Origin: a virus
Virus record (IMG/VR): IMGVR_UViG_3300030019_000008
Direction: 5' to 3' (one strand)
Length of the DNA stretch: 64,000 bases
Shown: one piece after another, positions 1 to 64,000 of the stretch
Numbering within the stretch: position 1 is the stretch's first letter
How the letters are laid out: every line of letters begins with the position of its first letter
Position numbers and translations under genes: made by a program
Notes under the pieces: generated by a model
The model's input: only the letters and a program-made list of their open reading frames with translations
Databases searched by the model: none
What the model was told of the DNA's origin: nothing

Positions 1-243
1 TTCATCACCGGTGATCTTTTTGTGCTTGAGCGACGGATTGATGCAATAGACGACATCATTCATCAAGACGTATCCGTCATTCGAGCCTTCAGCTTCGAAA
101 TTCTTGTTCATCAATTCGATGGCGTTGTAGAAGGCGGACTTCTTTTCCGATTCGCTCTTCACGATTTGCCTGATGACAGTTCCGTTCATGCGGCCGTAAT
201 ACAGAACGACTTCATCTTCATCGAACCCAGTCTTATTTCCCAT
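1..243 (-). CDS. hypothetical protein, 5' part (runs off window edge)
   Basis: ATG at 243 with AGGAGA RBS upstream; frame open to position 1 (MGNKTGFDEDEVVLYYGRMNG...); translated by hand, absent from ORF track. Confidence 0.7.
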   Translation of the reverse strand, partial: MGNKTGFDEDEVVLYYGRMNGTVIRQIVKSESEKKSAFYNAIELMNKNFEAEGSNDGYVLMNDVVYCINPSLKHKKITGDE

Positions 244-271
244 CTTAAACCTTTCTCCTGATAAGGGGTAG

Positions 272-297
272 TCTCTCCTCCAGATAAGGAGGAGAGA
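272..297 (-). terminator. hairpin, probable intrinsic terminator
   Basis: TCTCTCCTCC-AGATAA-GGAGGAGAGA 10-bp stem just downstream of 312..1559. Confidence 0.6.
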
Positions 298-311
298 TAT
301 TTTCCTACCTG

Positions 312-1559
312 TTAGATCCGTCCACGGCCGCGAGGACGGTTGTCGTCGAAGTAGCGAGAGCTGCGTTCATCGCGAAAACCACTGCGAGAATCACGTCGAT
401 CATCACGCTGAGGGCGATCACTGCCGCCGAACAGCTCAGAGATCGAACGAGGGCGCTCAGGCTCGCGTTCCCGCTCACGTCTGTCATCGCGGAAGCTGCG
501 ACCGTAGTCACGTTCACGACGGTCATCTCGGTAGTCACGATCATAGCCGCGCGTCTGCTCGCGCTGTCTCATAGCTTCAGACAGCGACTGCGGACGTTCC
601 ACCGGAGCTTCACGAGCAGCAACTGAAGTACCTGCCGGGGATACCGGCGAAGTTCCGGCTACTGCAACAGCCTGCTCTTCACCGCCGCGACCGTCATTAC
701 CAGCCTGCATCGGAATCCGCATGGCTTCCTTGGCAATTTCACCGGTGTCCTGGATCTTGGTGCTCCAGTCACAATCGATGATGTATTGCTTGGAGTCTTC
801 GAAAACGTTTGCGAAGCGCTCGATGACGGTATTGACCTGACCAGCCAGGCCACAGACAGTTCCCAGAAGAGCCCGTAGGAATGGAGCCTGATCACTCATG
901 GTTCCATGCGAGTAACTGTGTTCCACATCACAATCCGGGAAGATGTAGAGCATGATGGCCTTGAGCATCTCCCGATCTTTGACACGCAGCTTCACCCCGA
1001 AAGTTGTTTCCTTTTCGAGTTCAGCCATGATCGGGAACGTAACGATGCCGGCACGACCATACTTCTTGCCGTCCTTGAGCTTCGGGTTCCGGTTCAGGTA
1101 GATGTGAACGAACTTGGGACCGTCCGAGTCAGCATCAACAATCTTCTTGAATGCTGCGCAACTCTTTTCATTCGCATCCTTGGTGATCGTCATGAACTCG
1201 AGTTGTTCGCCCCGCAACTGAGCGTGCTCCTTTTCAGATGCGGAGAGTTCGAGTAGCTTACTGATCATGCAGGCGATGCCATCTTCCAGACGGATGGCGA
1301 ATGCCTTCGTGAGACGATCGAGAACTTCGCTCGGGCCGCGAGAGAGATTCTCGCTGAACGGATGGAAGATCACAGTGGCTTCCGGATCTCCGTTATCGAG
1401 TTGTTCACGAGTAGGAAGGACAATGCGCTTGCCGCCGATGGTGGCAGGGTTGATTTCACCGTCAATGGTTTTCAGAGACAGATTGCCTTCCTTATCGGAG
1501 ATCAGGTTGGCCGAGACTGCAATCTCTTCATACAACTTAACCAAATCCATTTCTTGCAT
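312..1559 (-). CDS. conserved Chimalliviridae core protein (phiKZ gp70-like by synteny) with R/D/E-rich disordered C-tail
   Basis: 415 aa; directly downstream of PicA-like gene in the nucleus/nvRNAP block. Confidence 0.65.
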   Translation of the reverse strand: MQEMDLVKLYEEIAVSANLISDKEGNLSLKTIDGEINPATIGGKRIVLPTREQLDNGDPEATVIFHPFSENLSRGPSEVLDRLTKAFAIRLEDGIACMISKLLELSASEKEHAQLRGEQLEFMTITKDANEKSCAAFKKIVDADSDGPKFVHIYLNRNPKLKDGKKYGRAGIVTFPIMAELEKETTFGVKLRVKDREMLKAIMLYIFPDCDVEHSYSHGTMSDQAPFLRALLGTVCGLAGQVNTVIERFANVFEDSKQYIIDCDWSTKIQDTGEIAKEAMRIPMQAGNDGRGGEEQAVAVAGTSPVSPAGTSVAAREAPVERPQSLSEAMRQREQTRGYDRDYRDDRRERDYGRSFRDDRREREREPERPRSISELFGGSDRPQRDDRRDSRSGFRDERSSRYFDDNRPRGRGRI

Positions 1560-1573
1560 TCCTTTCTTGTATG

Positions 1574-3082
1574 TTAGATACGGCCAAAGCCACCAGCGTT
1601 CGGAACGAGAATGCGGCTAGTCGGTTGACTGTTGTCAACATCATAACCAGTGGAGTATCCGACCGCATGATCGATGATGGTGTTGAGATCCCCGGCAATG
1701 CCCAAAGCCCGCTGCTTGTCAGCAGTGACGATAGGCACCAGCAGCGAATCAGCGAACGACGGCACGGAAAACTCATACTCGATATCGCCATTGAGACTGA
1801 TGAGAATCAGCGAATCACCAAGCAGATCGCAGTGCACGAAGATCTTGTAGTCGAACGCATTATTCCTCGAGATATCGGGAAGAATCTCACGTTCGATGCT
1901 GGTCAGCAGCATGGTCAGCAACTGATTCTGAGCATCCCTCACCAGACCCTCATAGTTACTGAGAGTAGCGATGTGCTCACGTTCGAAGTTTCGGTTCGTT
2001 GCCTGCATATCCAGGATCATGAAGCCGTACTTCGACATCGCTGCCGGGATAGCCTGCGCCAACATCGTGGCTGCGATGTGGACATCGTTACGACCATTCC
2101 AAGACGCACCTTCTCCCGACTGGGAATGGAAATAGGTGCTGTTGTCATGAAGACTACCGGGAGTGGCCAGGTCGGTGTGATCCAGTGCCCGAGGATCGAG
2201 GTCTACCAGATCCCGAATCTGGAAGTTGTTATTGGCTACCGTACCGCGAAGATTTGCGATAGCGGCCAAGAACGGATCACTCGTTGCAACCATGTCCGCC
2301 GCATAGCTGCGCGCATTTTCACACACCTCGTCATGTTCAGCAGTCCATCCGGTGTCGATGTTGGCGATTTTGTAACTACTGAGCAGCTTGGACAGGAAGT
2401 TCGATGACTCCCCATTGAAGCGATTCGACTTGACAGCCACACCCGTTGCGAGAGAGGTGGTGTCAGTCAGATCCACGTCACCATCGGTCGTGTTGAAGAA
2501 GCGGCTTTGGTGCATCAGCGGGAACACGTCTTCCGGCCGCATCCGATCCAGGTGCCGTTGATCGAAGATGGATGTGAAGTGGTTGTCGCAGAGTAGATGG
2601 CTGTTGTCCACCACCTGAGTTGACGTACGAATGCCCATCGGGGTGGGGCAATCGATGTTCTTCACCTGGATGATGGAGTTGATGTAGAAGATGGTTTCCG
2701 GCGCAATGACTGCACCACGGCCGGAGTGTGACCGCACTGCGCCCTTGAAGTCCGTATAGCCTTGAATGATTTCTTGGCAGTTGCCCGCCAGACCACCGCG
2801 CACATTGACGACCAACATGAAGGTATTGCGTTCTTCACCCCAGCCATTCGCGATGTCAACTTCACCTTCAACCAAAGATGAAGGAGCCAGGATTGTCGAT
2901 GCCACACCCGACAAAGTGGACGGAGTGATGGTGATGGAGTTCTCAACGCGATCACGGACATCGTTGATTGCTCCAGCGTCATTCGTAATGGTCTCGAAGG
3001 GCCGCCTGAATTGATCCCGATGCCGACCAGACTCACGAACGATGAAGTCCTGAACCTGGATATTTTGTCTTGCCATTTTCAC
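1574..3082 (-). CDS. picA: phage-nucleus protein import factor PicA/Imp1 (phiKZ gp69-like)
   Basis: 502 aa; immediately follows the sigma-like nvRNAP subunit (4-nt overlap) in the ChmC-gp68-gp69-gp70 order; synteny and size only. Confidence 0.7.
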   Translation of the reverse strand: MKMARQNIQVQDFIVRESGRHRDQFRRPFETITNDAGAINDVRDRVENSITITPSTLSGVASTILAPSSLVEGEVDIANGWGEERNTFMLVVNVRGGLAGNCQEIIQGYTDFKGAVRSHSGRGAVIAPETIFYINSIIQVKNIDCPTPMGIRTSTQVVDNSHLLCDNHFTSIFDQRHLDRMRPEDVFPLMHQSRFFNTTDGDVDLTDTTSLATGVAVKSNRFNGESSNFLSKLLSSYKIANIDTGWTAEHDEVCENARSYAADMVATSDPFLAAIANLRGTVANNNFQIRDLVDLDPRALDHTDLATPGSLHDNSTYFHSQSGEGASWNGRNDVHIAATMLAQAIPAAMSKYGFMILDMQATNRNFEREHIATLSNYEGLVRDAQNQLLTMLLTSIEREILPDISRNNAFDYKIFVHCDLLGDSLILISLNGDIEYEFSVPSFADSLLVPIVTADKQRALGIAGDLNTIIDHAVGYSTGYDVDNSQPTSRILVPNAGGFGRI

Positions 3083-4614
3083 TGTCCTTTCGATCTATCG
3101 ATGCAGTCGATCACAAAGTTAGCGATTAGCGCCTTCAGGTTTGTTGGGATCTGAAGAACTCGCCTTTTTGACTGCAATTCCATTTGCTCACGCCACTGAT
3201 CAGGTAGTGTGGTGATCCACTCAAGCGAGATGATTTGCTTGAACAGTTCATCAATACCGGCCATCGCAGTGCTTTCAATCTTTTCAGTCCTCACCCCCTT
3301 AAACCGATTGTCATATGGGAAGTACTTCTTCAACTTCAATGCCGTTTCAGCCGAGATACGACTATCGACATTAATGTTTCTTACCACGCTACCATCGATG
3401 TCGGCAGGATAAGATCCCACCAGGGCTGCAAAGAAGTGCTGGCCTCGTTTCCACAGAATCGCTTCTGTGACTGAGATCAGAACGACTTGCTTGAGGATAG
3501 GCAGGTCGGGAATCGCCCTGGGTCTGATGTGATCCTTGAGCACGTTCTGAACGATTGCCATCTGAGGACGCATGATGGGTCTGTCGATCAAGCCACCGGA
3601 TGACTCCAGTGCCTCCTCGTACAAACTCCATTCCAAATCCGGCTGCACATCCGCGATTGCTCGCCGCGCATCAGCGTACCAGGCATTGATAGACCTGATA
3701 GTCGGTGCAATGTTGTCGTGAGCCGGATAGCTCTCGAGAATTGCAATCTTGTCTTCATCATCACCACGGCCTTCGAAATCCTTGACACGGATTCCGTCAC
3801 TGTAGTTATTGTCAGCACGGTTGATGATCCCACGAATGTACATCGAGATGAAGGAAACAATGTTCCCCTTCTCAGACATACCCGTGATATCGCCGATGGC
3901 CAGACGCCTGACAACCACTCGCGCCAGTGTGAATTCGACATGGTCTTCACTGCCCACGCCATCGATCACCTTACTCATATCCTTTTTATCGGACTGAATG
4001 TTGTAGGCAACGTAATTGCGCAGTTTCTCCATCTCAGAGGACTTGTAGATTGCAGACTCTGCAATAAGACGGAATGCATAGAACTCTTGGAAAGAACACT
4101 TCATGCTCTTCGTCTTGAGTTCATTCTTACCACGCCACATGTACTCACCCCAGATAGGGACAAGTGCACGCATTGCGATAGCCATACTGATCAGGCGGCG
4201 GTAGTCAGGCTTGAGATACGTGCCTGCTTCCGTAAAGAAATGTTGGTCCGCATTCAGACTTGTTTGTATTGACGACGGTATGTGAATGCGTGAGTCGTAA
4301 ACGACCCAGTGGTGAATCCGGTCCAAGTCATGGAACTTGTCCAGAATCTGCGCAATGAGAATGCGCAATTCGCGATGCAGAGCCTCGGTTGTTTCCGCGA
4401 CATCCAACATCACACGGACTTTATCGTACAGTCCATACAACTCATCTTGTTCTTCAGCGGATAGTTGAGTCCTCCAATACTCGTTGAGAAGATAGAACAC
4501 ATCGGCATCGACCTTCTTGAGTTCAGTGGTGTCGTACTTACCATCTGCCCAAGTAGAACTCTGACCTTTATGCAATGCTTCGATCGCCGTGGCTGGCGAA
4601 TAACGAATTTCCAT
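3079..4614 (-). CDS. non-virion RNA polymerase promoter-specificity (sigma-like) subunit, phiKZ gp68-like
   Basis: 511 aa, helical; between ChmC-like and PicA-like genes; early-type promoter upstream. Confidence 0.72.
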   Translation of the reverse strand: MEIRYSPATAIEALHKGQSSTWADGKYDTTELKKVDADVFYLLNEYWRTQLSAEEQDELYGLYDKVRVMLDVAETTEALHRELRILIAQILDKFHDLDRIHHWVVYDSRIHIPSSIQTSLNADQHFFTEAGTYLKPDYRRLISMAIAMRALVPIWGEYMWRGKNELKTKSMKCSFQEFYAFRLIAESAIYKSSEMEKLRNYVAYNIQSDKKDMSKVIDGVGSEDHVEFTLARVVVRRLAIGDITGMSEKGNIVSFISMYIRGIINRADNNYSDGIRVKDFEGRGDDEDKIAILESYPAHDNIAPTIRSINAWYADARRAIADVQPDLEWSLYEEALESSGGLIDRPIMRPQMAIVQNVLKDHIRPRAIPDLPILKQVVLISVTEAILWKRGQHFFAALVGSYPADIDGSVVRNINVDSRISAETALKLKKYFPYDNRFKGVRTEKIESTAMAGIDELFKQIISLEWITTLPDQWREQMELQSKRRVLQIPTNLKALIANFVIDCIDRSKGQ

Positions 4615-4670
4615 CTTTACTCCAGATAAAAATGAAACACAGAACTTGATACCTAATGCATCACAGTTGA

Positions 4671-4687
4671 GTAATGAGTGTCTGAAA
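4671..4687 (-). promoter_or_regulatory. early-type phage promoter (TTTCAGACACTCATTAC)
   Basis: one of 9 intergenic copies of TTTCAnnCACTCATTAC; resembles phiKZ early TATATTAC element. Confidence 0.75.
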
Positions 4688-4720
4688 TTGTTTTGAGTAG
4701 GGATTGTATTAAGAGGGGTG

Positions 4721-4755
4721 CCTGGTCTGCAGGCGTGTGAGCATTGCAGACCAGG
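4721..4755 (-). terminator. hairpin after ChmC-like gene
   Basis: CCTGGTCTGCA...TGCAGACCAGG 11-bp stem. Confidence 0.55.
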
Positions 4756-4765
4756 TAGTCATGAC

Positions 4766-5518
4766 TCAGTCGAAGAAACTGTCGGCAGCACCGCCGGCGT
4801 CATTGTCGAAGCTGTTGCTGGCGGGTGCTCCACCGCCGTTGTAACCGCCTCCATTACCACCACCGGAGCGGTTTCCACCATTACCGCCACCGTACCCACC
4901 GCGATTGCCGCCATTGGGATCACGAGGTTCGGGTTCCTTGTACTCGGTCACGTGGATCTGAGCAACTAGTTGGCGAATCAGCGCCACCCAGGACTTGGCA
5001 TAGAGAGCCGAGAGTTCGCCCTTGGAATAGGGAGTTCCATCCTTGTGCTTGTAGCTGAAGAATGCCTCACCTTTGTTGTCAGTAGCCGGGCCGAAGGGGA
5101 ACTTGATGCGAGGACGTTCCTTGTCGAAGGAGCAGACCGAGACCCAGATCTCACCGTCTTCTTCCCGGCCGACATAGACCGTTGCTTGAGTGACCGGCTT
5201 CTCAGAGCGCTGGCCTTTCGGGAAGATGTAGTTGCGGGTCTCGAAGCAATCGGCCCAGGCTTCCTTCGTGTGGATGGCTTTCTCGATCAGGCTGAGGAAA
5301 CCTTCGAATGCCACGGAGTCCAGGGATGCGAGGATCTGGCCGCCCTTATTACGCTCGGTGGCATCGGCCACGACGTTCGTGTAGACGACCAGCCGCGGGT
5401 TGTTCGAAACGAAGCCAACGGCCAACGTTGCCTTCTTGTTGTCGATGTTGTTGGCGGAGAGCTTGAGCTTGGGGTTGTCGAGTGCGTTTTTCTTGCGAGG
5501 TGCGAAATTGCCGGCCAT
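4766..5518 (-). CDS. chmC: nucleus-associated nucleic-acid-binding protein ChmC-like
   Basis: 250 aa; folded N-domain plus Gly/Asn-rich disordered tail (GGNRGGYGGGNGG); directly upstream of the gp68-like subunit; GC3-rich codons. Confidence 0.75.
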   Translation of the reverse strand: MAGNFAPRKKNALDNPKLKLSANNIDNKKATLAVGFVSNNPRLVVYTNVVADATERNKGGQILASLDSVAFEGFLSLIEKAIHTKEAWADCFETRNYIFPKGQRSEKPVTQATVYVGREEDGEIWVSVCSFDKERPRIKFPFGPATDNKGEAFFSYKHKDGTPYSKGELSALYAKSWVALIRQLVAQIHVTEYKEPEPRDPNGGNRGGYGGGNGGNRSGGGNGGGYNGGGAPASNSFDNDAGGAADSFFD

Positions 5519-5532
5519 GGCTTGTTTCCTTG

Positions 5533-6375
5533 TTACTTGAAGGCACGAATGTTATCCCCGAGGAACTTATTCTTCAGGGAACCAATATCGGAGATGATCT
5601 TCTCATCGGTGGTGATGCTGCTCCATCGTCTGTTTTTTGCCAGTTCGACAATCTCAGAGCGAGCACTACCGAGCATCGGGTGAAATGATTCACTATCCCC
5701 AAAGACCGGCAGCAGTCTTTCTGAGAATGGAATCATCGGCAGTTCCTTTCCATTTGTGTACTTGGTATGCCATGTGTCCCGAGCTTTGATAGTGCCGGTA
5801 TGAGACTCTAACAGATCGAGCTTATCGAATGCTTTGTATCCAAGCAGATCATAGGCGTGGTGAGTAATAATTAACGCACGTGCACGTCGTTGAGTCTTGA
5901 TCTTCAGATCAAACACCCGGATATCCACATCCCTATCTTCACGGAAGGTAGCAAGTAACAACTTGATAGCGCCATTCAGATGAGCTGTGTACTGCTTTTG
6001 TTTATCCGTTCTGTCCTTTCTGACAATGGCTCCCTTATACCGGCGATCCACGTCTGCATAGTTCGAGACATAGAACACTGGATGGATTTGACTACTAACA
6101 TCCCTCAGGATGCCAGTAATCGAGATGATCTCATGATAGAGAGCCTGAGAATAGTCATCAGCAGATGCTTTGAATTTCTGATCAGAGGGAAGAGACCCCG
6201 CCATGTTTCTGAAAAGAGTGCGGATGTTGAACCAGATCTCATCGTAATTCCCAATCACTGATGGCTTGGGGTTCGGATTTGCTTCAGATTCAATACCGCA
6301 CGCATACTCAAGAGCGATGCTCGTGGGTACAGAGATAGGAAAAGCGCCAGTGGCACGAGATCCAAGATTGTCCAC
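5533..6375 (-). CDS. conserved core hypothetical protein (phiKZ gp66-like by synteny)
   Basis: 280 aa between SbcD and ChmC-like genes. Confidence 0.65.
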   Translation of the reverse strand: MDNLGSRATGAFPISVPTSIALEYACGIESEANPNPKPSVIGNYDEIWFNIRTLFRNMAGSLPSDQKFKASADDYSQALYHEIISITGILRDVSSQIHPVFYVSNYADVDRRYKGAIVRKDRTDKQKQYTAHLNGAIKLLLATFREDRDVDIRVFDLKIKTQRRARALIITHHAYDLLGYKAFDKLDLLESHTGTIKARDTWHTKYTNGKELPMIPFSERLLPVFGDSESFHPMLGSARSEIVELAKNRRWSSITTDEKIISDIGSLKNKFLGDNIRAFK

Positions 6376-6384
6376 CTATGCCTC

Positions 6385-7515
6385 CTATTTGTAATCGTTT
6401 ATCAACTGAGCACACCTGCACACAAAGTCCTCTTCAAACCCAGACGAACGAATCCTATCCGCCACCAATTCCGTCACTGAATCAGCAGTGATGATGATGG
6501 GGTTGTATTCCGCATTCTTCAGATCCAGAAACTGTTCCTGACCATCGGCATCATCTTCACTCACTTGCTTTTTAGACCAGCGGTAAAGAGTGTGCTCCTG
6601 AACCAACAAAGGCATGTTGGCAAATACAGGATGAGATTCATTAGCTTTTACGCGAACGAATGATCCAGCAGGTAAGTCAGCTACTCGCTCACGGATGTGT
6701 TCAAGTGCCTCATCGACATCCATATCGGAACAGTCAATTGTGACAAACCGCATTGCCCCCACATTCTCAATGAACTTAGCGCTTCTAAAGCCTGGTCGAA
6801 TAGTGGCTCGCACATAGCCTTTCGCCTCTTCCTGACCTTGTCGGAGACGATCAAATGATCCTTGAGCGATGATTCGATCATAGGTTGAAAAGGTGTGGAT
6901 GTGTCCTACGAAAATGTACTCCTTGACAATTGACAAGTAGTTATCTTCGATGTGGTTCAGATGCTGCTCATTCCCAACAGCCTGGTATGCAAATTGACCA
7001 TGCATGATTGCATAGTCTACTTTCTGCAACCCTTTCTCTTCCAACAGACTGATAACGGATTCAAAAGTTTTGTTCGGGCCACCTGGTAGTTCGTCAGGAA
7101 CATAAAGTACATTGATGCCGTGTCTTTCAATGTACTCCACGGATAGTTCTGTTACGTGCTTAACATCAGCACCAATCCTGGATAGCTCATTGATCTTCAC
7201 AAACCTCTTGGATTGCTTCCAGTCATGACTAGGAGTACCTTCCAGAACACGGAGAATGATATCGTGTTTCTTGCAAAGTCTCAGAAGGTGTGTAATCCAA
7301 AAGTCGATCTCGTGAACTGCATCATCGGGCAAAGAGAGCAGTCGATCGAACACATCTCCAGCAATGAAGATAATGTCCAGCTCGGCTAGATCAGCTGCAT
7401 TACTAAAAGCTCTTTTCAAATTCTGAATGATGCGAACAGCAGGATTATCAGGATGTCCTAAATGGATATCCGATATTGATGCAATGTCGAGCTTATTAAG
7501 CCCGGACACATTCAT
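6385..7515 (-). CDS. sbcD: SbcD/Mre11-family metallophosphoesterase nuclease
   Basis: motifs SDIHLG, AGDVFD, GTPSHD, MHG, GHIH, GSF. Confidence 0.9.
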   Translation of the reverse strand: MNVSGLNKLDIASISDIHLGHPDNPAVRIIQNLKRAFSNAADLAELDIIFIAGDVFDRLLSLPDDAVHEIDFWITHLLRLCKKHDIILRVLEGTPSHDWKQSKRFVKINELSRIGADVKHVTELSVEYIERHGINVLYVPDELPGGPNKTFESVISLLEEKGLQKVDYAIMHGQFAYQAVGNEQHLNHIEDNYLSIVKEYIFVGHIHTFSTYDRIIAQGSFDRLRQGQEEAKGYVRATIRPGFRSAKFIENVGAMRFVTIDCSDMDVDEALEHIRERVADLPAGSFVRVKANESHPVFANMPLLVQEHTLYRWSKKQVSEDDADGQEQFLDLKNAEYNPIIITADSVTELVADRIRSSGFEEDFVCRCAQLINDYK

Positions 7516-8087
7516 AGCGGACTGAACCCATCGATCTCTTCATCATTGTGTTCAACACTCTTGGCGATGCCTGCTTTGGATTGAGCGCCGGATGTGATGC
7601 CGTACCGGTCGAAGATGCTTTTCCATTCAGCTTCGATCTTGGGAGTGATGCTCGTATCAACCATGTCAAGTGCCACTTGATGGAAACCATTGTTCATGAT
7701 CTCATTGGCTTTTACCGGGTTAACGGAATTGAACCGCTTGACCGTGGTGATGAGGGTAGAGACATCGAGGCTGCGCTCTTTGTTTCGACCATTGATCGCG
7801 AAGGTGTCGACACTATACGTGGCAGGCACCACGAAAAGCGGATTGCCTCCATCGTCAACTACCTGAACCGGGTTGTGAACACCACCCGCCAGATTGAGCC
7901 AGATGCTCAGTTTTTCTTGAAACGGTTCTTGGCCGGCAAAACACGGCAGGAAATACTGCTTGAAAACTTCCTCGGAGATTCTGGCATCGGGGACTTCCGA
8001 GTTTGCCAGAATCTCTCGGGCTGAGCTCATGAGTTCATTATCGAACTGTATGGCTGCCGGTGTGTAATCATTCGTGTTATTGCCCAT
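7512..8087 (-). CDS. conserved core hypothetical protein
   Basis: 191 aa, coupled to sbcD; in nucleus gene block. Confidence 0.75.
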   Translation of the reverse strand: MGNNTNDYTPAAIQFDNELMSSAREILANSEVPDARISEEVFKQYFLPCFAGQEPFQEKLSIWLNLAGGVHNPVQVVDDGGNPLFVVPATYSVDTFAINGRNKERSLDVSTLITTVKRFNSVNPVKANEIMNNGFHQVALDMVDTSITPKIEAEWKSIFDRYGITSGAQSKAGIAKSVEHNDEEIDGFSPL

Positions 8088-8096
8088 GACAAAATC

Positions 8097-8498
8097 CTAA
8101 TTAACCAAATTGATGATCTTCGAGATAATGGTACCAGTGGTCTCGAACTGTTTGCAAAACGAATACTTTTCACCATCCTGCACCACAGTTGCAGAAAGCT
8201 TGATGTAGACCTTGCCGCTGTCATCGGTACAGCTGCAATCCACATCTGCACTGTCGAAGTGACGCGCCAGATAACGATGCATCACCGTTTGAATTTGTGT
8301 GCCAAGCGAGAGAGGGTCGTGTTGGTATTTAGCCAACAAAGCTGGAAGAGATGCGACGTTGCCTTGATAGAAGAAAGTCTGCGCCTCTTCACTGGCATAG
8401 AAATGCGAAATAAGAAAATCGCACTTTGTGGGAACGTCCTTTACCCATCCAGCTGCTGAAAGAGTAGGAACTGCTGCTGTAGGCATAATAAACCCCAA
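8097..8498 (-). CDS. conserved core hypothetical protein
   Basis: ~130 aa, operon-like spacing; start may be the internal ATG (MPTAAVPTLS). Confidence 0.7.
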   Translation of the reverse strand: MGFIMPTAAVPTLSAAGWVKDVPTKCDFLISHFYASEEAQTFFYQGNVASLPALLAKYQHDPLSLGTQIQTVMHRYLARHFDSADVDCSCTDDSGKVYIKLSATVVQDGEKYSFCKQFETTGTIISKIINLVN

Positions 8499-8504
8499 AC
8501 GAAG

Positions 8505-8539
8505 AAAAAAATAATGCCTCCCTTTCGAGAGGCATTATT
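8505..8539 (-). terminator. intrinsic terminator
   Basis: AATAATGCCTC...GAGGCATTATT stem followed by T-run on minus strand. Confidence 0.75.
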
Positions 8540-8541
8540 GG

Positions 8542-9174
8542 TTAGAGACTTGCGTCCCAGATACTGGTTGGATCACTCTCTCCGCGCTTGAGGAACATCT
8601 CAGCATTCGCCCAAGCATTCAGGATGTCGGCTTGCTCACGCACATCGAGCTCACGATCATCCTCAAACAGAGGATCATCCCACTGAGTAGCTGTCCACGT
8701 ACCATCCTCGTTGTCGACTGCAATGCCCTGCATCACACGGCGGTAATCGTAATGATTCTCGCCAATGTCATCCGGATGATAGTCAACATACGTCGTGGAG
8801 AAGCCATCACACAATTGAGCATGATAACGTTCCCGCAACGCAATGTTGCTCATCAGCCAGCGCTGCATCACAGGAGCAGCCTGCTGGATATCCTCCAGCA
8901 GATACAGCGGCTTGATGACGTCTTTTTGCATGCAGTGACCCAACTGGCTCACTACTGCTCTGAGGCGACGCATTGCCGTGGAGCTATTGAAACGATCATA
9001 AACCTCACGAGAACGTTCGAAGAACGACTCCATCCCCTTATTGAGCAGCGGGGACAGACTATCGATCCTTTCTTGTTGACGTTCCAGAAACTCTAATCCG
9101 GCATTTGTTTTCTCACCGAATACTCGGTAGCGAAAGACGTCATCGCCGCCTTCCACCAATCCGATTTCATACAT
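8542..9174 (-). CDS. conserved core protein (phiKZ gp59/Imp3-like by synteny)
   Basis: 210 aa, RBS AAGGAG; first gene after nvRNAP beta' exon 2. Confidence 0.6.
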   Translation of the reverse strand: MYEIGLVEGGDDVFRYRVFGEKTNAGLEFLERQQERIDSLSPLLNKGMESFFERSREVYDRFNSSTAMRRLRAVVSQLGHCMQKDVIKPLYLLEDIQQAAPVMQRWLMSNIALRERYHAQLCDGFSTTYVDYHPDDIGENHYDYRRVMQGIAVDNEDGTWTATQWDDPLFEDDRELDVREQADILNAWANAEMFLKRGESDPTSIWDASL

Positions 9175-9192
9175 CGCATCTCCTTTCGTTCA

Positions 9193-9375
9193 TTAACGCC
9201 CACGTTCAAACCACCTGGCAAGAGTGGCTGCAAACGGTTTGGGAGGCGATATGGACCGACTCAATTGCCTGGGTGCATCAACCGAGATGACGTTGCGGTG
9301 AGGCAGCATCGACATCATCTCTTTCGTGGTATACCTATCGAGCGTCATCATGGCTACCATCTGGTCTCCATCGAA
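9193..9375 (-). CDS. nvRNAP beta' subunit, exon 2 (60 aa, FDGDQMVAMMTLDRY...WFERGR)
   Basis: starts with FDGD, which completes the catalytic ADFDGD when joined in frame to exon 1; TAA at 9193-9195. Confidence 0.9.
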   Translation of the reverse strand, partial: FDGDQMVAMMTLDRYTTKEMMSMLPHRNVISVDAPRQLSRSISPPKPFAATLARWFERGR

Positions 9376-9768
9376 CCCAATGTCCAGTTAAGCCGCTCAT
9401 CCCTATTCGGGATTACCCTCTTAACCCGGTGCGATTCCTGGCACCCGCCCATGGCTTTCCCATGGGGGCAGATCATATCATCATCCCCTCACAATGAGGG
9501 GAGGCTTCTACTTGGCAGACGCTGTCCGCTACTCCCCGCTACGGGATGATCGTTGAACCTTACTCATATTTCGCTATCTCAGCGATACTTAGAGTCTTGG
9601 CTGCGTGATTACCCAATTCCTACCCTTTTTACCATACCCAGCTAGTTACCCTGGCCACTTACAAGTTTCCAATGTAAGTTTGGTAGATAGGACTCTAAGG
9701 ATGTCCCCGCAATTCAAAAGCATTCAATCCACCATTACTGATAGATAGGACCTATATTTAAGATGTCG
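9376..9768 (-). mobile_element. group I self-splicing intron without ORF (393 nt)
   Basis: exon 1 ends in U, intron ends in G; P AATTGCGGGG (9705-9714), Q AATCACGCAGC (9600-9610), R GTTCAACGATCAT (9546-9558), S GATGATATGATCT (9470-9482); P7 GATCAT/ATGATC; splicing restores ADFDGD. Confidence 0.9.
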
Positions 9769-11085
9769 ATCAGCGCCATACTGCTCTACGTTGAGGATCG
9801 AGATTGACATGGTTTTGTCTTCCAGGTCATCCTTGATCCCGGTGATGCGCACCAGCTGAATACTGCCTAAACCCAGAGTCGGATTGCGCTGCATGATCAC
9901 CGGTATGCCCTTATGCTTATCGGGATCATCCGGATACAGATACGAGCAATCAGACTCCTCGATCATCTCATCGAACAGACTCTTGACTTTCTCGATCACT
10001 GCCTTATCGGTAGTTCCGACGGCACTGTAGAGCAGCCCCAGTAGATCATTCGGGTTATACCCGCGTCTGGTGAGCTTGCTGGCCAGGTGAGTGCGCAGCA
10101 GCCCAATCCCCACACCCCATGGAATATGTATCTCGTCATACTGGTGAGGACCAGTGAGAGAGGAGATCACACACCGAGCTGAGAAGTCAGTTCTGCCACC
10201 ATAAACTTGCTTGCGAAAGATGCCCTCTTTCGGAGCAAAAAGCTTGTCGTACACTCCCTCGTAGTACTGAGAGAGCATGTCGATCGACTTGATCGTGCGC
10301 TCTTCACGCTGTCGCTGACTGAGCACACACGTCGGAGTATCGATACCAATCATCCCGGTAATGGCATCGATTGCAACGAACATCGTATTGTCGAGAAAAC
10401 GACCCAGGTTGGTGTTCTCGATCACCAACATTGTTCTATTCACCAGCGGGATTTGCTGGCTGAAAACCTTATTTCGATTCTCCTGGATCAGTTGATAGAG
10501 AGGATCAATCTTGTTGCGTTTCTTGATGGTCTTCAGATTGAAGAAGAACTCCATATAGGAATCGAAGTTCTCCACGAAGTTGTTGTAACCGCGCTTGAGT
10601 TTTGCATCCAGTATGGATTGCCAGTAAACCGGCAGATTCCCATCAGGAACATAGCTGGGCATCGTGATCCAGTGCAGCAAGGAAAAGCCCGCGCCTTTCT
10701 TGAAACGCCCCACCAACATCGACCAGATCAGTGGATTGATCATCGCAGTCACGCCACGCGGAGACCTGAGCCAGATGCGAGGTTGTAGATCATCGGTAGA
10801 TGACTCAACAGTCGTGTGACACACCGGACACTTAACACCGATATTGCTACCGGATGTCTTATCTCCGCGACTGTTAGTATATCCAGTCAGTCTGCCGCAC
10901 TGACAAGTGGGTGTGTTGGACAAACATTCGCTACCATCGTGCTGGGTGAATACCTCCTTACGGAATGCTTCTTTTGCTGCTGGAGATTCGTCCACGTCAT
11001 TGACATACTGAGGGTCTTTTACGAACCTCAGAAAGTCATCATCGTAGTCTGCTACTTCTCCATAAATACCCATATTCTCTCCCAA
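9769..11085 (-). CDS. non-virion RNA polymerase beta' subunit (phiKZ gp55-like), exon 1
   Basis: Zn-ribbon CQC...CPVC, KEGIFRKQVYGGRTDFSARCVI, RNPTL motifs; ends at ...QYGAD; spliced product 499 aa. Confidence 0.9.
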
Positions 11086-11090
11086 GAACG

Positions 11091-11135
11091 AAAAAAATAA
11101 CTCCCTCTACCCAAAGACTTCTTGGGTAGAGGGAG
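11091..11135 (-). terminator. intrinsic terminator after chimallin
   Basis: 14-bp perfect stem CTCCCTCTACCCAA/TTGGGTAGAGGGAG plus T-run. Confidence 0.8.
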
Positions 11136-11160
11136 CCTCACTAGAGCCGAGGCTCAGCGA

Positions 11161-13032
11161 TCAGATATTGCCGCGGAAACGACCGAAGCCGGCCGGATTG
11201 CCGCCCGAGGTACGACGCTGGAAGTAGGAGTCGTTGCCACGGGTGCTCATGCGAGCATCGTCGAGGTAGTCGGCACCACGAGTGCGATCACGGCGGGCAC
11301 CGAACAGGCCGCTGGATTCCAGCGAGACGTCGAGCTTGGCCGCGAGCAGCGCTTCGGTCAGTGCGTTCAGGAAGTCGCGGTTGAACGAGTAGCGACGGGA
11401 CATGCCGGTGAAGCGCACTTCGGAGGCCAGCGCGCCTTCGATGATGGTGCGTTGTTCATCAGCACGAGCGATCACATCCGTACCACCGCCCTGGGTTGCA
11501 TCACCCCAGCGACCGATCTGGCCAGCATCGTTGGCACCGAAGGTGTTGCAGATGAAGGCATAGTCGACGTCACGGATATCGCGACGCACACCACCAGGAG
11601 CAACATAGTCGCCATTGAGCAGCGACAGGTTGTTCTTGGAGAGGATCGTGTGGTTCTTCTTGGCCTCGAACTTCGCCGCGAAGTTGCCCTTGGTGAGCTT
11701 TTCTGCAGCACGGAAGATCGCTGCTTGAGCCGAAGATTCACCTTCAGCTGCCATCGCGAACGGAGCCAGGAAGTAGGTATCCGGACCGCATTCGGCGATG
11801 TCGATCGAGACCACCAGGTCGTCGAACATGATGGCTTGCAGGTAATCCGCGAGATCGTCGTCGCGCAGATCCTTGCCCGTATCCATCACATAGCCGCCCT
11901 TCGGATCGTTGGTGACGTTCGCTTCGACGTTGAAACCACCGACACCATGCATGTCGCGACCGCCAGCCGGATTGGTGTTCGGACGGAAGCACTGAGTCCA
12001 GCCGTTGTCCACACGCAGAGCGTTGATGGCCGCCAGCGAGAGCAGAGTGCCTTCGAGGGAGGTCATCCGGGTATGGCCGAGCTGCGTGATGATGAAGTTC
12101 GGGATGTAGGTGCGGGTATCCCGGCGTTCAGTGGTACGGAAGGAGTTGTTCGGCTTTTCTTCCGGCGCATAGATCACGTCCATGTAGCCGCCAACATGAG
12201 CCAGAATCTTGCTCTGAGCACCGATGTCGTTCAGCGAGACATCCATCGAGTTGCTCTGACGATTCGGGATCGTGGACAGCACCAGACGGGTATCGGTACG
12301 GACCGGCACCCCGACAGCGTTCTCGGTGTTCGGCTGGTTGAACAGCGCGCGCACTTGCAGAGCGCGTCCGGCAGTCAGGTCGTCGATGGACACACGGACG
12401 AGACCGGCAGCTTGAGCGAGGATGGTGGCGCAGGCAGTCACGGCATTGGTGAACAGCGCATCGGTGCGCGGCTTCGAGAGCTCGAATCCGGCCGGAACGA
12501 CTTCGGCGTCAGCCTGCACAAACGACGTGTGCGGGTAACGAACCGACAGTTCCTTCTGGATGAAGGCAATCATCTTGCCGTCGAAAGCTTCGCCGGCGTG
12601 ACGCTTCCAGATGATCGTTTCCGGGCCCTTGTTGATCTGGGTCTCGACAGCGCCGAACGAGTCGCCGATCAGCAGAGTGTGGAACGAACCGGCCGCACCC
12701 TTGGAGGTCTTGAGGAACGCCAGGATGACGAGGATCGAAACCGTGATGCCCTCGCTGTTCGCGCGGTCGAACGTCAGGAACGAGTAGTCGTAGTAGACGT
12801 TGTTGACCGTGCCTTCGAAGTACTTGGTGGCGGCCTCGGAGAGACGGACCAGCGTGTCGCCGCTGGCGGTGTCGCCGGCCGGGTTCAGCAGTGCTGCGTA
12901 GTTGATATTGTCCAGGCCTTCAGCCTGACCGCCGAAGTTCGGACGGGCGGATTCAGCGCGGGGGCGGGGAGCCTCGGCATGCTCTTGGCGGCCGTTGTTC
13001 CCGTTCTGGTTGGTATCGTCAACGATGCTCAT
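11161..13032 (-). CDS. chmA: chimallin, major phage nuclear shell protein
   Basis: 623 aa, disordered termini, immediately upstream of nvRNAP beta', strong codon bias, early promoter upstream; matches chimallin size and position. Confidence 0.85.
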   Translation of the reverse strand: MSIVDDTNQNGNNGRQEHAEAPRPRAESARPNFGGQAEGLDNINYAALLNPAGDTASGDTLVRLSEAATKYFEGTVNNVYYDYSFLTFDRANSEGITVSILVILAFLKTSKGAAGSFHTLLIGDSFGAVETQINKGPETIIWKRHAGEAFDGKMIAFIQKELSVRYPHTSFVQADAEVVPAGFELSKPRTDALFTNAVTACATILAQAAGLVRVSIDDLTAGRALQVRALFNQPNTENAVGVPVRTDTRLVLSTIPNRQSNSMDVSLNDIGAQSKILAHVGGYMDVIYAPEEKPNNSFRTTERRDTRTYIPNFIITQLGHTRMTSLEGTLLSLAAINALRVDNGWTQCFRPNTNPAGGRDMHGVGGFNVEANVTNDPKGGYVMDTGKDLRDDDLADYLQAIMFDDLVVSIDIAECGPDTYFLAPFAMAAEGESSAQAAIFRAAEKLTKGNFAAKFEAKKNHTILSKNNLSLLNGDYVAPGGVRRDIRDVDYAFICNTFGANDAGQIGRWGDATQGGGTDVIARADEQRTIIEGALASEVRFTGMSRRYSFNRDFLNALTEALLAAKLDVSLESSGLFGARRDRTRGADYLDDARMSTRGNDSYFQRRTSGGNPAGFGRFRGNI

Positions 13033-13155
13033 TTCTTTTCCTTTTCTTCACACATGTGTGTACAACACTAAAAAGATCCATTTGCCAGTACTAGCTTATG
13101 AATCAAACCTTAAAAAAGTCTGGAGTAGACTTCTTCAATTACCAATCACCTATAA

Positions 13156-13172
13156 ATAATGAGTGGGTGAAA
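13156..13172 (-). promoter_or_regulatory. early-type promoter for chimallin
   Basis: TTTCACCCACTCATTAT, variant of the repeated motif. Confidence 0.7.
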
Positions 13173-13407
13173 AAATCTAGAATCCGCTGTATCTGAGCTT
13201 TACATGTTATACCTACCATCAGTAAAAAAATCACCGATAAGTGAAAAACGGATATAACGCGTATGACCTAGAGTAGCAGCTTCTTTCGAAGCGACTACTT
13301 CTCATATACATACTATATCGTGTATTTTTTTACATCAGCTATGGGTAGGGATAATATGACTGCCTTAACCGGGCTACTTTCCTATTAACCTACAACGTGA
13401 GCGGAAC

Positions 13408-14520
13408 ATGTACGAAATCTTTAATGTGGAGCCTGTGCATCAGACAGCAGTGCCTACACCCTCACGATGGAACTTCATCAGAACACGTTTGAATGCTAAC
13501 CTGGATAAAGCTGTGAGCTACTATCGTCACAGTAAAGAGTTCGTTAGCTCCCAACACATATTGATCAAGCTACTATCGGGTATGGGTGTTCCTCATTCCC
13601 TGGAGATCTCTCGTTATTACGATAACGTTTGTCAAGTAGCTCTCAACCGATCGATGGCTCTCGGAATGACGTCATCTATATTTAAGGGTCGTCTATTCCA
13701 CGGTGACTTCTACGGTGATGCGAGTCGAGAGATCATTATCGGTTACTCCGATAGCTTTGATCCGGTCTGGGCAAATGACAACTGGGAAGATCTGTCTCCT
13801 ATAACTATCCTGAGATGTGCGCATAGCGACATCTCTTTCATGCCTCCGAATGGAATCCGACATCATTCGGAAACTGGTGTGGCTGTGATCGCTATCAATA
13901 TCCCATTGCTCGCTGTTCAGTATAGAGCCTTCAGGAATAAAGAAGCTGAGATTGCTGCTGTCTCAGGATGTGGAGAACGAGGGATCAACAACTTCGTATT
14001 CAATTACCCCCTGACGAATGCGCTAGGGTCGCAATTGGATTATGAGCTGTTCAATCACCTGGATCATGTACTGAGGGATGAAGCAATAGGCGTATCAATT
14101 TCAGCCAAGCATCCATTCTTCATGTCGGGATTTGAGGATGAGCTAAGAGAGTATCATGAAAAGCTTATAGATATACTCAGCAATTCAAAAGCTGACTTCT
14201 ACAACATGATGCGCTCGATCCCGATGATCAATGTCGACAATTTGTTTGATGCATCGTATCTCCCATCTTCAGTTCCGACCAGACAGATTGAGTGGGCATT
14301 CTCTGTTGCCAGAATACCGACAATTGAGTTTCTGTTCAGGCTGTCGAGTGAATTTGCATTAGTGCGTAACTCCATGGAAGTTGGGAAGATTGCTCGCTAT
14401 GCAAACATGTCCTTGAGAAACTCTTTGCTTAACACCATGCTGCCTGCCGATCTTTATAGAGACTTGGCTGATAGCTACAACTACATCAATAAGATCGCAA
14501 AAGGTGAGAATGATGAATAA
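13408..14520 (+). CDS. conserved virion structural protein (phiKZ gp52-like by synteny)
   Basis: 370 aa, divergent from chimallin, between chimallin and DNA polymerase. Confidence 0.6.
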   Translation: MYEIFNVEPVHQTAVPTPSRWNFIRTRLNANLDKAVSYYRHSKEFVSSQHILIKLLSGMGVPHSLEISRYYDNVCQVALNRSMALGMTSSIFKGRLFHGDFYGDASREIIIGYSDSFDPVWANDNWEDLSPITILRCAHSDISFMPPNGIRHHSETGVAVIAINIPLLAVQYRAFRNKEAEIAAVSGCGERGINNFVFNYPLTNALGSQLDYELFNHLDHVLRDEAIGVSISAKHPFFMSGFEDELREYHEKLIDILSNSKADFYNMMRSIPMINVDNLFDASYLPSSVPTRQIEWAFSVARIPTIEFLFRLSSEFALVRNSMEVGKIARYANMSLRNSLLNTMLPADLYRDLADSYNYINKIAKGENDE

Positions 14521-15958
14521 CGTGGAAACTGGCAGCGTGTCTTTGGAAGCCATGGTTGCTCGTGCAGAAGCAATGTATAGCCTGCTGGGTAAACTCGAGG
14601 CTGAGAGATCGGTGACGATGGATGGTGTGGCTGCTGTGGAATCCTTTTGCCCAAATGGCAAGACGATGGATACGTTTTTCAGTTCGGCTCCTGCGGCTCA
14701 GAAGCACAGAGCAGCCCTGGAGGAACTCAGTAAGGGCATCATTGCTTTGATTGCTACTGCTGTACTGGCAGTGATTGCCACCATCATGAAGATCTACAAG
14801 TTCTTCACGACGGGTAGTTCAAGCGGTAGCGGGTCTGGTGGCAACACTATCGATATCAAGAATGTTGATGATGACGGACACATCGTCAAACCTGAACAAG
14901 CAATTGAGCGCGTGGTCGAGAAGATCGATCCTCAAGCCAAAGACTTTCAGACTCTGGGTCAGATGGCTACTCCGCTGAGCAATCATCCCGCTGATGAAGG
15001 TGTTCAGGGCGATGTGCTCAAGCGCATTGAAACTCTGGCTCTGAGCATTGCCTCCAGGTCACCCACGAGCATGAAGAGGACAAACTGTATCACTGCCGCA
15101 CATGCCAGTCGTACAGTCATTGGAGAAATCCTTCTCGGTAAAGACATTTACTATTCGCTCTATTTCAAGGAGTCTCAGAAAACCGGTATCGTGCCCGCAA
15201 CAGGCGACGTTCAGAAACTCGTTGCATATTTCGATTACTGGATCAAGTTCCTCAAAAAGGCAGATGCTGATCTGCGGGAATACAAGAACCTTGATGCAGA
15301 GGTTGCGGAACTACACAGAGAAACAGCCAGGGTTCTGAATCTGCACGATGGTCAAACTCTCAAGGGAGTTCTTGCTGACATCGACATGCTAATAAAAGAC
15401 TCCAAGATGAATGCAGATCTCAAGCGTGGTCCTGTGTCATCTCAGGACGACGTCAGAAATTTCATTCTGAGGGGTCCTGGTGGCGTTGTATCGGCTCCCG
15501 CAAGGTTCTTGCGTCAGTTCCGCATAGCTGACATCCAGTCTTCCTTCATCGCCATGGAAAAGCACGTGAAGCCCCTGCTCAAGCTCGTGAGTACTCTCAA
15601 AACCTACCAACAGGCATATGAAGAGTTTGTCACGAATGAGAGCGAGGATGGCATGCACACTGTCAGACCCACTGTCAGGGGATTGAATCTGACTGAACCC
15701 ATGATCGCTGTCCAGTACATCAGTAAGGAGCTTAGCGTTTACGTCTATGCTTACAACGTGTATGTGGAGGAAGTTTCTTCTTTCCTTCAGACGTACCATG
15801 AGCTTTGCAAGATTGCTCTTCTTCATCCCGAGGAATTCATCAAGTCCACGGATATGGATGCAGCGAAGAAGCTCATCGATGACCTGCGTGATTCGATGAA
15901 GGTTACCCACAAGCTCATTAATGAATTCAGTTCACTTCCCAAGCTAACCATGAGCTAA
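14504..15958 (+). CDS. putative internal head/ejection protein
   Basis: ~484 aa; S-L-E and A-L-E prohead-protease-type sites followed by hydrophobic helix (IIALIATAVLAVIATI) and GS linker. Confidence 0.55.
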   Translation: MRMMNNVETGSVSLEAMVARAEAMYSLLGKLEAERSVTMDGVAAVESFCPNGKTMDTFFSSAPAAQKHRAALEELSKGIIALIATAVLAVIATIMKIYKFFTTGSSSGSGSGGNTIDIKNVDDDGHIVKPEQAIERVVEKIDPQAKDFQTLGQMATPLSNHPADEGVQGDVLKRIETLALSIASRSPTSMKRTNCITAAHASRTVIGEILLGKDIYYSLYFKESQKTGIVPATGDVQKLVAYFDYWIKFLKKADADLREYKNLDAEVAELHRETARVLNLHDGQTLKGVLADIDMLIKDSKMNADLKRGPVSSQDDVRNFILRGPGGVVSAPARFLRQFRIADIQSSFIAMEKHVKPLLKLVSTLKTYQQAYEEFVTNESEDGMHTVRPTVRGLNLTEPMIAVQYISKELSVYVYAYNVYVEEVSSFLQTYHELCKIALLHPEEFIKSTDMDAAKKLIDDLRDSMKVTHKLINEFSSLPKLTMS

Positions 15959-15972
15959 TCCGGCAAACTGAT

Positions 15973-16012
15973 CCTCTACTACCTCTAGGCGCCAGCCTAG
16001 AGGTAGTAGAGG
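15973..16012. terminator. bidirectional hairpin between convergent genes
   Basis: 18-bp perfect stem, 4-nt loop. Confidence 0.75.
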
Positions 16013-16016
16013 CGGA

Positions 16017-18155
16017 TTAGTAATAATCCGAGTACAGTTTGATGTGCTTTCCTGCTGGAGATGAGAACACTCCAAATGATTCAAGAATCAAAGTAAAAAC
16101 CTTAGAGCAGTCCGCCACAATCTTCCTCACATTGATGATCCGGAAGATTTCATCAGGGATACCCTTGGAGTCAACAATGTTCATGGGTAGATAAAACGTC
16201 TTGAGCATCCGCCCATTGCGTTTTTCCAACCATGCAACCATGCGCTCTTTGAGTTCCTGATCTTCAATGCTGTTGAGCCATGCATTGACTTGTGTCTTGT
16301 TCTCCATGCTTGTATTGACCTTAATTGCCGCATAAGGCGGAGGAGGTGCTTCCCCATGCTTGGGACCAAACACTTCATTCCAGAAGGTGTAATGCATGTA
16401 GGGAGAACGTTCAGGATCAAGTGTGTATGAGTCAGGACCTTTGATCTGTGCTCCTCGGAAGTACTCCAGAGAACCACTTCTCAAAGATTTCAGAATCACA
16501 CGTTCTTCATCAGCAATCTCAGTCAGAATCTGAGACAGGTACAGATCCTCACCGCTGATAATCTTCTTCATTGTTCCGATCATCAGCTCCTTGGCCTTGG
16601 CATTGATTGCCGGAGGAGCATTGGAAGACTTCAAGTGAACACCCTTGATTTCTTCTTTGAAGTCAGTATAGACGTTACCTTCCCGACAACTGATCAGAGC
16701 ATAGTAGTGCTTGGCCACCTGTGTCGTCACAAAGACGTCGAACTTGAATTCGTTCTTCATGGCGATCTGGTGCAGGCGCTTCTTTTCCACACCAATGTTC
16801 GAACTCATCATTGCCAGCAAGTGAACAATCGCCTGAGATGCAACGAAGATCATTGTTGCTGCGACAGCGTTGGCCTTGGAACCGAAACAGATCTTACCGA
16901 AATACCACTTCACCCAATCCTGCACTGTGAAGATAGTGGAGTCAGTGTCAGATGTCACGGCTGCATAACGCACACTGGTAGGGAACCATCCTAACGATGC
17001 CGGTACGTTGCTAGAGGTTAGCAGCGCACTGATCAGATCACCATATTCCAACACAGTCTTGTAGGAGTTTTCCATAGTCGATGCAACAATCGCATAAACA
17101 TCGGGATGTTCCTTTTCCATCTTCGACCACTTGATACCGCGGGTCAAGCTCTCACATATCTGAACTGCCAAAATGCGGTAGTCTTCATTGATGTTCTTGA
17201 AGATAGAATTGGGGTCAGGGTGTTGAACATCCACCAGTGTGGACAACTTGGTAATGAATCCACGCATCAGACCATCATTGTAGAGCGTCAGGCTATAAAG
17301 ATCCCCGGTATAGACAAAAGCTGCTCTTTGAAGAGGGGTCAACTTGGAGATCAGAATGCGGATACGTTCGATTTCCTTAGGCAATCTCCAGTAGTGGTTG
17401 GAGCCACGGGTGATAACTGCCATCGCATCATCCACGCTGGGGTAATGCAGGTCGTACTTACTCATCACTGCCGAGAACTTCTCATAGTCGGTATGATTGA
17501 TGATGGAGATGACATTATTGCGAACGATGTCAGGAGACCAGTAATGGCGATTACCTGAGAGCATCTTTTCATTGTTCGCATTGCCATACCCGGATGTGCA
17601 CCGGCATGTGGACGTCAGAGTGCTGTGAGCTGTCTTGTTATAGACAGGAGTCGAATTACTCACATACGCACCGCTCAGTGCATTGTTGAAGATCTTCGCA
17701 AAGGTCTGCTCATTCTTCTTGTATGTGGCCTTGATTACATCTTGGTCCATCTCGGCTTCGAACATCTCTTTCTTAGCACGAGACCGGCGCTTCACATTCT
17801 TGTCGATGAAGTCAACGTGAAGAGATTGCTTCTTCCCAGGATTGACATACGTCGTCAGAGTGGGTGCAACGATGTCTGCATCCTTGATGGCATCGCGAAG
17901 ATACTGAGTCAAAGGAATCTCAACCTCAAACCGATCTTCGAAGTTGGGACGATCCGTGCATCTGACTATTGGGTCAACCATACCCAATGCGCCACCAGGC
18001 CTTACCGTTTTCTTGACAAAGGCTGCGCACTGCCCGTAGTCTTTGCCAGTCATGACCGATAAGTACATGGCGGCATCATCGACGTAATGCTTGACGACAT
18101 CCAAATCGCGTCGATATGCGTCTGCCTCCAGAACAAATGGATTCGCTGCAGTCAT
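16017..18155 (-). CDS. family B DNA polymerase, polymerase-domain subunit (phiKZ gp50-like)
   Basis: KIFNNALSG (motif B), SDTDS (motif C), KHYYA, KGVHLK. Confidence 0.88.
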   Translation of the reverse strand: MTAANPFVLEADAYRRDLDVVKHYVDDAAMYLSVMTGKDYGQCAAFVKKTVRPGGALGMVDPIVRCTDRPNFEDRFEVEIPLTQYLRDAIKDADIVAPTLTTYVNPGKKQSLHVDFIDKNVKRRSRAKKEMFEAEMDQDVIKATYKKNEQTFAKIFNNALSGAYVSNSTPVYNKTAHSTLTSTCRCTSGYGNANNEKMLSGNRHYWSPDIVRNNVISIINHTDYEKFSAVMSKYDLHYPSVDDAMAVITRGSNHYWRLPKEIERIRILISKLTPLQRAAFVYTGDLYSLTLYNDGLMRGFITKLSTLVDVQHPDPNSIFKNINEDYRILAVQICESLTRGIKWSKMEKEHPDVYAIVASTMENSYKTVLEYGDLISALLTSSNVPASLGWFPTSVRYAAVTSDTDSTIFTVQDWVKWYFGKICFGSKANAVAATMIFVASQAIVHLLAMMSSNIGVEKKRLHQIAMKNEFKFDVFVTTQVAKHYYALISCREGNVYTDFKEEIKGVHLKSSNAPPAINAKAKELMIGTMKKIISGEDLYLSQILTEIADEERVILKSLRSGSLEYFRGAQIKGPDSYTLDPERSPYMHYTFWNEVFGPKHGEAPPPPYAAIKVNTSMENKTQVNAWLNSIEDQELKERMVAWLEKRNGRMLKTFYLPMNIVDSKGIPDEIFRIINVRKIVADCSKVFTLILESFGVFSSPAGKHIKLYSDYY

Positions 18156-18158
18156 CTG

Positions 18159-18566
18159 TTACACCTTGATCGCGACTGATGCAGTGGTAAAGCCGGCTTG
18201 CACAAGTGCTGCCAGCACAGCACCGAGCTTGTCACTGGTGATACCGGGGATGGTAGCCACGATCGTCACAGACTCAACCTGAACGATAGTGCTATCCTTG
18301 ATCCAGGGTTCAGGGATGATGACCTTGGAACCAGACTGGGTCAGGAATGTGAAGTATCGGTACTGCGACGGGTCATCAGGCGTACCAGACGGCAGGTACG
18401 GATATGCCTTGGCGTGGTTTGCAGCCACATCAAAGCCCGCGGCTTGAGCCGAAGAGTAATCAGTGATGCCCAGGAGCTTGGCAGCTTGCTGATTGCCATA
18501 GAGCGATGCCGGATAGAGATCGAACGAATACGAATTCAGAACAGACATGACGATCGATGTCGACAT
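18159..18566 (-). CDS. conserved core hypothetical protein (phiKZ gp49-like by synteny)
   Basis: 135 aa, directly upstream of polymerase. Confidence 0.7.
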   Translation of the reverse strand: MSTSIVMSVLNSYSFDLYPASLYGNQQAAKLLGITDYSSAQAAGFDVAANHAKAYPYLPSGTPDDPSQYRYFTFLTQSGSKVIIPEPWIKDSTIVQVESVTIVATIPGITSDKLGAVLAALVQAGFTTASVAIKV

Positions 18567-18611
18567 TTAACACTCCGAAATAAAAAAAAGAGGTGGGTTA
18601 CACCTCTTGAA

Positions 18612-19055
18612 TTAAATGGCAAAACGAAATGCTTGGTCAACTTCACGCTCGAGCGTAACGCTGGACATGTATTTCGTTTTGACGCATCTGTAGGGGAACA
18701 TGCCGCCGACGTAGCAACCCAACTCCCTCAATTGCCTGAAGACCAGTTGAGCGCAGTCCTGCAGCCTCTGCTGTATGTAGTCTCGGCTTTTGGATGTCTG
18801 ATACCGAGGACCGAAGTACTGAAACTCGACGTCGTATGCGAATGCTGCAAACGCATACATGACATCATCCTCAACGCTCATAGCATTCATGAGCTTGATA
18901 ATTATTTCCTCGACCTCATCTTCAGTGAGCACAGGATCTCTCACTATTTGAAGATCCCTCAAAGGCCTCAATGCATCAGCCAGATCCAGCGTCAGGAATG
19001 CCGGAAATTTCATCATGGCAATACCAGTGTCAGAGTGAGAACATCGTCGCACCAC
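18612..19055 (-). CDS. hypothetical protein
   Basis: 130-147 aa in overlapping operon; start uncertain. Confidence 0.7.
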   Translation of the reverse strand: MVRRCSHSDTGIAMMKFPAFLTLDLADALRPLRDLQIVRDPVLTEDEVEEIIIKLMNAMSVEDDVMYAFAAFAYDVEFQYFGPRYQTSKSRDYIQQRLQDCAQLVFRQLRELGCYVGGMFPYRCVKTKYMSSVTLEREVDQAFRFAI

Positions 19056-19438
19056 TTTCTGTGACGGACAACATATTCACACGGAGGCATCGACTTTGCC
19101 AGCATCTTTCCAACAGCAGCATCGATGTCTTCAATTGCTATCTCCAACACATCGACCGAGTTAGGTGATATCGTCCTACCCTTCATGAACCGAAAGGAGT
19201 ATGCATCTAGATCATGAAGTGCTATCTGGAGCAGATCATCGTACTCGTAATAGTTGGCCGGCTGATAATCCTTGGAAATCTTCAACCATCTGTCGATTGA
19301 TGCATCGACCAAATCAGTGATACCGCGCCGATAGAAGAAAAAGAGAGCTTTGTAATTGGAGAACTCACTTATCAACTCAGCTGTGGGTAATACAAATGCG
19401 GGAATGGTCAGATCACGCACTTTTTCTCTTGTGTACAC
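19013..19438 (-). CDS. hypothetical protein
   Basis: 141 aa, GGAGGA RBS before GTG. Confidence 0.7.
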   Translation of the reverse strand: MYTREKVRDLTIPAFVLPTAELISEFSNYKALFFFYRRGITDLVDASIDRWLKISKDYQPANYYEYDDLLQIALHDLDAYSFRFMKGRTISPNSVDVLEIAIEDIDAAVGKMLAKSMPPCEYVVRHRKWCDDVLTLTLVLP

Positions 19439-19833
19439 TCACAATCCTCCGTTATGTTGAACACCAGATCATAGTTCCTACCAACCACATCGTAGCTGTA
19501 GGAATAGAGAGCGCCTTTAATTCTCAGATCTTCGATTTTCTCAAAGACCCCATCAAGGCGTTCAATAAGCTCCAGATACATCCGATGTTCAATCCATGCT
19601 ACGGTTGAGATATCAAGTCCCAGTCTCAGCAATGTGGTCCGACACGAACTCTTTTCAATCTGTCCGCTTTCGGTGCTGTCAAGAAGCTCCTTGACGAAAT
19701 ACCCAAGGTACTCATAGACATTGAGTCTGAAGGTAGATACCCCGTATTCTGCCAGAGTGAGCTTAAACCACTCAGCTACATCCCGTAAGCAGATGATGGA
19801 GCGACCCACCTTTAGATTCGTGCTCCTGCCCAC
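19408..19833 (-). CDS. hypothetical protein
   Basis: 3' part of ORF 19408..20001; GTG at 19833 chosen because the longer version overlaps the upstream gene. Confidence 0.55.
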   Translation of the reverse strand: MGRSTNLKVGRSIICLRDVAEWFKLTLAEYGVSTFRLNVYEYLGYFVKELLDSTESGQIEKSSCRTTLLRLGLDISTVAWIEHRMYLELIERLDGVFEKIEDLRIKGALYSYSYDVVGRNYDLVFNITEDCECTQEKKCVI

Positions 19834-20452
19834 CGTTTCGCATCTCCCACTCGATGATGCGGTAGTCTCCAAGGTCCTCGATAAAGAGGTTCTCTCCCTT
19901 TCGCTTCGGCTCAAAAACGGTCCAGGTTCTGGTTCCTGTAAACTCGCGAACCTGATTGATGAGTTCACAGTCATGCTCCTTAACGATGTCGTAGAAGTCA
20001 ACGTACTCCAAGTAACCTTGAGTAATGAACTCCTGGTATGCCCTGATCAAATACTGGTCAGAGTTCACATTGTCGAACTCGGAAATGCCGGTAATGAAAC
20101 CGGATACCGACGCCAGAAGAATGCTTCTCGAATGTGCGGGAATAGTGGGCGTGAGGGATAAGAATCGCTCACGGTTTGCCGTGATGATCCTGGGAATCAA
20201 AGTCCCTCCCTTGCAATCGACTACCTCGCCAGCGATGTCCTTATAGCTCATCACCGGCCGCTTGATCAAACGGCTGCCATTTTGAATGAGTGAGAAAGCA
20301 GTGACCTTCCCTTCATTGTCTTCGGGCATCGTGAGGATCGGCGATTCTTTACCAACCCGGTAGACACCACGCTGGTAAGGCTTCAGGCACAACTCCAAAT
20401 CTTTTTCCAGGCCATGTGCGAATTGGTCTAGTGGTATGACGAGTCTTCTCAT
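19772..20452 (-). CDS. conserved core hypothetical protein
   Basis: 226 aa in PhuZ-to-polymerase block. Confidence 0.7.
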   Translation of the reverse strand: MRRLVIPLDQFAHGLEKDLELCLKPYQRGVYRVGKESPILTMPEDNEGKVTAFSLIQNGSRLIKRPVMSYKDIAGEVVDCKGGTLIPRIITANRERFLSLTPTIPAHSRSILLASVSGFITGISEFDNVNSDQYLIRAYQEFITQGYLEYVDFYDIVKEHDCELINQVREFTGTRTWTVFEPKRKGENLFIEDLGDYRIIEWEMRNGGQEHESKGGSLHHLLTGCS

Positions 20453-20454
20453 TT

Positions 20455-20856
20455 TTATCGTGCCTGTGATTCAAACGCCGGCGTAGACCGAGCCGCGTAA
20501 TAGCTGATGTGGATGTTAGTCCCATTCAGAAATACGTTTACTTCATTGTCCTGGAAGATCTGCGGTGACCTGATGAATTGTGTGAAGAGTACATGCAGAT
20601 TCGGACAACGCTTGAGGAGCTCGTAATAGAGATCTTCGTGGTTCTTGCTCCTGTAGTTGAAATTTTGCACTTGCAGCAACATGCAGTCCTCGATGTGGCG
20701 GCAGCACAACCACCAAATGAAGTCCTGAATAGATACTTGCAAGCCTAGCTGTTCACACATCGGGTCGTTATACAGATCCGTAATGATGGGGAGCAGCATT
20801 ACATTCAATTGATCGATGTTCTGGATCAAAAGACATTGTTGTACTTTCTCACTCAT
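20455..20856 (-). CDS. hypothetical protein
   Basis: 133 aa, GGGAG RBS. Confidence 0.7.
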   Translation of the reverse strand: MSEKVQQCLLIQNIDQLNVMLLPIITDLYNDPMCEQLGLQVSIQDFIWWLCCRHIEDCMLLQVQNFNYRSKNHEDLYYELLKRCPNLHVLFTQFIRSPQIFQDNEVNVFLNGTNIHISYYAARSTPAFESQAR

Positions 20857-20872
20857 ATAAGCTCCCAGCGCA

Positions 20873-20905
20873 TATCACGCTATCCTTCTACAGGATAGCG
20901 TGATA
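20873..20905 (-). terminator. hairpin after phuZ
   Basis: 14-bp perfect stem TATCACGCTATCCT/AGGATAGCGTGATA. Confidence 0.7.
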
Positions 20906-20937
20906 GCGTCAGAAAATACTTCGCTTACTTGTGCTTC

Positions 20938-21957
20938 TTACAGCACCAGGGAACTGCCGCCGGAGCTCTCGATGTCGTCACCGGCAATGATGCCGAATGC
21001 CGACGTGACACGCGCATCGCGGGTTTCACGCAGTTCTTCGACCATGCTGTTGAGCCGGCCGGCGATCTGCTTGAAGCTGTTGGTGCGGATGACGCAGTGC
21101 AGCGGCAGCGTAGCCGACATCGTGACCGGAGCCTTTTCGATGTAGCCGATGTAGTGGCTTTCGCACTTGAACGGCAGGGCTTCGAAAGACTCGTCTTCAG
21201 CGATCGTGAGAACGCTGATGATGTCGCTGACGCCTTCATTGATCTCGTTGGTATGGAAGTCCAGCGCAGCGAGCTGAGGGCCGTGCGAGGTCACCGTCGG
21301 AAAGTTCAGCCAGTTAGTGATGTCGGCCAGGTCCAGACGACGATTGCGACGAGAGAACACAGCGGCCAGGAAGGAGATGACCGTGGTGATGTTCTGGTTC
21401 ACGATCTTGATCGGGGTTACTTCCGAGTTTTCCTGGTAGTACAGGCAGACCGGCATGTCGTTGTTGCGGGCGACCATTTCGTAGCTCTTGAGCGTCTTGA
21501 GCGTGTTTTCGGCGCGCTGATAGGTATCGGTGCCGCCGACAAGCAGAACAACAGTGGGGAGCTTGCGCTTCAGGAGTTCTTCCGTGAGGGCCGGAGCGAT
21601 GACCGAACCCGAACCGCCACCACCGCTGGAGAGCACGATGTTGAAGTCGAGCGGACGCAGGCGTTGCAGGATGTCCTTGGTGCGGCGCTGGATTTCCGGA
21701 GCATTGGCCGCACGCAGACCACCGGAACCGTCAACGCCTTCGATGACGTAGCAGGACGAGCGCGGAGTATCGGACTTGAAGTTCGAGTAGCTCGTGTCGA
21801 TGAAGCTCATCGACACATTGGCGAAGGCATCAGCGGCCTGGCCGACGTACTTCATGAGGCAGTTCTGACCGATCGAAACACCAGCGCCACCGCAGGCGTA
21901 GATCATGACGCGGCCTTTTTCGGGGAGGGTGATCGTGCTGGTTTCTTGCTGTTCCAT
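20938..21957 (-). CDS. phuZ: tubulin-like spindle protein PhuZ
   Basis: YACGGAG, IDTS, GGGGSGS tubulin signature, LDLAD T7 loop, acidic-hydrophobic C-tail. Confidence 0.93.
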   Translation of the reverse strand: MEQQETSTITLPEKGRVMIYACGGAGVSIGQNCLMKYVGQAADAFANVSMSFIDTSYSNFKSDTPRSSCYVIEGVDGSGGLRAANAPEIQRRTKDILQRLRPLDFNIVLSSGGGGSGSVIAPALTEELLKRKLPTVVLLVGGTDTYQRAENTLKTLKSYEMVARNNDMPVCLYYQENSEVTPIKIVNQNITTVISFLAAVFSRRNRRLDLADITNWLNFPTVTSHGPQLAALDFHTNEINEGVSDIISVLTIAEDESFEALPFKCESHYIGYIEKAPVTMSATLPLHCVIRTNSFKQIAGRLNSMVEELRETRDARVTSAFGIIAGDDIESSGGSSLVL

Positions 21958-22007
21958 CGTGTTTCCTTTCGAAACTTAGTTGGGAGTAATTCAAAAGAAA
22001 TGAGTCC

Positions 22008-22021
22008 GTAGTATTTTTATT
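22008..22021 (-). promoter_or_regulatory. AT-rich second-class promoter candidate (TAAAAAATACTAC)
   Basis: upstream of phuZ; recurs at ~13322, 40438, 49604, 59729. Confidence 0.5.
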
Positions 22022-22047
22022 GCCCGGACTCAGATGACAAAAAGTGT

Positions 22048-22467
22048 TTAGTACAGATGCTTGTCGAGGTGCGATGCTTTTCTCAGTGAGTACCTGCGCC
22101 GCTCAACACGTCTGATCCGGGTGCTCAAAATCGCATGTCGGCGCTCAGCGTTGATCAAGCCATTGCGAGTTCCCTTAGCAAGCTTGCTCACATAGGTGGA
22201 GAGCGCTTTGCTGTTGGTAGCTATACCGGAGTTCATCTCGGCGAGCACAGTAAACTTTTCCTCCAATATACGAACTCCTCGACTAAAATCCTGAAGCAAT
22301 GCTTCTTTTTGACCATTGCTCCGAATTTGATTATCACCGTGTTTTACGATGGCTTTTCCAAGAGCCAAAATTCTTTTGTCCTGTTCCTTATACAGGCTCC
22401 AGAAATGGATCGAGACAGTCACAGCTACACCGACGATAAAGATGACCAGCGTGTATCCTTCCATCAC
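22048..22467 (-). CDS. membrane-anchored coiled-coil protein
   Basis: N-terminal TM helix then heptad-rich region. Confidence 0.7.
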
Positions 22468-23267
22468 AACCTCGCCGTAGTGATGCCGGTCTGACCGAAG
22501 TACTTGCGAGACTTGTCGTACGGGTTTTCAGATGGCTCATTGCCCTTGAAGAACATGAACTGAGCGATGCCTTGGTTGGCATAGACCTTCAGAGGCAGTG
22601 GGCTGCCATTGGCAATCTCGATCACCACCTGGCCTTCGAAGCCCGGTTCGATAGGAGTGACATTCACCAATCCAGCAAGCCTTGCCATGGTGCTCTTACC
22701 GACACATACCACCATGACGTCGTTGGGGATGCGAAAGTACTCCACCGTAGGGGCCAGTGCGTAGGAGTTCGGAGGAATGATGACTGAATCACCCTCGAAA
22801 TCCACGTAACAATCATCACTGACGTTGAGCGGGTCAATCAGGGAGTTGTTGATGTTGGTGAAGATCTTGAACTTGGGCTGGAGGCGGACATCATAGCCGA
22901 ATGATGAAGTGCCGTAAGAGAGGATCTTCTTCCCATTCTCTTCACGAACTTGGCCCGGCACAAACGGCTCGATCATCGGCTTCCAGTTTGCGAGCTCTTC
23001 TTCGGTGAGCTTCGTATAGACGTCGATACCCATCTCGGCAGCAGTCATCGAGACATCGGAGAGCTGGCCAGTGGGAGGAACAGCAACTTCCTCATTGAAG
23101 AATGAGGCATCACCACCTGCTGAGAGCATCTCCTGGACACTGATCTGATGCTTTTCCACATCAGAGATCTTGTGACCGAGGTACTCAATACCGCCGGTAG
23201 GTGATTTCACCTTGTGAGTGGGAGTGATACACTGGTTACGAATCCAGCGATCAGACATGATAGACAT
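22464..23267 (-). CDS. dcd: dCTP deaminase with N-terminal insertion
   Basis: [46 protein letters not shown]. Confidence 0.92.
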
Positions 23268-23329
23268 AAGTTCTCCTGTATACGGATAAGAATTGCGAAA
23301 TCATCTGATACTAAAACAGGCTCGTTAAT

Positions 23330-23346
23330 GTAATGAGTGCCTGAAA
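23330..23346 (-). promoter_or_regulatory. early-type promoter upstream of dcd
   Basis: TTTCAGGCACTCATTAC. Confidence 0.75.
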
Positions 23347-23364
23347 AAATTTGGAGTAGCGATT

Positions 23365-24171
23365 ATGAACCCTATCTCGAAAGCTCTTGACGACATCGTT
23401 CGTTTCAAGATTCCCAGACAAATTCTGGAAGCAGCGTTTCTGAGCATAACAGGTGACTGGTGGATAAAAAATACCAGCTTGGATAAAGCAATCTACGATA
23501 CAGTAGTCGTCCCCAGGATTCTTGTGGACGCCAATCTGATCGGTGGGGTGGAAGCTTATGTCCCGCTCTATGGTGTTGATACTGAGCGTGTCAATGACTA
23601 TACCCAGGTCTACTACATCCCCAAGTCTCTCACACAAGGCCGATCCATCATCAGTGTAAACAACATCACATTCAATGATCCCACATACGCCACGAGTTAC
23701 GGTGCTGCTGCTAGTGGCAACAACTCAGTGATGCTTCGTGGTGCTCAGGCGATGGTTGATGCAATGGGGACAATTCCGGTCACATCCACAGCCAACGTCC
23801 AGCTTATTGCTGAAAATACCGTGATGGTCAGAGACAGCATTCTGTTGCCAGCCAATATCTTCCTGCGCTGCCAGCTTGCCAATGATGAGAACCTGTCCAA
23901 TCTACAACCTCGCAGTTACAAGTACCTGTCCAAACTGATCTTGCTCGCTGTGCAGTCGTACATCTACAATACACTGAAGATGCGCATTGACATGAATGAG
24001 CTGGTAGGTGGTCAGTCCCTCGGTGTTTTCAAAGACATCGTTGACAAGTACGAAGAAGCTGAACAGCAATACGAGGAGTATCGAGACACTACCATGGCAA
24101 AGGTCTTCTTCCTCAACGACCGCGAGAAGCTCACTCGTTTCATCAAGTTCAAGACCGGCACATTCCGTTAA
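23365..24171 (+). CDS. conserved virion structural protein (phiKZ gp32-like by synteny)
   Basis: 268 aa, opposite strand next to tail tube gene, GGAG RBS. Confidence 0.6.
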   Translation: MNPISKALDDIVRFKIPRQILEAAFLSITGDWWIKNTSLDKAIYDTVVVPRILVDANLIGGVEAYVPLYGVDTERVNDYTQVYYIPKSLTQGRSIISVNNITFNDPTYATSYGAAASGNNSVMLRGAQAMVDAMGTIPVTSTANVQLIAENTVMVRDSILLPANIFLRCQLANDENLSNLQPRSYKYLSKLILLAVQSYIYNTLKMRIDMNELVGGQSLGVFKDIVDKYEEAEQQYEEYRDTTMAKVFFLNDREKLTRFIKFKTGTFR

Positions 24172-24180
24172 GGAAAGAAA

Positions 24181-24217
24181 TCCATACAGTAGAGGCATTG
24201 AGCCTCTACTGTATGGA
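24181..24217. terminator. bidirectional hairpin
   Basis: 16-bp perfect stem between convergent genes, followed by TATGCCG. Confidence 0.75.
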
Positions 24218-24226
24218 TATGCCGTA

Positions 24227-24769
24227 TTACTTCTTCGAGAAGGATTCGAGTGCCGATTGCAAATTCCGAAATACGGGAATGTTCATTCGAACAGCCATGC
24301 TCTCCAGAACAGCGGAGAGTTCAGACTGGTCATTGATGTCGATTTCCTTGGTGGGATCTTCTTCATTGGGATCGGAGTAGTCAATCACCAACACGAAGTT
24401 GTGCTTCTCACCAGACTTCTTGACCACCTCAACGATATCGCCGTCGTTGATGTCACAGGCCGATGCACCATAGAGAGTGGTGCCAGCAGGCGGGGCTGCA
24501 TAGGTCACTTTCTTACTGATCAGTGCTTGTAGAGCGCGATTGGCAATAGTCGCATCAACCTGCTGGGTTTCGGTAGCTGCCCGCACATCGGTAGCATTAC
24601 CTTCAGCGTGATTGCTCAGAGTGATGTTGATGTGGTCAGGATTGGGATCATCCTTATTGTAGACCGAGTTGAGTGCCTGGAAGTAAACATTCGAGAGAGG
24701 TCCTTCGAGCTTGATGTCGTCGCTCTTATCCTCTTCGGCTGCTACCAGACCACGAAAATTACGAGTCAT
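24227..24769 (-). CDS. putative virion (head) protein
   Basis: 180 aa with several A/S-x-E protease-type motifs (AAE, ATE, ALE). Confidence 0.55.
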   Translation of the reverse strand: MTRNFRGLVAAEEDKSDDIKLEGPLSNVYFQALNSVYNKDDPNPDHINITLSNHAEGNATDVRAATETQQVDATIANRALQALISKKVTYAAPPAGTTLYGASACDINDGDIVEVVKKSGEKHNFVLVIDYSDPNEEDPTKEIDINDQSELSAVLESMAVRMNIPVFRNLQSALESFSKK

Positions 24770-24805
24770 TCGAATACCTCGTTATGAATGGTTGGCTCAT
24801 AGGAA

Positions 24806-25117
24806 TTAGACACTCCTGTGAAAGAGATACCACTTCCCATCACTGGATGCATCCTCGTCATAAACCAACACTGTGTCATTACGTCCGAATGAAATAGCAC
24901 CATTCTTGACCAGCTTCTCATCCACATAAGGAAAGAGATCAATCGCTGTGATGCGGGAGAGCTTCTTGATATCTTTGCGAGCTTTCACCACCACTTTCAT
25001 TTCACGGGATGCACCAATACCATCGAGTGGGTTGATCAGTACCGTGCTTTCGAATTTGGCATGATTGCTCTGCATTCCACGAAAGACTACATCAAATGAG
25101 TTTGCAATATAAAGCAT
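24806..25117 (-). CDS. hypothetical protein
   Basis: 103 aa ORF filling the gap downstream of tail tube. Confidence 0.6.
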   Translation of the reverse strand: MLYIANSFDVVFRGMQSNHAKFESTVLINPLDGIGASREMKVVVKARKDIKKLSRITAIDLFPYVDEKLVKNGAISFGRNDTVLVYDEDASSDGKWYLFHRSV

Positions 25118-25246
25118 TTGCTTGCCTTTGAATAAAGAAGTGCGGCATAATAAAAAAGATGGACCCTACAAAAAAGCTCAAGGGAATAAGCTTTAATGCA
25201 GGGTCCGGAAGCCACACATGAGGCAGAAAGGAACTGAGGTGCTGCG

Positions 25247-26113
25247 TTAAACGGAAACAGCCTTGTTACGCATCGTGTCGATACCGGCCGAGTAGCCAGA
25301 CGAGGATGCGGCGGTGATGTCCGAGCTGATCGCGTCGATGAATGCGGCGCGGTTGTTCGGGTTGGCATTGACGATGTTCATGGCGTCGAGCAGCTTCTGG
25401 CAGAACTGATCCACACCGACGCCGACCTGGTAAACACCAGCCCATTGCACGTCGTAGGTCGTTTCTTCGGAAGCAGCCGTGATTTCACGACGACCCACTG
25501 CATCACCGGTAACCTTCGGCCACATGCCAGTTCCGAGCCACGACTGAACCACCTTGGTGTGGGTGGGATCAGGTTCGAAGAAGGCGATAGTGCAGCCGAA
25601 CATGTCCATGAGCATGTCGGTGGGCTTGTTGGACAGAGTGCCGATGGCTGCGAAGTTGGTATCCGGGTCCAGGATCAAGTTACGGATGTAACTCGACAGG
25701 AAACGGAAGACCGGCTTGCCATAGCGTTCAGGCCAGCGCATCGTGACCTGGGAACGGGCACGAGTAGTCTTGACCGGGTGCTCCATCATTTCGCCAGCGG
25801 CGCCGATAGGAGTTTCCACAGTCTGGACTTCAAGACCCTGAGCCAGGCCGTCGATGGTAAGAGCCTGCCGTTCAACGAGTTCACGAAGAGCGGCGTAGTA
25901 GTACGAGCTATTGGGCAGATACGAGAAGCCCTTCGGGCCTTCGATCACAACAGCGATGAGGTTGCTGCGGATGTGAAGCTGAGCGCTGAGCAGTTGCGAC
26001 AGGTCACTCACATAACCCAGCTGACCACCTGTTCCCAGGTTGAGCATGGTGTTCTGTGCGCCCTGCGCATATGCGTTGCTAGCACCCAGCAACGTGTCAG
26101 TTTGACGTGACAT
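25247..26113 (-). CDS. tail tube protein (phiKZ gp30-like)
   Basis: 288 aa directly downstream of sheath; EPDPT...WL..GMWP tube-type segment. Confidence 0.8.
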   Translation of the reverse strand: MSRQTDTLLGASNAYAQGAQNTMLNLGTGGQLGYVSDLSQLLSAQLHIRSNLIAVVIEGPKGFSYLPNSSYYYAALRELVERQALTIDGLAQGLEVQTVETPIGAAGEMMEHPVKTTRARSQVTMRWPERYGKPVFRFLSSYIRNLILDPDTNFAAIGTLSNKPTDMLMDMFGCTIAFFEPDPTHTKVVQSWLGTGMWPKVTGDAVGRREITAASEETTYDVQWAGVYQVGVGVDQFCQKLLDAMNIVNANPNNRAAFIDAISSDITAASSSGYSAGIDTMRNKAVSV

Positions 26114-26194
26114 GTGCTTTTCCTTTAATGTCAGAAGTCATTAGGGGAGGAATATCTCTACCCCTCCCCTAGGAGAGATGACGAAGTCGGTGGA

Positions 26195-28432
26195 TTAGGC
26201 CGTCGTCGAAGAAGCGGCATCGAGTGTGTCCTTGCGGTACACATCCAGATACAGCTCTTCCACAGTCTTCATGTTCGGCGCACCCAGCTTGACCTGCAGG
26301 GTCCAAACATATCCCTTCGACTTCTGATCGGTGCTGATGTACGCATTCGGAATGATCGTGTAGACGTTCGTGAAGCGGTCCTTGATCAGTTCCTTGTAGC
26401 GGGCATTGACAGCATCGATGAACTGGTCATCGGTCAGGGTAGTGGAGCCAGAGAACTCACGCCAGATGCGTTCGCCGATCTTGTTCAGCTCGCAGCACAG
26501 CATGACTGTGAGGAAGCTGTTGAGCACCGACGTATCCGAGAGGCTGTCGCCACCGTAGATGGTCTTCAGAGCCGGGATGAAGAACTGCCGGCGATCGAAA
26601 GCACCCACCCAGTTCATGCCGATTTCCCAGTCGCGGTTGCGGGTAGCAGCACCGATGAACTCAACGTTCAAGTTCTTGAACATCGTGATCATGGAGTTCG
26701 GATAGCGATCGAAGAAACTCGCTTCCTTCCAGATGCCATCAGCAGCACCCATGCATTCCGCAGCCTTGGAGGCGATCTCGACGGCAACAGGCAGACGACC
26801 ACGCCAGTTGCTGCTCAGCAGGTTGCCAGAGCGGCCCATGATCAGGCCACGAACGGCCTTCGTACCCCAGTAGACCGATTCCGGATAGTTCTTCAGATAG
26901 GCATTGAGAGCCACAGATCGCGAGTACTCATTCGCTTCTGAGAGCTTCTCACCAACAGCATGAGTCGCCAGGAAGATGAACGTGTTCTTGCGAACCGAGA
27001 TGAACTGAGCCAGAGCCTTCTTCGTATCGAGCTGGAAGCCCGTGTCGTAGATGATGCATTCCGGGTGCAGAGCCGAGTCCGTGAACTCGGAGAGCTCATC
27101 AGCATAGACCGCGATATGGCTCGTGACCAGCTTGTTGAGCATTGCATCGTCCATCGTGCCATCCGAGCCGCCTTGGGCATAGATGGTGGCCGACTCACTG
27201 AACCGGAACGCGTCAACATCCGAGTAATTCAGTTCGAATGCGTGGTACGGCTGGTTGGCAGAAGTGACGGCCGACAGGATGTTGAAACGCCATTCTTCAT
27301 CAGCGGTTTCATCGAAGTCGGTGTAATCATCGCCAACATGCTTGACTTCTTCTGCATAAAGCAGATTGATCACTTCAGCGAGGTTGTCCTCATAGACGTG
27401 GATCTGGCCGAACGGACCGTAGACCGGAGTCGTGGTGATGTCATCGAGCGACTGGTAGGCCGGGAGCAGGATGTCGCCAATGTAGCGTTCAGCTTCATAG
27501 GTGGAGTCCATAGCACCGGGCTTCAGAGCCACATCGACATACTGATCGCCAGCAATGGTCGAAGTGATCGTCGAGGTCTGGTTGATATCGTCCTTGTACA
27601 GGAGTTGTGCCACCAGCGGATAGATCTTGTCCTTGGTCAGCAGGTTCTTGTTGATCGGCATCTGGGAATCATCGGTCGGCGCATACATACGCAGACCAAC
27701 ATTGTTACCATCTTGACCGAAGAACGGAACTGCGATGTCGAACATCGGGTACATGATGGATTGAGCACCAGCAGCGCCATTGGCAGCTGTGTCAATCATC
27801 GTGCCTTCTTGCTGCACACCCAGACCGATTTCCAGATTGCGTGACGTCACCACTATCATGGTGTTGCCATCGAAAGCGCGCTTGACATAGGCATCACCGT
27901 CTTCCGACGTCGCCCAGTCATAGGTCGAAGAGTAAACCACCTCTTCAACGCCACCTTCGACCGGGATGGCCTTGGCAATCCACTTGCCGCGATAGCCGGG
28001 GATGGTGCCGCCGGTCTTGATCCGATTGCCATCGGTGTCGAGCATGTACTTGCCGTCGGAACCGCGCCGGTATTCGGTGAGGTTGGTCTTGAGCAGATCC
28101 AGGTAGATGCGGATGCTCGGACGAGGACCGGCATCCTGCGGCTTCAGGCGACGAATGATCTGGGGGTTGGCCTGATCATTGAGCTTGTTCGAGAGAACGG
28201 TTTGGTGTGTGGCGTACTTCTTCCGGAGATCGAAAGAATCACTGCCATACATCGTGGTGCGAGAATTGCCGCTGACCAGCTGATCCGTAGTGGGGCCTCG
28301 CTTCGCAAAAAGAAAGACTTTTGCAAGGTGGGAAGGGATAGCTTCCGCGGCGACACTCGCCGCGGTGGTGCTGTCATCCTTCATGCCCAACTGGATCGTC
28401 ATCGGCGCCGCATTTTTCATCAATGCTGACAT
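26195..28432 (-). CDS. contractile tail sheath protein (phiKZ gp29-like)
   Basis: 745 aa; FAKRGP N-terminal motif, YDTGF, C-terminal PNMKTV sheath domain; divergent from baseplate genes. Confidence 0.85.
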   Translation of the reverse strand: MSALMKNAAPMTIQLGMKDDSTTAASVAAEAIPSHLAKVFLFAKRGPTTDQLVSGNSRTTMYGSDSFDLRKKYATHQTVLSNKLNDQANPQIIRRLKPQDAGPRPSIRIYLDLLKTNLTEYRRGSDGKYMLDTDGNRIKTGGTIPGYRGKWIAKAIPVEGGVEEVVYSSTYDWATSEDGDAYVKRAFDGNTMIVVTSRNLEIGLGVQQEGTMIDTAANGAAGAQSIMYPMFDIAVPFFGQDGNNVGLRMYAPTDDSQMPINKNLLTKDKIYPLVAQLLYKDDINQTSTITSTIAGDQYVDVALKPGAMDSTYEAERYIGDILLPAYQSLDDITTTPVYGPFGQIHVYEDNLAEVINLLYAEEVKHVGDDYTDFDETADEEWRFNILSAVTSANQPYHAFELNYSDVDAFRFSESATIYAQGGSDGTMDDAMLNKLVTSHIAVYADELSEFTDSALHPECIIYDTGFQLDTKKALAQFISVRKNTFIFLATHAVGEKLSEANEYSRSVALNAYLKNYPESVYWGTKAVRGLIMGRSGNLLSSNWRGRLPVAVEIASKAAECMGAADGIWKEASFFDRYPNSMITMFKNLNVEFIGAATRNRDWEIGMNWVGAFDRRQFFIPALKTIYGGDSLSDTSVLNSFLTVMLCCELNKIGERIWREFSGSTTLTDDQFIDAVNARYKELIKDRFTNVYTIIPNAYISTDQKSKGYVWTLQVKLGAPNMKTVEELYLDVYRKDTLDAASSTTA

Positions 28433-28640
28433 GGAATGCTCCAGGCGAAAATAAAGTGTTGATAGAGCAGAATCTTATGGTTTACACAAGATCCACCCCG
28501 GTTCCTTGAAGTGCTTGCTGTTTTTGAGCGATGTGACTGAGAAGTTCAAAGTGCATTCAATACAAGAGCTCCCAGCATCAAGTATTTTAATATTGAACTC
28601 ATATTTATTATCCCGAACTTCCCGTAAGGAAACAAGAAAA

Positions 28641-29612
28641 ATGAGTATCTTTCGTACGGCCTATGACACGACGGCATGCAAAGACTATGTTCTGACGAAG
28701 ATTCGTCATGGTATCGAAGAAATTATTGCTCGCAGCTACGTCGGACGTCTTGAGATTCCTGAACTGGATATCAGGTATTCGATTGATGGCCCTCTCGCTA
28801 TTGTCGCTGAAGACAGTGTGATGATGGTTCCGGCTTTCAGTTTTCCTATCGAGCGTCCTTTGTCGGCTATCGAAAAAAACAATGACAGGACGGATCACGT
28901 CTCCATCATTGTCGATCTGCGCGCATACACTCGCCAACCCAAAGATGGTTCGTGGGAGATGATCAAACGCATCTCCAACATGAGCGAATACATGCTGCAT
29001 GGTTCAGAAGCGGTGCTGACCTATTACTGGGTCAATAACGAACCCCAACATCTGCTCACCATCTCGAAGCTACCCATTGCAGTGTATGCTGACTGGATCA
29101 GTCAGTCGCTGCGCAACCGCTTCTCACTCGACCCGGCTGAACAGATGAAGCTCGCTGTTCTGTCTGCGTTCTTCTATCATTGCCTTTTTGTCAAAGAAGG
29201 AGTGATTGGAGAGCATGAGAAATACAAGCTCGCTGGTGGGATTGCTCGTTCCATCAATGTGGCAGCCGATGTTGTGGTTTCGATTCTCCAGAATGTGAAT
29301 CAGATCGACAATGTGGATCAGTTCTGCCAGTGTATCAAAGACGTACTCAATAACGTGCGTCTGACCGGTTTGAACAAGGGTGTGCTCTATGAAGTGATTG
29401 GACATAGCTGGTATGGTAACAGCCTGGAAGCCATGGCTGTTGCGCTGGAGCATCCTCCTACCTGGCTCGCTTACCTGCGTGCAGCCTGTACCGATCGCAG
29501 CTACAAGAACACTTTCATTCAGAAACTGCTCCAGCACAAGAAGACTGCTGACGTGGATCAGTTTGTGAAGGCCTTTCACAATATTCTTGTGATGTCATTT
29601 GGGGCTCACTAA
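28641..29612 (+). CDS. virion structural protein (phiKZ gp28-like)
   Basis: start revised to ATG 28641 (MSIFRTAYDTT, AAGGA RBS), 323 aa. Confidence 0.7.
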   Translation: MSIFRTAYDTTACKDYVLTKIRHGIEEIIARSYVGRLEIPELDIRYSIDGPLAIVAEDSVMMVPAFSFPIERPLSAIEKNNDRTDHVSIIVDLRAYTRQPKDGSWEMIKRISNMSEYMLHGSEAVLTYYWVNNEPQHLLTISKLPIAVYADWISQSLRNRFSLDPAEQMKLAVLSAFFYHCLFVKEGVIGEHEKYKLAGGIARSINVAADVVVSILQNVNQIDNVDQFCQCIKDVLNNVRLTGLNKGVLYEVIGHSWYGNSLEAMAVALEHPPTWLAYLRAACTDRSYKNTFIQKLLQHKKTADVDQFVKAFHNILVMSFGAH

Positions 29613-32176
29613 TGGCCGAGAACTACCTGGTTGATCAGGCCGTGCGCAAAGTTTGGTGCACGCCTGATCAAGATAAGCAGGTGATATTCAAACCTGCGAG
29701 GATCTCACCGGCGGAAGGCACCAGGAACTATGTCCGTGTGATGTGGAGAAATGTTGATCTTCCCACATCGGAAATCTTCCATGTCTTTCAGATTGGACAG
29801 ATTTACTTCTCAGCACTGAACTTGCTACCCAAGTCCGAAGAATGGGTGTTGTTCAGCGATGCGTGTAATGCTGAGAAGTTGATCGTTGAGATCTACAATT
29901 CATCCGGTATCAGAATGCCTCTTCATCGGTGCTATTACAGAAAGACCGAAGACAGGGATCTGATCATTGCAGTGCCACATCTTCAATTGGTGCCGGCGCG
30001 GTTTGGTAAGGAGGATTTGTTTATCCACTTCTACTCGAATGCGTATTTTAATTCGGTTCGTGGAAGTGCGACCAATGACATCATCTATGTGGCTGGGGAT
30101 ACACCCACGACGATGGATGAGTTACTGGCGATGCAGCACATGGCGGCTAAGTACAGAGCCATGGAAGGAGCAGTGCTCACCTATGTGAACGGATATCTGA
30201 CATCAGGTATCGATCCCTTCACTGCTAAGGTAGGCGACGTGGTAGAGCTGATCTATGATAGTTCTATTGATCATGTGGTTGATGTACCTATCTCTGAGCT
30301 GCAAACATTCGTGAGTGAGATGGATAAGGAGCGCAAGTACCTCTTCCATCCTCCGATCATTGCGGGTGAAGAGAAAGTCATTCGGTACTTCGATGACAAC
30401 TCTCACTACATCTATCAAGCAGATGCTGCCGGTAGATTCAAGGGAGTCTACTACCACCTGAATCGTCCTGATGCTGTCCGGATGGCGACACATCGAGACT
30501 ACTCACTGCTGGTGAACAATGTGCTCACTCTGGGTAAGGTGATCGATTCGAACTCGAACATCCTGGACATGACTGCACGTATCTACATCAGGAAGTCCGG
30601 ATATGATCGGTCTCTGGTATATGAAGCGAGCAAGATCCACGAGCTCTACAAGTTGAGGGATAGTGACATTGTTCGGAGTCTGGTAGGAATAGACTCTGAC
30701 GTCAGTGTGTGGCAAGCCCCCAATCTGGAGCAGGCTGGCTATCCGGCAGTCATGGGAAGCACTACCCAAGAGCTGACGGTGTCTCTAGTGGAATCGATGT
30801 TTGGCTACAACGCCATCTCGAAGATGCTTGGAGAAACACCTCAGGCTGTCTACACCAAGAGCTCTCAGCAAGTCGCGGATGTGCCTTACGCACTGCAACA
30901 ACGAGCTGTAGGCTTTGAGTATGATTCTAACGGTGCCTTGATCGGTGCCTACCAGCATCTGCTCAATAATGTCTACATCTGTACAAATAGCTCAGCTTTC
31001 TTGGTAGAGCTGTTGGCAGGTACGTTGTCCAAGGGTTTCCATGAGATCTACGACGATAGCTTCACTGCGGATTCCACTCTGTCCTATCGTTATTACCTGC
31101 AAGAAATCTCGACGGGTAAGTGGACGGATGTGACGGGTGGTGCTCAATACACCATCGTCAATGGAACCTCTGTTTGGGGTGTGGATAAGAGCAAATTCGT
31201 GCCGATGGTTCGTAGCGACATGAATGTACTCTTCTACTCATTCGACAGGCTGGCTTTCAATGGCCCGATCGAGTTCAACCTCCAGCAGGTCAAGAGTATC
31301 AATGGAGTAGACACCAGTGTTGATATGCAGGTGCCATCCGGAGAGCTCGAGATCTGGATGAACGGCAAGCAACTCGCTGAGAACCTCGATTACTTCTTGG
31401 TATTCCCGAAGGTAGTCGTGACCAACAAGGCATTCTTGATTGATCCTCTCAATACCAAACAGCATTTCGATGTTCGTTGTAAGGGGTTCTGTAATCCGGA
31501 CTTCTCACACACCGTCGATGATGACACTGGATTCGTTCAGTATGGTCTGCTGTCGAGGAACAATAGGTTTGACTTGAGAGATGACCAAGTGCAGCACGTG
31601 GTAGTCAATGGTTGCTTCTACGCCAAGAATGAACTCCAGTACTTCGAGAACAGTTCGAATGTGTCTGTGGGTTCTGCGCTCGAGGGTAAGCCGTACTTCA
31701 TCCGGGATGTCGTGGTGCCTACCCGAGGACTGACAGTCTCGGATACTTATGCGCTCAAGAAGACTGCTGATGAGACCAATGCATCAGTGAGTGCGTACCT
31801 CACGAAGAAGCTGCCTGAAGTCAAACCGGAGAATCCTTCTCCCATTACGGAACGGTACTTTGTTTTCAGTCCGTTCTGCTGTCGCCTGATCTATGATCTG
31901 AAGAGTGAAGAGATTGCCAAAGCCACTATTCGTCAGCGCTACACCGACGATTTGCTGGCACAGATCTGTGCTCCGTACTTGTACTTGCTGGATTTTGATC
32001 CAGTGAGCGATGAGAATGCCCAGGACTCGAACTTTGTCTATGTGCACCCTCATAACCTCGAGACGGTAATCGATCTGGACATCTATCAATATACCATTGT
32101 GGCAAACGCTATCAGGGTGTATCTGAAGGATCGCGTCATTCTCTCTGATTTCGTCACAGTCTCCAGCGCGGCGTAA
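29612..32176 (+). CDS. virion structural/baseplate protein (phiKZ gp27-like)
   Basis: 854 aa; VWCTPDQD N-terminus; synteny sheath-gp28-gp27-gp26-terminase. Confidence 0.72.
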   Translation: MAENYLVDQAVRKVWCTPDQDKQVIFKPARISPAEGTRNYVRVMWRNVDLPTSEIFHVFQIGQIYFSALNLLPKSEEWVLFSDACNAEKLIVEIYNSSGIRMPLHRCYYRKTEDRDLIIAVPHLQLVPARFGKEDLFIHFYSNAYFNSVRGSATNDIIYVAGDTPTTMDELLAMQHMAAKYRAMEGAVLTYVNGYLTSGIDPFTAKVGDVVELIYDSSIDHVVDVPISELQTFVSEMDKERKYLFHPPIIAGEEKVIRYFDDNSHYIYQADAAGRFKGVYYHLNRPDAVRMATHRDYSLLVNNVLTLGKVIDSNSNILDMTARIYIRKSGYDRSLVYEASKIHELYKLRDSDIVRSLVGIDSDVSVWQAPNLEQAGYPAVMGSTTQELTVSLVESMFGYNAISKMLGETPQAVYTKSSQQVADVPYALQQRAVGFEYDSNGALIGAYQHLLNNVYICTNSSAFLVELLAGTLSKGFHEIYDDSFTADSTLSYRYYLQEISTGKWTDVTGGAQYTIVNGTSVWGVDKSKFVPMVRSDMNVLFYSFDRLAFNGPIEFNLQQVKSINGVDTSVDMQVPSGELEIWMNGKQLAENLDYFLVFPKVVVTNKAFLIDPLNTKQHFDVRCKGFCNPDFSHTVDDDTGFVQYGLLSRNNRFDLRDDQVQHVVVNGCFYAKNELQYFENSSNVSVGSALEGKPYFIRDVVVPTRGLTVSDTYALKKTADETNASVSAYLTKKLPEVKPENPSPITERYFVFSPFCCRLIYDLKSEEIAKATIRQRYTDDLLAQICAPYLYLLDFDPVSDENAQDSNFVYVHPHNLETVIDLDIYQYTIVANAIRVYLKDRVILSDFVTVSSAA

Positions 32177-32188
32177 TTGAAGACAAAC

Positions 32189-32214
32189 GAGTCTGGGTAG
32201 CAATACCCAGACTC
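32189..32214 (+). terminator. intergenic hairpin with GCAA loop
   Basis: 11-bp perfect stem. Confidence 0.55.
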
Positions 32215-32242
32215 ACTTCCGTAATTGAACAGGACATGAGAA

Positions 32243-33922
32243 ATGGCTGAATTCATTCCAGTGCCAGGAGTTAGTGGAGAGGATGGTATTGTTCCTCTCT
32301 ACAATCCCAATGGCCGATGGACCCAGTGGGCTCTGAAAGAGATCTACATGGGTAAACAAGGCAGTAAGCGGTATGTGCCCAAAGTCAATGACTGGGTATT
32401 CGATACTGACAACATGATCGCATACAAAGTCAAGTCGATCAATGCCACCACTTTCGTTTCCATTCTGGAACAGCTCAACCTCTCACTCTTCACGGGTGAA
32501 GAAGATGAGATCGATCTGATCCTGGGTGTGTCGATGGGGACAGGGCGTGGTACCTATCGTGTATTCTGCGATAAGAGCACCATCCCCTACAACTTGTCTG
32601 TGGATCGTCGTTATACGGTTCCGGGCACCGATGCCAAGTTCGTCAAGATCTTCCGGGGCACTGACCTGTCTGAAGTGAATGTGATCAGTGCAGTCTACGA
32701 TGCATCGAACACGCTCATCAGCACGACTGTTCCTCTGGAGGTGGTAAAAGAGACAGGCAACATCTCGATCAAGGCTGTGCCTACCTGCTCCACCAAGGCT
32801 GATCTGTCGGACAATGAGATCGTCTACGTGGTGGCCTACTCGGATGCTGGTCACGTGGTTCGAATGCAGGAGATGCTGGTCAAGAACACGGCATTCATCT
32901 CGACCACGGATCGTTCTGTCAAGTACATCACCGGTATCTCCATGAAGAGCCCCTTCATGAGTACGTCTGATGATGACCTGATCAACTATCCGCTCAATGT
33001 GCCTCTGGTGAGTATGAACCTCATTGGCGTAGTCGCATACAGTGACGGCACCACAGCAGAGATTCCTGTGGACGGTACGAAGTTCGAAGCCTTTGGTTTC
33101 GATACCTTTGTATCGACTCAGGCAGGCGAACAGTTTGAAGTCACGCTCAAGTACAGTCTCTCGTCCGACGAGGTGTGCTATGAGGCTAACCGTGTAACGG
33201 ATGATAAGTTCATCACGCGTGTCTTCAAGGCTCAGGTGGTCAAGTGGAATGGTGCCTATACCTGCAAGCTCTACGGCTTCCCGTATTGGGATGCTACGAC
33301 GAATGCTTACAGGCTCGAGTGGTTCCTCTTCAACATGGAACGCTCGAAGGCTCAGCGTGTCACTCCGTTTGTGCGAGTGGAAGATACCAGCAACCCGTTC
33401 ATCCCCACTGCCTACGGTTCGATGCAAAACCTCGTGGTCTCTTTGAATCTGCGCGATGTCGACAATAGCTACACGGCTTACAAGCACGTGCAGACCGTCG
33501 GTATTGCTCTGTTCAAACCGCCAACCGAGTCTGGCACCAAGTGGACAGTGACGTTCGATCCGAATCAGAAGCCTGTGTTCGGTGAGAACAACGCCATGAC
33601 CTTCAAGTTCATCAATGAGAACCTGAAGAAACTGGATCTGTCCATGGGGATGAGTAGTAAGGATGAGTGGTTGACTCGTCTTTATACATATGCTCGTCCT
33701 CAGATCAACCTGCAAACTGAAGCAGTGGCACCGACTCCGAACTTCTTCGCCGTCATCATTGGTAGCAACAGAATCGAGTACTCCATCGATAACTGGAACT
33801 CCGTCATTGATGCTGGTGTGGATCTCTATAACGGGGCTTCTGTCTTCATCGAGTTCTTCAAACGTACGAGCACGAATGACTTGCACCTGGCTATCGCTGG
33901 CGTGCCGGCTATTCAGAACTGA
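32243..33922 (+). CDS. virion structural protein (phiKZ gp26-like)
   Basis: 559 aa, beta-rich; synteny. Confidence 0.72.
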   Translation: MAEFIPVPGVSGEDGIVPLYNPNGRWTQWALKEIYMGKQGSKRYVPKVNDWVFDTDNMIAYKVKSINATTFVSILEQLNLSLFTGEEDEIDLILGVSMGTGRGTYRVFCDKSTIPYNLSVDRRYTVPGTDAKFVKIFRGTDLSEVNVISAVYDASNTLISTTVPLEVVKETGNISIKAVPTCSTKADLSDNEIVYVVAYSDAGHVVRMQEMLVKNTAFISTTDRSVKYITGISMKSPFMSTSDDDLINYPLNVPLVSMNLIGVVAYSDGTTAEIPVDGTKFEAFGFDTFVSTQAGEQFEVTLKYSLSSDEVCYEANRVTDDKFITRVFKAQVVKWNGAYTCKLYGFPYWDATTNAYRLEWFLFNMERSKAQRVTPFVRVEDTSNPFIPTAYGSMQNLVVSLNLRDVDNSYTAYKHVQTVGIALFKPPTESGTKWTVTFDPNQKPVFGENNAMTFKFINENLKKLDLSMGMSSKDEWLTRLYTYARPQINLQTEAVAPTPNFFAVIIGSNRIEYSIDNWNSVIDAGVDLYNGASVFIEFFKRTSTNDLHLAIAGVPAIQN

Positions 33923-33936
33923 TCTACTTGCGTCAA

Positions 33937-33970
33937 AGCATCCATCCAATCCTTTGATTGGATGGATGCT
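33937..33970 (+). terminator. hairpin after gp26-like gene
   Basis: 15-bp perfect stem. Confidence 0.65.
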
Positions 33971-33998
33971 GTATTATCCGCATTAAGGATATAACAAA

Positions 33999-34532
33999 AT
34001 GAAGAACTTTACCACACTGCTCAAAGTTGAGAAATTCAGTCTTGAAGTGATCCTCAGAACACAAAGCAAAACTCTGCCTGAAGGGTTCACTCTCACACAT
34101 GCTACAAGAGACATGGCTAATCACCTTGCTGAGTTCCGGAATAAAGGAGCCAAGGAGTTCAAGTCTGCTTCCTATGTCACAATTGAGAATGAGATTCGCA
34201 ACATCGAAAGCTTCACAGCTGAAGATGCGATCTACATTGTTCTGGAGCATAAAGGCAGCATTGTCGGTGCTGTCTGTGCTCAGATACAGAACGATCCAGT
34301 CACAGGCATGTCTGTTTACATCAGTAAGCTGCTGGTGCTGAAAGAATTCAATGGAAAAGGGTTTGCAACTGCCTTGATGACAGTTGCTGAAAAATGGGGT
34401 GCATCTAAAGGCATCATGGTAGTGATACTGTCCGTGTATGCTGATAACAAGACTGCGCTTCGTCTCTATGAACATTCAGGTTTTAAAGAGCTCGAGAAAG
34501 TCACCTATTACGATATGGTGAAGAGGCTCTGA
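33999..34532 (+). CDS. GNAT-family N-acetyltransferase
   Basis: acetyl-CoA motif EFNGKGFATALM and VYADNKTALRLYEHSGF. Confidence 0.88.
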   Translation: MKNFTTLLKVEKFSLEVILRTQSKTLPEGFTLTHATRDMANHLAEFRNKGAKEFKSASYVTIENEIRNIESFTAEDAIYIVLEHKGSIVGAVCAQIQNDPVTGMSVYISKLLVLKEFNGKGFATALMTVAEKWGASKGIMVVILSVYADNKTALRLYEHSGFKELEKVTYYDMVKRL

Positions 34533-34548
34533 TCAAGGGAAGATTATC

Positions 34549-36684
34549 ATGGCGATCCTGTTCGGTTCTGACTGGACTAAGCACTCCTTCGCAATTGCTG
34601 ATACACAAACAAAGAACCAGTCCTTTGTCAGGCTGGCATCTGTGTATCGATTGATGGGAATTAAGAATCACGCATTTATCCTAGCGCTTCACAACCCAAA
34701 CCTTCAGGGTGTCGACCCATTCGATCCAGATCTGACTGCTGAACAGATGGCGATGATCGCTCTGGAAGCAAAAGAAAATCCGTGGTACTGCTTGAGAGAA
34801 CTTTTACGCGCTGCTCCTTTGTCGGGAGCAGACGGCGTTCCTGTTGTGGCTAACCGAGGCATCATTGCGCTCTGGTGGAGTTTCTTTGTCCACGCACAGA
34901 TCATTCTTATCCAGCCTCGTCAGACGGGGAAGAGCTTTGGTGCTGATGGATTGATGGCTGTCCTTTTGAACATCATGGGTGTGAAGACTCACATCAACTT
35001 GATGACGAAGGATGACAACCTCAGACGTAAGAACATCCAGCGTATCAAGGACATCATTGCTGAGTTGCCTAGTTATCTCATTACGATGACAAAGGCAGAT
35101 GCGAACAATGGTGAAGAAATCACTGTTGATCAGCTCGGCAACACATTCAGTACTCACGTTCCTCAAGCATCCAAGAAACGCGCACTGAACATGGGTCGTG
35201 GTCTCACATCCCCCATCTTCTTGATCGACGAAGGCCCATTCCAAGTAAACCTGGAAACAGCACTTCCTGCTGCTCTGGCATCTACAGGTGCAGCTATGGA
35301 ACGGGCACGGGAACTCGATGCTCCACATGGCGTGATCTTCACAACCACGGCCGGTAAGCGAGATGACCCTGATGGCAGGTATTTCTACAAGCTGTTGATG
35401 GAATCGGCAGTCTGGACTGAAAAGTTCTTTGACATTGAGAACATCGAAAAGCTCAGAGAAACTATCTGCGCCATGACCAAGCGTGGAGACTACCGAATAG
35501 CTGCTGTATTCAACCACCGCATGCTCGGTAAGAGTGACGACTGGCTGCGCCAGCGCATTCGTGAAGCATTGTCTGAAGGTGAGGATGCTGAGCGCGACTA
35601 CCTTAATAGGTGGACGTCAGGTAATGAATCGCATCCGCTTTCTCAAGAAGTCCTCGATCGCATTAATAAGAGTATTGAGGAAGTAGTCTTCACTCAGTTC
35701 TTCGACAAGTACCCGTACGTTGTGAGATGGTACAAAGAAGAGCATGAAGTCATGCGTAAGCTCAATGAAGGCACAGTGTTGGTAGGCATTGACACCTCCG
35801 ATGCTGGAGGCGGGGATGATATCGGACTGGTCTTTACAGATGCTTCTACAGGCGGTACTTTGGGAGGTGCTACGATCAATGAGACGAACCTCATCAAGGT
35901 GGCTCAGTGGTTTGTGCATCTGTTGGAGACTTACCCACGGCTCTTCATGATCCCTGAGCGTCGCTCAAGTGCCATCACCATCATCGACTATCTGCTGCTC
36001 TTCTTGCCTGAGAAGGGGATTGATCCTTTCAAGAGGATCTATAACCGTCTCGTGCATGAGTCTGAAGAGAGGCATGAGCAGTTCCTCGAGATCAGTCGCC
36101 CCATGAATAGGCGTGATGTTAACGTCTATGTCAGGTACAAGAAGGAGTTTGGTTTCGCCACCAGTAGTTCTGGTATCAATGCACGCAGTGAGCTCTATGG
36201 TAAGTGCCTGCGTATGGCTACTAACCGTTGTGGTGCGTTGGTCAAGGATCGTGTGCTGATTGGTCAGGTCAATACCCTCACCATGAAGAATGGCCGTGTT
36301 GACCACGAGGATGGCGCTCACGACGATATGATCATCGGGTGGCTACTCACCCACTGGTTCATGACATCGGCCCGTGGCATGGCGTATTACGACATTGACT
36401 CTCGTATCTTCTATAGCTCTTTGGTCATCACCCAGGATATGGATTATGGTGAGAGAAACAAAGCTATGGAACAGATTCACATTCGTCGGCGCATTGAAGA
36501 AATATACGACGAACTAATCAATACGAGCGACGAAGTGATTGTCATGAAACTGGAACACGAACTCATGCTTCTTGACAGGCGTATTGTCCTGAGGAATGAC
36601 GATGTCTATTCAATCGACGATATCTTGAGACAGACCAGAGAAGCCCGCAAGAATTCCAAGTTCAGGCGACGTCTGCAAAGATAG
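34549..36684 (+). CDS. terL: terminase large subunit
   Basis: Walker A PRQTGKS, Walker B FLIDE, TTTAG motif III, RNase H nuclease GIDTS...HDD. Confidence 0.93.
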   Translation: MAILFGSDWTKHSFAIADTQTKNQSFVRLASVYRLMGIKNHAFILALHNPNLQGVDPFDPDLTAEQMAMIALEAKENPWYCLRELLRAAPLSGADGVPVVANRGIIALWWSFFVHAQIILIQPRQTGKSFGADGLMAVLLNIMGVKTHINLMTKDDNLRRKNIQRIKDIIAELPSYLITMTKADANNGEEITVDQLGNTFSTHVPQASKKRALNMGRGLTSPIFLIDEGPFQVNLETALPAALASTGAAMERARELDAPHGVIFTTTAGKRDDPDGRYFYKLLMESAVWTEKFFDIENIEKLRETICAMTKRGDYRIAAVFNHRMLGKSDDWLRQRIREALSEGEDAERDYLNRWTSGNESHPLSQEVLDRINKSIEEVVFTQFFDKYPYVVRWYKEEHEVMRKLNEGTVLVGIDTSDAGGGDDIGLVFTDASTGGTLGGATINETNLIKVAQWFVHLLETYPRLFMIPERRSSAITIIDYLLLFLPEKGIDPFKRIYNRLVHESEERHEQFLEISRPMNRRDVNVYVRYKKEFGFATSSSGINARSELYGKCLRMATNRCGALVKDRVLIGQVNTLTMKNGRVDHEDGAHDDMIIGWLLTHWFMTSARGMAYYDIDSRIFYSSLVITQDMDYGERNKAMEQIHIRRRIEEIYDELINTSDEVIVMKLEHELMLLDRRIVLRNDDVYSIDDILRQTREARKNSKFRRRLQR

Positions 36685-36701
36685 ATGAAAGGAGTGATGC
36701 A

Positions 36702-37355
36702 ATGGCAGGCTTGAGGGTTAAGATTCACAAACTGCCTCTTGACCAGACGTTCTGTGTATTTGAGCCTCAACAGAATGATTCGATTGTTACCCTGGGTTTT
36801 CGGAATCGATCTGAGAGGAGAACGGAGGTGCGCTATCAAGTAGCACCTGCCAATCTTCGGCACATAATCGATGAAGATTCCGAAACTCTCATGGTCTATG
36901 CATTCGATGAGAGAAAGAAGGAGAACATAAACGTTCCCAAAGGCTTCAAATTGCTCGTTAAAACGATTATCCGAGAGATGGAGGCGTACGCCTACCTCGG
37001 ACAGTTTACAGCGCAGCCAGGGACCTTTAATCTCTTGCAAGACACTGTTCAAGATGTAGTGGTTTCATTTCCTGGTTACAAAGCAAAGAGCTACACAGTT
37101 CGCACTGAAGTAATGGGTGATGGAATAAGTGTGGAGCCCTCGACACAAGCTATTGATGGCGCTGCACCCATTCATTTCACTGTGAGTAGAAAGAAAGGCT
37201 CATCTCCTGCTGGCTCCATCAGATTTTACATTGATGAACTCAAGTTGCGAACGACGATTGATTTCAGTTGTATTCAATATGACGTAATCAATGGCCAGGA
37301 GATCAGTTTGCTCAGTGCTTACACCTATGCTCGAAACATTGCTTCTGGTGAATAA
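36702..37355 (+). CDS. hypothetical protein
   Basis: 217 aa, AAGGAG RBS, downstream of terminase. Confidence 0.75.
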   Translation: MAGLRVKIHKLPLDQTFCVFEPQQNDSIVTLGFRNRSERRTEVRYQVAPANLRHIIDEDSETLMVYAFDERKKENINVPKGFKLLVKTIIREMEAYAYLGQFTAQPGTFNLLQDTVQDVVVSFPGYKAKSYTVRTEVMGDGISVEPSTQAIDGAAPIHFTVSRKKGSSPAGSIRFYIDELKLRTTIDFSCIQYDVINGQEISLLSAYTYARNIASGE

Positions 37356-37372
37356 GAGCAAAAAAAAATAGA

Positions 37373-37405
37373 CATACCAGAGAGGGGATTCCCCTCTCTG
37401 GTATG
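37373..37405. terminator. bidirectional terminator
   Basis: near-palindromic 15-16-bp stem with A-run at 37360-37368. Confidence 0.75.
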
Positions 37406-37425
37406 CTACGCATAATTGAACTGGG

Positions 37426-37896
37426 TTACTTCTTGACTACCCAAGCACGCTTCTTAACGTCAAAGGCATGAGTGTTCGTCACGCCCTTATCTACCCATTC
37501 AATACTCATGGCATCCTTGGCGGTGTAGCCTGCCCTGGTATAGGCAATCTCCACGCTAGGACCATGTACCACCTTGCGAGTACCGTTCTTCCAGTAGACG
37601 GTATAGAAGTCATCGTCGTCCACTTCGGTGAGAACAGACTCGGGAGTACTGATGATGTTCCTGTATTCATCTCCCATGAAGAAGAGATGATCCAGGAGAG
37701 CGATCATTTGCTTGCTGGCAAGAAGCACATCAAGATCAGCATCAGATCTTGCTTTATCCGGCAGGGAAAAGAGCCTGCGCTTGATTTCAGCGTAGTCCCT
37801 TTTGAACTTATCAACTTTGTAAGCATTACGTACCACTGCCGCATTGAGAGCGCGGATTGTATCCTCGTTCAAATCGATGATCATGATGATCTCCAC
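37426..37896 (-). CDS. hypothetical protein
   Basis: ~150 aa ORF. Confidence 0.7.
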   Translation of the reverse strand: MEIIMIIDLNEDTIRALNAAVVRNAYKVDKFKRDYAEIKRRLFSLPDKARSDADLDVLLASKQMIALLDHLFFMGDEYRNIISTPESVLTEVDDDDFYTVYWKNGTRKVVHGPSVEIAYTRAGYTAKDAMSIEWVDKGVTNTHAFDVKKRAWVVKK

Positions 37897-37963
37897 ATTC
37901 GTTAGGTCTGGTGTCTCTATCCTCCTTGTTCACGTTGAGACATACTAGTTGACCGAAGGGGTT

Positions 37964-38281
37964 TCACTGCAAAATTCTGAAATGCTCGCTAATCGAGACC
38001 GTCTCCTCTTTGGGTACGGTAATCTCGCTGCGCTTGTCAAAGAACGGATTGTAGACAATCATCTTGTCCGGCTCTCGGGTCAGTGGCGACGCATTAACCC
38101 TGAGCGTGACTTCAGTCTTGTCATTCAATCTTGCCTTGAGGTAGGTTTTGTGCACCTCAATGGATGTGACTGCTGAGTAAAGTTTTTTGGTTGAGAGAAA
38201 TGCCATCAAAGAGCTGGCAAATCTGGCTCTGTCGATACGGCTTTTGATCCACAGTTCTGGAAACCTGAATCGCACACTCAT
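37964..38281 (-). CDS. hypothetical protein
   Basis: 105 aa, AGGA RBS. Confidence 0.65.
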   Translation of the reverse strand: MSVRFRFPELWIKSRIDRARFASSLMAFLSTKKLYSAVTSIEVHKTYLKARLNDKTEVTLRVNASPLTREPDKMIVYNPFFDKRSEITVPKEETVSISEHFRILQ

Positions 38282-38518
38282 GATGCATTTTCCTATATAC
38301 CGGCATAACCTCCACAGGCATTTCTACCTGTGGAGGAGTGCCAACAAAAGACGACGGTTGAATGTGGAGATCATCAAAGATAATCTCTCGGTTCTTCCAA
38401 TTTTGTCGAGGTCAATTCTTTCAAGCAGTCAGATCCGTATCTGGAGAGGTAGGTGGGGAATCTCTCTTGAATGATTTCTCTCATACTATACAGCAAATTT
38501 TTGACTCGTCTCATAATT

Positions 38519-38535
38519 GTAATATGTGACTGATC
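38519..38535 (-). promoter_or_regulatory. early-type promoter
   Basis: GATCAGTCACATATTAC. Confidence 0.6.
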
Positions 38536-38551
38536 AAAACCACATCACAGC

Positions 38552-39778
38552 TTACCCGTAATGGCTCTTGGTATATGTGCGAGCCACCACATAGAGCATC
38601 AGACCCGTACGCACAGACGCGATAGTGTTCTTGTTCTTGTTACCCGTGGCCATGGTAACAATCGTCTCAGCCTGACTACGAATAGCAAACAACACTTCTT
38701 CTGTGGAACGGGAAGATGTGTAGACGCCCTTGATCTGAGAGAGCAATCCAGGGAGCTTGACAGAGTTGCGAACCAGAGACACATGGTCAGACAGATATGC
38801 AAAACTGTGCGTGAGCGTCTCGTCGACAAATGCAGTCACAAGCTGCGAGTTCTTCTGCTTGGAGTACTCCTCACTCACCCAGATCAAAGTCTCTCTGAAG
38901 AGCTTAGGAGGCATGGTATGAACGATGTTCTCGATCGTTGCTACCAACTCATCCTTGACAAAAGAAGCCTGATCCCCCAGAACAGAGAAGATGTACTGCT
39001 TGTAGTTGGCCAGGCCCTTGACACGATCCTTGAGCACAGAGCTGCCATCGAACTCCACTAAGTCAGACGAAGATGTGATCTTCACGCCGCTTCTGTGAAC
39101 ATCTCGGAATACCGTATAGATGTTCTTGACCATGTCACGGATACGACCCTGGGAATCATTGACCACACCCACGAGTTCCTTGTCATCATTCATCTTGGAA
39201 ATGACGGAGAACTTCTTACCTTCCCGACTGGTGATGTCACAAGCACGGTTGTAGAGCACGTTATACCAAGTGCCATACTGTTTGATGGCGAACTTGTTGG
39301 ACAAGGATACATAGGTAGCCTCAGCCACACTCTCTTCAGCAGGATAGATGAAGTGCCTAACAATACGACTGGTGATGTACCGGTAGTTGAGCACGAGCAT
39401 CACATCAATCATGCCGGCGTCTTTTTGCTTGTCAGAGAGCTTGTGTGAATTCCAGATGGCGTGTGCCAACCAAAAACACGAGAGGTTGAATGCATCGCTG
39501 GAGACGTTGTACTCGGGATTGATACCCGGCACTTCATCAATACGTTCTTTGAGCTCAACCTCATCTGCCTGAAGGATCTCATCGAACCAACGATTGTTGT
39601 CAGTGGGAGTGAAGCGCACGCGCTGTACTCCCAGCACATGCCCGCCGAAGAATGATGCGTGTTCTTCATTCTTACTTACGAAGCCTACCTGATAAGCGTT
39701 CAGGCGCTTCAGAAAGTTCTGATTGATATCCAAATCAGAACAGACGTCATCAAAAACGTCCCTAACTAGTTTATCCAT
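38552..39778 (-). CDS. hypothetical protein, probably jumbo-phage core
   Basis: 408 aa, helical; no motif recognised. Confidence 0.75.
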   Translation of the reverse strand: MDKLVRDVFDDVCSDLDINQNFLKRLNAYQVGFVSKNEEHASFFGGHVLGVQRVRFTPTDNNRWFDEILQADEVELKERIDEVPGINPEYNVSSDAFNLSCFWLAHAIWNSHKLSDKQKDAGMIDVMLVLNYRYITSRIVRHFIYPAEESVAEATYVSLSNKFAIKQYGTWYNVLYNRACDITSREGKKFSVISKMNDDKELVGVVNDSQGRIRDMVKNIYTVFRDVHRSGVKITSSSDLVEFDGSSVLKDRVKGLANYKQYIFSVLGDQASFVKDELVATIENIVHTMPPKLFRETLIWVSEEYSKQKNSQLVTAFVDETLTHSFAYLSDHVSLVRNSVKLPGLLSQIKGVYTSSRSTEEVLFAIRSQAETIVTMATGNKNKNTIASVRTGLMLYVVARTYTKSHYG

Positions 39779-39790
39779 GGTAGTGTCCAG

Positions 39791-39852
39791 AAAAAAAAAG
39801 AGTATCTCAAACTATAGCACCAGCTCCCTGACCGAAGTCGAGGGAGCTGGTG
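39791..39852 (-). terminator. intrinsic terminator
   Basis: CACCAGCTCCCT/AGGGAGCTGGTG stem, T-run further downstream on minus strand. Confidence 0.65.
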
Positions 39853-39873
39853 TTTCTAGCCGGAGACGAGGTA

Positions 39874-40362
39874 TTACTTGCCGAAGCGTTCGCGCGCGGC
39901 GGTCGACAGGGCGGTCTTGACGGCGACGATGTTCGCGGCCTTCGAGCTGGTGCCCGAGATGACGACCTTGCCGGTCAGCACACCGAAGCGTTCGACTTGT
40001 TCATTGCCGTTCGGAACCATGGCGCTGCGGCGATAGCCGAATTCGACGTGGTCACGACCGCCGACCGAGATGGTCGTGTCGACTTGCTTGAGGTCCTTGT
40101 TGGCGACGAAGGCGTTGTTGCCAACAAGGCCGGTGGCGTAGCCGGCAGCGGCGTAGAACTTGGAGAAGGCATCGCGGCGGGCAGCTTCGGACTCTTCGGT
40201 GATGCCGAAGGGTGCGACGAATTCATAGAACGGCTTGGCGTCGAGCTTCAGCTCAGCGGTCGTGGCACCGGCGGGGATTTCGAGCTTGGCCAGAGCAGTC
40301 TGGATTGTTTCGGCGTTCTTGATGATTTCGGCGTCGAGGGGTTTGGTTTCTTTTTCAGCCAT
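39874..40362 (-). CDS. highly expressed 162-aa protein, candidate nuclear-shell protein ChmB (gp2-like)
   Basis: GC3-rich codons like chmA/phuZ; same strand as chmA beyond terminase; ChmB identity is inference. Confidence 0.5.
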   Translation of the reverse strand: MAEKETKPLDAEIIKNAETIQTALAKLEIPAGATTAELKLDAKPFYEFVAPFGITEESEAARRDAFSKFYAAAGYATGLVGNNAFVANKDLKQVDTTISVGGRDHVEFGYRRSAMVPNGNEQVERFGVLTGKVVISGTSSKAANIVAVKTALSTAARERFGK

Positions 40363-40463
40363 GGCTGAGTTTCCTTTCGTTACATGTAGGTATGTGTGTG
40401 AAAATGGGTACTGCTACTCTGCATGGGATACTGGGTAGCAGTTATTTTTTACTGCAAAGCTTG

Positions 40464-40877
40464 TCAATCTTCGTCGGGAGAACTTGTGCAGTGACCGGTT
40501 TGACTGGACACATCGAGACTCTCGCAGAGACTCGTCTGAATCAGGAAACGAGCCATGCGAAAGAGACTCTTGTGATGATCGTGACGAGCGGTCATGAGGA
40601 GACGTTCATCACCGCGCTTGATACGCAAGGCCAGGCTGATCCCAACGTATTCCTTGGGAGAACCCGCCGTGAAGCCACGCAGGACGTACTGGTTGCCGTT
40701 CTTGGACTTCAGGATGTGGACATTATTACCCTGTCGCCAAAGCATGAACTGAGCACGTGTACGGACGACCTCAACGAGTTCGTCAATCATGGGAATCAAG
40801 CACTGGGCATGATCCTCACAATTTTCATACGTGCCTTCCAGGCCCTTGGACGTGGTCCTCAAAAGTTCTTCTTTCAT
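40464..40877 (-). CDS. hypothetical early protein
   Basis: 137 aa, GAGG RBS, early promoter upstream. Confidence 0.75.
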   Translation of the reverse strand: MKEELLRTTSKGLEGTYENCEDHAQCLIPMIDELVEVVRTRAQFMLWRQGNNVHILKSKNGNQYVLRGFTAGSPKEYVGISLALRIKRGDERLLMTARHDHHKSLFRMARFLIQTSLCESLDVSSQTGHCTSSPDED

Positions 40878-40991
40878 TTTACTACCTCTCTGTCTGGTCC
40901 TAATAACCTAGACTGTTAATGACGCGAAGTTACATGCTCGATTGCATGGCTTCAACAAGAATGAGTTATGCGCTTAACACAACTCAAATAA

Positions 40992-41008
40992 GTAATGTAG
41001 GTTTGAGA
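40992..41008 (-). promoter_or_regulatory. early-type promoter
   Basis: TCTCAAACCTACATTAC. Confidence 0.65.
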
Positions 41009-41027
41009 TTTCTTTGAGCACAGCATA

Positions 41028-41063
41028 TATCCTACCTAATGCAGGAATGCATTAGGTAGGATA
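41028..41063 (-). terminator. hairpin terminator
   Basis: 16-bp perfect stem. Confidence 0.7.
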
Positions 41064-41065
41064 GG

Positions 41066-41242
41066 TTACTTCTTCTTGGATTTCTTTTTGCTGTGCTTGT
41101 GGGACAGTTCTTCATCCCGGCGCTTATCAGCTTCAAGGAACTCACGAGCGGTCTTTTGGTCAATGCCGACTTTGTCAGCAAATTCCTTATTGTGAGCAGC
41201 CGCTTCCATGAGCCGGTGTTGCTTCTCCGACTTTGATGGCAT
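41066..41242 (-). CDS. small basic protein (58 aa) missed by ORF track
   Basis: AGGAG RBS; MPSKSEKQHRLMEAAAHNKEFADKVGIDQKTAREFLEADKRRDEELSHKHSKKKSKKK. Confidence 0.8.
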   Translation of the reverse strand: MPSKSEKQHRLMEAAAHNKEFADKVGIDQKTAREFLEADKRRDEELSHKHSKKKSKKK

Positions 41243-41264
41243 TACACTCTCCTGAATCAGTGTC

Positions 41265-41825
41265 TCACTGAACGCCCAAGGCAGTCAGTGACGAGGGTGG
41301 AAAATAGATCCTCTCATACGATCCGTCTTCTCGCACCTTGTAGATCCAACAAAGAACTGCATCCGGAGGAACCAACTTGAAGATGCTCTGGGCTGGGATA
41401 GACCGATCAGACACATCTCCTGCATAATGCACCGCCTTGCTTTCCTCAGGAGTATCGCCCATGAGTGCATAGTAGAGCAAATTGCAGTTTCTCTTGGGGA
41501 GTTCCGGATCAGGTTGAAGCACTCGATGGGATGCGAGATATCGCCGCAAGATAGTGTTTTGAATCTTCTCCACTTCAGCAGCGCATTGCTCTTTGGGCTT
41601 TTCCTCAGCCTTTTTCAAAAGAGCATTCGCAATAGGCATCTGCCGATCAGTTTTGAGAAACTCCTGAAACGACATATCGAAGCGGGCCATAGCCCACCCT
41701 GACTCGATCATGCCCTCGAGCTTGATCAGTACGCCCATCGTGTCAGCGACTGTCGCGATGAATTCATCCAGTGTGTATTCCATCACAGTCTCCATTAGTG
41801 CAGGGACCGGGACGGGGAGTGGCAT
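41265..41825 (-). CDS. hypothetical protein
   Basis: ~172-186 aa; start probably an internal ATG. Confidence 0.7.
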   Translation of the reverse strand: MPLPVPVPALMETVMEYTLDEFIATVADTMGVLIKLEGMIESGWAMARFDMSFQEFLKTDRQMPIANALLKKAEEKPKEQCAAEVEKIQNTILRRYLASHRVLQPDPELPKRNCNLLYYALMGDTPEESKAVHYAGDVSDRSIPAQSIFKLVPPDAVLCWIYKVREDGSYERIYFPPSSLTALGVQ

Positions 41826-42430
41826 GCGATGCTGTCATCACAAACGATGCCCCTGGCTTGAGTATTGAATTTCTCACAGAGCAGTTCGACGTGTGTGATA
41901 GAGATCATGGCTTTTTTGAAATCTCTCATGGGCAATAAGATCAAAACATCATTGGTGAGGTTATTCGAGTACGCCATTACCTTCTCGAAGACCTCTTCAA
42001 TACTACCCACGCTTTCAACGAACTGCCAAACAGGAGGTTTCTGGTCTTCCTTGAGATCGATGTAGAGTTCAGGGTTATCTGCAATTGCAGGATGGGTGTA
42101 AACATATGCCAGATCTGTACACCCTTCAGGCATGCACATGTTCAGGCGGTAGCACCCTGTGGTAGAAACATACTCAATCAGATTTCGGATGAAGCTATCT
42201 TGATCGCATTTATCCTCCAGATACGCTGTGAACAAATCGAGATACCAGTTTTCTTTGGTCCATTGCGAGTAGGACTTCTCAACCCCAATCACAAACCCAA
42301 AACAAACGGCCTTGAGAATACCCAGGACAAGCATGTGTTTCCTGGGGTTCTGGATGAGTTTTTGGTAGAACTCATCATAGAGTGCTTTGCTGCTAATCAT
42401 TTCTTTGTCCTTCAAGTGTTTGAGGTTCAA
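41795..42430 (-). CDS. hypothetical early protein
   Basis: ~200 aa downstream of early promoter. Confidence 0.7.
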   Translation of the reverse strand: MNLKHLKDKEMISSKALYDEFYQKLIQNPRKHMLVLGILKAVCFGFVIGVEKSYSQWTKENWYLDLFTAYLEDKCDQDSFIRNLIEYVSTTGCYRLNMCMPEGCTDLAYVYTHPAIADNPELYIDLKEDQKPPVWQFVESVGSIEEVFEKVMAYSNNLTNDVLILLPMRDFKKAMISITHVELLCEKFNTQARGIVCDDSIACHSPSRSLH

Positions 42431-42452
42431 TGGGAGATTAACCTCTATACAA

Positions 42453-42469
42453 GTAATGAGTGTTTGAAC
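42453..42469 (-). promoter_or_regulatory. early-type promoter
   Basis: GTTCAAACACTCATTAC. Confidence 0.75.
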
Positions 42470-42478
42470 TAATCTGCG

Positions 42479-43126
42479 TCACTCAGCCCAAACGGCAGGA
42501 TATTGAAAACCATCCTGAATGAAGGCACCGGTATCAATCTTTACCTTGAGGGTCGGCATGTCGTTCTTGATCACTCTGGATACGGTCGTCGCAAAGAACA
42601 GAACAGGTTGAAAGAGCTCACTGTCCTGCTCCAACTGGCGCTCCAAGGTATCGATGAAATACCAGTAGCCAGACATCTCAGCAGTAACTGCCTTAGCGAT
42701 AGATTGCCTCAGTATGCCTGCATCGTCAGAATCAGATGCCAGCATATTCTTCCAGTATAGGTAGTGGAGAAACTCCACCATAGCCGCTGTGACGTTTGTT
42801 CCAATGGAATCAAAATGCAGGTCTCCATCATGGAGCATATCCACAGATGGCATCTGAATCACCAGGGTGTGTTTCTCAATCCCATCTTCACGATAGGCTC
42901 TGGCTGATTCAAAGATCTTATCCCAAATGCGCACTGTCTTTGGGTCGGTATTAACAATGTGCATGGAGTGGATGTATGCAGATGCAGCAATGGGTCGATA
43001 GTTGGTTTTCTTCCGGTAGACAGCCCATACCAGAAGTTTCTCAAGCCAAGTAGATACTTTGTTTATGTTGACGAGAATGAAGCCTCCAAGCAACACGCTC
43101 GACAAGGCCAGTAGTGATTTATCCAC
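42479..43126 (-). CDS. membrane-anchored hypothetical protein
   Basis: 215 aa, N-terminal hydrophobic helix. Confidence 0.7.
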   Translation of the reverse strand: MDKSLLALSSVLLGGFILVNINKVSTWLEKLLVWAVYRKKTNYRPIAASAYIHSMHIVNTDPKTVRIWDKIFESARAYREDGIEKHTLVIQMPSVDMLHDGDLHFDSIGTNVTAAMVEFLHYLYWKNMLASDSDDAGILRQSIAKAVTAEMSGYWYFIDTLERQLEQDSELFQPVLFFATTVSRVIKNDMPTLKVKIDTGAFIQDGFQYPAVWAE

Positions 43127-43199
43127 GATATCATCCTGGTTAATGGTAGGGTATGGCTATCTGATATACTGTTCCTGTAAAAAGAAAATGCGGAGTAAC

Positions 43200-43232
43200 A
43201 CCAGGGATAGAGGCATAGCCTCTATCCCTGGT
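43200..43232 (-). terminator. hairpin terminator
   Basis: 15-bp perfect stem. Confidence 0.7.
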
Positions 43233-43364
43233 CTCCCGTCACTTTCATGTGCTCAGCGATGTTACCGCCTGAGAAGCAGTTGGCTACTCTCCAGACTTGC
43301 ATCCTTATAGGCGATGCCAGACCCCAATGCGCGCAGTTCTCTGCATATGTATATACCTAAATAC

Positions 43365-43395
43365 AAAAAAAAGACACCGGGTTAAGGGTGTCTTT
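43365..43395 (-). terminator. intrinsic terminator
   Basis: AAAGACACC/GGTGTCTTT stem plus T-run. Confidence 0.65.
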
Positions 43396-43399
43396 GATT

Positions 43400-43618
43400 T
43401 CAAAAATGGTTCTTCATACCTTCGAGCCAATTTGCAGGCATTCGAAAATCCGTAGGTGTGGCAAGACCAGGCTGTTGATTGATCATTGCAAACCCAATTG
43501 TCACAGGACTACCTACCTGTCCGCCTCCAATGATCTGTTCACCCACTCCTACCTGCTGGAGACCGACATTGGAGTTGGTTACATCAGAATCACTGGTCAA
43601 AGAAGCTACTTTACTCAT
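43400..43618 (-). CDS. small hypothetical protein
   Basis: 72 aa, AGGAG RBS, terminator directly after. Confidence 0.65.
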   Translation of the reverse strand: MSKVASLTSDSDVTNSNVGLQQVGVGEQIIGGGQVGSPVTIGFAMINQQPGLATPTDFRMPANWLEGMKNHF

Positions 43619-43671
43619 GAAGATCTCCTAGTTTGTACTAGAAGATATCATGGTGCTGGTTGGCCTAAATA

Positions 43672-44385
43672 TCAGGCCTTCTTCTTCTTCTTTGCGAGCG
43701 GATCGTGGGATTCGAGATTTGATGTGCTCTTCGGAAACTGGGGATTGGATTCTCTGGATGGGTGACTGGTTGCTCCGCGACTGCAACTTCCGTTGCGCAG
43801 GTGCCACCCCTCAACAACATTGTCAACCACATCCATCATTGAGTCAAGCTGAATGTAGTCGGTCTCGCCATTGCAGACATGCAAAACCTTGTACTTGTTA
43901 TCGGGAAAACGGATGATGTCCGTATACCCGAGACGAGAAACAACCACTGACTCACCATCAGCCTTGGCGGGCGATGCAGTGCTGGCGATATCCAACAAGA
44001 CATTGAGCCTGGCCAAGTTCAGGAGTTCGTTGATCTTGAGCTCAATCAGGAGGTGAGAGCGGGTCAAAGAATCAAACTCGGCATCATTGCCGACATGGCT
44101 CTTGATGCGCTGGGTCAGCAGATCATTACCGACTTCCAGGATCATCAGATGGTAGCTGTTGGGGCGGCCAGTTTTTTGAAGCACGTAAAACTCGTGCTCG
44201 TCATCGACAGTGACGGTCCGCATTTGGTCGTCGAAAATCTCCACATGCTTTCCGCTGATGTAGAAGTCCACCAATGATTTCGCTTTGTATTCTTTCTTGC
44301 TCATTTCTTTTTCCCTTCTGACCGAAGAATATTGATTACGGCACATACCTCGAAATGACAGATGGGATTTTACGTCCCATATCAA
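43672..44385 (-). CDS. hypothetical protein
   Basis: ORF; probable start at internal MSKKEYK. Confidence 0.7.
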   Translation of the reverse strand: MIWDVKSHLSFRGMCRNQYSSVRREKEMSKKEYKAKSLVDFYISGKHVEIFDDQMRTVTVDDEHEFYVLQKTGRPNSYHLMILEVGNDLLTQRIKSHVGNDAEFDSLTRSHLLIELKINELLNLARLNVLLDIASTASPAKADGESVVVSRLGYTDIIRFPDNKYKVLHVCNGETDYIQLDSMMDVVDNVVEGWHLRNGSCSRGATSHPSRESNPQFPKSTSNLESHDPLAKKKKKA

Positions 44386-44749
44386 TCAGTCCGAGTTCAG
44401 TGATCAAACGATCCTTGAATGCATGGTAACCGCCGGTGAATTTGGTGGCATTTTTCTCACTTACCAAATCACCAATGGTCTCAACAAACGCTTTTGCATC
44501 ATCAACTGTGATACGAAGACCCAGAGTGTGTTCACCGCCATTGTGCGGACACCCGTTACATTCTTCACGAGTGAACAACCGATTGATGGTCCCCCCATAA
44601 TACAGCGACTCCAACAAGTCACCACCAGGGGTGTGCTGCGCCATCGTGAAGTTGAACCAGTACTTATGTTTATACGATGAATCATCGGATGACATCAAGT
44701 CACTCCTTAACATAGAAACAGTAATTCCTAACGTCTGCTGAAGCTTCAA
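44336..44749 (-). CDS. hypothetical protein
   Basis: ORF; probable start near MSSDDSS after AAGGAG. Confidence 0.65.
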   Translation of the reverse strand: MKLQQTLGITVSMLRSDLMSSDDSSYKHKYWFNFTMAQHTPGGDLLESLYYGGTINRLFTREECNGCPHNGGEHTLGLRITVDDAKAFVETIGDLVSEKNATKFTGGYHAFKDRLITELGLIDMGRKIPSVISRYVP

Positions 44750-45125
44750 CTATTTCGGTGAGCTCACGGTCTAGTGCAATGCAGGCCAGCATTTCAAGCT
44801 CACTTATATTGACGTGCCTGCAAATGAAGAGAATGGACTGAGGTGAAAGGAACTGAGACTCAGTGATGTTCAGATCTCTGATATGTGCTTTGCAAAATTG
44901 TGTTACCACATCACTGTAATGCAGGACGAACAGGCACTTACTACCAAGGAGGAGAAGCTGGCCTACCTTATCACCTTTGACATTGAAAATATTGCGATTT
45001 GAGTCAATGTCGAAGATCTTAGTGCGATCACCGCAGACTACTCTAAAAACCTGCCGCGGGTATCTTTCTGTATCATGCTCCAGTTCATAAAACGTTCCAT
45101 GATACAGTGTTTTTACGCATGTCAC
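44700..45125 (-). CDS. hypothetical protein, paralog family A
   Basis: shares LEMLACIA-D...ADV with 45140..45535. Confidence 0.75.
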   Translation of the reverse strand: MTCVKTLYHGTFYELEHDTERYPRQVFRVVCGDRTKIFDIDSNRNIFNVKGDKVGQLLLLGSKCLFVLHYSDVVTQFCKAHIRDLNITESQFLSPQSILFICRHVNISELEMLACIALDRELTEIVEASADVRNYCFYVKE

Positions 45126-45139
45126 GATGCCTCTTCCTG

Positions 45140-45535
45140 CTACAGTTTGGGTATGGAATACTCAACATCAGCAGCCAACCTCACGATATTCAAGACCTGT
45201 TGATCGCGGGCGATGCATGCCAGCATTTCCAACTTTGCCAGACAAACATAGCCGGGGCCAGTGAGATGAAGATCTTCGAGAGAGACTTTGCAGGTCTGAG
45301 TAATGTTCTCATCGTAAACAACCTCGACATAACAAGTCCCAGACCTACTCTGATCAATGATCACTTTGCCAATAGGTTTCCCACTAGGATCAAAAAGACA
45401 ACAGCTCGAATCAATCCGCATTAACACTCGACCACCGCCGGTGGCGAGGTCTTTATAAATGATGCGCGAATCATCATCAGTGTTGTGCACCATGACATAC
45501 ACAACACCATCGTATCTGGCTTCCCCACAGATCAC
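45140..45535 (-). CDS. hypothetical protein, paralog family A
   Basis: shares LEMLACIA-D...ADV with 44700..45125. Confidence 0.75.
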   Translation of the reverse strand: MICGEARYDGVVYVMVHNTDDDSRIIYKDLATGGGRVLMRIDSSCCLFDPSGKPIGKVIIDQSRSGTCYVEVVYDENITQTCKVSLEDLHLTGPGYVCLAKLEMLACIARDQQVLNIVRLAADVEYSIPKL

Positions 45536-45547
45536 CGTTATTCCTTT

Positions 45548-46756
45548 CTATTCATTCAAGAAAGCAACTTGTTTTTCAAAGCCATCAAACCAGATGCTTC
45601 CATCGCAATACTGAGATACGACTTTGTAGAGATCAGTGTTTGAAGTAGTTCCGGTAAAGTCGGTATAGGTGCCATTGGAGGTAACCACCAAATTATCCAC
45701 CGACGTTAGTTTTTCAGCCAGAGGCGTTCCCAGGTCGCAGTTAACCACATACATCGTTTCGGTCTGACCATGCCTCCAACACAATATCTTAGGTTCGCCA
45801 GATTCGGTGACTGCACTCACAGTCGCCCATCCATCACCAATGAATACCGGATTGGTGACAGAGGCCATCCCCCGCACTACCCTGCTTTTCTTGAGGCATA
45901 GCTCTCCTTGGTCATCACGATAAACATGTGAGAACTCTAGGCCTCGGTCCACAACTGGCACCACCACATCTTTCATTTTGCAGGTAGCTATATCAGACAT
46001 CATGAAGTAGTCATCTGCATTCCGGCACATACTGATAACAGATGCCAGGGCGTCTTTCTTCTCACCGTCGATGGCGGTTGAAGTGGATCTTCTGCTGCGC
46101 TGAAACTTTACCGGAGTTTTTGTGGATTTGCTCTTGACTTCGATCTTTGTGATTTTCTGAACTTCCCGGCCTTTACCATCGACATCATCCTCGATAATCC
46201 AGAGCGCTGCTGTTTTCTCTTCTTGGCTAAGGAAGGTGCGTCTCTGGGTAGCTACACTCTCATATTCTTTCAGTTCAATATCCTTTCTCACAATGTCCAT
46301 TGAAAGAATATGAAGTTTGCCTTCATAGCTCACATATCCGAAAGCAATGCCCTCACTCTCCCCATCTTCCCAGGTCCCAATTTTCGTTATAGTTTTGAAT
46401 TCTCCATTGGGTTTCAGGTGTGAGTATTGGAGTATTAGCTCACACTTCACATACACATCTTCAGTTTTGCAAACACTGACAGACCCAAAATTTTTACTTT
46501 CTGGATCTTCATCCACAACTACACCGCTAATTGTTGTTCTGTAGATGGAAAGCAACCCATCACCATACAGTACGGCCAGATAGTCTTTGAACCCGACTAT
46601 TTGAAGAATGCTGTCATTGCAGCCTATGTGTTTGACGGTAACATGGTGGCCTTCATCGTAGTGTGCTGGTATAAGTGCAATACTGGCTTCGGTGCTACCC
46701 ACTCCAGCAACAGCCAGGCAAACATCATTCCTGGCGTGCTTGACACTTACCTGCAT
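45548..46756 (-). CDS. hypothetical beta-rich protein
   Basis: 402 aa, AGGAG RBS. Confidence 0.75.
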   Translation of the reverse strand: MQVSVKHARNDVCLAVAGVGSTEASIALIPAHYDEGHHVTVKHIGCNDSILQIVGFKDYLAVLYGDGLLSIYRTTISGVVVDEDPESKNFGSVSVCKTEDVYVKCELILQYSHLKPNGEFKTITKIGTWEDGESEGIAFGYVSYEGKLHILSMDIVRKDIELKEYESVATQRRTFLSQEEKTAALWIIEDDVDGKGREVQKITKIEVKSKSTKTPVKFQRSRRSTSTAIDGEKKDALASVISMCRNADDYFMMSDIATCKMKDVVVPVVDRGLEFSHVYRDDQGELCLKKSRVVRGMASVTNPVFIGDGWATVSAVTESGEPKILCWRHGQTETMYVVNCDLGTPLAEKLTSVDNLVVTSNGTYTDFTGTTSNTDLYKVVSQYCDGSIWFDGFEKQVAFLNE

Positions 46757-46765
46757 CTGCGACTC

Positions 46766-47212
46766 CTAGAGATTAATATTGGCGAAGTGAAGGCTGCTGA
46801 TTGGGTAGCATATGAAGAACTCATCAGCAGTAACGCACTCGGCCTGCTTATCGAGCCAAAGCCCCATGACCAGTTCAGCCATGGCTAGTTTCACATAGTC
46901 GGCTTGCCTGCCAACGATGTTGAACTCAAGCACAGACTCGCTGGTTTTCATTGCCTTGTATTTGAAAGTGGTTTCATCGTGTTCTTTTTCATAGAACGAG
47001 ATGTATCCCAGTTTCTCAGCAGTGGCGGCATCGCTCACATACAGAGAACTACTGATGGAAACACCAGAACGACCAGACGGGCAAACCACATCGCGACTGT
47101 CATCATCACAGCCGTGATTGAGAACATAAGTGCCACCCGCTGCATCCATAGTCATCATGCAAAACTTATCCATTACCCTGTACTCCTTTTTCTTCAAGAT
47201 GTTTTTTGGCAA
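46766..47212 (-). CDS. hypothetical protein
   Basis: ORF; probable start MDKFC after AAGGAG. Confidence 0.65.
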   Translation of the reverse strand: MPKNILKKKEYRVMDKFCMMTMDAAGGTYVLNHGCDDDSRDVVCPSGRSGVSISSSLYVSDAATAEKLGYISFYEKEHDETTFKYKAMKTSESVLEFNIVGRQADYVKLAMAELVMGLWLDKQAECVTADEFFICYPISSLHFANINL

Positions 47213-47582
47213 ATTCCAAACACTCCATGATGCATGTACGAATCAGTTCTGCGTCATTGGGATAGGTTGTTACCATTCCCCTCTGAGTGAAGGCTAGTGC
47301 CTTATTGAATTCAAACGTTCTGACCATTATGGGGTCGTGATGATCATTGAGAATGGTCTCGATGGCGCTCTTCATCGGAATGTTCAAGAATGCATCAGGA
47401 GCATTCTGTGCAATTGCTCCGATTACAGAGTTATTGACGAACTTGAACTGGGTGTAAAAGTCCTTACTGAAGCGACGAAAATGACCGAACATAGTGACTT
47501 TGAAATAATGCCTGATGCATTGCTCGTGCTCTTCACAGCTTTTGTTTTCAAAGTCGAACTCTTTTTGAACCTCAGCCGGCAT
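47166..47582 (-). CDS. hypothetical protein, paralog family B
   Basis: FDFE...IRHYFK..F.HF.R.SKDF shared with 47572..47988. Confidence 0.8.
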   Translation of the reverse strand: MPAEVQKEFDFENKSCEEHEQCIRHYFKVTMFGHFRRFSKDFYTQFKFVNNSVIGAIAQNAPDAFLNIPMKSAIETILNDHHDPIMVRTFEFNKALAFTQRGMVTTYPNDAELIRTCIMECLEFAKKHLEEKGVQGNG

Positions 47583-47988
47583 CCTTCACCTCTTGTTCTT
47601 GAAGAAGACCATCTATGTAATCCTGACACTCTTGAGCGCACTGCCTGATGAGGGTTTCATTGTCAGGATTGTTCTGCATCATCAGACGCCCTGTCTCACC
47701 CACCAGATGCATGATTCTCACAGCGTTCATTTGGTAGCTGGAGGGCGTATCTGTCAGATCAGCCATCACCAGCACAATTGCTTCTTCCATGGTGGCATAT
47801 TCTTGCGGAATACCCACTTCTTTTTCCGAGACGCGATACGTGCTGTTGAATCGCAATTTATAGATGAGTTTAAAATCCTTACTTATCCTCACGAAATGAC
47901 GGAAAAGGGTCTCCTTGAAATAGTGTCTGATGTACCGTTCCGAGTACTCAGCATCGCGCTTCTCAAAATCAAACTTTTTCACTATCAC
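47572..47988 (-). CDS. hypothetical protein, paralog family B
   Basis: same length (138 aa) and motifs as 47166..47582. Confidence 0.8.
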   Translation of the reverse strand: MIVKKFDFEKRDAEYSERYIRHYFKETLFRHFVRISKDFKLIYKLRFNSTYRVSEKEVGIPQEYATMEEAIVLVMADLTDTPSSYQMNAVRIMHLVGETGRLMMQNNPDNETLIRQCAQECQDYIDGLLQEQEVKDAG

Positions 47989-48004
47989 ATCCTCAAGAAT
48001 TCTT

Positions 48005-48040
48005 CTCAGCTAGTAGAAGAAGCTTCTTCTACTAGCTGAG
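48005..48040. repeat. 36-bp perfect loopless palindrome
   Basis: CTCAGCTAGTAGAAGAAG|CTTCTTCTACTAGCTGAG is its own reverse complement. Confidence 0.95.
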
Positions 48041-48443
48041 CTGTTGATCTGCGAAACATGGTTTCTGTTTCATTATAGGCTATGCACTGAGCCAGGTACG
48101 CTTTGACCTTAAAGTATCCGGTCTTAAAGAGTGATTTGAACTGGAGCTCGTATAACGACTCACCCAGTCCCAATTGTTCATGCAGGATCTTTACGGAATT
48201 GAATCCAAACCCCACAACCCCGGTATGCCTATCCAGACACAAGTACTCTTCCATAACCCGATGTTCATGGGGGTTGGGGGCATAAGTGACATAATGAGAC
48301 AGAAACGTGACGCATTCAAAAAATGTCTTAATTCGGTGATCCTTGGTAATCTTCCTACACTGTGCTTCAATCTCACTGCTATTTGTGTCATCCCAGAATG
48401 GACCCTTGTCTTTCCATTCTATCCGAAACACTAAGGCATCCAT
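48006..48443 (-). CDS. hypothetical phage protein
   Basis: 145 aa, AGGAG RBS; VFRIE..GPF, PNP, FGFNS pattern. Confidence 0.75.
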   Translation of the reverse strand: MDALVFRIEWKDKGPFWDDTNSSEIEAQCRKITKDHRIKTFFECVTFLSHYVTYAPNPHEHRVMEEYLCLDRHTGVVGFGFNSVKILHEQLGLGESLYELQFKSLFKTGYFKVKAYLAQCIAYNETETMFRRSTAQLVEEASSTS

Positions 48444-48469
48444 TCTTTTCTCCTGTAATGGAAGTAGTG

Positions 48470-48748
48470 TTACGCCGAGTTCTTGAGATGAAGTTCGTAG
48501 TAGTGATTCACCTTTTGTTTCTTGGCTTCAACTACGTCATTGTCGCACCTATCAATCAGACCAAGTTCAATGCACTGCTCGATGGCTGCATAGAGGTGAT
48601 TGATTTCTTCAGTGAGCTCTTCCCGATTCGTGTTACCGGTAGCCGGGTTGATAGACCTCGGCCCGAACTCCATCATCTTGGCAGCTGCTTTACCAATCTC
48701 GTCTGACTCTTCACGAAGTTTGTGAAGGAAGAATTCTTGCTTGTTCAT
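48470..48748 (-). CDS. MazG-like NTP pyrophosphohydrolase-fold protein
   Basis: KLREESDEI...K...NREELTEEINHL pattern; start revised to MNKQEF with AGGA RBS. Confidence 0.6.
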   Translation of the reverse strand: MNKQEFFLHKLREESDEIGKAAAKMMEFGPRSINPATGNTNREELTEEINHLYAAIEQCIELGLIDRCDNDVVEAKKQKVNHYYELHLKNSA

Positions 48749-48771
48749 TTGAGTTATTCCTATTTGACGGC

Positions 48772-48806
48772 AAAAAAGAATCACCAGGGGAACAATCCCC
48801 TGGTGA
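48772..48806 (-). terminator. intrinsic terminator closing the ncRNA
   Basis: TCACCAGGGGA/TCCCCTGGTGA 11-bp stem then TTCTTTTTT on minus strand. Confidence 0.8.
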
Positions 48807-49600
48807 CCCTACCCCACCACACCACTTCAACAGCACTCTCGGATTGAAGTCAGGTCGGCTACCCGACATTCTCACCGGCAATGTTGTCATTCCGACATTC
48901 ACTACTTGTAGTGCAGGCTTTTAGCATCTACCAATGCGCTCTCTCAGAGAGTATTAAGTGCACCTGCTCACTATCCCAGACTCAGGCACTGGGATATTCC
49001 CGTACTCTGGATGTCTAGACACCCAACTGTCCCACTACGACTTTAAAGTAAGCCTGAGAGAACAAGAGTGGGATTCTTAGATCTCTCAATGTGGTGCCGA
49101 ACCATGGCTATTACTATCTCGACCCCCAGTGCAATCCATTTACCAAATGCCACTGACCAGATGTTAGTCAGTACCACGTCGATGCGGTAGTGGGATTGCT
49201 ATAGGCTCTGTTAGCCTGCCTATCGCCTAAGATATATGCAGCGGCGGTGTCTCTACGCTGGCTTTTAACCAACCTGGAAGTGACGCTGCACCATCATGAG
49301 CGAATCTCGAAGTTATTATCGGATCGATCCTCAAAAAGAAGACCTCACCGGCAATAACCTGCTACTGTTTCTGCCAAAGGCTGATCACAGGTGTAATGCT
49401 AACGGTATAGAGACCGCTGGCCCATTGTTCACTCATCACTCCAATGCTCAGACATCGCGCCCCCAACGGCGCAAGTGCAACATTTCTGGTTTCCCGTATT
49501 GCACCGCATCCTAAGCAATGGCAGTGAGACAGCGCCTGTTAGTGAAAGGACAAAAGCCTAACAGGCGCTTATGAGTGTTCTTCCTTCAATGGATAGCTCC
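48775..49600 (-). ncRNA. candidate large structured non-coding RNA (~800 nt), class unknown
   Basis: no credible ORF in a gene-dense region; more than 12 helices including long-range pairs and a loop pseudoknot; G-U pairs favour the minus strand; promoter-like motif and terminator at ends. Confidence 0.7.
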
Positions 49601-49622
49601 ACCGAATAATTTTTTACTGAGG

Positions 49623-49868
49623 TCAATCGTAATCGATCTCGACACTACATTCTTTCGCGACTTGGGCAAGGGTATTGTCCATGTCCTTAATGCGGTTTCC
49701 TGTCCTGGTAAGATTGCTCTTCACCACCACATCATGCATGCACATCGTTGCATCGATCTCATTGCGTTCTTCGACATAGTTCTTCATCGAGCAAGAGATT
49801 GCTATGACAGTGAGTACACAGAAAGTGAGTGCTGCGATAGTGGTGGCACTGAAACGCTTAGTCGTCAC
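49623..49868 (-). CDS. small membrane/secreted protein
   Basis: 81 aa, N-terminal hydrophobic helix, GGAG RBS. Confidence 0.65.
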   Translation of the reverse strand: MTTKRFSATTIAALTFCVLTVIAISCSMKNYVEERNEIDATMCMHDVVVKSNLTRTGNRIKDMDNTLAQVAKECSVEIDYD

Positions 49869-49947
49869 GGTTTTCTCCGGTCATGACGGTTGAACAAAAA
49901 TTCATGGCAACAGCCTTTATAGCCTTGCTTTAAGTAAAGCCAGAGGA

Positions 49948-49964
49948 GTAATGAGTGTTTGAAA
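49948..49964 (-). promoter_or_regulatory. early-type promoter
   Basis: TTTCAAACACTCATTAC (consensus copy). Confidence 0.78.
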
Positions 49965-49997
49965 TGTTTTAGCCCACAAAATTCACTACCCTGAACG

Positions 49998-50384
49998 TTA
50001 TTTGACGTATGACGAAACACACACCAGCAGCCCCACAGAAATAGCTCCCAGCACCAATACCACATCCATCAGCGTTTTGACGCGATGCTCGAGTTGCTCG
50101 ATCTTCTTATCGGTGGTGGACTTATAGGTAATGAGACTACTACCAGTTGATGCCACTTCATTAGCGATGGCGTGCACCATGCTCGCAGTGTTGAACCTGT
50201 CTGCATCTACAACTTCCTTGACTCCATTCAGATCCCTTCGGAGTTGCTGAAGTGAGATGCCTGCATTAGTGACAACGACATCGACCTCGTGCTTGAGCTT
50301 TGCCAGGTTGTCCGTCATCATCTTCGCATTAACATCGAAGACCTCAGTAGAACCATCAGCAGCATCAATTATTGTTGTGTTCAT
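49998..50384 (-). CDS. coiled-coil protein with C-terminal TM helix
   Basis: 128 aa. Confidence 0.7.
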   Translation of the reverse strand: MNTTIIDAADGSTEVFDVNAKMMTDNLAKLKHEVDVVVTNAGISLQQLRRDLNGVKEVVDADRFNTASMVHAIANEVASTGSSLITYKSTTDKKIEQLEHRVKTLMDVVLVLGAISVGLLVCVSSYVK

Positions 50385-50418
50385 AACTTCTAAACTCCAA
50401 AAAAAGAAAATGGATGGG

Positions 50419-50456
50419 ATATAGACTACTGCACATACGAGTGCAGTAGTCTATAT
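50419..50456 (-). terminator. hairpin terminator
   Basis: 16-bp perfect stem. Confidence 0.7.
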
Positions 50457-50458
50457 TT

Positions 50459-50809
50459 TTAGATCTCTTTGACTTCCAACTTACAAAACTCCAGAGGCAT
50501 CACAATCTTCATCCGAGTATCCGGAGTGAATTCCACCTGCCAGAGAAGCTCTTCCGTATCCTTGTCGATAGTACGCAAGAACGAGCTATGAAGATTCTCG
50601 TTCGTAACATCGACCTCCATCCGGAAACGATTGAAGTTCAGATGACGCTGAACAAACTTGATCGCACTTTCCAGAGTGGAGATCTCCCGGCTGACCAGGG
50701 CATTACGATACGCCACCAGGTCTTCAGGCCCCATCATGAACGTCAAAGGAGCAGCACTGGTAATGACGTCAGCACTGCCGTCTATTGGATAATTCACATA
50801 GGGGGACAT
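50459..50809 (-). CDS. hypothetical protein
   Basis: 116 aa, AGGAGG RBS. Confidence 0.75.
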   Translation of the reverse strand: MSPYVNYPIDGSADVITSAAPLTFMMGPEDLVAYRNALVSREISTLESAIKFVQRHLNFNRFRMEVDVTNENLHSSFLRTIDKDTEELLWQVEFTPDTRMKIVMPLEFCKLEVKEI

Positions 50810-50811
50810 GA

Positions 50812-51009
50812 TTACCTCCTGGGGAAAGGAACGCTATCGTAAGCCTTTCCATTCCCATTCAAGTAGGCATAGTCTTTGTTGTCACACAGCGGTCGAAACC
50901 GATGAATGGACATCTTGTCGATCATGGCTTGGGACAGATCGCTGACAGCCAGAGTGGTTTGACCAGTCAGGAACTTGGATGGATTGGCGTTGAATTTGTG
51001 TTCAGGCAT
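50812..51009 (-). CDS. small hypothetical protein
   Basis: ~65 aa, coupled to downstream gene. Confidence 0.5.
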   Translation of the reverse strand: MPEHKFNANPSKFLTGQTTLAVSDLSQAMIDKMSIHRFRPLCDNKDYAYLNGNGKAYDSVPFPRR

Positions 51010-51141
51010 TTTCAATTTTGTGCTTCGTGAGTTAATCGGGATGTGAGTGGAGGAATCGCATACGATTTATCATGTCCATTTAAAAATGGATCTTAACTAC
51101 TGCCACAGCAAACCAAATGTCTGCTGTGGCTTTGGGACTAC

Positions 51142-52023
51142 TTACTTGGCGCGAGCGTTCTTCTTACACTCAGCAGCAACCTGCAGAGCGAGGCTATTGG
51201 TAATGTCGGAAATAAACCCGAAAATACCCGAGATAGAATCTCTAGACTTCTTATATCTCGGGTGATCGAAGTCGGCGCGTTCATTTTGCAGAACAGACAA
51301 TTGAGCAGCCCACTCTTTTATCCGAGCACTCACATTCTCACTATCCTGCACTGCCTTGGTAAAGAGATTGATGGCATAGACTACTGAAGCCACAAATTCG
51401 GGAGAATTAGGAGCTACGTCACGATAATAGTTTTCATGCTTGTCGGCCAGCTTATACCACTCCCTCAGCAAAACTCCCTTGAATGCTCGGCACTTGTTTA
51501 TACCGCTATGAGAAAGACCGACATGATAAATAGAGTCCCAAACATCTTTCTTAGAATTACCTGTGAAGGGGAGCTTAGCGACCAGAGTGCCACCGCCCTT
51601 ACCGATCTTGGAATGGCGTATTCCAGACGCCACACCAGTATGAACGTAGATCCGAGGGTTAGGGTCAGGATTCCGCAGAAGTTTCTCTCCAGTCGCATAC
51701 TCGATTTTGAGTAAGCTATAGCAGTGGACTTGCTTTCCAAATACATCACAGTATCGCGAACTGCTCATTCCATACCACGAGCCCACGATACGAATGGCTT
51801 TCCGTATCACAGAAGCCTTGATCCCGTTGCCACTTCTCACTTTTTTAAGAACAGCCAAAGCCTCGGGTTCAATATTATTGAGAATCTGGTCAATGTTGGT
51901 ACTTGCAATAATGGAGGCCCACTTGTCTGAGATGTCGACAGTGAAATTCCTTCCAGTCTCAATGACTACATCTGCCATCGGTTTGTAACCAAAACCAGCA
52001 TCTACTACAATACGCTTACTCAT
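51142..52023 (-). CDS. hypothetical basic early protein
   Basis: 293 aa, AAGGA RBS, early promoter upstream. Confidence 0.75.
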   Translation of the reverse strand: MSKRIVVDAGFGYKPMADVVIETGRNFTVDISDKWASIIASTNIDQILNNIEPEALAVLKKVRSGNGIKASVIRKAIRIVGSWYGMSSSRYCDVFGKQVHCYSLLKIEYATGEKLLRNPDPNPRIYVHTGVASGIRHSKIGKGGGTLVAKLPFTGNSKKDVWDSIYHVGLSHSGINKCRAFKGVLLREWYKLADKHENYYRDVAPNSPEFVASVVYAINLFTKAVQDSENVSARIKEWAAQLSVLQNERADFDHPRYKKSRDSISGIFGFISDITNSLALQVAAECKKNARAK

Positions 52024-52072
52024 TTCTATGTTCCTTTGTTAAAAGGTCCGAGACTAAAACAGTCTCACAAGA

Positions 52073-52089
52073 GTAATAAGTGATTGTAG
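52073..52089 (-). promoter_or_regulatory. early-type promoter
   Basis: CTACAATCACTTATTAC variant. Confidence 0.55.
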
Positions 52090-52100
52090 AAATCTACAGC

Positions 52101-52157
52101 AAAAAAAATGCGGCATAGGACGTATCTAGCTAGAGGGAAATCCCTCTAGCTAGATAC
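52101..52157 (-). terminator. terminator
   Basis: 17-bp perfect stem, then TATGCCG and T-run. Confidence 0.75.
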
Positions 52158-52179
52158 TATCGACTATTGTCCGAGTCGC

Positions 52180-52572
52180 TTAGCGGTTCGGCGGCGGAGC
52201 AGATTGGTCGGTCGTGGGAGCGCCGGCCTTCAGCGAAGTGGCGATCGACAGATCTTCACCGGCTTCAACCATGATGTCGTCGGTGTCGGCGGCGGTCTCG
52301 CCATCTTCTTCCTGCGCACCCTGCGCAGGCCAGTCATCCGGCACCTTGTTGAGTTCGCGCGGGTCTTTGCCCGGATAGCCGGTCAGCAGGGGGAGCCAGT
52401 TGCCGGACTGGACCGCGTAATCGCGGGCCTGGGTGAGGGCGGCGAAGTGGGCCTTGACGTTCTCGGCGACGCCGTCGAGCTGGCCGCGGATGCGGGCATT
52501 CAGGGCTTCGGTGATTTCGGCGGGGAACAGGCCAGCGGGAACTTCAGCAACTTCCGGGATTTCGATGATCAT
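52180..52572 (-). CDS. highly expressed acidic hypothetical protein
   Basis: 130 aa, strongly GC3-biased, GGAG RBS. Confidence 0.8.
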   Translation of the reverse strand: MIIEIPEVAEVPAGLFPAEITEALNARIRGQLDGVAENVKAHFAALTQARDYAVQSGNWLPLLTGYPGKDPRELNKVPDDWPAQGAQEEDGETAADTDDIMVEAGEDLSIATSLKAGAPTTDQSAPPPNR

Positions 52573-52649
52573 GTGTAACTCCAGTTGTTAATTGGTTTTG
52601 TGATGTGGCGTGCTACTCTGCACATAAGTTCTATGCGAATGATATTTTC

Positions 52650-52901
52650 TTACTTGCCCTTAATGAGTTCGGTCAGTTTCACTACTTTTACATTGCGAGC
52701 TACGTACGTTATGCATTCACAGTTAATGCAAGGCTTGGTCATATATCCGCGCACATCGTTACGAGCAAACGAAGGTCTCGCATACCAGTAACTGACAACG
52801 TGACCACATGAGTGCATGACTGAGAGAGTGGACCCAAATACTTCTTCAGATCCAGAGATCTCATACGGGTGGTCTTTATCAACCACTGGGCAACCCCACA
52901 T
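52650..52901 (-). CDS. small hypothetical protein
   Basis: 83 aa, overlaps upstream gene end. Confidence 0.45.
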   Translation of the reverse strand: MWGCPVVDKDHPYEISGSEEVFGSTLSVMHSCGHVVSYWYARPSFARNDVRGYMTKPCINCECITYVARNVKVVKLTELIKGK

Positions 52902-53100
52902 ACAGACCCTGGCTGTCGATGCAGGCCTTCAGAGAGCGAAGCTGCGGATGGGACATGGTAATCACATTCAGTCCTGTATCCGTAAATTCCACCTCGAGCG
53001 TGGCATAGAAAGCACTGTTGTCTTTTGCCACCACCTGACACCACACTTCCTTATCAGGATCGAGCTGATCCAGCAATTCCTTTATTTGAGCAGGTTTCAT
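52879..53100 (-). CDS. small hypothetical protein
   Basis: 73 aa, AGGA RBS. Confidence 0.65.
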   Translation of the reverse strand: MKPAQIKELLDQLDPDKEVWCQVVAKDNSAFYATLEVEFTDTGLNVITMSHPQLRSLKACIDSQGLYVGLPSG

Positions 53101-53112
53101 TTCTGATTCCTA

Positions 53113-55891
<2,779 letters not shown>

Positions 55892-55907
55892 CTATGTAAA
55901 TTGGTCT

Positions 55908-56558
55908 CTAGACAACTACGACGAAATCCTTCGACTTGTGCCAGAGCACATCTGACACGATCGCCGCGAGTGCTTCATTGTTGGGATAGTCGCCCACGTT
56001 TTCCTTCCAGGTGTCGGCGATGACATTGACGGAATTGGCACGCTTGAAGAATTCTTCGACTGTGATGACGCCACGCCTCCAGTCGGACCCTCGTGTACTG
56101 ACATCGTTGGCAGCTCGTTCACCATCCACGAACGTCAGCGAATTGAGCATCATGACATAACCGCCGCCTTCACAAACTACGACGTCAAACTGCCAGTCAA
56201 CCGGATCTTCAGAGATCACTGCATTCCCAACAGAACAGACGAGTGTATAGCGCACCACGCTTTTGACGGAGCTGAATCTGGGATACCCGAGAACAACTGC
56301 CATCTGATAACAGGCTTTTTGCTGATCGCTATTGCCGATGGTGGTTGAGTCATCTCCCATCAGTTTGAATGATATCCCTCCCGCATTCACGATTCCGGCA
56401 GTAGGACCATCACCAGAGAGGGTGAAGATGAAGTCATCGAGGAGCTTGTTCAGTTCATTGTCAATGATTGCGCTATCCTCGAGAATCTGATAACCGTTCT
56501 TCATCTGCTCACCTTCAGTAGGAACAAACTGAGAAAACACACGAGCAATTTTGTTCAT
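55908..56558 (-). CDS. hypothetical protein
   Basis: 216 aa. Confidence 0.7.
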   Translation of the reverse strand: MNKIARVFSQFVPTEGEQMKNGYQILEDSAIIDNELNKLLDDFIFTLSGDGPTAGIVNAGGISFKLMGDDSTTIGNSDQQKACYQMAVVLGYPRFSSVKSVVRYTLVCSVGNAVISEDPVDWQFDVVVCEGGGYVMMLNSLTFVDGERAANDVSTRGSDWRRGVITVEEFFKRANSVNVIADTWKENVGDYPNNEALAAIVSDVLWHKSKDFVVVV

Positions 56559-56562
56559 CGTT

Positions 56563-57369
56563 TCACTTTTCTCCGCTTTTCAGTACCAGCTTCTTGGTTC
56601 TCTTTTTGGGTTTGGGATCAACTTCTTTGATTTTTGGATTACCGCACCGTTGCAAAGTCTCGCCGTGCTTGTAGCGTTTATAGATGTCAATCTTCTCGCG
56701 AGTCTCACAAGGCGTACAGCCGCCGCATGGGACGATCTTCCCATCCTTCTCATGAGGAGTCTCACACGTCCAGGTCAGATCCACTAGTTCTTTGGGCATG
56801 CTCTCCAAGATAAGCTCTTTGCTGACTGCACACATATCGAAGTGTAGAGGGGCTATCTCATCCGACATCTTGAGAATCCTGAACAGACTCTTCCATGCAT
56901 CTTGCAAAATGGGGAGGTAGGGAAGAACACAGTCACCGCTCACATATCCGATATGGAACGAATCATTCTTGGCTGGATCGAATGCGTAAAGTCCTGCCAT
57001 CAGATGAAACAGCACCTGAGAAAATGAGATCTTGTTGTAGGCCTCCCCCAGGACGAAGACCGTTTGCCCAAAATTGGTGTTCTTAGCGACAGACATGCCG
57101 GTGGAATGATCCACCACGCTGATGTTACGAATCTTGAATGGCGAAGTCTTGGAGAGGTACTCAATCACTGCTTCACGTGCCGCAGCTTCTGCTTTCATCT
57201 TCAAATCACCCAAATTTTTATCACTGGTATGATAGACGATGTCGACGTTGGTGACATTGAGCAGACACCACAGGTAATACGTGGAGTCCAACCCACCCGA
57301 AAAGAGCAGTAGAGGAACCTTCTCGTCTCTGACCTTATTGTAATCGTATCTCGAAAAATTGGGTATCAC
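56563..57369 (-). CDS. QueC-like PP-loop ATPase (7-cyano-7-deazaguanine synthase family)
   Basis: LFSGGLDS PP-loop; TWTCE...PCGGCTPC Zn site. Confidence 0.85.
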   Translation of the reverse strand: MIPNFSRYDYNKVRDEKVPLLLFSGGLDSTYYLWCLLNVTNVDIVYHTSDKNLGDLKMKAEAAAREAVIEYLSKTSPFKIRNISVVDHSTGMSVAKNTNFGQTVFVLGEAYNKISFSQVLFHLMAGLYAFDPAKNDSFHIGYVSGDCVLPYLPILQDAWKSLFRILKMSDEIAPLHFDMCAVSKELILESMPKELVDLTWTCETPHEKDGKIVPCGGCTPCETREKIDIYKRYKHGETLQRCGNPKIKEVDPKPKKRTKKLVLKSGEK

Positions 57370-57388
57370 ATTGATTGTCCTATGTAGT

Positions 57389-57424
57389 CATTTACCACCA
57401 TCCTGTTTTGGATGGTGGTAAATG
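57389..57424 (-). terminator. hairpin
   Basis: 15-bp perfect stem. Confidence 0.65.
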
Positions 57425-57435
57425 CACGTGTGTTA

Positions 57436-58683
57436 TTAGAAGTTCATCGTCGCAAGCAGACTGTTGCCATTCCTGACGACCTTATTCCAGCCACAGGCGT
57501 AGAGCATAACCGCCACAGCCTGAACAACTACGTTATGCCGGTGGGCGCTTGACGTGCAAAAGCCCGTCCAAGTTACAGCCCTATCAAAGCATTCTGCGAT
57601 GCCCTTTGGCACAAAGGGATTATCTTCGCTAGCTCTGATGCGCGCTATTGCCGATTCGTATATGCTCGAAACACTATCGAAGCACAAGTAAACGCTGGGG
57701 TCGTTTTTGGAGGCAGCGCCCGGATCAGGAATGCAGTCGGCGAAGATCAAATTCGGGACAGATCCGTGATTATCTTTCAAAGTCCTGGAACTTATGATCA
57801 AACGTCCACGTTCCGCTATAAGCGAGTGACTGTACAGATCTTCGGAAACATCGTCCTTGATATAAAACGCTGAACGGTAAAGCATGCCCTCACGGATGTG
57901 CCCAGTCGGGTTCTGCGTTTTCTGTATCAGCCTTAGCATGAGGTTGCCAATAGTGTCGTAATAACCGAGCTTGTAGACTGCATACCTCTCATCACACGTT
58001 TGTTTCCTGGGAGGGCGAGAACCAGGGACGCACCGGCTTTCAAGACTGTCGAATATATTGACCAGCGTCAAAACACTATCTGCAAGACTGCAGATCTTTT
58101 CGGCAATATCGCCAACGGGCGTTCCACCGACCCGTTTGAATGCGATGAAAAACCCACTCGCGTCGATAACCGGATTATCCTGCGAATACTGTTCAACATT
58201 AGACATGTTCATAACAGGAACTTCCATTATGCCGTCCATATTTGTTTCCTTGAAGGCGTGTTTGATGGCCTGCTCCACACCAAAGATGACAGATGTGGGC
58301 TTATTCATACCCCGAAAGTCGATGCTCTGGATATCGCAAGCAACGGAGGCAGCATCAGCAATGATTTTTCCAGCCAGTACTACGGCTGCTTCAAGGATTG
58401 TCTGGTCAGGCTCCTCGGACTTTTCTTTGGTATCTTCCGCTTCAGTGGGCTTCTTCGAGTCGGATTGGGCTTCAGCATCCATTCTCGTCCTGAGGCCGGG
58501 CTTGCGGGTAGAGCGGTTCGCTGATTGCTTCGACTTCGGGACACTCTTCACTTCATCGATAACAACCGTCTTCACGATCTCTTCTTTCTTAGCGACAGGC
58601 TTACGAATGCGCTGAGGGCGATCCTTCCCATCCTTAACAGGCTGGAAGTTTTCATCAGTGATACCAGTGCCGATCTTAAACAT
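57436..58683 (-). CDS. hypothetical protein, paralog family C, with charged disordered N-terminus
   Basis: 415 aa; C-terminus similar to 58747..59649. Confidence 0.75.
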   Translation of the reverse strand: MFKIGTGITDENFQPVKDGKDRPQRIRKPVAKKEEIVKTVVIDEVKSVPKSKQSANRSTRKPGLRTRMDAEAQSDSKKPTEAEDTKEKSEEPDQTILEAAVVLAGKIIADAASVACDIQSIDFRGMNKPTSVIFGVEQAIKHAFKETNMDGIMEVPVMNMSNVEQYSQDNPVIDASGFFIAFKRVGGTPVGDIAEKICSLADSVLTLVNIFDSLESRCVPGSRPPRKQTCDERYAVYKLGYYDTIGNLMLRLIQKTQNPTGHIREGMLYRSAFYIKDDVSEDLYSHSLIAERGRLIISSRTLKDNHGSVPNLIFADCIPDPGAASKNDPSVYLCFDSVSSIYESAIARIRASEDNPFVPKGIAECFDRAVTWTGFCTSSAHRHNVVVQAVAVMLYACGWNKVVRNGNSLLATMNF

Positions 58684-58746
58684 TTTCAGTTTCCTTTTCT
58701 GCTATTTGTTTTTGAGGTTAACAACTGTGAGACAACGAAAGATCAA

Positions 58747-59649
58747 TTAGTCGAAATTCTTCTCTTCAGAAATAAGAATCAAACTCTTTCCCACCATGAT
58801 GACTTTATCCCATCCAATGGAGTATGCCATTGCAGCCACTATCTCGGATGTGCGTTTGCATGAAGTCTCATTACGCATCACACTACGACCACCACCGATC
58901 TGTATAGATAACTTCATACCGCAGTCTGCCATGGCAGAAAGAGGAAATGTAGTCAGCTTCTCGATGAATTCATCATAAATGCGATGCACCTCATGCATGC
59001 TCAGACACACTGCCGGCGTATTGACAGATACATCGTAGACGCTGGGAAGCAGTTTCCCATAGAAGGTTTCAGGCACCTGAACCGCCTCACCTTCTGTCAT
59101 CTGCGGATAGATGTAGAGCATGCCTTGAACTGGCACGCAGTGACTGCCAAACACACAGCTGCCCTGAGGTTCTTGCAGGTAGTACACCCCTCCTTCCAAT
59201 GAGAGGGAGGGGATGAAGCAGTCTTGTGTATTCCTGGACAGCTTTATCAGGATGTTCTTCATCAGCAGTTCAGCTGGTCCTGCACCCAGAGCAACATGAT
59301 AGTTGTCCAGATTGATACCAGCGCTCTCACATTGTTCCAACAACTCACACACTTTACCGATTGTTGGAACTTGAGATCCCAATCCACCAATGTTGTACCT
59401 GGCTCTCTGAAAGAACTTCATGAAGTTCAGGTACTTCCCGAAAGGCCAAATCCGATGCACGCCCTTGATCTGGGTTATGGCGAACATCTGATTGATGGTG
59501 TTGTTAGTTGCATTCCTCAGTGCGTTTGCCTCCTCAGTACCTTGAGAAGGGTTGGTATGGATCAGATCAACAGTACGAACATAAGCCAGAGCTTCTTCAA
59601 TGGCTTCATTGAGATCACACATGAGTTGATTGTTGGTATTGTCAGTCAT
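58747..59649 (-). CDS. hypothetical early protein, paralog family C
   Basis: 300 aa; early promoter upstream. Confidence 0.75.
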   Translation of the reverse strand: MTDNTNNQLMCDLNEAIEEALAYVRTVDLIHTNPSQGTEEANALRNATNNTINQMFAITQIKGVHRIWPFGKYLNFMKFFQRARYNIGGLGSQVPTIGKVCELLEQCESAGINLDNYHVALGAGPAELLMKNILIKLSRNTQDCFIPSLSLEGGVYYLQEPQGSCVFGSHCVPVQGMLYIYPQMTEGEAVQVPETFYGKLLPSVYDVSVNTPAVCLSMHEVHRIYDEFIEKLTTFPLSAMADCGMKLSIQIGGGRSVMRNETSCKRTSEIVAAMAYSIGWDKVIMVGKSLILISEEKNFD

Positions 59650-59697
59650 CTATCTTCTTTCATGAAATAAAACATGTATTGAAACCAAGTCGTAATG

Positions 59698-59714
59698 GTA
59701 ATGTATGTTTGAAA
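59698..59714 (-). promoter_or_regulatory. early-type promoter
   Basis: TTTCAAACATACATTAC. Confidence 0.72.
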
Positions 59715-59970
59715 TACTTTTGAGTATAGTAGTATTTTTTTACTTGAGTATAACTATCTTCTGCATCGAATACTACTAGCACTGTTTACTCTTATGTAAG
59801 CTAGGAAAATGTCGTTGCCTAGGCTAACCCCTCTGTCTCGGTATGTCTCTCTCGAAGCATATATCGAACCGTAGGTGAGATAGGTATGAGCTCTCTTCCC
59901 GTGAGGAACGAACTAATCTTCTTTTGACTCTAAGACGGCATAGATAGCTATTTTGGGGGCGAAGCCCCCT

Positions 59971-59988
59971 GTAGTAGTAGTAGTAGTA
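59971..59988. repeat. (GTA)6 microsatellite next to GGGGC-GAA-GCCCC hairpin
   Basis: gtagtagtagtagtagta in a ~480-bp AT-rich intergenic region. Confidence 0.85.
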
Positions 59989-60199
59989 TTCATAGTATTT
60001 ATTATAAGAATAAAAAAGAGAGAATATACGCAGTAATCAGAAAGTCAGATACCTCCTCTTCCTAATCCAAGGAAGAGAGTAGGAATATCTTGAAACTCAC
60101 CCTGGAACAAAAGAAAAAAGAATGATGAGAAGAAACAGACACTCCCACTACCTCTCCCTAGAAATGGGAGTGAGGTAATGGGGTATATGCCGCTATGGG

Positions 60200-60661
60200 T
60201 TAGCCGAAGATCTGTCTGTGGGTGCCATTGTAGCTTTGCCAGATATCAGGATCAGCAAAGAAGTTGAATACCTCCTTGGGAGCATCAAACTCAGGCTTGA
60301 AGATTTGATTGGAGAGATAGGCTTGGAATAGATCAGCAGTTTGCTTGAAACGTGCAGCCACCCTTTCGAAATCATCGACACTATATTCAATCCTCTCATA
60401 GCCATCATCATCGGCTTTGGTGAGGTAGATGGATGTGATGGAGTACATGCCAATGTACGCTTTACTGATCTGAAGATTGGCGGTCAGACAGTAGTCGGTG
60501 TGACTGATGTTGAATTGAATACCCGCGATAGCCTGACGAAATTCACTGAAGTCATGATTGCAGCCGCGCAATTCGATATTGAAGCCGAGTTCAGAGGGGA
60601 TGCTCAGCGCTTCTTCAAGCGCAGCCTTGAGCTCAGTCGCATTCTTAAAGATTCTTTCCAT
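60200..60661 (-). CDS. hypothetical protein, putative paralog family D
   Basis: 153 aa, AAGGA RBS. Confidence 0.75.
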   Translation of the reverse strand: MERIFKNATELKAALEEALSIPSELGFNIELRGCNHDFSEFRQAIAGIQFNISHTDYCLTANLQISKAYIGMYSITSIYLTKADDDGYERIEYSVDDFERVAARFKQTADLFQAYLSNQIFKPEFDAPKEVFNFFADPDIWQSYNGTHRQIFG

Positions 60662-60677
60662 CTTTGATTATTCCTTG

Positions 60678-61223
60678 TTAAACAGCCATGATGGTGACTC
60701 GGGCTTTACTAGCATGAGCCTGATTGACATCATTCAAAAACATAAGAAAGCCACGTCGGAGAGACTGAGTCTTCTCTGCTGTGAAGGGTATGTCCATTAG
60801 GATAAATGAACCCCTGATATTTGAACAGTGGAGAGCATATCTGTTACTGGCTGCGAGGAGTGCTTCGTACGGGTAGGAGATCAGGATGTTCTCATTGAGG
60901 TCATCAGGGATTATGAATTCAATGGACTCCACCGAAAGAGTCTCTTCCCCTCTGATAGACCATGCTCTGGTAGTGTGAAGGGTGAAGGGAAAATTGATTT
61001 TATGGGTGTGGATATCCCCGGTGATTTGAAAGTGCTGAATGCGCCGATCACTGACCATCCGCTTCCAAGCTATGTCGTACGAGTCCTTTGTGAGATCGAA
61101 CTTTACGACATAGTCGGGGTTATTCTGGTAATCGGGATTGGAAAACTCAAAGAAGCGAGTGAACGCATCAGTGAGCCTTTGAGGAGCAAGCTCATCAAAG
61201 AGTACTTCAATATGTTCAGTCAT
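60678..61223 (-). CDS. hypothetical protein
   Basis: 181 aa, GAGGA RBS. Confidence 0.75.
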   Translation of the reverse strand: MTEHIEVLFDELAPQRLTDAFTRFFEFSNPDYQNNPDYVVKFDLTKDSYDIAWKRMVSDRRIQHFQITGDIHTHKINFPFTLHTTRAWSIRGEETLSVESIEFIIPDDLNENILISYPYEALLAASNRYALHCSNIRGSFILMDIPFTAEKTQSLRRGFLMFLNDVNQAHASKARVTIMAV

Positions 61224-61247
61224 GATTGTTTATATCCTCTATTCTTT

Positions 61248-61799
61248 TTAAGGCTGAAGGTTGACGGCGGTATCAGAGCCGTACTGAAGAACTACGTCAT
61301 CGCGCAGCAGATACCGAACGAATTCCTGAGAAGCATTGATGTAACAGTTCATACCGGTGCGAGTATCCAGGATAGCCTGCACAACACTACTGAATTGATT
61401 GGCAAAATTATTGACGGCTTTACAGAACATGTCGATCTTGTATTCGACCTGCATCTTGGCTTTAACGGCACCGTTATTGTAGCTGATATCGGTCGATATG
61501 CTAATCGCCTCAATATCAAATGATGCTTTACCTTCAGAGATGCTTTCACCGTGCTCTTTGAGCACAATCAGGATGGGCACACTCGTAAGGCCGTTGATTG
61601 CCGCCGACATAGTCAGAGTGCGTGAATTAAAGACGCCCAGATGAGTATCCATATGCAGGCCACGAATGCGAGGAATAAAAGTAATCTGTTGATCCACGAG
61701 TGCGGCTTCGAGATGAACAGCCGCATTAAGTTTGCTCAGGACATTCTGAACTGTGGTGAGTTGCGTGAAGTCTTCGGGGGAGTTGAGCTTGGTAGGCAT
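61248..61799 (-). CDS. hypothetical protein, putative paralog family D
   Basis: 183 aa, AGGAG RBS. Confidence 0.75.
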   Translation of the reverse strand: MPTKLNSPEDFTQLTTVQNVLSKLNAAVHLEAALVDQQITFIPRIRGLHMDTHLGVFNSRTLTMSAAINGLTSVPILIVLKEHGESISEGKASFDIEAISISTDISYNNGAVKAKMQVEYKIDMFCKAVNNFANQFSSVVQAILDTRTGMNCYINASQEFVRYLLRDDVVLQYGSDTAVNLQP

Positions 61800-61851
61800 G
61801 AGTCTTTCTCCTGTTCATGTATGTGTGAATGGCTGATATAGCCATACCCCC

Positions 61852-61877
61852 TCACATCCCTTACATAAGGGATGTGA
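61852..61877 (-). terminator. hairpin
   Basis: 12-bp perfect inverted repeat. Confidence 0.6.
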
Positions 61878-61920
61878 AAGTGTGCTGTTAGTTCAGATGT
61901 TAGTCTAACACTTCTTTATG

Positions 61921-62421
61921 TTAGCGATAGCGCAGGATAGTGGATCTCCTGACTCCGTATTCGCGAATGGTTTTCTCACAGGTCAAGAACGACATCAGTT
62001 CATCAGTGCCGTTGATCGTGAAATGGATGCCCTGTCTGACTTCATCCATCTTCTGCTTCATGGCATTGACCACATTTTGGAATCCCTTCAGCGCTGCTTC
62101 AAAGCTCTCAGGGGTGTAGCTGAAGACGGTGGATGTTTTGGCAAGATCTGTCGGATCATTGGCCATCATGACCTCGATAGCAAGAACATCGAATCCTTCA
62201 TAATCCTCAGCATTACGGATCAGGTAGATGCCGGCGTTGAGTCCATTGACGAACTCACAATTGATCGTAATTCTGTCACTATCGAGGTCAAGGAGAACCA
62301 TATCTCCAGACCCGACACGCGAGCACAACCCAATGGGTTGCTGGCTGATCCCAGGATCAATCTGTAGCATCTCATTGAATGCGCAAAACACATCACCGAG
62401 GGTATTGTAGCATTGCTTCAT
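61921..62421 (-). CDS. hypothetical protein, putative paralog family D
   Basis: 166 aa, AAGGA RBS. Confidence 0.75.
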   Translation of the reverse strand: MKQCYNTLGDVFCAFNEMLQIDPGISQQPIGLCSRVGSGDMVLLDLDSDRITINCEFVNGLNAGIYLIRNAEDYEGFDVLAIEVMMANDPTDLAKTSTVFSYTPESFEAALKGFQNVVNAMKQKMDEVRQGIHFTINGTDELMSFLTCEKTIREYGVRRSTILRYR

Positions 62422-62449
62422 TTGTCGTTCCTTTTTTATGGTGAGGGTA

Positions 62450-62485
62450 TGAATCCACTACTCCTATTGTGGAGTAGTGGATTCA
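62450..62485 (-). terminator. hairpin
   Basis: 15-bp perfect stem. Confidence 0.65.
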
Positions 62486-62503
62486 GTGATCTAGAAATTC
62501 AGA

Positions 62504-63070
62504 TCAGAACACACCGGTCATGGTTGCACCATGCACTTCGGCTTTTGCCTGACTGGTGAGGTACGGAATGTAGCTGTTGAAGATGTCCGGCATCTGAACC
62601 TCGGACTCAGATTCAGCAATGTAGAAGTTGACGTTCTCGGCCAGTTCAGAGAAGTGGTAGTTGGCGTTGAGCCATTGCGCATAGGTGTACTTGACATCGA
62701 TGCTGGTCATGGGTTCATCTTCGTCCACGGTGCACAGAGTGATGCTCTCCACCTTCATGAACTTGCGGGTCTTATCCGTGAAGACCAGGTGGATCTTGGC
62801 ATCAGGTCCATCCCAATCAGGACAGAAGGACACATCGATTGAGACAGCCCACGCTGACATCGACTTGATCGGAAGAATGCCGGTATTGAAATCGTTGTCG
62901 CCGGAATCGCAGAAGTGGCACGGAATGCTATTCATCTCGCCGAAGAGAAAGTTGGTAGCCAGGTTCAGCTGCTGACACACCAGTTCGATCGTGAGCTTCT
63001 CGGTTTCGATGAGAACCTCAGCCACAGCCTGGGGGTAGTTGGTCATGTAGACAATCATTTCGTTACTCAT
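62504..63070 (-). CDS. acidic hypothetical protein, putative paralog family D
   Basis: 188 aa, AAGGAG RBS. Confidence 0.75.
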   Translation of the reverse strand: MSNEMIVYMTNYPQAVAEVLIETEKLTIELVCQQLNLATNFLFGEMNSIPCHFCDSGDNDFNTGILPIKSMSAWAVSIDVSFCPDWDGPDAKIHLVFTDKTRKFMKVESITLCTVDEDEPMTSIDVKYTYAQWLNANYHFSELAENVNFYIAESESEVQMPDIFNSYIPYLTSQAKAEVHGATMTGVF

Positions 63071-63182
63071 GAGTGTTTCTCCTTTTCATGCATATTTAAA
63101 AGCACCATACAGCCTCTACAGTCTATTTAATTGACAATAGAGGCTGGTAGTGTGTGTTCAAGATTTGAATTCGTTGTAGAGC

Positions 63183-63578
63183 TTATTTGCGCACCATCCT
63201 AGTGATGTCGTCGAGCCATTCTTCATAGCTCAATTCAAAACCCGCAAACCAGGTCTCGTGGTTGTCATGCAGGTAGTGCGCCAGTTGTTCAGGTGTTTCA
63301 CAGGCCGGACTGATCGGGGTGCCTTCAGAGGTGACCTCATACATCATGTAATGAGTCTTCTCATCACCAGTCCATTCAGGCATATAGTAGTCCTGGCGAG
63401 GACGCCTGCCCATGTCCGCGATAGCAGCCTTTTCACCGTGGTTCATTGCGAAGTTATTGAATTCTTTAAGATCCCCAGCAAACTGATTGAAATTCAACAA
63501 CGGCTTATACTTACCATACGCGTTCTTGGGGTGCTCCCAATTAGCAGGAACCATCCGTACTTCACGAGTTGGCATCAC
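63183..63578 (-). CDS. conserved phage hypothetical protein
   Basis: REVRMVPANWEHP...YEVTSEGTPISP...PEQLAHYL pattern seen in many phage proteins. Confidence 0.75.
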   Translation of the reverse strand: MMPTREVRMVPANWEHPKNAYGKYKPLLNFNQFAGDLKEFNNFAMNHGEKAAIADMGRRPRQDYYMPEWTGDEKTHYMMYEVTSEGTPISPACETPEQLAHYLHDNHETWFAGFELSYEEWLDDITRMVRK

Positions 63579-63785
63579 TTATCCTTTCACATCAATTCTT
63601 GTCAATAATAACAAGCATGCTTTGACAGCACATCTTGATTTTCTTGAAGTACTCATTATCACTGGCAATTTCTGCTTCCAAGGCAGATTGTCCAGGAGGA
63701 GGAGCTGGGGTTTCCGAAGGGCGGATGTCGCGTGTGATGCCATTCTTTTTGAAATAGCCTTCAAGCGAGTAGCCAGTTTTCTCAA
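63579..63785 (-). CDS. small hypothetical protein (frame uncertain; alternative 63592..63828)
   Basis: two overlapping candidate ORFs fill this gap. Confidence 0.35.
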   Translation of the reverse strand: MRKLATRLKAISKRMASHATSALRKPQLLLLDNLPWKQKLPVIMSTSRKSRCAVKACLLLLTRIDVKG

Positions 63786-63970
63786 CCGACATCGGTGTTG
63801 TCCGCAGGATTCTTCTTACCAGCAGCAAGATCTTTCAAAATCTTCTCCTTAGCAAGATGGCGCTTAGTGATCTGCTCTTTAATAAATGCTGGCGTGATAG
63901 TCTGCTCACCACACTCAGATAAGGGCAGTCCATTAAACGTAAGGCTATTGGAATATTTATCAAAATTCAC
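63782..63970 (-). CDS. small hypothetical protein
   Basis: 62 aa, GAGG RBS before GTG. Confidence 0.55.
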   Translation of the reverse strand: MNFDKYSNSLTFNGLPLSECGEQTITPAFIKEQITKRHLAKEKILKDLAAGKKNPADNTDVG

Positions 63971-64000
63971 TAGAGTTACCTCATGAAGTTTAGTGAGATT

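Follow-up and report, generated by a model that had tools for sequence, protein, structure and literature searches.

In a nucleus-forming bacteriophage, we find the gene for the beta'-N subunit of the non-virion RNA polymerase (nvRNAP), the homologue of phiKZ gp55, to be split on the minus strand by a group I intron, located at positions 9376-9768 of a 64,000-nucleotide stretch (IMG/VR virus record IMGVR_UViG_3300030019_000008), hereafter the window. It is highly probable that this 393-nt ribozyme interrupts the catalytic motif at a (G/N)AD|FDGD-type site, between the first aspartate and the phenylalanine, and that it is a selfish passenger whose removal from the transcript yields a subunit of 495 residues. 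The ribozyme signature, its borders and the colinearity of the exons were computed directly; from the intact, covarying ribozyme we infer splicing in vivo, and unaided.

We compared the two halves of the gene to known nvRNAP subunits. The minus-strand open reading frame at 9724-11085 runs through ...EQYGAD into 14 unrelated residues (RHLKYRSYLSVMVD) before its stop codon, and FDGDQMVAMM... opens a second frame at 9375, which extends to a stop at 9193-9195. Excision of 9376-9768 joins GAT|TTC and restores the reading frame. On PHROG 2987 (phrog_2987, RNAP subunit), exon 1 covers profile positions 1-418 (E 2.5e-114) and exon 2 positions 419-475, and the two abut at 418/419 with neither gap nor overlap. 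The gp381 protein of Burkholderia phage FLC9, the closest cultured relative (~40% protein identity), is encoded by an intronless gene that is colinear with both exons and reads ...LNAD FDGDQ... uninterrupted across the junction. The best match among solved structures is chain A of PDB entry 7OGP, the beta'-N subunit gp55 of the phiKZ non-virion RNA polymerase, of which residues 18-435 match exon 1 (E 1e-59) and residues 438-493 match exon 2. Homology to this family extends over the full length and includes the Zn-finger cysteines and the NADFDGD loop, with the single exception of a glycine in place of the asparagine at the first motif position. A megablast search among cultured phages returned no DNA near-identical to the gene. 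These comparisons bear out a first-pass annotation made from the letters of the window, which had described both reading frames and had placed the GAT|TTC junction where the PHROG abutment and the FLC9 colinearity put it.

The ATG codon at 11073 is preceded by a Shine-Dalgarno sequence (GGGAGAG), and the TTG codon at 11085 directly follows a terminator hairpin. The ATG is the likely start rather than the TTG, and the spliced product would comprise 435 + 60 = 495 residues instead of the 499 given initially. Translation of the primary transcript would yield a 449-residue product with the first of the three Mg-binding catalytic aspartates but not the second and the third, and active nvRNAP would thus require splicing. 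That a second exon is hidden, and that the enzyme is only made after splicing, had been proposed before and follows from the sequence. The spliced junction is expected to read GGCGCTGAT|TTCGATGGAGAC, with the predicted junction peptide ...EQYGADFDGDQMV. A practical consequence is that ORF callers miss exon 2, and with it catalytic aspartates of an essential polymerase subunit; most homologues of the subunit in the protein database have been deposited as truncated proteins for the same cause.

A chimallin gene, coding for the nuclear shell protein, lies directly upstream, and the order chimallin to nvRNAP is that of gp54-gp55 in the phiKZ annotation. The nvRNAP homology and the adjoining chimallin gene together identify the phage as a nucleus-forming chimallivirus. 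We also noted a 17-bp terminator-like hairpin with a U-run 3' of the chimallin gene (11137-11099 on the minus strand, within 11071-11137), and a second terminator-like hairpin at 8539-8510, which closes the two-gene unit.

The intron is recognized by the Rfam group I model RF00028, which aligns from end to end (model positions 1-253) with 9781-9448 of the minus strand at 55.7 bits (E 2e-11 for the 64-kb window), 5.7 bits above the curated gathering score of 50 bits. This match is the only one in the window, and no other relevant RNA family was found there even at relaxed thresholds. The P, Q, R and S elements align to the model, and a core of P3-P8 with P7, the helix that binds guanosine, is present. 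The 5' exon ends in a U (9769), which pairs with G 9751 in the GAU|C/GGUC helix, only 4 bp long, and the terminal base of the intron is a G (9376); moving either border breaks the catalytic motif or this U/G rule. The Rfam model stops at 9448, and the remaining 72 nt to the 3' splice site form a conserved P9.1-P9.2 extension. Phage introns of the IA2 type are expected to carry P7.1/P7.2 and P9.1/P9.2 hairpins, and we assigned such IA2-like features by inspection at 9545-9515 (P7.1/P7.2) and 9445-9387 (P9.1/P9.2). Two other explanations for an interrupted frame were ruled out: the insert contains in-frame stops, which excludes an intein, and the ribozyme fills the whole gap, which excludes a programmed frameshift or bypass. 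The features are collected in Table 1.

Table 1. Coordinates of the split gene, its intron and the intron's helices in the window. Helices were assigned by hand from the Rfam alignment and the sequence and checked against relatives where stated; intron nucleotide 1 is position 9768.
Feature	Position	Strand	Basis or remarks
Chimallin (nuclear shell protein) gene	11161..13032	-	directly upstream; phrog_4795, E 1.2e-58
Exon 1, nvRNAP beta'-N	9769..11073	-	435 codons from ATG 11073 (likely start); ends ...EQYGAD, GAT at 9771-9769
Gly codon GGC	9775..9777	-	position of Asn in NADFDGD
Group I intron, ORF-less, 393 nt	9376..9768	-	5' splice site after U 9769; last base G 9376
Unspliced read-through	9724..9768	-	14 spurious codons (RHLKYRSYLSVMVD) and stop
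P1	9749..9771	-	exon GAU and intron C1 (9771-9768) with guide GGUC, G17-C20 (9752-9749); U.G wobble at splice site; loop ~15 nt
P2	9727..9746	-	intron nt 23-42; 8-bp helix with GNRA tetraloop GUAA (9738-9735); MFE fold
Catalytic core P3-P8, with P, Q, R, S	9485..9722	-	Rfam alignment and by hand
P3	within 9722-9485	-	G48-G54 with U259-C265
P4	within 9722-9485	-	U58-G63 with U161-A167
P5 extension, ~80 nt	9695-9617	-	
P6	~9601-9558	-	~nt 168-211
P7	9471..9551	-	5' strand GAUCAU 9551-9546; 3' strand AUGAUC 9476-9471
P7.1/P7.2, two hairpins	9545-9515	-	
P8	9501-9485	-	nt 268-284
P9	9466-9448	-	
P9.1	9445-9428	-	
P9.2 with inner hairpin	9425-9387	-	
Intron 3' end	to 9376	-	...CUGGACAUUGGG, terminal G
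Exon 2	9193..9375	-	FDGDQMVAMMTLDRY...WFERGR; 60 codons and stop 9193-9195

Comparison with related introns supports these helices. In an alignment of seven introns (the window intron and six relatives) we tested P8, P9, P9.1, P9.2 and the inner hairpin; 84% of the cells are paired and 17 of the 29 pairs show changes on both sides, with P8 misaligned in this set and the covariation support covering P9 to P9.2. None of 500 shuffles reached the observed values, and slid controls gave 29-44% paired cells. The P7 helix of relatives occurs as GACUA/UAGUC, GAUCA/UGAUC or GAACA/UGUUC, and the GAUCA/UGAUC form found in the window is compensated with respect to the consensus. Of seven further related introns that we folded, six have a GNRA-capped P2, each with a differing stem sequence. 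Over 114-122 nt, introns in three IMG/VR loci (L030, L050 and L057) share 73-75% identity with the P5 extension. The unconstrained minimum free energy fold of the whole intron (z = -1.9) is uninformative for the core. Taken with the Rfam alignment, these data agree with the first-pass annotation in its U/G borders, its P/Q/R/S elements and GUAA-capped P2, and its reading of the P7 pair GAUCAU/AUGAUC as covaried against GACUA/UAGUC.

Introns at exactly the same site are present in uncultured chimalliviruses from IMG/VR: one of 1445 nt in L016, which carries an HNH-NUMOD gene, and two without ORF, of 340 nt in L061 and of 339 nt in L057 (its intron 3). Like the window intron, they follow NAD, use the guide (G/A)GUCC and have a GNRA-capped P2 and a P9.1-P9.2 tail; their 3' ends read ...CUGGACA-N4-G| in L016 and in intron 3 of L057, and ...UUGAAGGUAAGG| in L061. 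The genes that host them are 31-40% identical to the window gene, and the ribozyme cores are related, not near-identical. In L061, the pair at +1 beside the splice site has changed from C-G to U-A in a compensatory manner. Related introns at other sites have guides that match the exons beside them (GGUUG with CAAU| and GGCA with UGCU|), as GGUC matches GAU| in the window. These introns bear on the position of the 5' splice site, because the Rfam alignment puts the conserved splice-site U 3 nt upstream of our border (GCGCU|GAU, pairing U 9772 with G 9752). We give almost no credence to cleavage after GCGCU: the product would read ...YGA|FDGD and lack the first catalytic aspartate, with one residue fewer than any homologue, and in the same-site introns a common GUC guide pairs with GAU, with the compensatory change at +1.

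According to our preferred reading, splicing would be initiated by guanosine and directed by the 4-bp P1, in which GAU|C pairs with GGUC and a U.G pair marks the cleavage site, and by the terminal G 9376. GAU would be joined to UUC, giving a 495-residue subunit that is colinear with its intronless homologues.

We searched public sequencing runs for both alleles and for the spliced RNA. Almost all runs that contain this stretch are peat metagenomes, and the intron-containing allele was assembled in the DNA contigs of two peat runs. The contigs of four public runs (three DNA, one RNA) contain neither the spliced-RNA joint nor the intronless-DNA joint, a result that counts neither way, since contigs cannot show absence. 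The bioreactor metatranscriptome X17 yielded a single contig of 239 nt, identical to 9508-9746 and thus wholly inside the intron, with no junction, and no exon contigs. This contig may stem from excised intron that has accumulated, from a copy of the intron in another phage, or from carry-over of DNA; we set it aside as evidence of splicing, because the latter two are equally possible.

The glycine codon next to the intron is a further peculiarity of this allele. Asparagine occupies the first motif position in 82 of 82 readable homologues, which leaves the window as the only exception among 83, and the exchange takes two base changes from AAY. The contigs of two independent peat DNA runs are identical to the window across this codon. 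In E. coli beta', the N458S variant at the equivalent position is active, with a modestly changed sugar selectivity (PMC7862312), and glycine may thus be tolerated in the phage enzyme, as judged from this analogy.

The exchange of an otherwise invariant residue beside the insertion could also be read as a sign of decay, in which case the intron would be a non-splicing remnant and the gene either a pseudogene or a source of two separate polypeptides. Consistent with decay are also the modest Rfam score (55.7 versus 50 bits), the short P1, and the finding that the contigs of the public RNA run hold a single intron-internal contig and no spliced RNA. We nevertheless consider a remnant very improbable: all core elements are present, and the helices stay paired where their sequence differs from that of relatives; the two exons are undamaged, follow each other correctly and remain conserved up to their ends; contigs from two peat runs contain this very allele; nvRNAP is a core chimallivirus enzyme; and exon 2 by itself would be without FDGD if it were not joined to exon 1.

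The 4-bp P1 and the lack of a convincing P10 count against the intron reading as such, and they could also mean that splicing occurs only with a phage or host RNA chaperone or a maturase-like factor, in which case the supply of nvRNAP would depend on that factor. Ribosomes or chaperones improve the splicing of several phage group I introns. Phages that form a nucleus uncouple transcription from translation (PMC12908238), which together with such aided splicing would favor a need for a helper. We regard this dependence as unlikely. Neither the intron nor its immediate neighborhood encodes such a factor, and relatives that share the short guide are common and frequently arranged in tandem, which speaks for robust splicing on their own. 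There is also no sign of timing control, and nothing in our data supports the earlier suggestion that splicing acts as a timing checkpoint.

The closest described counterpart of the autonomously splicing intron that we favor is found in phiKZ. There, the same gene is split in the same catalytic motif (gp55/gp56/gp56.1), the order after chimallin is the same, and the ribozyme matches RF00028 with 75.6 bits and contains P7.1/P7.2; the mature protein is represented by PDB 7OGP chain A, termed 'PHIKZ055, PHIKZ056.1'. The phiKZ intron measures ~1.36 kb and carries the HNH-NUMOD gene gp56 in its 5' part, with the ribozyme core downstream of this ORF, whereas the window intron has 393 nt and no ORF. 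The phiKZ junction, ...KAPN (AAT)|...acg|GCTGATTTTGAC (GCT GAT TTT GAC GGC GAT), corresponds to N|ADFDGD, whereas the window is split at AD|FDGD. The phiKZ site is located 6 nt upstream of ours, which indicates two separate insertions in the same motif. The analogy to gp55 drawn in the first-pass annotation consequently holds for an intron-split gene with an HNH gene in phiKZ but not for the point of insertion.

Other phage introns resemble the window intron by description. The intron in PhiPA3 gp210, a vRNAP beta-subunit gene, is likewise a group I intron placed at the catalytic aspartates of a chimallivirus RNA polymerase (PMC11620839); it differs in residing in another polymerase and another subunit and in encoding an HNH endonuclease, shown to be active against a co-infecting phage (Birkholz et al. 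2024, PMC11620839), whereas the window intron encodes none. ORF-less and tandem group I introns are known from Twort and the Bastillevirinae (PMC11878797). Those of Twort, the Bastillevirinae and T4 are IA-type ribozymes; like the window intron, they interrupt conserved codons of essential genes and often lack an endonuclease gene, but they belong to different genes and phage families. In T4, td and nrdB contain phage group I introns of a comparable kind.

Among the best 120 homologues from a large protein collection, 45 read through the motif, and ~75 (~60%) stop in it or just before it. Of these ~75, 20 end after NADFDG, 18 after NAD (the site used in the window), ~12 after NA and ~10 at the upstream QRN|P, the rest elsewhere. 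P0002, at 70% identity the closest relative, is interrupted after NADFDG rather than at the window site. Homology likewise ends at the motif in many cultured phages, and 23 of 80 IMG/VR loci (~29%) are split in or near it. In the 24 IMG/VR loci that we scanned, RF00028 has 28 matches in the same gene, distributed over 17 loci and reaching up to four per gene. Four split loci (L015, L028, L039 and L044) gave no match at the RF00028 gathering score, and their splits could represent divergent introns or other insertions. Altogether, the motif and its surroundings contain at least seven insertion sites, of which five fall inside the 21 nt of the motif itself, as judged from an insertion-site comparison of the kind that had been proposed at the outset.

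The most crowded case is L057 (5143-6665), in which four tandem RF00028 introns interrupt the gene, three of them in or beside the catalytic motif. Around the motif the order is VRA|intron|PNAD|intron|FDG|intron|D..., which leaves micro-exons of 12 nt (CCAAATGCTGAT, PNAD) and 9 nt (TTTGATGGT, FDG). Three introns in tandem are found in L030 and L034, and two each in L005, L013, L029 and L050. The P5 extension of the window intron is common to introns at the FDG|D and QRN|P sites, and its 3' tail to introns at three different sites, which indicates that one ribozyme lineage occupies several sites.

Our search of the literature found no description of such a population-level intron hot spot, which is not proof of absence. 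With the window intron, a further ORF-less example joins a hot spot of which phiKZ had already provided a case, and taken alone it adds little. The population-level picture, with its many sites, tandem introns, micro-exons and guides that vary with the site, may merit a study of its own.

We next consider whether the window intron once carried a homing endonuclease. No HNH, GIY-YIG or LAGLIDADG ORF is encoded in 9376-9768, and no sense-strand ORF of at least 30 residues lies wholly inside the intron, one 40-residue ORF overlapping its 3' end. The four short ORFs on both strands that overlap the intron have no Pfam match at E values up to 1, in line with its initial description as ORF-less. Relatives carry endonuclease genes in the P1 loop, for example L016, in which the HNH-NUMOD gene located there is 26% identical to phiKZ gp56. 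The P1 loop in the window, of ~15 nt, holds no remnant, and most introns of the hot spot are ORF-less, and it is thus equally possible that the intron never had an endonuclease; the earlier statement that it had lost one is unproven. One metagenome scan returned no close relative of the window locus, and with it neither an intronless nor an endonuclease-bearing near-relative by which the insertion might be dated. As a general principle, an occupied site no longer offers an uninterrupted target to a homing enzyme (PMC12908238).

In our reading, the intron would be a selfish passenger drawn from a large related population that colonizes a 21-nt stretch in chimalliviruses. It would persist because imprecise loss from catalytic codons is presumably lethal, and its spread may be due to co-conversion, to endonucleases supplied in trans or to reverse splicing. 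The last route can be taken further: reverse splicing might move related introns between sites by means of a minimal GUC guide that reads the aspartate codon GAU, and the glycine exchange would be a tolerated change that alters the targets of endonucleases specific for neighboring sites. If true, this would explain why related ribozymes are found after the first aspartate (in the window, L016, L061 and L057) and after the third (intron 2 of L029); we judge this extended scenario quite improbable.

The tandem introns of L029 deserve mention in their own right. Intron 2 (L029:5880-6280) uses the guide GAGUCC, as do the NAD|F introns, and is inserted after the third aspartate (FDGD|), which suggests that a GUC guide might target any GAU codon. 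For intron 1 of this locus, no junction fits both the U/G rule and the reading frame, as a U/G junction would insert a cysteine or break the frame. Finally, the phiKZ-like locus L072 of IMG/VR, which encodes a gp55 homologue with an N terminus similar to that of the phiKZ protein (MGLYAKVVDH...), is interrupted after NADFDGD and not at N|AD, and the position of the intron thus differs even between close relatives.

Follow-up and report, generated by a model that had tools for sequence, protein, structure and literature searches.

We identified a candidate large structured RNA gene of about 820 nt on the minus strand of a 64,000-nucleotide viral sequence (IMG/VR record IMGVR_UViG_3300030019_000008; hereafter the window), and we hold with moderate confidence that it is a discrete, new orphan RNA gene. 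The stretch lacks coding potential, is bounded by a promoter-like motif and an intrinsic terminator, and has a strand-specific excess of structure. Speaking for a discrete RNA are the size of the gap that holds it, the largest in the window, a shared and oriented motif at its 5' end, a terminator on the minus strand only, a folding z-score of -6.5 and a repeated module. That the RNA is transcribed, stable and functional we infer from these features of the sequence.

The candidate occupies a gap of 874 bp (48749-49622), which extends from the ATG of a 92-aa gene (48748) to the stop codon of an 81-aa gene (49623). By a crude gene call the window is 89% coding, and this is its largest non-coding gap. 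The next largest gaps measure 655, 550 and 549 bp, and the 549-bp gap contains a group I intron. The stretch is non-coding. We found no ORF of at least 90 aa in 48785-49574, and all six frames of the gap are interrupted by 11-24 stop codons each, with all three stop codons frequent. All six frames score below zero in codon-usage log-odds (-0.13 to -0.20 bits/codon), whereas seven neighboring small genes range from +0.06 to +0.34 in their frame 0. Public gene callers left the gap empty on all contigs carrying the sequence. Coding potential, which a structured non-coding RNA gene should lack, was thus absent, in agreement with the initial annotation, which had described about 830 bp without a credible ORF.

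The predicted transcription unit and the related sites in the window are as follows.

49607-49618, minus strand: AT-rich promoter-like motif AGTAAAAAATTA, immediately following the stop codon that ends the 81-aa gene upstream
48771-49600, minus strand: the candidate non-coding RNA itself, about 820-830 nt, its presumptive ends placed by the motif and the terminator
48771-48810, minus strand: intrinsic terminator, with a 15-pair stem (48810-48777), a 4-nt loop and then a U-run (TTTTTT)
13221-13232 (plus strand), 13323-13334 (minus), 40442-40453 (minus), 52643-52654 (minus) and 59733-59744 (minus): five further intergenic sites with the motif core (C/A)AGTAAAAAAATA

Transcription would start about 10-20 nt downstream of AGTAAAAAATTA, at about 49590-49600. 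The 64 kb were searched with at most one mismatch or a one-base deletion allowed. We found six sites of the AGTAAAAAATTA type, all of them intergenic and all oriented toward the next gene. The minus-strand copy at 13323 is located 290 nt upstream of the start codon of the gene for chimallin, in the intergenic region. We regard the (C/A)AGTAAAAAAATA motif as a candidate phage promoter class with a putative promoter function. In phiKZ, the chimallin gene (gp54) has early and middle promoter motifs, and one phiKZ motif is given as 'TACT followed by an A-repeat' (PMC8244752), the equivalence of which to AGTAAAAAATTA is not established. Among the copies of (C/A)AGTAAAAAAATA in the window, there is one divergent pair, between chimallin and the gene at 13408, and three copies have AGAGTAGCA 20-45 nt further on.

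At the 3' end, the terminator stem has a pairing probability of 0.99, and no competing antiterminator helix was found in the ensemble. The terminator exists on the minus strand only, and the plus strand carries no T-run after the stem. Between its end and the ATG of the downstream gene lie 22 nt. Both boundaries had been proposed in the initial annotation, and both were recovered: a promoter-like AT-rich sequence with a putative promoter function at the 5' end (49618-49607, minus strand), and a terminator at the 3' end.

Comparison with dinucleotide shuffles had been proposed as a check on the structure, and the minus strand folds beyond chance. Its minimum free energy (MFE) is -331.6 kcal/mol, with a z-score of -5.5 against 20 shuffles and -6.5 against 60 shuffles, the best of which reached -297. 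The plus strand of the same stretch gave z -2.2, and four coding controls gave -2.1, -1.2, -2.1 and +0.2. After regression of folding energy on GC content, the stretch was the top outlier of 107 windows. The excess is not confined to the strongest hairpins. Specifically, when the terminator and the 12-bp hairpin are left out, the core retains z -3.75 on the minus strand, as against -0.85 on the plus strand. The z-score is -6.2 for the 5' domain by itself (100 shuffles) and -3.8 for the central domain. In 150-nt windows, the minus strand is more structured inside the gap than outside (p 0.0017), whereas the plus strand is not (p 0.74).

The polarity given in the initial annotation, which relied on G-U pairs, agrees with the predicted folds: 40 of the 287 pairs in the minus-strand MFE structure are G-U, as against 15 of the 261 on the plus strand. 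In the predicted minus-strand fold, 69% of positions are well defined. The ensemble diversity is 116, compared with 205 +/- 49 in shuffles, and lies below all five controls; this is only about 1.8 standard deviations under the shuffle mean, which counts against a discrete RNA. Folding energy beyond dinucleotide shuffles on one strand, which is expected of a structured non-coding RNA gene, was found here, and other intergenic gaps of the same phage also reach z -2 to -4.4. Because these gaps have such values, and because the stretch holding an Rfam-confirmed group I intron has a z-score of only -1.2, a z-score is neither sufficient nor necessary. Taken together, the folding statistics make an RNA likely, as good but not decisive evidence.

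The architecture of the candidate RNA comprises the following elements.

Local helices by complementarity: 49531-49542/49558-49569 (12 bp), 49475-49480/49499-49504, 49457-49461/49468-49472 and 49152-49157/49167-49172
Further local helices by complementarity: 48972-48979/48989-48996, 48913-48917/48963-48967, 48854-48858/48863-48867 and 48824-48830/48844-48850
Long-range helices by complementarity: 49181-49188/49503-49510, 49249-49255/49408-49414 and 49030-49038/49187-49195
49428-49579, minus strand: 5' domain (RNA positions 44-195), a closing helix around a 12-bp perfect hairpin and a three-way region
49309-49361, minus strand: module A, in the order outer stem, CGG, UGA, 7-bp hairpin, GAU, CCG, outer stem
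48829-48888, minus strand: module B, in the order outer stem, CGG, UGA, a different hairpin, AAU, CCG, outer stem

All eleven helices had been listed in the initial annotation and are 100% Watson-Crick at their coordinates. However, the predicted fold retains only one of the three long-range helices (49030-49038/49187-49195). Two other predicted long-range helices lie at RNA positions 318-337/707-726 and 389-405/636-651, counted from 49622. Perfect long-range complements of 7-9 bp are expected by chance in 850 nt (about five eight-mers by our estimate). Within the three-way region of the 5' domain, we found a GAAA-capped arm and a GC-rich hairpin, and the helix probabilities are 0.97-1.0. A covariance model of the 5' domain found no paralogue elsewhere in the 64-kb window.

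The two modules share the 12-mer AUUGCCGGUGAG, which occurs in module A at 49355-49344 and in module B, 473 nt downstream, at 48882-48871. In both modules AUCCGA follows AUUGCCGGUGAG, after differing hairpins. Searching the 64 kb for further copies of AUUGCCGGUGAG or of its exact 11-mer gave none beyond the two modules. Both modules are predicted to form a 3x3 internal loop with G-A/A-G (or A-A) mismatches and a CGG/CCG clamp. The inner helices differ and the loop sequences are the same, and this is the only covariation-like signal of the RNA. The repeated module may be a binding or docking site.

The flanking genes and a complement in the 5' segment are as follows.

48470-48748, minus strand: downstream gene, encoding a 92-aa MazG-like nucleoside triphosphate pyrophosphohydrolase (phrog_4856, E 1.9e-14)
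49623-49868, minus strand: upstream gene, encoding an 81-aa orphan with no Pfam or PHROG match
49578-49588, minus strand: 5' segment UGAAGGAAGAA (RNA positions 35-45), a perfect 11-nt complement of 48733-48723, which are codons 5-8 of the MazG-like gene

The stretch could be the structured 5' leader or attenuator of a MazG-like operon, which would start at the same motif and be mostly terminated, and in which the read-through fold would pair codons 5-8 and limit translation. We consider this explanation unlikely. It stays alive because the ATG follows the terminator by 22 nt and the MazG-like gene has no promoter-motif copy of its own in between; this arrangement counts against a discrete RNA, as it also fits a leader. 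The co-directional genes after the MazG-like gene are close together where checked. A leader would also account for the 11-nt complement. The duplex of UGAAGGAAGAA with the MazG-like codons has an energy of -14.5 kcal/mol, and in the read-through model seven of the 11 pairs form at p 0.85-0.95, closing the whole RNA, with the U-run pairing with codons 3-5. However, the 11-mer match may be due to chance; we estimate an expectation of about 0.01 when only the start region is counted and of about 0.1 when any 11-mer within 1 kb counts. Furthermore, 820 nt would be an extreme length for a leader, the terminator is predicted to be constitutive with no antiterminator helix to relieve it, and the MazG-like gene may have an internal promoter of another phage promoter class.

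The order of promoter, structured RNA, terminator and gene in the candidate is also that of T-box leaders and of control elements of the phage HK022 put and lambda nut type. The candidate RNA is three to four times longer than these leaders. Unlike them, it has no antiterminator alternative and no cis-regulatory Rfam match.

The small RNAs mapped in phiKZ and 201phi2-1 by dRNA-seq and ONT-cappable-seq (PMC8244752, PMC11512511) are likewise non-coding units with a transcription start at one end and a terminator at the other, and some of them arise from premature termination upstream of a gene. These RNAs are shorter than 250 nt, in contrast to about 820 nt for the candidate, which shows no sequence similarity to any phage record. 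The published non-coding RNAs of chimalliviruses are also below 250 nt (PMC11512511, PMC13282480).

The phage carries a chimallin gene at 11161-13032 on the minus strand (PF25677, E 1.2e-23, 83.6 bits against a cutoff of 27). The description of the phage as nucleus-forming in the initial annotation thus holds by homology, since the label derives from this gene match. The tail sheath is at most 41% identical to those of cultured phages (Burkholderia phage FLC9 and Ralstonia phages RP12 and RP31). Metagenome contigs from JGI, ENA and Logan, the longest of 214 kb, carry the same sequence; samples with the phage include JGI 3300029923, 3300030339, 3300028743 and 3300030047, ENA ERZ27249812 and its relatives, and SRR8554885. 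Exact-protein look-ups returned ten and six contigs, all of one strain. The gap is 100% identical in all ten copies examined, and therefore no population signal is available from it.

We searched for homologues of the RNA in several collections. Neither the gap (blastn, distant settings) nor the surrounding 14 kb (megablast) matched any of 50,697 phage records. The nearest relative by tail sheath (74% identical) is an 18.6-kb Logan contig (SRR2043641), which ends short of the RNA region. Other tail-sheath relatives are at most 46% identical, the best in IMG/VR is 38% identical, and species genomes gave none. A single-module pattern had 23 matches in IMG/VR, all within long ORFs and with folds unlike that of the module. 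A two-module pattern had 76 matches in JGI metagenomes, none of them similar by blastn. The covariance model of the 5' domain, run against FLC9, RP31, RP12, FLC4-3B and the IMG/VR relative, reached only 18 bits (E 0.08) over half its length, and nhmmer against positions 1-30000 of RP12 gave no match. Homologues in Chimalliviridae, a search for which had been suggested in the initial annotation, were thus not found with nhmmer on this part of RP12 or with the covariance model on the relatives. Since no homologue was found in the collections searched, there is no covariation signal, which counts against a discrete RNA.

The lack of a homologue would also fit a non-functional spacer, that is, a long-decayed gene or a recombination leftover in a variable accessory region, with ordinary signals and chance structure. 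The surrounding accessory region consists of orphan genes, and the neighborhood shows strain-level indels. The 92-aa and 81-aa flanking proteins matched nothing beyond themselves among 5.8 billion proteins, and a 402-aa neighbor had no relative in 1.84 billion representatives, in phage records or in IMG/VR. Other gaps of the phage also fold better than shuffles. Nevertheless, we find this explanation quite unlikely. The genome is tightly packed and its other gaps do not exceed 655 bp, and codon usage showed no trace of a former reading frame, so that we do not regard the stretch as a decayed gene. The excess structure survives the removal of two strong hairpins, and does so on the putative transcribed strand only, and the duplicated module occurs twice in the same structural context.

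The stretch might also be a diverged member of a described family (GOLLD, ROOL, OLE, HEARO, a group I or II intron, RNase P or tmRNA). Its size class is that of GOLLD and ROOL, and it is borne by a phage with one or more group I introns. However, Rfam 15 cmscan of the 64 kb at gathering scores gave no match in the gap, and at E<=10 over 48600-49800 the only match was a chance one to mir-143 (19 bits). The models of GOLLD (RF01998), ROOL (RF03087), OLE (RF01071), HEARO (RF02033) and raiA had no match at E<=10, and those of tmRNA, RNase P RNA and 6S RNA had none in the gap. The group I model RF00028, which recognizes the P3-P9 catalytic core, finds the intron of the phage at 9448-9781 on the minus strand (55.7 bits, E 2e-11) and nothing in the gap. 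ARAGORN predicted neither a tRNA nor a tmRNA in the 64 kb, and the flanking genes are complete and separate. Membership in a described family is therefore largely refuted and very improbable. This also decides two points of the initial annotation: the absence of tmRNA, RNase P and intron hallmarks was confirmed by Rfam and ARAGORN, and the assignment to the GOLLD/ROOL type, taken as membership, failed at E<=10. The group I intron at 9448-9781 overlaps the 3' end of a 453-aa ORF (9724-11085).

GOLLD and ROOL are large ornate RNAs of bacteria, prophages and phages, and they form RNA-only multimers (PMC12286853). Together with OLE they come closest to the candidate in size and in their association with phages, although all membership features tested failed. 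The candidate resembles them in its size class (0.6-0.8 kb), in being phage-borne, in being a stand-alone gene free of ORFs and in its multi-domain fold. It differs from them in several respects. GOLLD is frequently associated with tRNA genes, whereas no tRNA was found in the 64 kb. Furthermore, the candidate has no covariance-model match and no known family members, and is located in a strictly lytic-type nucleus-forming phage rather than in a prophage.

That a variant code, frameshifts or small ORFs conceal a protein-coding gene is hardly conceivable: beyond short ORFs, the longest of which reach 72 aa on the plus and 44 aa on the minus strand, nothing in the gap suggests one, all three stop codons are frequent in each frame, codon usage is not coding-like, the neighbors use the standard genetic code, and no Shine-Dalgarno sequence was found in front of the ATG-started small ORFs.

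Other identities were tried and rejected. An intron splitting a MazG gene was considered because the MazG-like protein matches only positions 84-163, the second half, of the PHROG profile. However, the protein is complete at its N-terminus: the alignment with a homologue from a Yersinia phage starts at residue 1 and at the N-terminal end of that homologue. The upstream ORF encodes an unrelated protein. Since the flanking genes are complete and separate, there are no exons to join. A mobile element with 11-bp terminal inverted repeats was rejected, as one arm lies in native coding sequence. A DGR template or a repeat of another locus was rejected as well, with no copy found elsewhere in the 64-kb window.

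Returning to a discrete RNA gene, the following mechanism could be proposed. The phage's own RNA polymerase would start at the recurrent AGTAAAAAAATA-type motif, and transcription would halt at the strong intrinsic terminator. In the fold of the product, the 5' domain would be tight, long-range helices would close a large central domain, and an internal-loop module would be present in two copies. It may be a stable, trans-acting RNA in which the two identical modules would provide paired sites for a protein or for a second RNA copy, so that an RNA with paired modules could serve as a scaffold or a decoy. As a second activity, the RNA may bind the initial codons of the neighboring MazG-like mRNA by base pairing through its 5' GGAAGAA segment, which is predicted to be single-stranded. 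The roles of scaffold, nucleus-associated RNA and decoy are guesses. We propose only tentatively that the RNA is the first representative of a new class of large ornate RNAs. It would be made by the phage polymerase from a motif with a copy upstream of the chimallin gene, and hence perhaps early, would act through its two modules as a protein-free or protein-binding scaffold or decoy for host take-over or counter-defence, and would damp translation of the MazG-like gene by antisense pairing. A class would need a second member, and no homologue was found in the collections searched.

In the literature searched, chimallivirus transcript maps report only small RNAs below 250 nt, and phages and prophages are known to carry GOLLD and ROOL, whose function is unsolved. 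If the motif in common with the chimallin upstream region is a promoter, a 0.8-kb RNA would be a new player in the take-over phase of the phage. Such an RNA would matter in nucleus-forming phages because transcription is separated from translation there. Its value is limited for now, since it is an orphan in an uncultured phage.

We also made several observations on other loci. Two low-coding or structured regions were seen elsewhere in the window. The second largest low-coding gap (37897-38551, 655 bp) contains weak ORFs only, has z about -3.5 on both strands, and follows closely on the terminase block; RP12 likewise has unannotated gaps at this place. The minus-strand stretch 8401-9253 is the only other 853-nt window equally far below the GC trend (-54 kcal/mol, -3.8 standard deviations). 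It has a strong hairpin near 8510, and Rfam at E<=1 gives only a chance DUF805b match (15.6 bits, E 0.41). In RP12 (NC_041911.1), there are two unannotated, ORF-free gaps of 627 and 728 bp (16962-17588 and 15616-16343). In the first of these, perfect hairpins of 8-13 bp follow one another. Either strand gives z about -8.8, Rfam has no match, and neither nhmmer nor the covariance model of the 5' domain shows similarity to the candidate RNA.

Near the gap, the 81-aa orphan has an N-terminal hydrophobic stretch ending in AISC, similar to a lipoprotein signal peptide. Strains differ at a distance of a few kb downstream of the RNA, where about 266 bp (46862-47127) with a 135-aa gene are missing from one contig; the gap itself is invariant. 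In the same downstream region, a 6-bp indel in two contigs results in a 150-aa protein instead of a 145-aa protein.
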